DNA from: a virus | Lineage: Duplodnaviria; Heunggongvirae; Uroviricota; Caudoviricetes | Strand: one strand, 5' to 3' | IMG/VR virus record: IMGVR_UViG_2690316099_000008 | Length of the DNA stretch: 4,055 bases | Shown here: positions 1 to 4,055 of the stretch, piece by piece | How positions within the stretch are numbered: position 1 is the first letter of the stretch | Layout: each line of letters starts with the position of its first letter | Program-made: the position numbers and the translations under genes | Notes under the pieces: model-generated | Seen by the model: only the letters and a program-made list of their open reading frames with translations | Databases searched by the model: none | Told to the model about the DNA's origin: nothing

Positions 1-31
1 TCGCTCGCTCTCACCACTGAGCTAAAGGGCC
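1..31 (-). tRNA. 5' portion of a tRNA gene running off the left edge (acceptor-stem strand, D-arm, start of anticodon stem). Resembles Ile(CAU)-type tRNAs found downstream of Q in lambdoid/Stx-type phages; the anticodon lies outside the window.
   Basis: Minus strand from coordinate 31 reads GGCCCTT-TA-GCTC-AGTGGTGA-GAGC-G-AGCGA: 7-nt acceptor strand, U8, GCTC/GAGC D-stem with an 8-nt D-loop containing GG, then the anticodon-stem 5' strand. Similarity to Ile-type tRNA is from memory, not a search. Confidence 0.55.
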
Positions 32-68
32 GGGAGCAGAATAATAACGGTCCGTAATTAATTCCGCA

Positions 69-96
69 ATAAAAAACCCGCTCGGCGGCGGGTGTC
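69..96 (-). terminator. Rho-independent terminator, distal copy: GC-rich hairpin followed by a T-run on the minus strand.
   Basis: Minus strand reads ACCCGC-CGCCGA-GCGGGT followed by TTTTTTAT. The 25-nt core is identical to the copy at 170..197. Confidence 0.6.
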
Positions 97-169
97 GAAA
101 AAGCCAGCAAGCTGAAAGACAGGTATTCACCGCCACCAGCGCGTTTACTGTACTGACGCGATTTCAGTC

Positions 170-197
170 ATAAAAAACCCGCTCGGCGGCGGGTTGT
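170..197 (-). terminator. Rho-independent terminator, proximal copy (tR'-like), about 40-65 nt downstream of the predicted late transcription start.
   Basis: Minus strand reads AACCCGC-CGCCGA-GCGGGTT followed by TTTTTTAT (7-bp stem, 6-nt loop, U-tract). It sits immediately downstream of the Q gene and the pR'-like promoter. Confidence 0.6.
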
Positions 198-230
198 AGA
201 AACTCTTCTAACGTCAGGCATAAAACGCCC

Positions 231-270
231 ATCGTTATGACGAATTTACCACAGATTCCGGAAAAATCAA
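231..270 (-). promoter_or_regulatory. Lambda pR'-like late promoter with a sigma70-dependent pause element; the Q-utilisation region.
   Basis: Minus strand: -35 TTGATT (270..265), 16-nt spacer ending in TGg (extended -10), -10 TAAATT (248..243), 6 nt, then AACGAT (236..231) followed by GGG. As I recall it, lambda pR' has the same TAAATT-N6-AACGAT-GGG arrangement. The predicted start falls on the Q stop codon. Confidence 0.6.
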
Positions 271-1089
271 CCTAGTTACCTTTTTTAACTGCCGCTCAGC
301 CCATGCTTCTTCAATATCAAACCGGGTCACCAGCGCATCATAAAATTTCTTAACTGTTTTTTCCCATGACGCGCGTGTTATCTGGTTTGTCACCTCGCAT
401 ATAGCATTAAATGCCTCCGTTGATGGTAGTCTTTCATAGCCACGACCACCACAACGCTGGCAGTCTCTGATAACAGGCATACCACGTTTTACCGACTCTT
501 CACGATGAATGGCGACACCACGCCCACGGCAATCCTTACAGGCGGTGGAAACCTCACCCTTTCCGCCACACTCCGGACAGGCAACTTTTACCACCTCCCT
601 GACTTTTTTCCATTCTTCCCAGTAAGACGGATACACACCTTTCGTACACTTTGCCCATACCGGCGGCTTACCATCCGGATACTGGACCTTGTTTGTAAAA
701 ACTACGCTTTCAATAAATTTTTCCCCATAGCAACAAGGGCACTGCTTTTTACTCGCTGCGCTGCGGGCATAATCCTCAAAAGCGTACGAAGCCATAATGC
801 GCATCACTACCGGTTTTATTTCTGCCGGAAGTTTTCTCAACGCCGCCACACGATCGCACCGACTGAGTGCATAATCTGCCAGTAATTCTGTTGCCCGCGC
901 CCTGTCATTCATACTGATGCCCATTTTCCCCAGGAACGCAGAAAACCCCATCTCAGCCCGATTCTGTGTCATGCCCTGCGCGGCCATCACATCAGTGATA
1001 CTCAGCGCATCTTTCGACGTTGAGGCCGATGCATCAGTCAGGCCGGGGGATTTTGGGGAGTAGTATTTCGGTAAATCTTCCAGTTTCAT
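235..1089 (-). CDS. Q: Late-gene antitermination protein Q-like (284 aa) with a Cys-rich zinc-binding region.
   Basis: Intact 284-aa ORF. Position is diagnostic: directly downstream of rusA (ATGA start/stop overlap) and directly upstream of a lambda-like pR'/pause element and terminator. Contains CPCC plus three CxxCxGxG repeats (aa 117-213). Family assignment rests on synteny and recalled similarity to Q82/QuuQ-type prophage antiterminators, not on a search. Confidence 0.7.
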   Translation of the reverse strand: MKLEDLPKYYSPKSPGLTDASASTSKDALSITDVMAAQGMTQNRAEMGFSAFLGKMGISMNDRARATELLADYALSRCDRVAALRKLPAEIKPVVMRIMASYAFEDYARSAASKKQCPCCYGEKFIESVVFTNKVQYPDGKPPVWAKCTKGVYPSYWEEWKKVREVVKVACPECGGKGEVSTACKDCRGRGVAIHREESVKRGMPVIRDCQRCGGRGYERLPSTEAFNAICEVTNQITRASWEKTVKKFYDALVTRFDIEEAWAERQLKKVTRLIFPESVVNSS

Positions 1090-1460
1090 TTTTTGACCTG
1101 CTCTTCATGCATTATGGGGTAAATCTTCACCCCCAGACGTCCACCAGATACTGGCTGACCACGAACGATATTGATTTCATCAAACTGCTCATCGTCCATT
1201 AACACTCCCGCATGTGTCAGTGCATCCAGTGGTGCTTTCAGGATATTGTCCAGGTCACGACGGCGCTTATCCGGTGGCTCTGCAATAATCTTTATCGCCA
1301 GTCTTCCGGACAGGCTTAATTTCAGTCGCTGCTGACGGACAATAAGCGCCACATCCCGGCGATAACGCTCACCGGCTTTTGATACAAAATATGTGTTGTC
1401 ACGACGTCGCCAGTAAGTATTCACCGTCGGCGGATAAGGTAAAATAAACTCATGGCGCAT
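1086..1460 (-). CDS. rusA: Crossover junction endodeoxyribonuclease RusA (Holliday junction resolvase), 124 aa, intact.
   Basis: Translation carries RusA hallmarks: LPYPPTVNTYWRR near the N-terminus, the acidic catalytic block PDKRRRDLDN...LMDDEQ, and GGRL near the C-terminus. Its stop overlaps the Q start (ATGA) and its start overlaps the upstream gene stop (TGATG). Confidence 0.85.
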   Translation of the reverse strand: MRHEFILPYPPTVNTYWRRRDNTYFVSKAGERYRRDVALIVRQQRLKLSLSGRLAIKIIAEPPDKRRRDLDNILKAPLDALTHAGVLMDDEQFDEINIVRGQPVSGGRLGVKIYPIMHEEQVKK

Positions 1461-1717
1461 CAGCGCAGCACCTCCTGCACCAGTTTTTCAAACTTTCCGA
1501 CTCTGGTTTCCAGCTCTGCCACACAGTCCACCAGCTCATCTACTGCTTTCTGTGCGCGATGCTTCGCCTGCATCAGTTCCCGAAGCGCGGGTACCATATC
1601 TTTACGGATAGCGTCTTTTGTTATGCCCGTTTTTTCGAGTTGTTCAGCATGACGCAGCATTTCCTGCGCGTGTTTACGCAATTGTTCAGGGGTAAAAGTC
1701 ATTGTCTGGTTGTTCAA
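1460..1717 (-). CDS. Conserved hypothetical protein, 85 aa, helical and charged (likely coiled-coil), function unknown (copy 1).
   Basis: ORF conserved in two diverged copies in this window: by hand count about 30 nt differences over 258 bp but only 6 aa changes, i.e. mostly synonymous. Translationally coupled to rusA. The start may be TTG at 1717 (GGAG about 8 nt upstream) or the internal ATG at 1702. Confidence 0.7.
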   Translation of the reverse strand: MNNQTMTFTPEQLRKHAQEMLRHAEQLEKTGITKDAIRKDMVPALRELMQAKHRAQKAVDELVDCVAELETRVGKFEKLVQEVLR

Positions 1718-1837
1718 AAGAAACGCTCCATCTTACTGCTGTCAGTTCGTTTATTACTGTATCTGCGCGGATTGCCGGGCTTCATGGGAGTGGAAAGCAC
1801 CCGTGCACTTTCCTGGTCCACAGGCAGAAAATGTCCG
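1714..1837 (-). pseudogene. 3'-terminal fragment (last 41 codons) of a second DnaB-family helicase gene, truncated at its 5' side by an IS2 end.
   Basis: Minus-strand translation GHFLPVDQESARVLSTPMKPGNPRRYSNKRTDSSKMERFF* aligns in frame with the C-terminus of the intact helicase at 2292..3683. The IS2 left terminal repeat begins at 1838. Confidence 0.6.
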
Positions 1838-1879
1838 TAGACTGGCCCCCTGAATCTCCAGACAACCAGTATCACTTAA
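1838..1879 (+). mobile_element. IS2 left terminal inverted repeat (outer end at 1838, element interior to the right), followed by a single n at 1880; the element body is absent from the sequence.
   Basis: TAGACTGGCCCCCTGAATCTCCAGACAACCAGTATCACTTAA matches the IS2 left end as I recall it. The flanking sequence switches abruptly from helicase 3' end to mid-rusA across the n. Confidence 0.75.
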
Positions 1880-1880
1880 N

Positions 1881-2038
1881 CTTCCGGACAGGTTTAATTT
1901 CAGCCGCTGCTGGCGAACAATTAGCGTCACATCACGGCGATAACGCTCACCAACTTTTGATACAAAATATGTGCTGCCACGACGTCGCCAGTAAGTATTC
2001 ACCGTCGGCGGATAAGGTAAAATAAACTCATGGCGCAT
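1881..2038 (-). pseudogene. rusA: 5' part (first ~52 codons) of a second rusA copy, truncated by the IS2 end / n junction.
   Basis: MRHEFILPYPPTVNTYWRRRGSTYFVSKVGERYRRDVTLIVRQQRLKLNLSG... matches the N-terminus of RusA at 1086..1460. The six-frame ORF continues through the n into IS2 sequence, so the 94-aa ORF is chimeric. Confidence 0.7.
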
Positions 2039-2295
2039 CAGCGCAGCACCTCCTGCACCATTTTTTCAAACTTTCCAACTTTGGTTTCCAGCTCTGCCAC
2101 ACAATCAACGAGCTCATCCACCGCTTTTTGTGCGCGATGTTTCGCCTGCATCAGTTCCCTGAGCGCTGGCACCATATCCCGACGAATGGCATCTTTTGTT
2201 ACACCTGTTTTTTCCAGTTGTTCCGCCTGTCGCAACATTTCCTGCGCGTGTTTACGCAATTGTTCAGAGGTAAAAGTCATTGTCTGGTTGTTCAA
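2038..2295 (-). CDS. Conserved hypothetical protein, 85 aa (copy 2 of the 1460..1717 gene).
   Basis: 93% aa identity to copy 1 (6 substitutions, mostly conservative) despite about 88% nt identity. TTG start overlaps the helicase stop (TTGA) with GGAG about 8 nt upstream; alternative ATG at 2280. Confidence 0.7.
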   Translation of the reverse strand: MNNQTMTFTSEQLRKHAQEMLRQAEQLEKTGVTKDAIRRDMVPALRELMQAKHRAQKAVDELVDCVAELETKVGKFEKMVQEVLR

Positions 2296-3683
2296 AAGAA
2301 ACGCTCCATCTTACTGCTGTCGGTACGTGTATTGCTGTATCTGCGCGGCTGGGGCTGCCGCATTGGGGTGGAAAGAACCTGTGCGCTTTCCTGGTCCACA
2401 GGCAGAAAATGTCCGTTATAAAAACGCCGGTAAATCGTCCCCAGAGAACCGTTACGTTGTTTCGTGATATTAATTTCTGCTATGCCTGTAGCCTGTGTAT
2501 CCGGGTTGTACACTTCATCCCTGTAAAGCATCAGAATGATGTCTGCATCCGCCTCTATTTCTCCGGAATTTTTCAGGTCTGAGTTCATGGGACGTTTATT
2601 GGGTCTGGACTCCACACCGCGGGAGAGCTGGCTCAGCGCAATCAACGGAAAACCACCGGATTTTGCCAGGCCTTTAAGCCCCTTTGAGATTTCACCCACG
2701 GCAAGGTCATGACGCCCCGTGGTTCGGGTTTTTATCAGCCCGAGATAATCAACCACCACCAGCGCCGTTTCCGGATGTTTAATCAGATGGTGTTTCGTTG
2801 TTGCGCATATCTCATCAATGGTCAGGTTCGCCTGGTCCACCATCCAGATATTGCGCCCGGTCATCCGCCCCACCCCTTGTGAGAAACGCGCCCAGTCTTC
2901 ATCTTCAAAGTGAGCCACAGATTTCAGGCGTGATACTGGCATCCCTCCAGCCGCAGACACCATACGTTCACCAATCTGGATGTTCGCCATCTCCATGGTG
3001 AACAGAAGCACACCATGCCCCTGCTCAGTCACCTTGTCGATGATGTCCAGCGCAAGTTCGGTTTTCCCCATCGAAGGACGGGCGGCAATGAATACCAGGT
3101 CTCCGGGCTCCATACCGCCTGTTTTTGCGTCCAGTTCATCAATACCGGTCATCAACGTCCTGGATTTCTCCAGCCCCTGATTCCGGCATTCAACACGCTC
3201 AACCACTTCCGGAAGCACATCATCAATATGTACCGGCTGAATGACGCCCTTTCCTGTCGACAGTGTGACCATCATGTTCTGCGCATCCTTCAGGGCATCT
3301 TCAGCTGCTTCACAGGTATGCGCATCACGTAATTTCTGCAGCGCCTCATTCAGTGTTTTTTCTGCATCGCGCAGTGCGGCATTGCGCCGCAACGCTGCAA
3401 CATAGTGCTCCAGTGAAGACTTCACCCAGGTTTTACGCCCGGTATCAGTAATCACCGGGGCAAGTTCCGGCATCTCATTACACAACAGCACGGGGTCAAT
3501 CACTCCTGAAACACGGGCCTGTCTGCAGATGCCTGTGTAGATATCCCGATACGCTCGTACAGAAAAAATGTCCGCCGGTAGTGTGATCAGAATATCCATC
3601 ACTTCATGATCTGCCCCACGCAGAAAGAATGCGCCAATGACAGCGCCTTCCAGGTCATCATTACGCCAGACTGGTGTTGTCAT
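2292..3683 (-). CDS. DnaB-family replicative DNA helicase, phage-encoded, 464 aa from the ATG at 3683.
   Basis: Walker A GDLVFIAARPSMGKT; DnaB C-terminal domain blocks (VVVDYLGLI, LSQLSRGVESRPNKRPMNSDLKNSGEIEADADIILMLYRDEVY, KQRNGSLGTI); DnaB N-terminal domain similarity. GAGGTG Shine-Dalgarno 7 nt upstream of the ATG. The longer 510-aa ORF in the track starts at a GTG inside the IS2 end and is rejected. Confidence 0.85.
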   Translation of the reverse strand: MTTPVWRNDDLEGAVIGAFFLRGADHEVMDILITLPADIFSVRAYRDIYTGICRQARVSGVIDPVLLCNEMPELAPVITDTGRKTWVKSSLEHYVAALRRNAALRDAEKTLNEALQKLRDAHTCEAAEDALKDAQNMMVTLSTGKGVIQPVHIDDVLPEVVERVECRNQGLEKSRTLMTGIDELDAKTGGMEPGDLVFIAARPSMGKTELALDIIDKVTEQGHGVLLFTMEMANIQIGERMVSAAGGMPVSRLKSVAHFEDEDWARFSQGVGRMTGRNIWMVDQANLTIDEICATTKHHLIKHPETALVVVDYLGLIKTRTTGRHDLAVGEISKGLKGLAKSGGFPLIALSQLSRGVESRPNKRPMNSDLKNSGEIEADADIILMLYRDEVYNPDTQATGIAEINITKQRNGSLGTIYRRFYNGHFLPVDQESAQVLSTPMRQPQPRRYSNTRTDSSKMERFF

Positions 3684-3787
3684 GCAGCCACACCTCTGAT
3701 ACAAGAACGGTAGCTGGGCCAGTTGAACGACAACCAGTTGCGCCCCCCGTCTGTGATCCTGTCGGCAATGCGGGGGCTGATGAACGC

Positions 3788-3840
3788 TGGATTTGCCCCT
3801 ATATTTCCAGACACCTGTTATCACTTAACCCATTACTGGC
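3788..3840 (-). mobile_element. IS2 right terminal inverted repeat (outer end at 3788, element interior toward higher coordinates), running into the N gap.
   Basis: Plus strand TGGATTTGCCCCTATATTTCCAGACACCTGTTATCACTTAACCCATTAC is the reverse complement of the IS2 right end as I recall it. It lies 104 bp upstream of the helicase start codon. Confidence 0.75.
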
Positions 3841-4022
3841 NNNNNNNNNNNNNNNNNNNNNNNNNNNNNNNNNNNNNNNNNNNNNNNNNNNNNNNNNNNN
3901 NNNNNNNNNNNNNNNNNNNNNNNNNNNNNNNNNNNNNNNNNNNNNNNNNNNNNNNNNNNNNNNNNNNNNNNNNNNNNNNNNNNNNNNNNNNNNNNNNNNN
4001 NNNNNNNNNNNNNNNNNNNNNN
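3841..4022. other. Assembly gap (182 N).
   Basis: Run of n characters; presumably the collapsed IS2 body and/or unknown sequence. Confidence 0.95.
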
Positions 4023-4055
4023 ACCGCCTGCTTTCTGATCTACCGCAAATGCTAA

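Follow-up and report, generated by a model that had tools for sequence, protein, structure and literature searches.

A late-gene switch and a tRNA fragment at the contig edge

The stretch analysed here (the window, 4,055 nt) is the entire contig CXDD01000305.1 of GCA_001253215.1, and the record holds nothing beyond coordinate 1. Read along the minus strand towards that end, it carries an antiterminator gene, a late promoter with a short leader, two copies of an intrinsic terminator with an inserted segment between them, a promoter-like element and the first 31 nt of a tRNA gene. The antiterminator gene (235-1089, minus strand) encodes a 284-aa protein of the lambda-Q family (PF03589, E 7e-55), a family that lambda Q itself also hits. 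The protein is 31% identical to lambda Q over the full length, has a roughly 70-aa insert with extra CxxC motifs, and matches the solved lambda Q structures (PDB 7UBM, E 4e-40).

The predicted late promoter pR′ (243-270, minus strand) sits within the 3′ end of the Q reading frame and is invariant across relatives. It comprises a -35 TTGATT (270-265), a 16-nt spacer that ends in TGG to give an extended -10, and a -10 TAAATT (248-243). Lambda pR′ (J02459) is built as TTGACT, 16 nt, TAAATT, 6 nt and AACGATGGG, and its TAAATT-tgactc-AACGATGGG aligns with TAAATT-cgtcat-AACGATGGG in the window. The AACGATGGG element (236-228), which in lambda is the pause-inducing region, opens the predicted pR′ leader (196-236, minus strand). 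The shared geometry and the shared register of this element indicate a promoter geometry and a sigma-dependent pause element as in lambda. By the same alignment, transcription would start at A236, inside the Q stop codon. The leader ends at the intrinsic terminator tR′ (170-195, minus strand; stem-loop 195-176, T tract 175-170), which is homologous to the post-Q terminator of Stx2 phages. The window thus holds the parts of a lambda-type late antitermination system: a Q-family protein, a pR′ with a predicted -10-like pause element and an intrinsic terminator. A preliminary description of this DNA had placed the tRNA directly downstream of a Q/pR′/tR′ module, and the PF03589 match, the lambda-like pR′ and the terminators confirm that module.

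In the mechanism that we propose, pR′ (270-243) would fire constitutively and RNA polymerase would pause at the AACGAT element. Without Q, the polymerase would stop at tR′ (195-170), with the second terminator copy (93-70) as an additional stop in this contig, and would leave a short RNA, a leader about 62-67 nt long. With Q, it would read into the tRNA or tRNAs and the remaining late genes. The likeness to the lambda late module (Q, pR′, 6S RNA, tR′) extends to the Pfam family, the -10 TAAATT, the length of the spacer (16 nt), the 6 nt to the start, the AACGATGGG initial transcribed sequence and the intrinsic terminator downstream. The -35/-10 spacer, where the lambda Q-binding element lies, is by contrast unrelated in sequence. 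The lambda leader is 194 nt long, whereas about 65 nt is predicted in the window; the promoter in the window, unlike that of lambda, overlaps the end of a Q reading frame of 284 codons, and the slot behind tR′, which has no tRNA in lambda, is occupied by one here.

Several variants of this module were seen among relatives. The window Q owes its 284 residues to the absence of one copy of an 8-bp repeat (AGGTAACT/AGGTAACA; 235-300, minus strand). With both copies, the Q of relatives terminates after ...KKVTR at 273 aa, the exact endpoint of lambda Q. The 11 residues added in the window are encoded across the pR′ -35, spacer and -10, and the frame then stops at the transcription start. At position 233 the window agrees with lambda and some E. 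coli prophages, with a pause element reading AACGAT. The element reads AACTAT both in the eight complete Shigella-like chromosomes and in all other contigs with an identical Q protein; one base of a functionally critical motif is polymorphic. E. coli UTME-2 (L026 3869-4640) carries the same terminator, flank and tRNA-Ile behind a different antiterminator-like protein of 184 aa, related to DUF1133 / PF06530; the tR′-tRNA block appears to be exchanged independently of Q type.

At the left edge, the reverse complement of positions 1-31 reads GGCCCTT-T-A-GCTC-AGTGGTGA-GAGC-G-AGCGA. In order, this gives the 5′ side of the acceptor stem, U8, A9, a D stem and loop containing G18 and G19, then position 26 and the 5′ side of the anticodon stem. 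By homology to intact genes, these are the first 31 of the 76 nt of an ileZ-type tRNA-Ile(CAU) gene on the minus strand, whose anticodon and 3′ half lie beyond the contig end. ARAGORN and Rfam call no tRNA in the window because only 31/76 nt are there, and the identification therefore goes through homology. This edge had been described from the letters as a canonical tRNA 5′ half on the minus strand, and the 31-mer and its intact homologues show both the coordinates and the description to be exact.

The first 31 nt of the intact 76-nt gene are identical (31/31) in all fetched relatives that have it (L001-L008, L012, L013 and L015) and, by their sequences, in L035-L042; two Stx2 phages are among these loci. 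The 40 nt upstream are likewise identical in 16 loci, and phage mEp460_ev081 matches a 75-nt stretch of flank plus half-tRNA at 75/75. When window 1-1100 was used as the query, 3,215 of 5,426 complete E. coli genomes matched, and there the feature at the left end is annotated tRNA-Ile. A chance match is excluded, given an exact 31-mer joined to an exact 40-nt flank that is common to 3,020 of the 5,426 genomes, at up to 12 places per genome. Past the contig end the gene would be expected to continue into ...CTCATAATCGCC..., as in the homologues, from which its presumed intactness in the source genome is also taken.

tRNA type and putative promoter

The intact gene forms a full cloverleaf whose acceptor, D and T stems have 7, 4 and 5 bp, with the loop CUCAUAA; its anticodon stem has five positions, with four Watson-Crick pairs and an A27-C43 mismatch. 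An intact homologue with the identical 31-mer and flank reaches 72.5 bits with the Rfam tRNA model (RF00005; gathering score 29), and ARAGORN calls the intact gene in 20 loci. A minimum-free-energy fold of the intact tRNA gave no cloverleaf, as is usual for thermodynamic folding, and the covariance model and ARAGORN were preferred.

Every relative that shares the 31-mer has CAT at positions 34-36. Taken at face value, a CAU anticodon would make this an elongator tRNA-Met gene rather than one for tRNA-Ile2; tRNA-Met(cat) is the ARAGORN output for every intact copy, and several phage records are annotated tRNA-Met. However, ARAGORN gives tRNA-Met for any CAU anticodon, whereas RefSeq PGAP, which uses an Ile2-aware classifier, labels the intact gene tRNA-Ile, and some Stx2 phage records have 'ileZ: tRNA-Ile'. 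The intact gene matches K-12 ileX at 68/76 positions but metT/metU at only 52/77, and the 31 visible nt match ileX at 27/31 against 21/32 for metT/metU. Furthermore, C4 and C5 are present in the window and their partners G69 and G68 are kept in the intact homologues (acceptor GGCCCTT / AAGGGCC). The C4-G69 and C5-G68 pairs are reported by Ikeuchi et al. 2005 to let TilS tell tRNA-Ile2 from tRNA-Met. We consider an elongator tRNA-Met highly improbable; judged by these features, the tRNA body is of the tRNA-Ile2 type. Host TilS would then modify C34 to lysidine, and the tRNA would decode the rare codon AUA.

The nearest chromosomal counterparts of this predicted tRNA-Ile2 are K-12 ileX/ileY, which are lysidine-modified. 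The 68/76 match to ileX comes with the same CUCAUAA loop, C4 and C5, and the same D arm; the eight substitutions include G27-U43 in ileX in place of the A27-C43 mismatch of the prophage tRNA. Whereas ileX/ileY are chromosomal, the window tRNA is prophage-borne and lies behind a late-gene terminator, and on this resemblance it is a paralogue of them. The names ileZ, argN and argO, as used here, come from phage record annotation; a literature search on ileZ gave nothing useful.

ATA accounts for 9.6-12.3 per 1000 codons in the window and related prophage genes. Four chromosomal flank genes of one relative (L001) have 14.8 per 1000 and are a poor codon-usage control. The E. coli genome average is about 4-5 per 1000, and the AUA enrichment of the phage genes, which depends on this average, is weak and circumstantial support for the role of the tRNA.

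A promoter-like element (41-69, minus strand) precedes the tRNA, with a -35 TTGCGG (69-64), a 17-nt spacer and a -10 TATTAT (46-41). Between this -10 and tRNA position 1 lies a G+C-rich discriminator, TCTGCTCCC. The two hexamers are kept across three flank types while neighbouring bases vary. A consensus promoter scan of the window did not call the element, because its -35 matches the consensus at only 3/6 positions. In the Sakai Stx2a phage, a start site has been mapped between tR′ and stx2AB, and the tRNAs seem to be transcribed from it (PMC7547250). With a sigma-70-like promoter of its own (69-41), the window tRNA would be made in the lysogen too, and it is probably expressed there from this predicted promoter, with a start expected near window 34-31, in addition to Q-dependent read-through.

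The contig end and the duplicated terminator

Three pieces make up the contig, which is a scaffold: (i) 1-1879, (ii) 1881-3840 and, after 182 N, a third one of 33 nt. Piece (i) ends in nt 1-42 of IS2 (1838-1879) and is followed by a single n at 1880; piece (ii) ends in the opposite IS2 end (3788-3840), ahead of the N gap (3841-4022). The 33-nt piece (4023-4055) matches none of the fetched loci. Piece (ii) is identical at 1960/1960 positions to HE616528.1, which we take to be Shigella sonnei 53G. Over 170-1879, piece (i) is 99.65% identical to the same record, about 1.7 Mb away from the match of piece (ii). An ipaH-like gene and dense IS content around the HE616528.1 match fit Shigella sonnei. 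Window 1303-1860 and 1881-2416 hold paralogous orf85-rusA copies, about 89-91% identical, from two different prophage remnants. Given the distance of ~1.7 Mb, the IS2 termini and the paralogous copies, the join at 1880 is probably not a real adjacency.

Insertion sequences also mark the prophage that carries Q and the tRNA. Its DnaB-like helicase gene (window 1838 / L038 4286-7623) is interrupted by IS2; in complete chromosomes this IS2 is itself interrupted by an IS21-family element, and the late region downstream is cut by another IS past DUF1737. The broken helicase gene and late region mean that the prophage is a dead remnant in which Q, pR′, tR′ and the tRNAs have been retained.

In a remnant prophage, in a source genome rich in insertion sequences and with two other scaffold piece ends formed by IS2, the tRNA could itself be truly truncated, a dead fragment broken, for example, by an IS. 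The scaffold ends that do terminate in an IS carry 42-49 nt of IS2, however, whereas the left end carries none and consists of tRNA sequence only. In each of the eight complete chromosomes that share the RusA-Q module, the tRNA is intact and tRNA-Arg comes next. Furthermore, the fragment is a 5′ half with its promoter, whereas integrase attachment sites duplicate the 3′ half instead. We judge a true truncation to be very unlikely. The simplest explanation for the end of the contig would be a break at a repeat, as the tRNA sequence recurs in several prophages; draft contig L009 likewise stops 24 nt into the same tRNA. An estimate of the assembly k-mer length from the 31-36 nt of shared sequence at contig ends was set aside as overly speculative. 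As a multi-copy prophage repeat, the tRNA-Ile(CAU) behind Q is a break point for draft assemblies.

A second copy of the intrinsic terminator (70-93, minus strand; stem-loop 93-76, T tract 75-70) lies between tR′ and the tRNA. The two copies make up a repeat family (D2), 91% identical and 101 nt apart, and two to three terminator-like sites were found in the window against 0.6 expected. Rfam Trp_leader hits (22 and 25.7 bits, gathering score 41) proved to be merely the terminator hairpin and were rejected. Canonical relatives have 102 nt and a single terminator from the Q stop to the tRNA; in the window this distance is 203 nt. An inserted segment (94-169, minus strand), with the second terminator copy after it, accounts for the additional 101 nt. 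The segment matches exactly what stands behind tR′ in L012, where a methylase gene and then the tRNAs come next. The corresponding position in Stx2 phages matches it at about 90%, and the canonical layout lacks it.

The junction ...TTTTTCGACA|CCCGCCGCC... has microhomology only. The two-terminator junction gave no match as a 45-mer in genome contigs or as a 35-mer in viral contigs and metagenome contigs, and none of the complete E. coli genomes covers at least 80% of window 1-260; the junction was thus absent from the complete E. coli genomes, species-representative genomes and viral and metagenome contigs searched. The duplication at 70-195 may be either a real recombinant or a gap-filling chimera of two prophage copies. 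A real event would have joined a Shigella sonnei-like prophage remnant at tR′ to a Stx-type methylase-tRNA phage through a 7-of-8-nt microhomology (TTTCGACA / TTTCTACA), and we regard this as possible but somewhat doubtful. The duplication with its insert is the sole unusual feature. If it is a true recombinant, two tandem late terminators stand before the tRNA, the pR′ insulation of the tRNA and late region might be tighter, and the junction of Q and tRNA would bear a visible footprint of exchange between a Stx-type phage and a cryptic prophage.

Downstream layouts and the relation to Stx phages

Eight complete chromosomes, HE616528.1 among them, have the same RusA and 284-aa Q. In all eight the order is Q, tR′, 40 nt, tRNA(CAU), 100 nt, tRNA-Arg(UCU), DUF3927, an IraM/PmrD-like gene, a DUF1737 fragment and an insertion sequence, and neither a lysis cassette nor stx was found downstream in these chromosomes. 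This layout is our best prediction, drawn from relatives, for the source isolate beyond coordinate 1. E. coli relatives with the same flank have variable cargo (tRNA-Arg or Lys/Thr/Gly tRNAs, TolA-like, TerB, SASA esterase, IraM), with the lysis cassette after the cargo and stx in none of them. Taken together, the relatives that share the window's tRNA flank carry tRNA-Arg and small ORFs (DUF3927, IraM/PmrD-like, DUF1737, TolA-like, TerB), and next a lysis cassette or, in the eight chromosomes, an IS element. tRNAs downstream of Q have been reported in SfI, Sf6, ST64T, PS3 and P21 (PMC3636060).

The tRNA-Arg(UCU) behind tRNA-Ile itself varies. In one draft genome (L013 1321-1397) a one-base change turns its anticodon to UUU, which ARAGORN calls Lys, and in phage vB_EcoS-640R1 (L003 about 10150-10200) it is cut off just past the anticodon. 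Recombination and mutation seem to have a hot spot in this tRNA cluster.

In Stx2 phages the order is Q, tR′, a small ORF, a methylase gene, tRNA-Ile, Arg, Arg and stx2AB, with an identical tRNA-Ile. According to the passage in PMC3636060 that cites it, an 'ileX' tRNA near the Stx2 operon was first noted by Schmidt et al. 1997. The ileZ of Stx2-converting phages (933W/Sp5 type) has the same 76-nt sequence in L004 and L015 and is identical to the window over the 31 visible nt; it has a homologous promoter-like flank (91.5% over 71 nt) and, like the window tRNA, is placed between Q and the late genes. It follows a small ORF and a DNA methylase gene, however, whereas the window tRNA comes directly after a tR′ terminator, 38 nt from the T tract. 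The closest relatives of the window have one tRNA-Arg(UCU) and no stx, whereas Stx2 phages have argN plus argO and then stx. The short pR′-tR′ RNA of Stx phages, StxS (PMC7547250), also resembles the arrangement here in its constitutive pR′ transcript, its homologous terminator and the separate promoter of the tRNAs. Its 258-nt precursor is processed to 74 nt; the leader of about 65 nt predicted in the window shares just the terminator region with it.

The expectation that an ileZ/argN/argO-type tRNA would lie between Q/pR′/tR′ and the late genes was borne out, as relatives show the same slot and Stx2 phage records annotate ileZ. The preliminary description had also supposed, from synteny, that a toxin might come next, which the closest relatives with the window's tRNA flank, carrying no stx, speak against. 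In its strongest form, this supposition has the tRNA mark the start of Shiga-toxin cargo, with stx just beyond the window: Stx2 phages have the identical tRNA ahead of stx2AB, one of these phages (Stx2_EH1910) carries a Q of the same type at 89.5% DNA identity, and a segment typical of the Stx layout is present in the window. In Stx phages, however, the tRNA comes after a methylase gene, and its upstream flank (91.5% identical) differs from that of the window, which is of the non-Stx type; none of the 13 or more relatives with the latter flank has stx after the tRNA. Even L006 and L012, which combine an identical Q with the methylase layout, have no stx between the tRNAs and the IraM-like gene. 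That the tRNA announces stx just past coordinate 1 seems to us exceedingly improbable, and toxin cargo in the source isolate is, from these comparisons, unlikely.

What the comparisons show is the identity at the sequence level, the family to which Q belongs, the motifs for promoter, pause and termination, and the gene order of relatives, whereas expression, modification, AUA decoding and the cause of the contig break are inferred. We read window 31..1 as the 5′ part of an intact-type prophage tRNA-Ile2 (CAU, ileZ family) in the usual lambdoid slot after the late switch, with a probability of about 0.93. It is an ordinary, known prophage tRNA in its known place, and the truncated gene and its phage context had been recognised correctly from 31 bases without tools. 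The consequence beyond correct annotation is small. What comes after the identical tRNA is stx2 in Stx phages but harmless small ORFs in other settings, so the tRNA alone is uninformative on toxin carriage; it is the upstream flank and the layout that tell the cases apart.

Follow-up and report, generated by a model that had tools for sequence, protein, structure and literature searches.

The question raised by this locus is whether a short stretch near one end of the window, by which we mean the whole of the 4,055 nucleotides analysed (IMG/VR record IMGVR_UViG_2690316099_000008; all coordinates refer to it), holds a late promoter of the lambda pR' type with its pause element, and whether the gene whose end it touches encodes a Q antiterminator; both had been proposed in an earlier note made from the letters alone. 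Sequence comparisons make it very probable that the site serves a lambdoid prophage as its late promoter (pR') and as the utilisation site of an antiterminator of the Q-lambda family. There is nothing unusual in its presumed mechanism; the element is found very widely in E. coli and belongs to a long-armed branch of that family. The features concerned are the following.

235..1089, minus strand: gene for the 284-aa Q antiterminator; Pfam PF03589 (Antiterm), 7e-55
274..281, minus strand: single copy of the 8-bp tandem unit AGGTAACN; two copies are usual in relatives
265..270, minus strand: -35 hexamer TTGATT, invariant among close relatives
249..264, minus strand: 16-nt spacer TTTCCGGAATCTGTGG, candidate Q-binding element (QBE), of a class common to 62 loci
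250-251, minus strand: extended -10 TG, within the spacer (the bases before the -10 are TGG)
243..248, minus strand: -10 hexamer TAAATT, the same as the lambda pR' -10
237..242, minus strand: CGTCAT; with T243 it occupies the place of the lambda -35-like TTGACT, to which it is a weak match (TCGTCA)
231..236, minus strand: predicted sigma70-dependent pause element AACGAT (-10-like), the same in lambda and P22
228..230, minus strand: GGG at +7 to +9, discriminator-like; its counterpart stabilises the lambda pause
220..221, minus strand: predicted pause at +16/+17, placed from the sequence and the behaviour of lambda
210..213, minus strand: CGTT at +24 to +27, complementary to +1 to +4 (AACG); possible 5'-terminal stem, paired in the minimum-energy fold
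170..195, minus strand: intrinsic terminator tR', first copy, with a 7-bp GC-rich stem and a T run; at the same place (+44) in relatives
70..93, minus strand: second copy of the terminator, a duplication found in none of the loci compared
1..31, minus strand: 5' portion of a tRNA gene truncated where the window ends (Rfam partial tRNA match); relatives annotate tRNA-Ile or tRNA-Met

The reading frame at 235..1089 is the only long one on the minus strand at the promoter. Its product is 31% identical to lambda Q over the full length of the latter, with residues 1-113 aligning to lambda 1-113 and residues 182-273 to lambda 116-207, and it matches the lambda Q structures PDB 7ubm, 4mo1 and 7ubj; by its PF03589 domain and its homology to 7ubm and 4mo1 it belongs to the Q-lambda family. 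The earlier note was right in calling the 284-aa protein a Q antiterminator, while the promoter, in its view the strongest functional evidence for this, is not required for the identification, as direct homology already shows the protein to be Q. E. coli TK3889, a complete genome, has the same 855-nt gene annotated. Q-lambda proteins make up PF03589, and Q21 (PF06530) and Q82 (PF06323) are separate families (PMC9388147); a Q of the lambda family leads one to expect a lambda-like utilisation site, not one of the 82 or 21 kind.

Our first suspicion, identity with the phage 82 pR'/Q82 system, was rejected, because the window Q is PF03589 and its hexamer lies at +1 to +6; a phage 21-type pR', in which Q21 (PF06530) acts as a dimer on a direct-repeat QBE, was likewise discarded, the Q being PF03589. 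Phage 82 pR' does resemble the window in having its QBE within the promoter, followed by a sigma70-dependent promoter-proximal pause and then a terminator, but its Q (PF06323) shows no sequence relationship to that of the window. The phage 82 pause element, which has an extended -10, is displaced 9 bp downstream, and the polymerase pauses there at +25/+26 (PMC5001585), a layout that the window does not fit.

Where lambda Q has its zinc-ribbon arm, the window Q carries a 68-aa insertion with extra CxxC motifs. The inserted residues are 114-181 (window 547-750), with CxxC and CxxCxGxG motifs and a sub-threshold match to the DnaJ zinc finger (29 bits versus a cut-off of 32.7). Since the tip of the lambda Q arm touches both the QBE and sigma region 4, the larger arm may alter the geometry of the tip at these contacts.

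Read on the minus strand from 270 to 228, the window has TTGATT-N16-(TGg)TAAATT-CGTCAT-AACGAT-GGG, with every element in the order and at the exact spacing first described. The layout TAAATT-N6-AACGAT, given in the note for lambda pR', also proved right to the base: the lambda sequence (J02459) has TTGACT-tattgaataaaattggg-TAAATT-tgactc-AACGAT-GGG, and from the hexamer on AACGAT-GGGTTAATTCG. The window shares with lambda and P22 the -10 TAAATT, the 6-nt gap, the AACGAT and the GGG at +7 to +9, all identical, as well as the gene order Q, promoter, pause element, terminator and late genes; as in lambda, the Q homology extends over the whole length of the protein. Within the window the pattern TAAATT-N6-AACGATGGG has a single match, even when two mismatches are allowed; the number expected by chance is 0.01, and only one of 200 dinucleotide-preserving shuffles had any. 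A generic promoter scan found nothing at the site, where the consensus score is 8/12 against a threshold of 9. This miss is uninformative and not a negative result; lambda pR' itself would reach 9 of 12 on the same score. The extended -10 TG of the window, absent from lambda, may compensate for the weak core.

Considered as a member of this class of sites, the window has a sigma70 -35/-10 pair with a spacing of 16-18 nt directly after Q, a -10-like element at +1 to +6, placed 6 nt after the -10, whose second base is A and whose sixth is T, a G-rich +7 to +9 and an AT-rich stretch before the predicted pause. The GC-rich run at +7 to +11 (GGGCG) followed by the AT-rich TTTTAT is a pattern that recurs throughout the family, and U17/G18 together with G8 of the window transcript match the G-10 Y-1 G+1 pause consensus. 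The role of the GGG as a discriminator-like element has been described for lambda and phage 82 (PMC5001585). What the window lacks is the -35-like TTGACT found in lambda 1 bp upstream of the pause element, the place at which sigma region 4 is repositioned (PMC9388147): the window TCGTCA agrees with it at 3/6 positions and with the consensus TTGACA at 4/6. Close relatives have TTGCTC or TTGCCC at this position. The family as a whole does not keep the -35-like hexamer, and TTGACT may be specific to lambda and P22. The window also departs from lambda in its -35 (TTGATT versus TTGACT), its extended -10, its spacer (16 nt versus 17 nt, unrelated in sequence), the 68-aa CxxC insertion and an 11-aa C-terminal tail of Q, and a terminator ~45 nt from the start rather than ~190 nt.

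The start of transcription can be predicted from P22. In the P22-pbi record (the P22 Q is gp23) P-late, the qut site, the 5' end of the late RNA and the terminator are all annotated, at positions homologous to those in the window, and the 5' nucleotide marked there is the first A of AACGAT; by homology, the window start would be position 236. Another known relative is the K-12 cryptic prophage Qin, where ydfT (QuuQ), 40% identical to the window Q, is followed by TTTGCA-N18-TAAAAT-TTTTTC-AACGAT-GGG and a terminator; transcription from this site would start at NC_000913.3 position 1,642,422, minus strand. It differs from the window in having another spacer class, a Q of only 250 aa, and cspF and cspB instead of tRNA genes between the site and the lysis genes.

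How widely the arrangement is kept was examined at two levels. The cassette that takes up the opening 1.1 kb of the window, from the tRNA through terminator, promoter and Q to the edge of rusA, is covered to at least 80% in 2478 of 5426 complete E. coli genomes; phages such as mEp460_ev081 carry it as well. The wider comparison sets consisted of 18-19 phage and prophage loci and 80 IMG/VR loci found by Q alignment, with Q proteins 28-99% identical. In nearly all of these ~100 loci Q is followed by a -35/-10 pair, a [CT]AAnnnT hexamer, usually with GGG after it, and a terminator; the gap between the -10 and the hexamer is 5-8 nt and usually pyrimidine-rich, the commonest hexamer is AACGAT followed by GGG, and the motif lies mostly outside any coding sequence. 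It could not be placed after Q in Fels-1, Providencia PSTCR3 and mEp013. When the 56 distinct initial transcribed regions were aligned, A2 and T6 of the hexamer were the only invariant columns; they are invariant in all 80 IMG/VR loci and all 38 metagenome contigs, and with the hexamer left free in the search AA..AT is kept in 79/80 and 38/38, respectively. A2 and T6 correspond to the pair of -10 bases with which sigma region 2 makes specific contact.

Other searches yielded little: one-genome-per-species contigs contained only 2 related loci, the literal motif AACGATGGG returned only unrelated primer matches from the literature, a literature search on quuQ gave nothing relevant, and a NET-seq paper on sigma70 pauses leaves prophage late promoters unmentioned. 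The database records examined for this type of Q carry no annotated late promoter, start, pause or terminator.

In lambda the QBE is located between the -35 and the -10 (PMC4914094, PMC9388147), and the difference between the corresponding spacer of the window and that of lambda had been noted as consistent with another Q specificity. The spacers of the family fall into classes: TTTCC[CG]GAA..TG.G with 62 loci, the window included, AAGTGGCGAT... with 16 and AATGACGAAA... with 8, and further classes formed by lambda with P22 and by Qin with Stx2k. Identity between Q proteins is at least 50%, 75% and 64% within the 62-, 16- and 8-locus classes, respectively, whereas between classes it has a mean of 51% and a maximum of 63%. 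The helix-turn-helix region of Q carries sequences specific to each spacer class. The window spacer, unrelated to that of lambda, is of a class that tracks both the Q clade and the helix-turn-helix sequence; this co-variation, which is a correlation, is what one would expect of a QBE and fits the idea of a different Q specificity. The initial transcribed region and the terminator, for their part, reassort among spacer classes. On inspection the window spacer shows no obvious direct repeat. In many relatives of the same spacer class (L239-L300) the -35 (TTTACT) is preceded by an inverted repeat, ATAGCTCAC..GTGAGCTAT, that ends at this hexamer or overlaps it; this repeat, which the window does not have, might be a terminator of the Q transcript or a protein-binding site.

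Should the steps established for lambda (PMC5001585, PMC9388147) apply here, sigma70 RNA polymerase would start at A236, and sigma region 2, still bound to the polymerase, would read AACGAT (+1 to +6) on the non-template strand, aided by the GGG at +7 to +9. Scrunching would follow, and then a pause near +16/+17 (window 221-220). Without Q the polymerase would escape and stop at a terminator ~45-65 nt downstream, leaving an RNA of ~66 nt; with Q, bound at the -35/-10 spacer and loaded onto the paused complex, it would read through the terminator or terminators into the tRNA, lysis and late genes, as these are laid out in relatives.

Counted from the predicted start, the terminators of the window lie at +44 and +145 and the tRNA at +206. 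The hairpin of the first terminator occupies 195-176 and is followed by its T run, which sets the predicted RNA length of ~66 nt. In relatives the genes downstream on the same strand are those for tRNA, holin and lysin. ARAGORN reported no tRNA in the window, whose edge cuts the gene, and an Rfam search at a permissive threshold gave sub-threshold matches only (Trp leader, 22 bits versus 41; isrK, 16 versus 50; partial tRNA). Short transcripts from pR' are constitutive in lysogens and can act as sRNAs (PMC7547250). The predicted constitutive ~66-nt RNA, ending at an intrinsic terminator, resembles in this respect lambda 6S RNA, StxS of Stx phages and IsrK of Gifsy-1, and would be a by-product of antitermination control. 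No Rfam family matches it at threshold (IsrK, 16 bits against a cut-off of 50), and the StxS phages use a different Q, although they have the terminator and the downstream module in common with the window.

The terminator and ~100 nt after it (window 93-195; locus L102, 1150-1420) are also found in Stx2a phages at 89-94% identity. These phages encode an unrelated Q of 126 aa, and the shared segment places a mosaic boundary between the pause region and the terminator. The double terminator is peculiar to the window: it is absent from ~160 related loci and from the complete E. coli genomes, where the best coverage is 94%, in two pieces. The two copies (within window 70-195) are 102 nt apart, and the duplication links the tRNA-bearing module to one that elsewhere leads into a small ORF and a gene for a DNA methylase. 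With its join at CGACA|CCCGCC, where only 3-4 nt of sequence are shared, it may be an assembly artefact.

Further irregularities are found elsewhere in the window. Ends of an IS3-family element, probably IS2, occur near 1845-1879 and 3789-3840, where they abut a single n (1880) and a run of N (3841-4022). One of these ends interrupts a rusA-like gene, and the other is found a little upstream of a DnaB-like helicase gene; together with the N positions they point either to the joining of contigs in a draft scaffold or to IS insertions. There is also a second, ~90% similar copy of the 5' part of rusA, an 85-aa ORF and the 3' end of the helicase gene (1460-1845 versus 2038-2420; 1881-2038 versus 1303-1460), which represents either two related prophage segments side by side or two that were scaffolded together. 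With its insertion-sequence ends, N run and unique terminator duplication the window is a draft scaffold, and this copy of the site may sit in a decaying or mis-assembled prophage.

The -35 and -10 do lie inside the 3' end of the Q gene, as first noted, the ORF at 235..1089 reaching past the promoter. From this it had been concluded that the Q coding sequence overlaps its own utilisation site. The overlap stands, the stop codon TAA at 237-235 covering the first two bases of AACGAT; it is not a design feature, being the result of the loss of one copy of an 8-bp repeat. Most relatives read ...AAAAAGGTAACTAGGTAACAAGG-TTGATT, that is, two copies of AGGTAACN, and in them the Q stop TAA falls in the second copy, so that Q has 273 aa and ends 5 nt before the -35. 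Contraction from two copies to one removed this stop codon and added 11 residues: the window frame runs for 11 extra codons (LIFPESVVNSS) across the -35, spacer and -10 to the TAA at +1, and the tail comes directly after the conserved C-terminal VTR. Two copies are found in mEp460, in most IMG/VR loci and in 38/38 metagenome contigs, and three in one locus (L026). The one-copy form is a minority, seen in about 10% of IMG/VR loci; among the entries that could be scored, drawn from two fetched sets that overlap, it makes up 12 of 158, and among the metagenome contigs 0/38. E. coli TK3889 (complete genome) has it too, and this form, with its 284-aa Q, turns up on several different Q haplotypes and is followed by either of two downstream modules. 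One IMG/VR contig (L075 = L150) has an N within the repeat region (equivalent to window 271-281). A sequencing error as the source of the 8-bp deletion was considered and rejected, as a complete genome and several independent contigs carry it. The Q/promoter overlap is thus real but secondary, a by-product of repeat contraction as judged from the sequences of relatives. Lambda Q refolds its residues 195-207 into a helix, in which L202 and T206 contact the flap tip of the polymerase (PMC9388147). The tail of the window Q starts right after the residues equivalent to L202 and T206, and by analogy may impair this copy.

Variation within the pause element was followed across 81 near-identical loci, aligned over 942 nt that span Q, the promoter and the initial transcribed region. 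By parsimony, changes are most frequent at +3 (14 steps), +11 (7) and +4 (6), the next site anywhere having 5, figures to be read with a shallow tree, possible recombination and loci that are not independent; in the window these hot spots are 234-233 and 226 on the minus strand. Different hexamers are found on identical Q haplotypes, and many of the changes move towards the consensus TATAAT, whereas positions 2, 5 and 6 never changed among near-identical prophages (L003-L084, L103-L182 and L304-L341). With the hexamer left free, the counts for the IMG/VR loci were AACGAT 41, AATGAT 15, AACAAT 7, AATAAT 6, AACTAT 5, AAAGAT 5 and GATGAT 1, and an independent scan of 38 metagenome contigs gave AACGAT 13, AACAAT 11, AATAAT 6, AATGAT 6, AAAGAT 1 and AACTAT 1.

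The first 4-5 bases of the transcript are also complementary to a segment about 20 nt further along. In the window 236-232 can pair with 213-209 on the minus strand, and in 86% of the 56 distinct family sequences +1 to +4 have a Watson-Crick partner in the region of about +16 to +27, compared to 7% in shuffled sequence and 0-2% for neighbouring 4-mers. The two arms co-vary as classes (AACG:CGTT, AACA:TGTT, AATGA:TCATT, and AAGGA:TTCTT in YeP1); in a structure-blind MAFFT alignment 77% of the cells pair, versus 50% or less for slid partners, and two-sided changes occur in 14 cells, a level reached by 0/500 shuffles. RNAalifold found no consensus helix in the family alignment, the class of ES18 and S149 has its TGTT in the loop of a stronger hairpin, and in close relatives changes at +3/+4 are without compensation downstream. 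From these comparisons the complement could be an RNA stem, a DNA dyad or a matter of shared descent.

That the pause element is under two further influences, acting at the hot-spot positions and through 5'-end pairing, is put forward only tentatively. Changes at the hot spots could serve in nature to set the strength of the pause and the loading of Q, or they could be traces of damage to non-template bases left exposed where the promoter of a lysogen is constitutively open and paused. The pause element could also double as the 5' arm of a terminal stem stabilising the short RNA or the late mRNA.

These results can be weighed against other interpretations of the site. The idea that a chance resemblance to lambda pR' happens to fall inside the end of a coding sequence gains something from the individual weakness of the core hexamers, but with 0.01 matches expected, and with position and spacing conserved across ~100 loci in which the motif is mostly outside coding sequence, its probability is negligible. 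One could also envisage an ordinary constitutive promoter, free of Q control, that serves the downstream tRNA genes or a small RNA, since pR' is active in lysogens and its short RNAs can be sRNAs (PMC7547250), and tRNA genes do lie downstream; the one or two strong terminators that separate promoter and tRNA, the constant association of the element with a Q gene, and a spacer that tracks the Q clade make this highly improbable. Hardly more credible is the proposition that AACGAT is conserved mainly as the 5' arm of an RNA stem or DNA dyad with CGTT, and not as a sigma70 pause signal. The frequency of the complement and the co-varying arm classes are what one would then expect; however, T6 lies outside the stem and is nonetheless invariant, A2 and T6 are exactly the bases read by sigma, the GGG at +7 to +9 is conserved too, RNAalifold gives no consensus helix, and the changes at +3/+4 go uncompensated in close relatives. 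The stem and pause roles are, moreover, mutually compatible.

The remaining alternative accepts the site as a genuine pR' by descent and holds that this copy is no longer functional, giving only the short terminated RNA or nothing. The 11-aa extension after the conserved VTR, next to residues that in lambda (195-207) refold and touch the flap tip, the IS3-family ends and N run inside the replication-gene region, and the dominance of the two-copy AGGTAACN form (38/38 metagenome contigs) can all be cited for such a loss. Nevertheless we consider it unlikely: the 284-aa form is found repeatedly, on more than one Q haplotype and ahead of two different downstream modules, the one-copy form exists in a complete genome with an intact downstream lysis cassette, and the promoter and pause bases of the window are all intact.

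For the prophage family, the reading of the site as a working lambda-type pR' would mean that the textbook sigma70-dependent pause of lambda, acting as a loading dock for Q, has had its elements kept base for base in prophages carried by nearly half of the complete E. coli genomes. In practical terms the late promoter, start, pause element and terminator can be marked with confidence when these prophages are annotated. The larger zinc-finger arm of Q and the different presumed binding site offer natural matched Q/QBE pairs for the study of specificity, and the hot spots and the 5' complement bear on how pause strength may be tuned in nature.

Follow-up and report, generated by a model that had tools for sequence, protein, structure and literature searches.

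The Q protein of phage lambda (PDB 4MO1 and 7UBJ-7UBN) has a single Cys4 zinc site (PMC9388147), as an earlier sequence-only reading of the DNA described here had stated. The Q21 and Q82 families (PF06530 and PF06323) share the regulatory role and lambdoid gene position of the protein analysed here (PMC9388147) but have unrelated folds, and neither profile was matched by it in a Pfam scan. To its own family belong Q of phage phi80 (gp17, AFV29194.1, 269 aa), the record of which is annotated as a studied antiterminator with pR' and Q site, and QuuQ (YdfT, b1559, 250 aa) of E. coli K-12, both with four Cys repeats: CDCCDGGG, CKPCNGKG, CR-CHGKG and CDRCGGRG in phi80 Q, where the third repeat is a CxC, and CEHCSGTG, CQHCHGKG, CRGCKGKG and CGRCNGNR in QuuQ. 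A search of the PDB found no structure of such a long-form Q, and no account of a second zinc site was found in the literature on Q antitermination with DnaJ/CXXCXGXG, QuuQ or phi80 gp17; papers on Gifsy-1 AntQ and on Chi phage touch on Q types but say nothing of zinc.

A long-form Q gene in the window

The window, a stretch of 4,055 nt of tailed-phage DNA, contains on its minus strand an ORF of 284 aa (235..1089, stop codon TAA at 235-237), composed of 273 native residues and an 11-aa read-through tail. The sequence-only reading had taken it for a Q-like antiterminator, and this was borne out: the ORF matched Pfam Antiterm (PF03589; E=7e-55, 183.6 bits, cut-off 26.7), which places it within an antiterminator family and not a non-antiterminator one, as well as PHROG 127, 'anti-termination protein Q-like' (E=3e-111). 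Alignment with lambda Q (PDB 7ubm, phmmer E=4e-40) showed homology over residues 1-113 and 182-273, including the equivalents of C118, C121, C144 and C147 of lambda Q, and the AF2 model of the full-length protein (mean pLDDT 86.5) had the engaged-state chain 7ubn_Q as its top PDB match in Foldseek (E=4.5e-13, TM 0.77 on the target). An identical protein is on deposit from Shigella sonnei under the name antitermination protein, and the ORF is 98-99% identical to a 273-aa protein with a cluster of 3,739 members. The gene encodes an ordinary member of the lambda Q family, a late-gene antiterminator very common in prophages, in the long form of phi80 and K-12 QuuQ. The lengths contrasted earlier, 284 aa against 207 aa for lambda Q, are correct, although only 273 aa are native.

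The protein resembles phi80 Q and QuuQ in its N-terminal region, its body, its four Cys repeats and their fixed spacings of 13 and 26, and is 41% identical to phi80 Q overall and 54% within the module that sets the long form apart. The spacing between repeats 1 and 2, which determines the length of a hairpin, is 54 in the window protein and in phi80 Q and 35 in QuuQ, and the window allele differs from both in having a degenerate repeat 1 and the C-terminal tail. Lambda Q also has a zinc ribbon of two CxxCxGxG repeats, but lacks residues 114-181 with repeats 1 and 2 and the hairpin, so that its arm has 39 residues against about 107 here. About 46% of complete E. coli genomes were found to carry the long form, and relatives also occur in some Stx-converting phages. 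The proposal that the protein would be a structurally distinct Q variant was not supported: the long form is the majority of the family, includes phi80 Q and QuuQ, and is already known through these and through existing database matches to DnaJ_CXXCXGXG (PF00684 in precomputed annotation). The textbook structures of lambda Q stand for a short form that is in the minority within the family; in most members the arm is almost three times longer and has a probable second zinc site, and the practical value of the present analysis lies in annotation and structure rather than in discovery. We consider the locus as a whole likely to be explained by a late antiterminator of the lambda Q family in its long form, with two tandem zinc ribbons, the second of them an accessory cassette.

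Candidate late promoter and neighbouring features

A candidate late promoter pR' (231..270, minus strand) was identified by gap-free alignment with lambda pR' and phi80 pR', and consists of a -35 sequence TTGATT (270-265), a 16-bp spacer carrying a putative Q-binding element (QBE) TTTCCGGAA, and a -10 sequence TAAATT (248-243), followed downstream by the sigma-dependent pause element AACGAT (236-231) and GGG. The layout TTGATT-16-TAAATT-6-AACGATGGG is the same as that of lambda pR' (TTGACT-17-TAAATT-6-AACGATGGG), including the pause element, and the phi80 record has a Q site TCGCGGA annotated at the place equivalent to a similar TCCGGA in the window spacer. A consensus promoter scan of positions 1-1200 flagged no promoter, and pR' was found only by the alignment to lambda and phi80; it matches the consensus at 8/12 positions, one fewer than lambda pR'. 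A terminator scan located the first intrinsic terminator 3' of pR', which is tR'-like, at 168..195 (minus strand; stem AACCCGCCGCCGAGCGGGTT plus T-run) and a second copy of the same terminator at 68..93 (minus strand), the latter being the only copy present in the reference E. coli locus. The window edge truncates a tRNA-Ile gene, the 5' part of which occupies 1..37 (minus strand), as shown by alignment with the annotated tRNA-Ile of L004; Q-dependent late transcription reaches this gene first. ARAGORN called no tRNA in the window because of the truncation. Directly upstream of Q lies rusA, encoding a Holliday-junction resolvase (1086..1460, minus strand; Pfam RusA E=2e-16). The start codon of Q overlaps the rusA stop codon (ATGA), the two genes are translationally coupled, and the rusA-Q gene order is repeated in related phages and prophages.

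By homology with lambda, Q would bind the Q-binding element between -35 and -10 of pR', a promoter expected directly after the Q stop codon and here overlapping it, and would engage RNA polymerase (RNAP) paused at the AACGAT sigma-dependent pause element, with its conserved N-terminal 44 residues entering the RNA-exit channel as a nozzle. The polymerase so modified would then pass two intrinsic terminators and transcribe the tRNA and late genes.

Cysteine repeats, probable zinc sites and the resemblance to DnaJ

Residues 1-44 (958..1089; all positions in this section are on the minus strand) lie within the residue-for-residue alignment to lambda Q 1-113 and correspond to the part of lambda Q that refolds to form a nozzle within the RNA-exit channel (PMC9388147); M1, K8, K13, T24, L29 and D33 of this segment were invariant in the homologue alignment. 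Residues 45-113 (751..957) form the first half of the helical Q body according to the lambda Q alignment and the AF2 model (helices 46-108, pLDDT >90), and residues 221-273 (271..429, aligned with lambda Q 157-207) form the second half, with HTH and C-terminal helix (AF2 helices 223-233 and 239-275). Between these halves, the phmmer alignment breaks at 113/182 and delimits a 68-aa insertion relative to lambda Q (residues 114-181, 547..750), the proposed second zinc ribbon or ZnII module. It opens with the degenerate repeat 1, CPCCYGEK (residues 117-124, 718..741), containing the conserved cysteines C117 and C120, continues with a long two-stranded beta hairpin predicted by AF2 (residues 125-170, 580..717) and closes with repeat 2, CPECGGKG (residues 171-178, 556..579), recognised by motif scan and homologue alignment. 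The arm that follows (residues 182-220, 430..546) aligns to lambda Q 116-156 and is homologous to its zinc ribbon (ZnI); it contains repeat 3, CKDCRGRG (residues 184-191, 517..540), and repeat 4, CQRCGGRG (residues 210-217, 439..462), both found by motif scan, and its C184, C187, G189, G191, C210, C213, G215 and G217 were invariant.

The motifs reported from the sequence alone, CPCC at 117-120 (nt 730-741) and the three exact repeats, were all found at the residues given, and the span 451-741 assigned to them covers Cys117 to Cys213, although it stops short of the final GGRG of repeat 4 (439-450). Shuffling of the protein 200,000 times gave 282 sequences with one CxxCxGxG and none with two or more, so three such motifs are far beyond chance. 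CPCC was seen to open a fourth repeat, at which the family consensus is C-D-C-C-x-G-x-G; four CxxCxGxG repeats are the family consensus, of which the Q ORF itself has three exact copies plus CPCCYGEK, lacking the last glycine. Among homologues, the two cysteines and first glycine of repeat 1 were each present in 204/207, with the last position a glycine in 178 and a lysine in 17. All eight cysteines were kept in 197/249 aligned sequences; the module with its four cysteines was present in about 200 long forms and absent from 37 short forms, which retain only the lambda-like four. The spacing between repeats 2 and 3 was 13 in 197/197 sequences and that between repeats 3 and 4 was 25-26 in 195/197, with length variation confined to the spacing between repeats 1 and 2, which ranged from 14 to 63.

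Lambda Q binds its zinc through two CxxCxGxG repeats (PMC9388147), which are the homologues of repeats 3 and 4, and the insertion supplies repeats 1 and 2. This removes the earlier contrast between a DnaJ-like module here and the lambda Q site, the latter being itself made of two such homologous repeats. Repeats 3 and 4 (C184, C187, C210, C213) would form a zinc site homologous to that of lambda Q, and superposition of the ZnI part of an arm-only model on lambda Q chains covered 40-44 residues at 2.1-2.9 A. Judging from conservation and modelling, the four extra conserved cysteines are very probably the ligands of a second Zn(Cys)4 site, in which repeats 1 and 2 (C117, C120, C171, C174) would clamp the base of the 46-residue beta hairpin. 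This site would lie within the 68-aa insertion, a self-contained cassette at the point where body and arm meet. We infer zinc binding at this second site from the conservation of C117, C120, C171 and C174 and the glycines that follow them, which was about 99% in long forms down to about 35% identity, with the intervening sequence variable. The same pattern makes it very improbable that the extra cysteines are metal-free, as disulfides or part of a flexible spacer, in what would be a single-zinc Q with a long loop: the hairpin tip was modelled at low confidence (pLDDT 66-68 for residues 141-160), which would suit such a loop, but the knuckle regions were modelled at pLDDT 85-95, and the cytoplasm is a reducing environment, which argues against disulfides. 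A duplication of the Antiterm zinc ribbon was rejected as the origin of the insertion, which, scanned alone, gave no Antiterm match and only weak zinc-ribbon, anti-TRAP and DnaJ matches.

The DnaJ-like character proposed earlier was statistically detectable in sequence and fold. PF00684 scored 29.2 bits with the whole protein (cut-off 32.7), 33.6 bits with the arm alone and 23.1 bits with lambda Q; hhalign against E. coli DnaJ residues 178-217 gave a probability of 92%, the arm profile matched 1EXK at E=3e-4, and the only structural neighbours of the arm-only model, which had a mediocre mean pLDDT of 73.9, were the DnaJ cysteine-rich domain (1EXK) and anti-TRAP (2BX9). With DnaJ PF00684 and anti-TRAP the protein shares this profile similarity and the CxxCxGxG repeats, four at the family level, and two Zn(Cys)4 centres are predicted here as in the DnaJ cysteine-rich domain. 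The interleaved wiring of DnaJ (1+4 and 2+3) was contradicted by several indirect lines of evidence that converge. The wiring is most likely tandem (1+2 and 3+4), as indicated by secondary structure, indel pattern and homology: lambda Q pairs repeats 3 and 4, only the spacing between repeats 1 and 2 varies, the module moves as a whole, and AF2 places a hairpin between repeats 1 and 2, with antiparallel strands 125-136 and 159-170 whether the whole protein or the arm alone was modelled. The partner of the 'outer' knuckle would come from the N-terminal side via the long hairpin, which looks like a permuted DnaJ layout, and we conclude that the second, removable module resembles the cysteine-rich repeats of DnaJ and anti-TRAP in sequence but probably differs from the DnaJ domain in wiring.

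We see little chance that the four repeats are instead a true DnaJ-type domain, an interleaved and V-shaped double-zinc module grafted onto Q. The number of repeats in the family, the PF00684 scores of 29-34 bits and the hhalign and profile matches to DnaJ would all fit such a domain, and repeats 2 and 3, 13 residues apart, could in principle share a zinc as in anti-TRAP, in which one zinc is shared by two repeats 14 residues apart. However, lambda Q has repeats 3 and 4 only and binds zinc by exactly those four cysteines, and the segment of repeats 3 and 4 shows 63-88% identity between the long and short members of a pair and, in the model, can be superposed on that of lambda Q. Natural variants moreover lose repeats 1 and 2 jointly and keep a complete site, a loss that with interleaving would break both centres, and length varies solely between these two repeats. 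Pfam and NCBIfam scans found no J domain, G/F region or DnaJ C-terminal domain in the Q ORF, and the NCBIfam DnaJ equivalog scored 28 bits against a cut-off of 377. A chaperone or redox role was rejected, as there is no J-protein context and the gene occupies the canonical Q slot. The DnaJ-related arm explains the database mis-naming of some long-form Q proteins as 'chaperone protein DnaJ'.

Possible role of the cassette and condition of this allele

The behaviour of the module as a cassette was directly seen in natural pairs of homologues. Of P0138 (271 aa) and P0123 (207 aa), only P0138 has the module, and the rest of the two proteins is 93% identical; in a second long/short pair, P0251/P0282, the junction is not the same. 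Between 70 bp upstream of the -35 and the pause site, a single base distinguishes the pR'/QBE region of P0138 from that of P0123. The cassette would accordingly seem accessory, with close relatives using the same promoter with and without it, and such pairs, differing by the cassette but sharing a promoter, are a ready-made experiment on the module.

The cassette would most likely provide an extra contact that is not sequence-specific, or act as a stabiliser, in the loading complex. It would lie beside the residues by which lambda Q contacts the RNAP beta' zinc-binding domain. A more specific proposal, which we put forward only tentatively, is that the second ribbon, as a permuted and tandem-wired relative of DnaJ, is a functional, swappable cassette giving the phi80/QuuQ class a contact in the loading or loaded complex that lambda Q lacks; partners may be, for example, the RNAP beta' zinc-binding domain, NusA or upstream DNA. 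It is improbable that the extra module sets specificity by reading a further DNA element within an extended Q-binding site. The arm of lambda Q contacts QBE positions 11-13 beside the zinc ligands (PMC9388147), and spacer sequence differs between phi80-type and lambda-type promoters, both of which would suit a module that reads DNA; against this stand the near-identical pR' regions of P0138 and P0123, and the insertion, which at 51% is less conserved than any other region of the long forms (59-68%).

The window allele carries an 8-bp deletion relative to E. coli 2013C-4991 that took away the normal TAA stop and added the 11-codon read-through tail LIFPESVVNSS (238..270, minus strand), in contrast to its homologues, which almost all terminate at ...KVTR with 273 aa. 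The C-terminal helix of lambda Q contacts the RNAP flap-tip helix (PMC9388147). The tail sits at the corresponding helix, so that the 284-aa allele counts as a putatively active antiterminator; AF2 modelled residues 279-284 at pLDDT <50. This raises the question of whether the window copy is a decaying, non-functional Q of a cryptic prophage, with motifs that are inherited but irrelevant here. The 11 added residues run through the gene's own promoter, repeat 1 is degenerate, the assembly around the gene has duplicated and broken rusA and helicase fragments with N gaps, and K-12 QuuQ itself resides in the cryptic prophage Qin. We nevertheless regard decay as unlikely. The ORF is otherwise intact and nearly identical to the 273-aa protein of the large cluster, and no damage is seen in the eight cysteines, the N-terminal region or the pR'/terminator/tRNA context. 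The CxxCxGxK form of repeat 1 is present in 17 other homologues, and the 284-aa allele was found again on 10 contigs and in four complete genomes that lack the indel.

A lambda-type Q protein with an insertion at its arm

The sole long ORF spanning nt 451-741 is located at 235..1089 on the minus strand and encodes 284 aa. All four cysteine motifs listed in the sequence-only reading were found in its translation at the residues given there, namely CPCC (117-120), CPECGGKG (171-178), CKDCRGRG (184-191) and CQRCGGRG (210-217), here called repeats 1 to 4; the span 451-741 covers Cys117 to Cys213, but stops before the four residues (nt 439-450) that end the final motif. After shuffling of the protein, one CxxCxGxG motif was present in 282 of 200,000 sequences, and two in 0/200,000.

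HMM searches confirmed that the protein is a Q antiterminator, with 183.6 bits for the lambda Q family (Pfam Antiterm/PF03589, cut-off 26.7) and E ~1e-111 for the 'anti-termination protein Q-like' families of PHROGs. NCBIfam gave only weak, partial DnaJ or anti-TRAP matches, and scans with Pfam and NCBIfam showed no J-protein context for the window Q. The top match in a PDB sequence search was lambda Q (7ubm, E=4e-40), which aligned in two pieces, with residues 1-113 matching lambda Q 1-113 and residues 182-273 matching 116-207, so that the protein corresponds to lambda Q plus 68 inserted residues (114-181). These enter where the arm of lambda Q begins; this 'Q-lambda arm' of Yin et al. is a type I shuffled zinc ribbon (residues 114-152) which contacts positions 11-13 of the Q-binding element, QBE (PMC9388147). 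A DnaJ-like module had been contrasted with a different kind of site in lambda Q, but the single Cys4 site of lambda Q already consists of two CxxCxGxG repeats, CRDCHGTG and CGRCKGVG, which align with and are homologous to repeats 3 and 4, while CPCC and CPECGGKG are supplied by the insertion.

Long and short forms of Q and the pairing of the cysteines

Homologues found by searching with the window protein, by searching with lambda Q and among 50%-identity representatives were aligned together, giving 249 near-full-length sequences. All eight cysteines were present in 197 of these (long forms), and 37/249 had no insertion and only the four lambda-like cysteines (short forms); the majority of the full-length 50%-identity representatives were also long forms. 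Repeat 1 is usually complete in long forms (consensus C-[DPS]-C-C-x-G-x-G; of 207 sequences, 204 have the Cys, Cys and Gly, and 178 end in Gly), the window CPCCYGEK being, by this alignment, a slightly degenerate version, and at family level long-form Q has four repeats, as does DnaJ. Long forms include the phage phi80 Q (gp17, 269 aa; 41% identical overall, 54% in the insertion), E. coli K-12 QuuQ/YdfT (250 aa, four repeats), and those of ES18, Fels-1, mEp460 and several Stx2c-converting phages. The window Q gene was found at at least 80% nucleotide identity in 2,495 of 5,426 complete E. coli genomes, and the identical 284-aa protein is on deposit as 'antitermination protein [Shigella sonnei]'. 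The structurally distinct Q variant that had been envisaged is not new: the protein is already in the databases, and its architecture is the one usual among the phi80/QuuQ-type proteins, which make up most of the lambda Q family. PF00684 is already part of the precomputed annotation of most long forms, and two of these (P0033 and P0238) have the source names 'chaperone protein DnaJ' and 'DnaJ-class molecular chaperone', annotation errors due to the CxxCxGxG repeats. One homologue (P0001, 337 aa) contains the repeat 1-2 module twice, with CPCC at 22 and 181 and CPEC at 76 and 235, probably as the result of mis-assembly or fusion.

The cysteine-rich domain of DnaJ is defined by interleaved coordination, with repeat 1 paired to repeat 4 and repeat 2 to repeat 3 (PDB 1EXK). 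For long-form Q, homology to lambda Q, repeat spacing, natural variants and AF2 models argue for a tandem arrangement (1+2, 3+4). The zinc of lambda Q is bound by the counterparts of repeats 3 and 4 (PMC9388147, and our alignment), and in an AF2 model of the arm alone (mean pLDDT 73.9), 40-44 residues of the repeat 3-4 part superpose on crystal and cryo-EM chains of lambda Q at 2.1-2.9 A. Among the 197 eight-cysteine homologues, the spacing between repeats 2 and 3 is 13 residues in all 197, and that between repeats 3 and 4 is 25-26 in 195, with the repeat 1-2 spacing ranging from 14 to 63; the two ends of a segment so variable in length would have to share one place in space, as the knuckles of one zinc ribbon do. 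In two Pectobacterium proteins, P0138 (271 aa) and P0123 (207 aa), identity is 93% once the insertion is left aside, and a 66-aa module is cleanly present in the first and absent from the second; P0251 and P0282 form a second long/short pair with another junction, and P0169 is an apparent recombinant at the same point as the module junction. Since repeats 1 and 2 are lost together and a working lambda-type site is kept, interleaved wiring is incompatible with these variants. In the full-length AF2 model (mean pLDDT 86.5, knuckle regions 85-95), repeats 1 and 2 directly flank long antiparallel strands (125-136 and 159-170), and we infer the geometry of the repeat 1+2 site. Of the DnaJ-like double-zinc module proposed earlier, the predicted second zinc site and the DnaJ-like repeats are thus retained, but the wiring is most likely tandem and not that of DnaJ.

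The resemblance of the Q arm to DnaJ is genuine but partial. PF00684 (DnaJ_CXXCXGXG) scored 33.6 bits against the arm alone and 29.2 bits against the whole protein, slightly below the cut-off of 32.7. A profile of the arm matched lambda Q first (5e-11), followed by 1EXK (E=3e-4) and DnaJA3 (7.5e-4), and placed Q repeats 2-3-4 on DnaJ repeats 1-2-3; hhalign placed Q repeats 2-3 on repeats 3-4 of E. coli DnaJ (probability 92%). Probably, the arm and the DnaJ domain are both CxxCxGxG zinc-knuckle modules of one broad class, in which lambda Q has what resembles a single-centre version like that of anti-TRAP, and long forms have a predicted two-centre version. In contrast to DnaJ, the partner of the outer knuckle of Q is predicted to be N-terminal, via a hairpin, instead of a fourth C-terminal repeat.

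The pR' (late promoter) regions of P0138 and P0123 differ by one base, and so the module is unlikely to dictate DNA-site specificity and, judged from these sequences, behaves as an accessory. The module is inserted beside the lambda Q residues which contact the RNAP beta' zinc-binding domain (110-112, 117 and 122-126; PMC9388147), and its most plausible, if speculative, role is therefore to add a contact with RNAP or the DNA backbone, or to stabilise the arm. No long-form Q chain was present among the PDB sequences searched, and no description of the second zinc ribbon was found in the searchable literature. In the two Pectobacterium prophage loci (L005 1501-2316 and L006 1501-2124), the Q proteins are 93% identical save for the 66-aa zinc module, with essentially identical pR'; an AcrIF11-like ADP-ribosyltransferase gene lies between the Q and holin genes in L005 only. 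In the E. coli K-12 Qin prophage, ynfU, encoding a small 'putative zinc-binding protein', is located ~1.5 kb downstream of quuQ (L007 2806-2976). The YnfU family model weakly matched repeat 2 of the window protein, and YnfU may be another small CxxC-knuckle protein of the same late region.

Candidate late promoter and leader downstream of the window Q gene

The Q start overlaps rusA at ATGA, and codon 273 is directly followed by a candidate lambda-like late promoter on the minus strand, with a -35 TTGATT (270-265) and, by alignment with lambda and phi80, a -10 TAAATT (248-243). The 16 bp spacer holds TTTCCGGAA, set against the Q site TCGCGGA annotated, together with pR', in the phi80 record. 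A sigma-dependent pause element with G-tract, AACGATGGG (236-228, minus strand), starts six bases past the -10 and is identical to that of lambda. Further downstream on this strand, a terminator scan identified two intrinsic terminators (195-176 and 93-76), followed by the 5′ part of a tRNA-Ile gene (1-37), which is cut by the window edge and consequently was not matched by ARAGORN. Its sequence is the same as that of the tRNA-Ile annotated after Q in a related locus (L004), where a tRNA-Arg is next. The reference E. coli locus lacks a segment of ~101 bp (94-195) in which the terminator ACCCGCCGCCGAGCGGGTTTTTT occurs a second time, and the late leader of the window therefore has two tandem terminators; 93-195 alone matches many Stx-converting and other prophages (89-94%).

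The N-terminal 44 residues, which in lambda Q make up the nozzle of the exit channel (PMC9388147), are in our alignment some of the most conserved in the family. Given this conservation and the lambda-like layout of pR', pause and terminators, we assign the lambda Q mechanism to the window protein by homology: it would bind the QBE, then capture the sigma-dependent paused complex and form a nozzle in the RNA-exit channel, allowing the polymerase to read through the terminators.

The window allele and its assembly

Relative to E. coli 2013C-4991, 8 bp located between short direct repeats (AGGTAACA) are deleted in the window; they include the normal TAA stop of Q, and hence the ORF continues for 11 codons. 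This extension (235-275, minus strand) passes through the -35, spacer and -10 of its own pR', and ends at a TAA overlapping the AACGAT pause element. AF2 predicts the 11-aa tail to be disordered; as the C-terminal helix of lambda Q touches the RNAP flap-tip helix (PMC9388147), the tail might conceivably alter the activity of this allele. The 284-aa allele was found again in several assemblies.

Upstream of Q lies a direct repeat (1303-1602 and 1881-2180, 91% identical, 578 bp apart). Two copies each are present of the 5′ portion of rusA, of an ORF for an 85-aa coiled-coil protein (1460-1717 and 2038-2295) and of the 3′ end of a DnaB-like helicase gene (fragment at 1714-1875). A single 'n' at 1880, at the junction, suggests that two related copies of a prophage were joined during scaffolding, rather than a true tandem duplication. 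The DnaB-like helicase gene itself (2292-3824; Pfam DnaB_C, E=1e-72) lies just downstream of an assembly gap of 182 N (3841-4022), and the listed GTG start of its ORF is probably too far upstream.

Follow-up and report, generated by a model that had tools for sequence, protein, structure and literature searches.

Lambdoid prophages of E. coli and Shigella carry replication and nin modules in which a helicase gene, an 85-aa ORF, rusA and Q stand in an order seen in many E. coli prophages, and paralogous lambdoid modules show mosaic identity between copies, with different Q types downstream. In Shigella, lambdoid remnants decayed by insertion sequences are already well known, and IS2 (IS3 family) insertions are found in the prophage remnants of S. 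sonnei. Draft genomes add a described kind of artefact, the false joins made by scaffolders and gap-closers (for example in Velvet + SSPACE + GapFiller drafts), in which a placeholder n separates repeat-ended flanks whose places in a closed genome are far apart. The paper on the Sanger pipeline built from these three programs covers 299 assemblies of S. sonnei, which average 405 contigs, and its authors caution that such greedy tools can produce false joins (PMC5320598). Drafts of S. sonnei whose accessions bear neighbouring CX.. prefixes are credited to Holt et al. 2012 (PMC5447701); the assembly considered here, GCA_001253215.1, was found neither in the literature nor in the supplementary lists of the Sanger pipeline study (PMC5320598).

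The window analysed, 4,055 bp in length, is the entire record CXDD01000305.1 of that assembly, a scaffold made of three sequence blocks with n or N between them. It holds parts of two of the IS-decayed lambdoid remnants, with their common mosaic helicase/85-aa ORF/rusA module. From the sequence comparisons described below, we consider that the two copies of this module are real relatives, from two different S. sonnei prophage remnants, and that their adjacency, together with the truncation of the second rusA, is an artefact of draft assembly, a reading to which we assign a probability of about 0.9.

The DnaB-type helicase, RusA and Q genes (PF03796, PF05866 and PF03589) are transcribed in one direction. 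Block A (1-1879), from prophage 1, begins with the 5' part of a phage-borne tRNA gene (1..31, minus strand), cut by the record end, which aligns to the tRNA following Q in the matching closed-genome locus (L027, placed below) and is annotated as tRNA-Ile in FDAARGOS_944; ARAGORN called no tRNA in the window, the gene at 1..31 being truncated. There follow, all on the minus strand, the gene for a 284-aa antiterminator Q (235..1089; PF03589 Antiterm, E=7e-55), with the gene order of the closed S. sonnei loci L022-L031; the full-length rusA copy 1, of 124 aa (1086..1460; PF05866 RusA, E=1.8e-16); and copy 1 of the 85-aa ORF (1460..1717), which belongs to PHROG 2565, of unknown function, and whose protein occurs unchanged in closed S. 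sonnei genomes. Next is the 3' remnant of the DnaB-type helicase 1 gene (1714..1837, minus strand), which the first-pass annotation had put at 41 codons. The remnant is real and cut by IS2, and it comprises the last 40 codons plus the stop. It is 100% identical to L027, IS2 junction included; the truncation is common to closed S. sonnei genomes, and the intact homologue, in the closed S. sonnei loci L025 and L030, has 463 aa. Block A stops within the left end of IS2 (1838..1879, plus strand), the first 42 nt of the element, which match K-12 IS2A at 41/42 positions and are identical to L027. Past window position 1879 the IS2 of L027 continues ATAAGTGATAG...

Block B (1881-3840), from prophage 2, begins inside rusA copy 2, of which only the first 52 codons are present (1881..2038). 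After it come copy 2 of the 85-aa ORF (2038..2295; again PHROG 2565, of unknown function), the gene for the 463-aa DnaB-type replicative helicase 2 (2292..3683; PF03796 DnaB_C, E=7.8e-73), whose exact protein occurs in S. sonnei 53G (HE616528.1) and other closed genomes, and the IS2-cut 3' remnant of an upstream ATP-binding (helicase-loader-like) gene (3684..3787), annotated as 'ATP-binding protein' under matches that end at 3787. All of these lie on the minus strand, as does the IS2 right end at which block B stops (3788..3840), the last 53 nt of the element, inverted with respect to 1838-1879. These 53 nt match the right end of K-12 IS2A with 3 mismatches and are identical to the corresponding closed-genome locus (L005), where a 1,331-bp IS2 with ORFs of 121 aa and 301 aa, or their fusion, lies past window position 3840. 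As with the IS2 insertions in S. sonnei prophage remnants, both junctions agree base for base with closed genomes; the window differs from those insertions in holding only 42 and 53 terminal nt, the bodies of the elements being unassembled, and a complete 1.3-kb IS2 with InsC/InsD-type ORFs is absent from it. Beyond block B, a 182-N scaffold gap, read from the sequence, spans 3841..4022, and the third scaffolded piece is a 33-nt fragment (4023..4055) that matches E. coli genomes at 100% inside yejO, a chromosomal autotransporter gene. This fragment was not found in the S. sonnei loci compared, even allowing 3 mismatches, and is missing from the 21 kb that surround helicase 2 at the ~1.84 Mb locus of CP045526.1 (L005).

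The two copies, 1303-1837 and 1881-2415, are 535 nt long each, with a copy-to-copy spacing of 578 nt, and align collinearly and gaplessly at 478/535 identical positions (89.3%), a similarity far above chance. This confirms the indel-free direct repeat reported in the first-pass annotation, whose account of the gene content, the IS2 end and the single n also holds (PF hits; IS2A match 41/42; n at 1880). Each copy contains the final 40 codons of the helicase gene with its stop, the 85-aa ORF and the first 52 codons of rusA, all of them minus-strand. Identity is 93.0% in the rusA 5' portion, 88.8% in the 85-aa gene (29 nt and 6 aa differences between the copies) and 86.3% in the helicase 3' end; it ranges from 74% to 100% per 50-nt window, with exact runs of 83, 53, 32 and 30 nt. 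The left limit of homology, 1303/1881, is the start of the second block in the record and is not biological: in the closed genome, similarity extends over the remainder of rusA, with 175/217 aligned positions identical up to the rusA1 stop, and this extension includes an exact run of 80 nt (CP045526.1 locus L005 against the window).

Both blocks could be placed in the closed S. sonnei chromosome CP045526.1. Block B is identical at 1960/1960 positions to the region at 1.83-1.85 Mb (L005), and block A matches 0.19-0.21 Mb (L027), with window 1178-1879 100% identical; the two loci lie ~1.64 Mb apart. Elsewhere block A shows ~9 site differences from the closed genome and a 101-nt insertion, in and after Q, so the source strain is not identical to CP045526.1. 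What follows copy 1 in closed S. sonnei genomes is a RusA of 124 aa and then a Q of the PF03589 type (284 aa); copy 2 has after it a RusA of 123 aa, a Q of the PF06530 type and an HNH/terminase/portal set. These different Q types and downstream genes support the earlier suggestion that the copies come from two different lambdoid prophages and not from a recent tandem duplication. In S. sonnei, IS elements (IS2, IS21-family, IS600-like) have caused both copies to decay, and these otherwise show nothing unusual with respect to lambdoid modules. A search for either IS2 junction gave no match covering a junction in any of 5,426 closed E. coli genomes, and these are therefore Shigella-lineage insertions, from a source other than a typical E. 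coli; the helicase-1/IS2 junction likewise had no match in a species-representative genome collection. An old tandem duplication of the block inside one prophage, since diverged, would agree with the 535 nt of indel-free collinear similarity at 578-nt spacing, but we regard it as the most improbable of the explanations and rejected it, each copy being identical to its own closed-genome locus ~1.64 Mb from the other, with Q genes and late regions that differ between the loci and a mosaic identity of 74% to 100% as expected for lambdoid module exchange.

The join itself is not covered by determined sequence. The n at 1880, the sole isolated n in the window, is a placeholder between two contigs, one ending in IS2 and the other starting in rusA; in the closed genome the left flank continues as IS2 and the right flank as rusA2. 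Contig ends fall at repeats throughout, block A 42 nt into IS2, and block B one base from the 80-nt repeat on one side and 53 nt into IS2 on the other. Past window position 1881, rusA2 of L005 has a single SNP, after which 80 nt are the same as in window 1222-1301, an exact inter-paralog repeat (R1) within rusA copy 1; the first base of block B is thus one base after the SNP preceding the repeat, and the contig stops at this edge because rusA2 continues as the 80 nt identical to rusA1. Breaks within or next to this rusA stretch are also seen in other draft contigs (L013, L019, L020). The ~52 codons that had been noted as all that copy 2 retains of rusA are consequently a contig end at an exact repeat and not a property of the gene, which has its full 123 aa in L005 and is intact in 10/10 loci examined.

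We propose that the adjacency is an artefact, and no prophage fusion, because two contigs ending in repeats were linked by a scaffolder, with a single base as placeholder. The window would be a short scaffold from a short-read draft of S. sonnei that is highly fragmented, and would be composed of three contigs, all of them repeat-ended. Block A would derive from a degraded lambdoid prophage with the order tRNA, Q, rusA, 85-aa gene and helicase 3' remnant, in which an ancestral IS2 insertion cut helicase 1; its contig would enter this IS2 for 42 nt and then stop. Block B would come from a second degraded lambdoid prophage ~1.6 Mb away, with another IS2 at its right, and its left end would be the point at which the rusA of prophage 2 becomes identical, over 80 nt, to that of prophage 1. 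Read pairs with a mate in the shared 80 nt may have mapped only to A, creating an A-B link with a negative implied gap; the false link itself we infer. The scaffolder, the gap-closer or both would then have set B after A, leaving a single n as no overlap was found. SSPACE and GapFiller probably leave a single n where contigs abut without detectable overlap, although an explicit statement on single-N gaps was not found in the GapFiller paper. The case differs from documented false joins in that the literature consulted does not document the software used for CXDD01000305.1 and the read-pair cause is one that we infer. The possibility of a chimeric assembly, raised in the first-pass annotation beside that of a fusion, is in this way favoured by blocks that lie ~1.64 Mb apart in CP045526.1 and are joined by an n only.

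The main alternative is a strain-specific rearrangement mediated by IS2, with a full IS2 at the n, between the helicase-1 remnant and a rusA2 interrupted at codon 52; IS2 would first have inserted anew into rusA2, and IS2-IS2 recombination would then have fused the prophage remnants. S. sonnei has many IS copies, both blocks already adjoin IS2 elsewhere, assembly from short reads would reduce a complete IS2 to a gap, and the strain is slightly different from the closed references; judged on sequence alone, a rearrangement peculiar to this strain keeps a small share of the probability. However, the left end of block B carries no IS2 base, while the two genuine IS2 flanks of this scaffold carry 42 and 53 nt of the element, and the gap is of 1 n and not ~1.3 kb. 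Moreover, a start one nt from an 80-nt exact repeat is what a break in the assembly graph predicts, and an insertion site would fall there only by coincidence. Intact rusA2 in all ten loci argues in the same direction, as do the copy-specific 41-mers: nine other loci had those of copy 1 only and ten those of copy 2 only, and both sets occurred only in the window's own record, so that 0/19 long loci from other assemblies held the two copies together. We therefore think this alternative unlikely, and slightly less likely still its specific form, that in this isolate a new IS2 in the prophage 2 rusA recombined with the IS2 truncating helicase 1 and that the breakpoint lies under the n. If true, such recombination would have truly rearranged the chromosome, by inverting or deleting as much as ~1.6 Mb. 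The IS2-mediated or homologous-recombination fusion of prophages put forward initially accordingly finds no support, with only an n at the join, no IS2 bases on the B side, flanks that each continue differently in the closed genome, and the arrangement in none of the 19 other loci.

Read literally, the record has one unknown base between the blocks, which could mean continuous sequence with a single ambiguous base: an IS2 of which 42 terminal nt remain, fused directly to rusA2 in a deletion-type prophage fusion. We rejected this direct fusion, which we hold to be very improbable, since in the closed genome each flank runs on into a known sequence of its own, the expected base being A on the IS2 side and C on the rusA2 side. 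IS-adjacent deletions of IS3-family elements keep the IS end intact and leave no 42-nt stub, with which the stub seen here is at odds, and the second N-run, joined to the 33-nt yejO fragment, shows the record to be the product of a scaffolder.

Short scaffolds of IS-rich Shigella drafts can, then, juxtapose paralogous prophage modules and make genes appear truncated, and caution is needed in reading them; taken at face value, they would cause too many pseudogenes, prophage fusions and tandem duplications to be counted. CXDD01000305.1 is small and ranks low among the scaffolds of a fragmented draft, and the 5' fragment of rusA in it yields a chimeric ORF of 94 aa that contains an X.

Exact look-up of the Q protein showed that the window is the entire record CXDD01000305.1 (4,055 bp; assembly GCA_001253215.1), and therefore a complete small draft scaffold rather than a piece cut out of a chromosome. 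The CXDD prefix fits, circumstantially, the Shigella sonnei draft series of Holt et al. 2012, of which PMC5447701 lists members with the accession prefixes CXBN, CXBR and CXBV. Determined sequence is present in three stretches, 1-1879 (block A, prophage 1), 1881-3840 (block B, prophage 2) and 4023-4055, with a single n (position 1880) between the first two and a run of 182 Ns between the last two. Every gene is on the minus strand. Block A carries, from the left end of the window, the first part of a tRNA gene that runs off the end of the record, then a 284-aa Q antiterminator (235-1089; PF03589), a complete rusA encoding 124 aa (rusA1, 1086-1460; PF05866), copy 1 of an 85-aa ORF (1460-1717), the 3' end of a second helicase gene (helicase 1, 1714-1837; 40 codons and the stop) and 42 nt of the left end of IS2 (1838-1879), which agree with the IS2A annotated in E. 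coli K-12 at 41/42 positions. The n stands between this IS2 end and block B, which comprises the first 52 codons of a second rusA (rusA2, 1881-2038), copy 2 of the 85-aa ORF (2038-2295), a 463-aa DnaB-type helicase (helicase 2, 2292-3683; PF03796, E=7.8e-73) and an IS2 right end (3788-3840) matching that of IS2A and inverted with respect to 1838-1879. An IS body is expected to the right of both IS2 ends.

The two helicase-3'end/85-aa ORF/rusA modules (1303-1837 and 1881-2415) align without gaps at 478/535 positions (89.3%), as the first-pass annotation had described them, collinear and free of indels. Identity is uneven, ranging from 74% to 100% per 50-nt window, with exact runs of 83, 53, 32 and 30 nt. 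No Pfam family matches the 85-aa ORF, which belongs to PHROG 2565 (function unknown); its alignment covers only the C-terminal ~83 positions of that profile (length 204). The two copies of the ORF differ at 29 nucleotides; 21 codons change synonymously and 6 non-synonymously, leaving only 6 residue differences, a pattern that indicates a real, constrained small coding gene of unknown role. Hundreds of E. coli genomes have lambdoid replication/nin cassettes with the same order of helicase, small ORF, RusA and Q, with identities of 85-95%, and both modules of the window are ordinary paralogous members of this kind.

The modules belong to different prophages. The helicase-2 protein is present residue for residue in thousands of assemblies, including closed chromosomes such as HE616528.1 (S. 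sonnei 53G; PMC5447701). In closed S. sonnei a complete IS2 precedes it, and after it come the 85-aa gene, a RusA of 123 aa, a PF06530-type Q of 128 aa, and then lysis, HNH, terminase and portal genes. The copy-1 85-aa protein is found in another context, with IS600-like and IS2 sequences and an IS21-family element upstream, and a 124-aa RusA and a 284-aa PF03589-type Q downstream. One closed S. sonnei chromosome, CP045526.1, was found in both protein look-ups, with copy 2 at 1,830,033-1,851,424 (locus L005) and copy 1 at 188,828-209,085 (locus L027), ~1.64 Mb apart, bearing out the earlier proposal of modules from two different lambdoid prophages. Block B is identical to L005 over 1960/1960 positions. 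Between ~1178 and 1879, block A matches L027 at every position; to the left of ~1178 there are ~9 differing positions and a 101-nt insertion, in and after Q.

Thus the scaffold joins two contigs that come from far-apart loci of a finished genome of the same lineage; both contigs end in a repeat, and the join itself is an undetermined base. The junction between the blocks is not a real feature, and we put the probability that an assembly artefact explains it at about 0.9. When all retrieved loci were screened with two 41-mers, one specific for each copy, 9 loci carried copy 1 only, 10 carried copy 2 only, and both were found only in the window's own record. All 9 copy-1 loci and 9 of the 10 copy-2 loci were ~20-kb slices of megabase-scale contigs, and none of these slices has the two modules lying 10 kb or less apart. 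Least credible of all the explanations is an old tandem duplication, which the closed-genome mapping contradicts.

The position of the break is also informative. In L005, rusA2 runs on past the equivalent of window 1881: the first base beyond it is G, versus A in rusA1 (gene orientation), and the next 80 nt are an exact match to rusA1 at window 1222-1301. Block B therefore starts one nucleotide from where a short-read assembler can no longer tell the paralogs apart. Other independent drafts break in or beside the same rusA stretch; two of them start inside rusA (L019 and L020), and in a third (L013) the Ns reach up to it. The truncation of rusA2 and the left limit of the repeat at 1303 are therefore properties of the contigs, not of the genome, and the earlier statement that copy 2 keeps only the first ~52 codons of rusA does not hold, closed S. 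sonnei having a 123-aa RusA.

The artefact could have arisen as follows. The 80-nt stretch of rusA2 would have been assembled once only, within block A, so that pairs of reads, one from this stretch and one from block B, would connect the two blocks in just the order and orientation observed, the distance implied being negative. Finding no overlap, a scaffolder or gap-closer would then leave a minimal gap, for which a single n is a convention. For comparison only, as CXDD01000305.1 was not traced to it, the Sanger high-throughput pipeline (Velvet, SSPACE and GapFiller) produced 299 S. sonnei assemblies with a mean of 405 contigs, and its authors describe SSPACE and GapFiller as greedy and capable of false joins (PMC5320598).

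The first-pass annotation had offered prophage fusion, through IS2 or homologous recombination, or a chimeric assembly, and the latter is what the data favour. An IS2-mediated rearrangement peculiar to this strain, in which the n would conceal a complete IS2, is improbable: the left end of block B has no IS2 bases, unlike the scaffold's two true IS2 flanks, the breakpoint coincides with a repeat edge, and rusA2 is intact in every locus examined. Harder still to credit is the record taken literally, with a single ambiguous base where an IS2 stub of 42 nt is fused to rusA2. The public record annotates across the n a 94-aa ORF containing an X (window 1754-2038, minus strand; 2018-2302 in locus L018), in which the rusA2 N-terminus is joined to out-of-frame IS2 and helicase-remnant sequence; this ORF is an annotation artefact of the false join.

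The 33-nt tail after the 182 Ns (4023-4055) exactly matches the chromosomal autotransporter gene yejO in at least 1,128 E. coli genomes. It was absent from the 10 kb to either side of helicase 2 in the closed locus L005, so here again the scaffolder probably linked IS2-flanking fragments.

Both IS2 junctions of the window are reproduced exactly in CP045526.1. Beyond the helicase-1 remnant, L027 reads TAGACTGG...CACTTAA and continues into the IS2 interior with ATAAGTGATAG...; in L005 the sequence past window 3840 is again IS2 (1,331 bp). Neither junction was present in any closed E. coli genome searched, and the helicase-1/IS2 junction had no match in the species-representative genome collection. 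The reduction of helicase 1 to its 3' end at IS2, noticed previously, is genuine, and is ancestral in the lineage. The truncating IS2 is itself interrupted ~145 nt from its left end (L027 9600-9881) by an IS21-family element (istA, 390 aa; istB, 265 aa), giving nested IS insertions in a prophage remnant. In E. coli FDAARGOS_944 (CP065613.1; L001 7621-10279), IS600 splits the helicase at a site other than that of IS2, and the 3' end of the split gene is 100% identical to the helicase-1 remnant; an IS element has here struck the same prophage gene independently, in an 'E. coli' record that is Shigella-like. IS decay of Shigella prophages is already well known.

Window 235-1200, covering Q and the rusA1 3' end, differs from L027 at ~9 sites; the variant bases at the majority of these sites are shared with paralogous Q copies (L012-L017), which lie behind a 126-aa RusA and a DUF968 gene. 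Identical copies of the 284-aa Q protein were found on 14 contigs only, and none of these is closed. These variants possibly reflect gene conversion or the mixing of paralog consensus in the draft. Between Q and the tRNA, a 101-nt segment is missing from L027, and its Q-proximal part matches sequence downstream of another Q paralog, with a methylase neighbour (L013); the cause is either variation of the strain or, for a second time, the collapse of paralogous Q regions or a chimera of them. Two copies of the terminator-like hairpin AAAAACCCGCTCGGCGGCGGGT lie 101 nt apart in the window, at 62-93 and 163-194.

Follow-up and report, generated by a model that had tools for sequence, protein, structure and literature searches.

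The window analyzed here, the whole stretch of 4,055 nucleotides of a phage record, harbors two versions of an open reading frame of 85 codons plus a stop (ORF85) on the − strand, copy A at 1460..1717 and copy B at 2038..2295. The locus raises the questions of whether this frame is a gene, why it appears twice, and what its product could do. The explanation that we favor, with a probability of about 75%, is that ORF85 is a genuine gene at the head of a ninR-type region, that it encodes a coiled-coil module, and that the two copies are alleles joined by scaffolding.

Assembly of the Window

The window contains a single "n" at position 1879, a scaffold join of two contigs, and the sequences to its left and right match different loci. 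Positions 170-1879 and 1881-3840 map to ∼2.53 Mb and 0.92 Mb, respectively, of the same complete chromosome, i.e., ∼1.6 Mb apart, with 99.5% identity for the left half (L006/L012) and 100% for the right half (L015/L018). The "n" is located one base before an 80-bp exact repeat common to both rusA genes. The left half carries prophage remnant A, comprising a Q-type antiterminator of 284 aa (235..1089, − strand; Pfam Antiterm PF03589, E 7e-55) that forms the downstream end of the nin-type region, rusA of 124 aa (1086..1460, − strand; Pfam RusA, E 2e-16), copy A of ORF85, and the 3′ remnant of a DnaB-type helicase gene (1714..1836, − strand; 40 codons and the stop). The helicase gene is cut by an insertion element which, like that at 3789..3840, we take to be IS2. 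The outer 42 bp of its left end (1837..1878), with which the left contig ends, showed a 100% match just upstream of 121-aa and 301-aa IS3-family transposase genes (L014/L015/L018), and in complete genomes the sequence upstream of this helicase 3′ end is IS2 carrying an IS21-family insertion. Remnant B in the right half consists of a rusA 5′ fragment of ∼53 codons (1880..2038, − strand; 123 aa at full length in complete genomes), copy B of ORF85, and a DnaB-type replicative helicase of 463 aa (2292..3683, − strand; Pfam DnaB_C, E 1e-72) starting with ATG at 3683. This 463-aa gene is called in L015, and the 510-aa GTG ORF listed for the window over-extends into IS2. The outer 52 bp of the IS2 right end (3789..3840), continuous with IS3-family transposase genes in L015 and annotated as "IS3 family transposase" in E. 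coli genomes, are followed by a gap of 182 N (3841-4022).

If the window were correct as it stands, an IS2-associated tandem duplication of rusA′-ORF85-helicase′ within one prophage would have generated the copies as diverging paralogues. The sequence is continuous apart from the one "n," and rearrangements in Shigella are promoted by IS elements. Such a duplication is nevertheless very improbable, as the halves map to two loci of one chromosome at the above identities, the right part starts exactly at the edge of the 80-bp rusA repeat, and the rusA side of the "n" lacks an IS2 end. None of 5,426 complete E. coli genomes contained the junction across the "n," and scanning the GTDB species representatives for exact matches did not reveal it either. 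Moreover, 11% divergence with a dS of 0.57 is far too old for a local event in a recently IS-damaged remnant. Judged from the mapping, the ORF85 copies are alleles that scaffolding brought side by side from two different prophage remnants, both IS-damaged, in a genome of the Shigella sonnei type. The initial annotation, which described two copies, was right in that both ORFs are real, but they are not neighbors in real genomes. As a practical warning, what looks like a tandem duplication is an artefact of scaffolding across an 80-bp repeat that the two prophages have in common, and features resting on the adjacency of copies A and B (a 94-aa chimeric ORF, "duplication" biology) should be discarded.

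Coding Evidence and the Antisense Frame

Comparison of copies A and B revealed 29 differences over 258 nucleotides, in line with the ∼30 claimed earlier, with 21 at third, six at first, and two at second codon positions. At the protein level, exactly the six substitutions already listed for the 85 residues were recovered, namely, P10S, H23Q, I32V, K39R, R72K, and L79M. Nei-Gojobori analysis gave 22.5 synonymous and 6.5 non-synonymous differences (dS 0.57, dN 0.033, omega 0.059); random placement over sites would make 78% of the differences non-synonymous, and the probability of seven or fewer non-synonymous changes among 29 is 1e-9. The duplicated pieces of the neighboring genes were less constrained than ORF85, with omega of 0.25 for the 5′ part of rusA and 0.26 for the helicase 3′ end. 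Four of the other five frames showed omega of ∼1 or more, and the antisense frame that shares its wobble positions with ORF85 showed 0.094; hence, the coding strand is not identifiable from the two-copy comparison alone.

A tblastn search retrieved 182 matches over 181 loci, all from just two E. coli clades that are close relatives, and the frame comprised 85 intact codons in all but one match (82 codons). Across the 65 unique sequences, variable sites numbered 53, 35, and 76 at codon positions 1, 2, and 3, and the median pairwise omega was 0.17. The initial annotation had proposed a real gene under purifying selection and had named frameshifts, stops, or a dN/dS near 1 in a wider set as evidence against it; no frameshifts were found, and both the intact frame (181/182) and the low median omega uphold the proposal. 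A cis-acting DNA or RNA element in place of a gene was excluded by the third-position substitutions and by protein homology at 30% identity, and searching Rfam across the window at E ≤ 0.1 gave no RNA family. On the evidence of these substitution patterns, ORF85 is a genuine, strongly constrained protein-coding gene of lambdoid (pro)phages. As both remnants are IS-damaged, the selection signal is the history of ORF85 in functional phages and not necessarily present selection in this host. Its expression in this genome is doubtful, owing to the degraded state of both prophages and the lack of a sigma-70-like promoter in the window.

A selected or second product could also be encoded on the + strand by an antisense gene overlapping ORF85 in the wobble-sharing frame (antisense ORFs at 1452..1652, 66 aa, and 2030..2467, 145 aa), the low omega of which would fit such a product. 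Among unique E. coli-type sequences, 88% lack a stop in this frame, as do all stand-alone homologues of at least 58% identity, and synonymous resampling leaves just 12.5% of sequences stop-free. T-ending codons before His/Gln make up 2.3%, compared with 33% elsewhere in ORF85 (1/23 at the lineage level, P ∼0.001-0.015). However, a low omega is automatic in a frame sharing wobble positions, copy A has a stop in its own antisense frame that leaves an ORF of just 66 aa, and one to two stops occur in the distant relatives L004, L182, L194, and L196. An open frame with a conserved start was not found across the homologues: start positions shift with the downstream neighbor, and many loci are without any ATG. 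The product would be of low complexity and rich in Ser, Cys, and Thr, all neighboring genes and couplings are on the − strand, and the longer relatives described below carry the ORF85 domain as an in-frame, sense-strand fusion. Taken with these points, an antisense gene appears extremely improbable, and we retain the sense frame as the product of the locus.

Homologues and Database Records

ORF85 is not a discovery, being routinely annotated as WP_001064800.1, phiP27 L20, and PHROG 2565. RefSeq labels WP_001064800.1 as "hypothetical protein," neither this record nor that of L20 gives a function, and literature searches by accession and by phiP27/L20 returned nothing relevant to ORF85. The identical 85-codon frame is annotated by PGAP in FDAARGOS_944 as a CDS of 258 nt, and the exact copy A protein is present in Shigella sonnei and Enterobacteriaceae records. 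Relatives could be detected with HMMs down to ∼30% identity and were aligned without gaps; P43 and D64 were invariant, and A24, K39, and D60 near-invariant. When 1.84 billion proteins were clustered at 50%, the family had only 33 representatives, and its host range is narrow, confined to Enterobacterales. Searching a protein database again, now using the family alignment, recovered just the close E. coli relatives already found, and a viral-contig scan with P0126 gave no match. Residues 2-84 matched the PHROG 2565 profile (unknown function) with E-values of 1.2e-32 for copy A and 5.3e-31 for copy B, and more distant stand-alone members matched it as well. The match is limited to profile positions 121-203 of 204, indicating that this PHROG holds longer members, of which ORF85 represents the C-terminal domain.

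Start Codon and Genomic Slot

The initial annotation suggested that ORF85 is translationally coupled on both sides. In agreement with this, the TTG start of copy A (1717..1715) overlaps the helicase stop in the sequence TTGA (1714-1717), and the ORF85 TGA stop and the rusA ATG have base 1460 in common. A Shine-Dalgarno-like GGAG motif within the helicase 3′ end precedes the TTG of copy A by 8 nt (1726..1729, − strand), and the TTG of copy B at 2295..2293 is preceded by the motif at the same distance (2304-2307, − strand). Among the 65 unique homologues, 64 start with TTG and the other with GTG; the internal ATG at codon 6 is found in 33 and, being missing from half of the homologues, was rejected as the start. 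From this conservation, the start of ORF85 is likely the TTG, giving a protein of 85 aa rather than 80. The phiP27 protein L20 (P27p20, NP_543072.1), 94% identical to ORF85 over 85 residues and placed similarly directly after a DnaB-type helicase, is by contrast annotated from the internal ATG with 80 aa. The gene that follows L20 codes for 126 aa and has the RefSeq label Q-like, whereas ORF85 is followed by rusA.

The nin-type position between helicase and rusA noted in the initial annotation was also evident from the gene context, the arrangement being that of the region between P and Q defined as ninR, in which DUF968 is an Orf-like domain fused to HNH (PMC4118853). The 181 ORFs upstream of ORF85 include 164 full DnaB-type helicase genes and 13 truncated helicase remnants, and a 4-nt overlap with the upstream gene is present in 164 loci. 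Downstream, DUF968 (71 loci), RusA (42), Q (41), Dam, or a small HTH gene was found. ORF85 thus lies in the slot of PHROG 2565/phiP27 L20, after replication genes and before DUF968/RusA/Dam/Q. Homologues at 35-66% identity adjoin unrelated replication proteins without a DnaB gene nearby, the upstream gene being a Phg_2220_C/HTH_36 initiator in L183 and a GPA-type replication protein in L182; upstream of the homologue of Hafnia phage yong2 are PerC and a hypothetical gene. ORF85 opens a ninR-type region and directly follows replication genes of any type. In mosaic phages, gene order is generally a weak guide to function.

Strict functional coupling to the DnaB helicase was rejected, since distant members follow other replication proteins. 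A looser version is that ORF85 is a helicase-specific accessory factor that binds, regulates, or helps load the upstream DnaB-type helicase, which would account for the constant 4-nt overlap and for the joint inheritance of helicase and ORF85. Such a factor would fit the constancy of the helicase-ORF85 pair next to a variable downstream neighbor (RusA, DUF968, Q, or the small HTH gene), a pattern that places a mosaic boundary after ORF85. We consider a helicase factor quite unlikely, as the homologues of 35-66% identity in L183, L182, and yong2 follow non-DnaB replication proteins, the longer relatives follow either N, in the leftward operon, or KilA-N, and the 181 loci, taken from only two close E. 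coli clades, owe their number partly to common descent.

Predicted Structure of the ORF85 Product

The initial annotation described the product as helical and probably coiled-coil and asked for a structure prediction. The AF2 model of ORF85, a monomer with pTM 0.47, showed a single helix spanning residues 10-84 with pLDDT of 86 overall and >93 for residues 41-85. Hydrophobicity averaged over the family repeated every 3.5 residues and stayed in phase from residue 10 to residue 84, with a periodicity power of 93 at 3.5 as compared to 26 at 3.6. Both results agree with the earlier description. The ORF85 product is predicted to be a protein of ∼10 kDa that consists essentially of a single amphipathic helix of 75 residues, its heptad repeat uninterrupted, and, as modeled, is a coiled coil. 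A lone amphipathic helix of 75 residues cannot stand alone, and the protein would consequently be either a homo-oligomeric coiled coil or wrapped onto a partner. The invariant Pro43 and the mid-helix DExxD motif are suggestive of a specific interface or kink; a plain coiled coil leaves them unexplained.

Searches for known families were consistent with the earlier statement that no function could be assigned, none giving a match above threshold. The best Pfam match was BLOC1_2, with 20 bits against a cut-off of 33.4, and all Pfam matches were coiled-coil noise; NCBIfam gave 0 matches, and no nin-region family of either collection was matched. The strongest similarity to PADLOC models was sub-threshold (E 0.002) and involved coiled-coil segments of ZorA and PDC-M40C. 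When PDB sequences were searched with a profile, only designed helical bundles and coiled-coil noise came up (best E 0.004), and a fold search of the model against the PDB gave 0 matches, as expected for a single helix.

Longer Winged-Helix Relatives

Phage proteins of 170-265 aa were found whose C-terminal 80 residues align with ORF85. Among these long forms, grouped in PHROG 2539, is gp10 of Shigella phage 75/02 Stx (YP_009226842.1, 237 aa), the C-terminal ∼80 residues of which are homologous to ORF85 (37% identity, E 7e-8, tblastn). ORF85 matched the PHROG 2539 profile with E 1e-17, only at positions 153-227 of 229. The pattern TPExLR...P...DExxD is common to the long forms and ORF85, and AF2 gives one long helix in the ORF85-like part of the long forms too. 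The long forms differ from ORF85 by a winged helix at the N terminus, often together with a zinc ribbon. ORF85 lacks such a DNA-binding head, containing just 8 variable residues before TPEQLR in place of the winged helix of ∼90 residues. The optional insert of the long forms matches zinc motifs of the endonuclease VII, HNH, and Lar-like families. When a long-form model was compared with viral predicted structures (BFVD), only the zinc-ribbon segment was matched, to HNH/endonuclease VII-type proteins, a match that is not informative for ORF85. Genes for the long forms either adjoin N or cI in the leftward early operon or follow KilA-N, and their surroundings include kil, cIII, gam, and anti-RecBCD genes.

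Proposed Role of ORF85

The TTG overlap and the GGAG motif would fit translation coupled to the upstream gene within a delayed-early rightward operon. The ORF85 helix could act as a module for protein-protein interaction and oligomerization. In the PHROG 2539 long forms, the corresponding helix may multimerize a winged-helix, sometimes zinc-ribbon, nucleic-acid-binding head. The stand-alone ORF85 would then be a small coiled-coil adaptor or modulator, rather than an enzyme, of the adjacent phage replication and recombination functions, i.e., the replication proteins upstream and the Orf-like DUF968, RusA, and Dam downstream. In this joint form (interaction module, multimerizer of the long forms, and stand-alone adaptor or modulator), the proposal is tentative, and we place its chances somewhat below even.

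Small early proteins of phage lambda such as Gam, CIII, and Kil bind and inhibit host proteins, and ORF85 could possibly be a host-takeover or anti-defense protein of this kind, an early coiled coil inhibiting a host nuclease, protease, division, or defense factor. It is small, early-expressed, devoid of catalytic motifs, and dispensable-looking; its relatives occupy accessory slots of both early operons, the long forms having kil, cIII, gam, and anti-RecBCD genes around them, and the invariant acidic residues D60 and D64 are borne on the long helix. However, no similarity to known inhibitors or defense-related models was detected, PADLOC yielding only sub-threshold coiled-coil noise, and the Enterobacterales-only range and strong conservation are compatible with host takeover without being specific to it. 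We regard this function as unlikely and the adaptor or modulator role as preferable.

It is also conceivable, though decidedly improbable, that the ORF85 helix is an undescribed interaction module linking a ninR-region protein to the winged-helix (in some cases zinc-ribbon) early proteins encoded right after N. If this were true, the short form might, for example, enter joint assemblies with the long forms of other prophages in the same host, or titrate them, and a new class of lambdoid early regulators would be defined.

The frame that carries the label "hypothetical protein" in prophages of E. coli and Shigella by the thousands, Stx-converting phages among them, is coding and tightly constrained. 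The present analysis adds to the database entries and literature retrieved the likely TTG start with 85 aa rather than 80, the predicted architecture of a single coiled-coil helix, the domain common to ORF85 and longer winged-helix (in some cases zinc-ribbon) proteins, and the fixed slot at the replication/ninR boundary for any type of replication module. The biological pay-off would be modest unless an interaction partner is found.

In lambda, ren and ninA are small accessory genes, the first of ninR directly after the replication genes, and lie upstream of orf/ninB, rap or rusA, and Q; the likeness of ORF85 to them is one of position only. With respect to architecture, ORF85 is comparable to E. 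coli ZapB and T4 gp57A, to which no sequence relationship was detected in any search; both are proteins of ∼80 residues folded almost wholly as one heptad-repeat helix, and they act by oligomerization and partner binding, not by catalysis.

Organization of the Window and Origin of the Repeat

All the genes of the window are carried on the minus strand. In the order of transcription, from the helicase to the Q-type antiterminator, the window comprises a 463-aa DnaB-type helicase (3683..2292; Pfam DnaB_C, E 1e-72), copy B of the 85-codon reading frame ORF85 (2295..2038), a 5' fragment of rusA of ~53 codons (2038..1880), a single 'n' (1879), a 42-bp insertion-sequence end (1878..1837), the 3'-terminal 40 codons of another helicase gene (1836..1714), ORF85 copy A (1717..1460), a full rusA (1460..1086; Pfam RusA, E 2e-16) and a 284-aa Q-type antiterminator (1089..235; PF03589, E 7e-55). 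At 3789-3840 is another insertion-sequence end, the 52-bp right end of IS2, with 182 N after it. This gap falls well short of the IS2 sequence that is missing, and its size is therefore unreliable. The window closes with 33 bp of yejO, a chromosomal autotransporter gene. The insertion-sequence ends in the window are presumably those of IS2. A mechanical ORF list gives the helicase (2292-3824) 510 aa from a GTG, running into the IS2 end; the true gene is 463 aa with its ATG at 3683 (MTTPVWRNDD...).

The repeated block (~1303-1836 and ~1880-2417) showed a mean column identity of 91% over the aligned stretches. The exact proteins of copies A and B co-occur in the same complete chromosomes (CP104423.1 and CP045526.1), and in CP104423.1 they are located at ~2.53 and ~0.92 Mb, respectively, i.e., ~1.6 Mb apart. 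Positions 170-1879 of the window matched the first locus at 99.5%, the match reaching 42 bp into the insertion sequence, and positions 1881-3840 matched the second at 100%. In the first locus, the helicase is interrupted by an IS2 that itself carries an IS21-family insertion, and the genes downstream of ORF85 encode a 124-aa RusA and a 284-aa Q of the PF03589 type. In the second, IS2 is placed upstream of an intact helicase, and those downstream of ORF85 encode a 123-aa RusA and a 128-aa Q of the PF06530 type. The right-hand piece begins one base before an 80-bp run identical between the two rusA genes, the edge of which is an expected break point of short-read assembly. No insertion-sequence end was found on the rusA side of the 'n', and the junction across it was absent from complete E. 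coli genomes and GTDB species representatives. Both exact proteins carry the source names Shigella sonnei or Shigella, and many members of their clusters are partial and lie at contig ends. We read the window as two ~1.9-kb contigs joined by a scaffolder through the single 'n', the apparent tandem repeat (1303-1836/1880-2417) as an assembly artefact whose adjacency is not real, and the 94-aa ORF spanning the 'n' (1754..2038) as a chimera of the join.

The two copies thus belong to two prophage remnants. The replication module of copy B is defective, since the DnaC-like loader and initiator genes upstream have been replaced by IS2. In the remnant bearing copy A, the PF03589 domains of Q (235-1089) contain a sub-threshold match to the DnaJ-type CXXCXGXG zinc finger (PF00684, 29 bits vs. 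a cut-off of 32.7). Downstream of this Q are two near-identical terminator-like hairpins on the minus strand (76-93 and 176-195), ACCCGCCGCCGAGCGGGT followed by a T run. The window is ~69 bp longer here than complete genomes, and its positions 1-100 and 170 onward map to overlapping segments of one comparison locus (L006); the surplus amounts to one additional copy of the hairpin unit. Positions 1-31 (minus strand) form part of a prophage-borne tRNA-Ile gene, which the matching E. coli record (L001) carries as an annotation at 4964-5039; ARAGORN gave no tRNA match as the gene is cut by the window edge.

Selection on ORF85

The initial annotation considered ORF85 a real gene under purifying selection, based on its two copies. 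These differ at 29 of 258 nucleotides, 21 of them third codon positions, and at exactly the six residues listed there. Nei-Gojobori analysis yielded an omega (dN/dS) of 0.059 at a dS of 0.57, and random placement of the changes would leave so few of them non-synonymous with a probability of ~1e-9. The adjoining duplicated rusA and helicase pieces gave an omega of ~0.25, which makes ORF85 the part of the repeat under the tightest constraint. The comparison still holds, although its two alleles come from separate prophages. As these are both degraded here, the constraint is a legacy of their past as functional phages.

A low omega (0.094) was also obtained between the copies for the antisense frame whose wobble positions coincide with those of ORF85 (1452-1652 and 2030-2467, plus strand; 3961-4560, minus strand, in the homologous locus L183). 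As this is automatic in such a frame, the coding strand needs other evidence. In favour of an overlapping antisense gene, the frame is stop-free in 88% of unique E. coli-type sequences and in all stand-alone homologues ≥58% identical, where synonymous resampling predicts just 12.5% stop-free sequences. The stop-freeness arises because a codon ending in T almost never precedes a His/Gln codon (2.3% vs. 33% elsewhere in ORF85; 1/23 at the lineage level, P about 0.001-0.015). However, copy A has a stop in this frame, distant homologues have one or two, and the product is of low complexity, rich in Ser/Cys/Thr. The antisense start codons vary with the downstream neighbour and are not conserved; hence, the frame is probably no gene, and we regard an antisense gene as very improbable.

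The sense strand was evaluated in 181 loci (160 from viral contigs, the others from phage records and assemblies), in which tblastn gave 182 matches. The frame comprised 85 intact codons in 181 matches and 82 in the other; no frameshifts were detected among the 182, and neither stops nor an omega near 1 were seen in this wider set. The 65 unique sequences vary at 53 first, 35 second and 76 third codon positions, and their median pairwise omega was 0.17. Only 33 relatives were recovered when 1.84 billion representative proteins were searched exhaustively with HMMER. The true family members among them align gap-free down to ~30% identity, with P43 and D64 invariant and A24, K39 and D60 nearly so; in longer relatives, the ORF85 domain is fused in frame, on the same strand, to N-terminal domains. 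The intact frames, low omega and distant gap-free relatives bear out a real, selected gene, one that annotations everywhere already list as encoding a hypothetical protein (phiP27 L20, WP_001064800.1, PHROG 2565).

Start Codon and Predicted Architecture

Of the 65 unique sequences, 64 have a TTG that overlaps the helicase stop (TTGA) and the remaining one has GTG; GGAG is located 8 nt upstream of the TTG. The internal ATG at codon 6, the start in the phiP27 annotation, occurs in only 33/65; in the second E. coli clade this codon encodes Ile or Thr. The product is therefore 85 aa, the length of the PGAP-annotated CDS in FDAARGOS_944.

The protein had been described as helical, charged and probably coiled-coil. 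AlphaFold2, run with a 25-sequence family alignment, modelled residues 10-84 as a single unbroken helix (mean pLDDT 86; above 93 for residues 41-85). Family-averaged hydrophobicity showed a 3.5-residue period, in phase over 10-84 (power 93 at 3.5 vs. 26 at 3.6), consistent with ~10 heptads with one irregular stretch at ~31-38. The protein has 15 basic and 14 acidic residues and a calculated pI of 7.9. From its sequence, the product is predicted to be a coiled-coil helix, and a 75-residue amphipathic helix as modelled would need partners, either itself or another protein. Pfam, NCBIfam and PDB sequence and fold searches returned no solved structure or curated family resembling it.

Genomic Slot and Possible Function

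Stand-alone members (80-93 aa) are always placed after replication genes, of whatever type. In phiP27 and the E. coli and Shigella clades, these encode a DnaC-like loader and a DnaB-like helicase; L183 has a Phg_2220_C/HTH_36 initiator, another locus (L182) has a GPA-type replication protein, and Hafnia phage yong2 has an initiator followed by PerC and a hypothetical gene. The next gene encodes DUF968 (71 loci), RusA (42), Q (41) or Dam. DUF968 combines an Orf/NinB-like domain with HNH in one fusion, and the term ninR denotes the interval between P and Q (PMC4118853). ORF85, as an early gene at the replication/ninR boundary whose TTG overlaps the upstream stop codon, hence occupies the first slot of a ninR-type region, in agreement with the nin position initially assigned. 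The Q-like proteins that follow it with a 1-nt overlap in 41 loci are of ~136 aa (MRDIQMVLERWGAW...), and in phiP27 (L002, 6258-6638, P27p21) the 126-aa gene after L20 carries the RefSeq label 'anti-termination protein Q-like'.

The long forms (PHROG 2539, 170-265 aa) consist of a winged helix, often a zinc ribbon (endonuclease VII, HNH or Lar type), a disordered linker and an ORF85-like long helix. Their genes lie either in the leftward early operon, immediately downstream of that for the N antiterminator, or in the nin region between KilA-N and DUF968. Members of this family are encoded in four comparison loci (L004, 4536-5249; L194, 5001-5738; L196, 5001-5588; L198, 5001-5519); some variants have an AlpA-type HTH instead (predicted proteins P0203 and P0222).

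The ORF85 helix may be an oligomerisation and interaction module, which on the long forms would multimerise the nucleic-acid-binding head and alone would serve as a small adaptor or modulator of the adjacent DNA replication and recombination functions. We hold this joint proposal tentatively, at roughly one chance in three. An accessory specific to the helicase would suit the members that follow one, but some follow non-helicase replication proteins, and such a role is unlikely. That this early gene encodes a host-takeover or anti-defence inhibitor appears doubtful.

The observation is confirmed and its interpretation supported, with no surprise for a phage specialist. The start codon, the coiled-coil architecture, the domain common to long winged-helix proteins and the fixed replication/ninR slot are added here. 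With respect to known systems, ORF85 corresponds in position, and only in position, to lambda ren or ninA.

Follow-up and report, generated by a model that had tools for sequence, protein, structure and literature searches.

Shigella genomes are rich in insertion sequence (IS) elements and pseudogenes. IS2, a member of the IS3 family, is an element of ~1.3 kb with overlapping orfA and orfB, from which a DDE transposase is produced by a -1 frameshift. It is bounded by imperfect terminal repeats, namely a left inverted repeat (IRL) of 42 bp and a right inverted repeat (IRR) of 41 bp (PMC3299598). Its internal promoter, PIRL, is weak and is repressed by OrfA, and Pjunc requires a spacer of exactly 17 nucleotides (PMC3299598). 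An outward-facing -35 element in the IRR of IS2 has also given rise to fusion promoters at ampC (Jaurin & Normark 1983) and acrEF (PMC9330008), and such promoters require a correctly spaced -10 element in the flanking DNA (PMC9330008). In the present work, an IS2 end located next to a phage replication gene was examined. A first-pass annotation had taken this end as an insertion into the gene upstream of a DnaB-like helicase. We show herein that the gene in question is a DnaC-like helicase loader, and that the IS2 most probably marks the boundary of a rearrangement.

The window (the whole stretch of 4,055 nucleotides that was analyzed) belongs to a draft scaffold, and its DNA is discontinuous (Table 1). 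All phage genes in it lie on the minus strand. From high to low coordinates, contig B carries the IS2 end, a 35-codon gene remnant, a 463-aa helicase gene, an 85-aa open reading frame (ORF) and the 5' part of a RusA gene. No tRNA gene was found in the window by ARAGORN. Contig ends fall inside repeats, and contig B itself stops 53 nucleotides into IS2. The 33-nucleotide yejO tail matched neither IS2 nor the loader nor ypjA (the gene on the other side of the element, see below). Little weight was given to the order of the source scaffold, because closed genomes do not have this tail within 8 kb of the junction, and because the scaffold also fuses loci that are ~1.7 Mb apart.

Table 1. Features of the window, with coordinates counted from its first nucleotide.
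Feature	Position	Strand	Basis or remark
Contig A	1-1879		joined to contig B via a single n at 1880
IS2 left end, 42-bp IRL, different copy	1838..1879	+	IS2 nt 1-42, 41/42 bases
Contig B	1881-3840 (1960 nt)		carries the IS2/loader junction
RusA gene, 5' part, cut by contig end	1881..2038	-	123-aa RusA in closed genomes
85-aa phage protein, conserved, function not assigned	2038..2295	-	phrog_2565, 5e-31
DnaB-family replicative helicase, 463 aa, intact	2292..3683	-	DnaB_C, TIGR00665, phrog_19
DnaC-like loader, 3' remnant, codons 258-292 (35 aa) + TGA	3680..3787	-	gapless alignment to intact prophages
IS2 right end, last 53 nt	3788..3840	-	identity to IS2 nt 1279-1331
IS2 IRR, 41 bp	3788-3828		within IS2 right end
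insD/orfB stop codon TAG	3801-3799	-	within IS2 right end
Scaffold gap, 182 N	3841..4022	none
Contig C	33 nt after gap		yejO fragment

The reverse complement of the right end was identical, at 53 of 53 bases, to the end of the 1331-bp IS2 of E. coli 504239, and the same 53 nucleotides recur at ≥99% identity in 3003 E. coli records that carry an IS3-family transposase annotation. Terminal inverted repeats of IS2 were found at both ends present in the window (53/53 on the right, 41/42 on the left). In the E. coli 504239 reference, the transposase coding sequence stops 11 nucleotides short of the end of the element, on the strand equivalent to the minus strand of the window. From the strand and position of this coding sequence, it follows that the interior of the IS2 extends toward higher coordinates and that the element is co-directional with the helicase gene; the first-pass annotation, which placed the outer end of the IRR at 3788, had read both points correctly.

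Contig B was 100% identical in nine of the ten loci returned by the search, and these include at least seven closed or near-closed chromosomes, among them HE616528.1, which is that of Shigella sonnei 53G (PMC5447701). On sequence identity, the window can be assigned to S. sonnei. At the identical junction, the closed S. sonnei genomes carry a full IS2 of 1331 bp (97.4% identity to the E. coli copy, no indels), with intact orfA (121 aa) and orfB (301 aa) and with the Pfam domains HTH_Tnp_1 and rve. The element of ~1.3 kb with both ORFs is therefore present in closed genomes, and its body is hidden by the gap in the window; the gap position is occupied there by the other 1278 bp of IS2 and then by a truncated ypjA. 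The closed genomes thus disclose a complete element, and not the lack of an IS2 body that the first-pass annotation had named as an objection to its own reading.

On the IRL side, the closed genomes contain the first ~455 codons of the autotransporter adhesin gene ypjA/ehaD (Pfam AIDA, 1.2e-46; 99.6% nucleotide identity to the annotated E. coli gene), whose reading frame runs into the IRL and then stops (...SALVA-RLAP, stop). The neighborhood of ypjA is normal, with an amylase-like gene, ypjC and a pinH remnant. For the source isolate, whose contig ends 53 nucleotides into IS2, this flank is taken from the identical S. sonnei genomes. A 5-bp target-site duplication, which the first-pass annotation had expected to be identifiable, is absent: the 5-mers outside the element are GTTGC on the IRL side (ypjA) and GCGTT on the IRR side (loader), giving GTTGC-IS2-GCGTT. 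A control copy, the E. coli 504239 reference, shows a perfect TAGAC/TAGAC duplication. The mismatch leaves the identity of the element as IS2 unaffected; it argues that the two flanks were joined by a later rearrangement.

Between the IS2 end and the helicase ATG lie 104 bp (3684-3787). This interval is open in the frame that translates to AFISPRIADRITDGGRNWLSFNWPSYRSCIRGVAA followed by a stop codon, a TGA (3682-3680) that overlaps the helicase ATG (3683-3681) as ATGA. The spacer, the open frame and the overlap, all of which had been described before, were reproduced by translation. The earlier suggestion that this frame is the C-terminus of an upstream replication gene, either an initiator or a helicase loader, held for the second of these two guesses, as profiles and a structural match identify a DnaC-like loader. 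Megablast of the helicase region returned homologous prophages in 352 E. coli genomes, where directly ahead of the helicase lies an 879-bp "ATP-binding protein" gene that has the ATGA overlap and is preceded by an initiator-like gene; the intact loader is found in homologous E. coli prophages and Stx phages. In two intact prophages (L001 and L002), the 3' end of the 879-bp gene aligns with the remnant without a gap. The breakpoint in the alignment is sharp: the window tracks IS2 to ...CAAATCCA and the intact prophages from GCGTTCATCAG on, and before this point the intact prophages read loader coding sequence ...CCGGAAGAGTTGTGG. The last codon lost is number 257 of 292. Since the coding sequence of the intact prophages is continuous through the breakpoint, neither a gene end nor an intergenic region occurs there, and the objection that the interval might simply be a natural gene boundary does not hold.

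An intact homologue of the loader (L001, 5230-6108) was used for the profile tests. It matched phrog_50, a DnaC-like helicase loader, at 1.9e-89, Pfam IstB_IS21 at 1.4e-15 (above the cut-off), and E. coli DnaC (PDB 6QEL) at 3e-30, with residues 88-289 aligned to DnaC 46-242. These matches place the intact homologue in the DnaC/IstB-like loader family across its AAA+ domain. It also matched the NCBIfam DnaC profile at 1.7e-38, with 132.6 bits vs a cut-off of 357, so that the intact phage loader is not a DnaC equivalog. Its length of 292-293 aa is conserved in Escherichia, Shigella, Salmonella, Enterobacter, Klebsiella and Citrobacter. The break in the alignment with DnaC falls between T210 and K211, and the remnant corresponds to DnaC residues 211-245 (...GERVMDRMRLGNSLWVIFNWDSYRSRVTG), a segment that presumably includes the arginine finger R220 and the C-terminal sensor region. 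A complete loader ORF, with Walker A/B motifs as well as the arginine-finger/sensor region, is not present; the window holds residues 258-292 alone, and the part with the Walker motifs is missing from the locus in closed genomes. With the arginine finger and sensor separated from Walker A/B, the remnant and the missing part would each be useless alone. The stretch 3680-3787 is a gene remnant and does not encode a functional loader. The exact remnant peptide, including its SYRSC variant, is already annotated in drafts as "ATP-binding protein, partial [Shigella sonnei]".

The losses at this locus go beyond the loader. In closed genomes, neither the 5' part of the loader gene nor an initiator gene was found within 8 kb on either side of the junction. 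Absent at the locus are the integrase, the immunity region, the initiator and 88% of the loader, and the remnant retains helicase, RusA, Q, lysis, terminase and portal genes. The first-pass annotation had called the replication module probably defective; with initiator, immunity region and most of the loader missing, this judgment was sound and, indeed, understated. Among 5426 complete E. coli genomes, none gave a match spanning the junction (best coverage 81%, ending at the IS2 boundary), so the junction is not a polymorphism shared with E. coli.

How the junction arose can be judged from its two sides. One history would be a single insertion of IS2 into the loader of a prophage that is complete in all other respects, in which case codons 1-257 should lie beyond the element behind a GCGTT duplication, and the truncated loader should end ...PEELWAF-RLAP and a stop at 263 aa. 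The window by itself invites such a reading, as the break interrupts the coding sequence of a gene that is otherwise conserved and the contig, which ends in IS2, is blind to the other side. However, every closed genome with the identical contig has the ypjA flank and mismatched 5-mers, the 5' sequence of the loader is not within 8 kb in these genomes, and no 263-aa loader fragment from S. sonnei is among the homologues and cluster members listed. The flanks being unrelated and the 5-mers different (GTTGC vs GCGTT), the junction is not the product of one insertion into the loader; such an event is contradicted in 53G and six other assemblies, and it is very unlikely for the source isolate. The earlier claim that an upstream gene had been cut by the insertion therefore stands as far as the loader is truncated at IS2, and falls as far as it implied a simple insertion in place, given the ypjA flank and the lack of a duplication.

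Instead, the full IS2 very probably constitutes the left boundary of an Stx-related lambdoid prophage remnant, in the arrangement ypjA'-IS2-'loader, created by insertion and a subsequent IS2-associated rearrangement. One IS2 would have inserted into the loader gene and another into ypjA. The simplest step thereafter may have been homologous recombination between the two copies, resulting in a deletion or an inversion; a deletion adjacent to IS2 could have served as an alternative step. Either way, the rearrangement would have removed or relocated the integrase, the immunity region, the initiator and codons 1-257 of the loader. The late genes of the phage point away from ypjA. On the K-12 map, a prophage integrated at ssrA would presumably show the opposite orientation of its late genes, a comparison that hints, if weakly, at an inversion or translocation. 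Exact-pattern scans for the reciprocal junctions (loader 5'-GCGTT-IRL and IRR-GTTGC-ypjA 3') gave no matches, in collections in which the observed junction was also unmatched; these scans covered genome and metagenome contigs, apparently without S. sonnei.

The composition of the scaffold raises a further question, namely whether the junction of IS2 with the loader is itself an artefact of assembly or scaffolding at a chimeric contig end. False adjacencies do exist in the window, where the n at 1880 fuses loci 1.7 Mb apart, and the contigs end in repeats. However, the junction is internal to its contig, and independent assemblies, both closed genomes and drafts, show it without a single base of difference; on this evidence the artefact is refuted, with practically no probability left to it.

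The false adjacency concerns the second IS2 end of the window, on contig A. Its sole mismatch to the IRL, a G at position 32, is an S. sonnei variant. Contig A carries a paralogous set of genes at ~89-90% identity, consisting of the last ~37 helicase codons, an 85-aa ORF, RusA (1086-1460, paralogous to the RusA of contig B) and a 284-aa Q-type antiterminator. Homology between the two contigs ends exactly at 1837/1838, and this second IS2 cuts the paralogous helicase at the equivalent of 2415/2416. An exact look-up of RusA located contig A at 1.31-1.33 Mb in strain 53G, vs 3.06-3.08 Mb for contig B, a distance of ~1.7 Mb; the IS2 copy of contig A is split in 53G by IS21. An exact look-up of the 284-aa Q-like protein returned short contigs in other contexts only. 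A single IS2 bearing both ends of the window was considered and rejected, as the flanks differ (GTCCG vs GCGTT) and the loci are 1.7 Mb apart in 53G. The two ends had been held, on account of their opposite orientations, not to be those of one simple insertion; this proved right, mainly for the reason that unrelated loci were set side by side by scaffolding.

The helicase gene itself is well preserved. Its product matches Pfam DnaB_C at 7.8e-73 (245 bits vs a cut-off of 27) and phrog_19 at 3.6e-115, and the DnaB N-terminal domain scores 22.3 bits, slightly below the cut-off of 23. TIGR00665 (DnaB; 7e-92, 308 bits) and TIGR03600 (phage_DnaB; 274 bits) are matched under their equivalog cut-offs; as judged from these profile scores, the protein is a member of the DnaB family and not a DnaB equivalog. 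Compared to the best homologue in an E. coli prophage, the gene is of equal length, without indels, at 96.9% nucleotide identity, and a Shine-Dalgarno-like sequence, AGAGGTG, is located 8 nucleotides upstream of the ATG. An extended helicase ORF of 510 aa, reaching into IS2, is spurious. The exact 463-aa protein occurs in 3506 blocks of public assemblies, closed chromosomes included. The 85-aa protein encoded downstream is labeled "hypothetical" in every one of the homologous prophages. The best phage matches, at ~91% across initiator, loader and helicase, were to Escherichia phage ASU11 and to Stx1a-, Stx2a- and Stx2d-converting phages.

With the Walker A/B half gone from the locus, the loader would be non-functional, and the prophage would probably be unable to replicate autonomously. 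The helicase gene would likewise be deprived of the phage early promoter and of translational coupling. The early promoter being lost, any transcription of the helicase must start upstream, and it would probably be limited to weak read-through from IS2 or from upstream genes. The first-pass annotation had raised the possibility that helicase expression now depends on read-out from IS2; this is possible but unsupported, and is at present speculation. Several features would suit a junction of this kind, in which IS2 transcription, through a fusion promoter or by read-through from the transposase gene, keeps the orphan DnaB-like helicase expressed: the element is co-oriented with the helicase, the orfB stop codon is 115 nucleotides upstream of the helicase ATG with no terminator-like hairpin between the two, the intact helicase ORF has its own Shine-Dalgarno-like sequence, and the IRR has formed fusion promoters elsewhere, at ampC and acrEF (PMC9330008). 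However, a consensus scan detected no sigma-70-like site in 3500-3840. When the IRR hexamer TGGAAA was taken as the -35 element, an assignment inferred from the geometry of Pjunc, the flanking hexamers at 16, 17 and 18 nucleotides were GCGTTC, CGTTCA and GTTCAT, none of which has an A at position 2 of the -10 element, and the best total was 7/12 by hand scoring. A -10 element at the correct spacing (~17 nucleotides) is therefore lacking, and a fusion promoter at the IRR junction was rejected as a candidate, as neither the consensus scan nor manual hexamer scoring gave anything usable. The exact 17-nucleotide spacer of Pjunc and the weakness and OrfA repression of PIRL (PMC3299598) also speak against such a role, and conservation of an ORF in a young clonal species is no sign of selection. 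There is little chance that the junction is functional. Nor is a fusion protein formed, since the orfB frame differs from those of both the loader and the helicase. It is highly improbable that the orphan helicase is kept expressed by IS2 read-through for the benefit of the host, for example by interference with incoming lambdoid or Stx phages; if true, a host-beneficial helicase would account for an intact ORF in thousands of isolates.

As a whole, the locus is an instance of the ordinary decay of a dead prophage by IS elements, and nothing in it is mechanistically new. Closed genomes in the public databases already contain the junction, and the NCBI label of the remnant is already that of a partial ATP-binding protein. 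The first reading needs only one substantive correction, as the IS2 lies at the boundary of a rearrangement and was not simply inserted in place. The biological weight of this is small, one further case in which IS elements have driven gene loss and eroded a prophage in S. sonnei, a species noted for IS expansion, for pseudogenes and for eroded prophages. The practical lessons lie in the traps for annotation and assembly that are typical of such a locus (a contig break at an IS2 end, false scaffold joins and a spurious 510-aa ORF) and in the advice that, where an IS end lies beside a gene fragment, the target-site duplication be checked before a simple insertion is assumed.

Compared to known systems, the element is a typical IS2 of the IS3 family in its termini (identical at 53/53 bases on the right and 41/42 on the left), its length of 1331 bp and its usual orfA/orfB arrangement; the junction copy differs in lacking the usual 5-bp direct repeat and in having unrelated genes, ypjA and a phage loader, as its flanks. 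As in the IS2 fusion promoters of ampC and acrEF, the IRR faces the downstream gene in the activating orientation; unlike them, the junction offers no usable -10 element at 16-18 nucleotides, and the gene start is 104 bp away. The remnant shares with E. coli DnaC (PDB 6QEL/6QEM) the motifs R-x-x-DR and FNW-SYRS, whereas the intact phage loader, of 292 aa vs 245 aa, has a longer N-terminal region, and the SYRSR of DnaC and of intact phage loaders is SYRSC in the remnant, where C replaces R. The lambdoid and Stx replication modules (for example, those of Stx2_EH2201 and ASU11) have the same gene order of initiator, DnaC-like loader and DnaB-like helicase with the same ATGA overlap, and ~91-97% nucleotide identity to the helicase and loader remnant; here, however, the last 35 loader codons stand alone and the initiator gene is missing from the locus. 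Finally, the picture agrees with that of IS-driven pseudogenization and prophage decay in Shigella, in that a chromosomal adhesin gene and a prophage have both been cut short by a multicopy IS. The window also contains another prophage remnant, cut by a different IS2 copy, and only the particular genes that were hit set this case apart.

The window was found to be a scaffold of three contigs, with joins at 1880 (a single n) and at 3841-4022 (182 N). In the closed genome of S. sonnei 53G, some 1.7 Mb separates contig A (1-1879) from contig B (1881-3840), and the join at 1880 is therefore a false adjacency. The 182-N gap in turn replaces at least 1278 bp of IS2. Further features are listed in the table.

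Features of the window and of the related S. sonnei loci
Feature	Coordinates	Strand	Remarks
Second IS2, left end	window 1838-1879; L022 (locus with this IS2) 4275-7623		truncates the paralogous helicase gene of another prophage remnant
Conserved 85-aa protein, phrog_2565	window 2038-2295 and 1460-1717	minus
Hairpin AAAAAACCCGCTCGGCGGCGGGT, two copies	window 71-93 and 174-196		3' of the Q-type gene
Antiterminator, 284 aa	window 235-1089	minus	two PF03589 (Antitermination protein Q) stretches
ypjA/ehaD, autotransporter adhesin, truncated	L007 (53G locus with the contig B junction) 5202-6581		cut by the IS2 of the contig B junction
yejO, autotransporter gene, internal fragment	window 4023-4055		33 nt 3' of the gap; 100% identity to many E. 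coli genomes

On the chromosomal side of the contig B junction, ypjA/ehaD retains about 455 codons before IS2, and its frame stops as RLAP* within the left inverted repeat (IRL) of the element. In closed genomes the yejO fragment has no relation to this IS2 junction; another IS insertion could possibly account for a contig that begins inside this gene. The second IS2 breaks the paralogous helicase gene about 37 codons ahead of its stop, and in closed S. sonnei genomes this copy is itself split by IS21 (istA/istB) between IS2 nucleotides 156 and 203.

The 85-aa protein invariably separates RusA from the helicase, start and stop codons overlapping, and carries no family annotation. Besides its Q domains, the 284-aa antiterminator matches a DnaJ-type CXXCXGXG zinc-finger; the other prophage remnant encodes a different, unrelated Q protein (128 aa, PF06530). 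Relative to 53G, about 100 bp around the hairpin are duplicated in tandem in the window (repeat unit ~100 bp; 101-169 extra). Further downstream of the Q-type gene, window 1-33 (minus strand) is about 92% similar to a stretch 3' of Q in the other remnant; it resembles a phage-borne tRNA gene that is interrupted by the window edge, with its 5' half inside. ARAGORN called no tRNA at 1-33, because the putative gene is truncated.

The helicase frame remains open upstream through the loader remnant and into IS2, up to a GTG at 3824 (window 3683-3824, minus strand). A spurious ORF of 510 aa is thereby produced, which gene callers could misread as a helicase with an N-terminal extension. The loader remnant itself reads SYRSC (codon at window 3695-3697, minus strand), a single CGT-to-TGT change that is common to the S. 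sonnei annotations P0171 and P0172 (both 'ATP-binding protein, partial'); the corresponding motif is SYRSR in the aligned intact E. coli prophages L001 and L002, in two other loader sequences (P0138 and P0145), and in E. coli DnaC.
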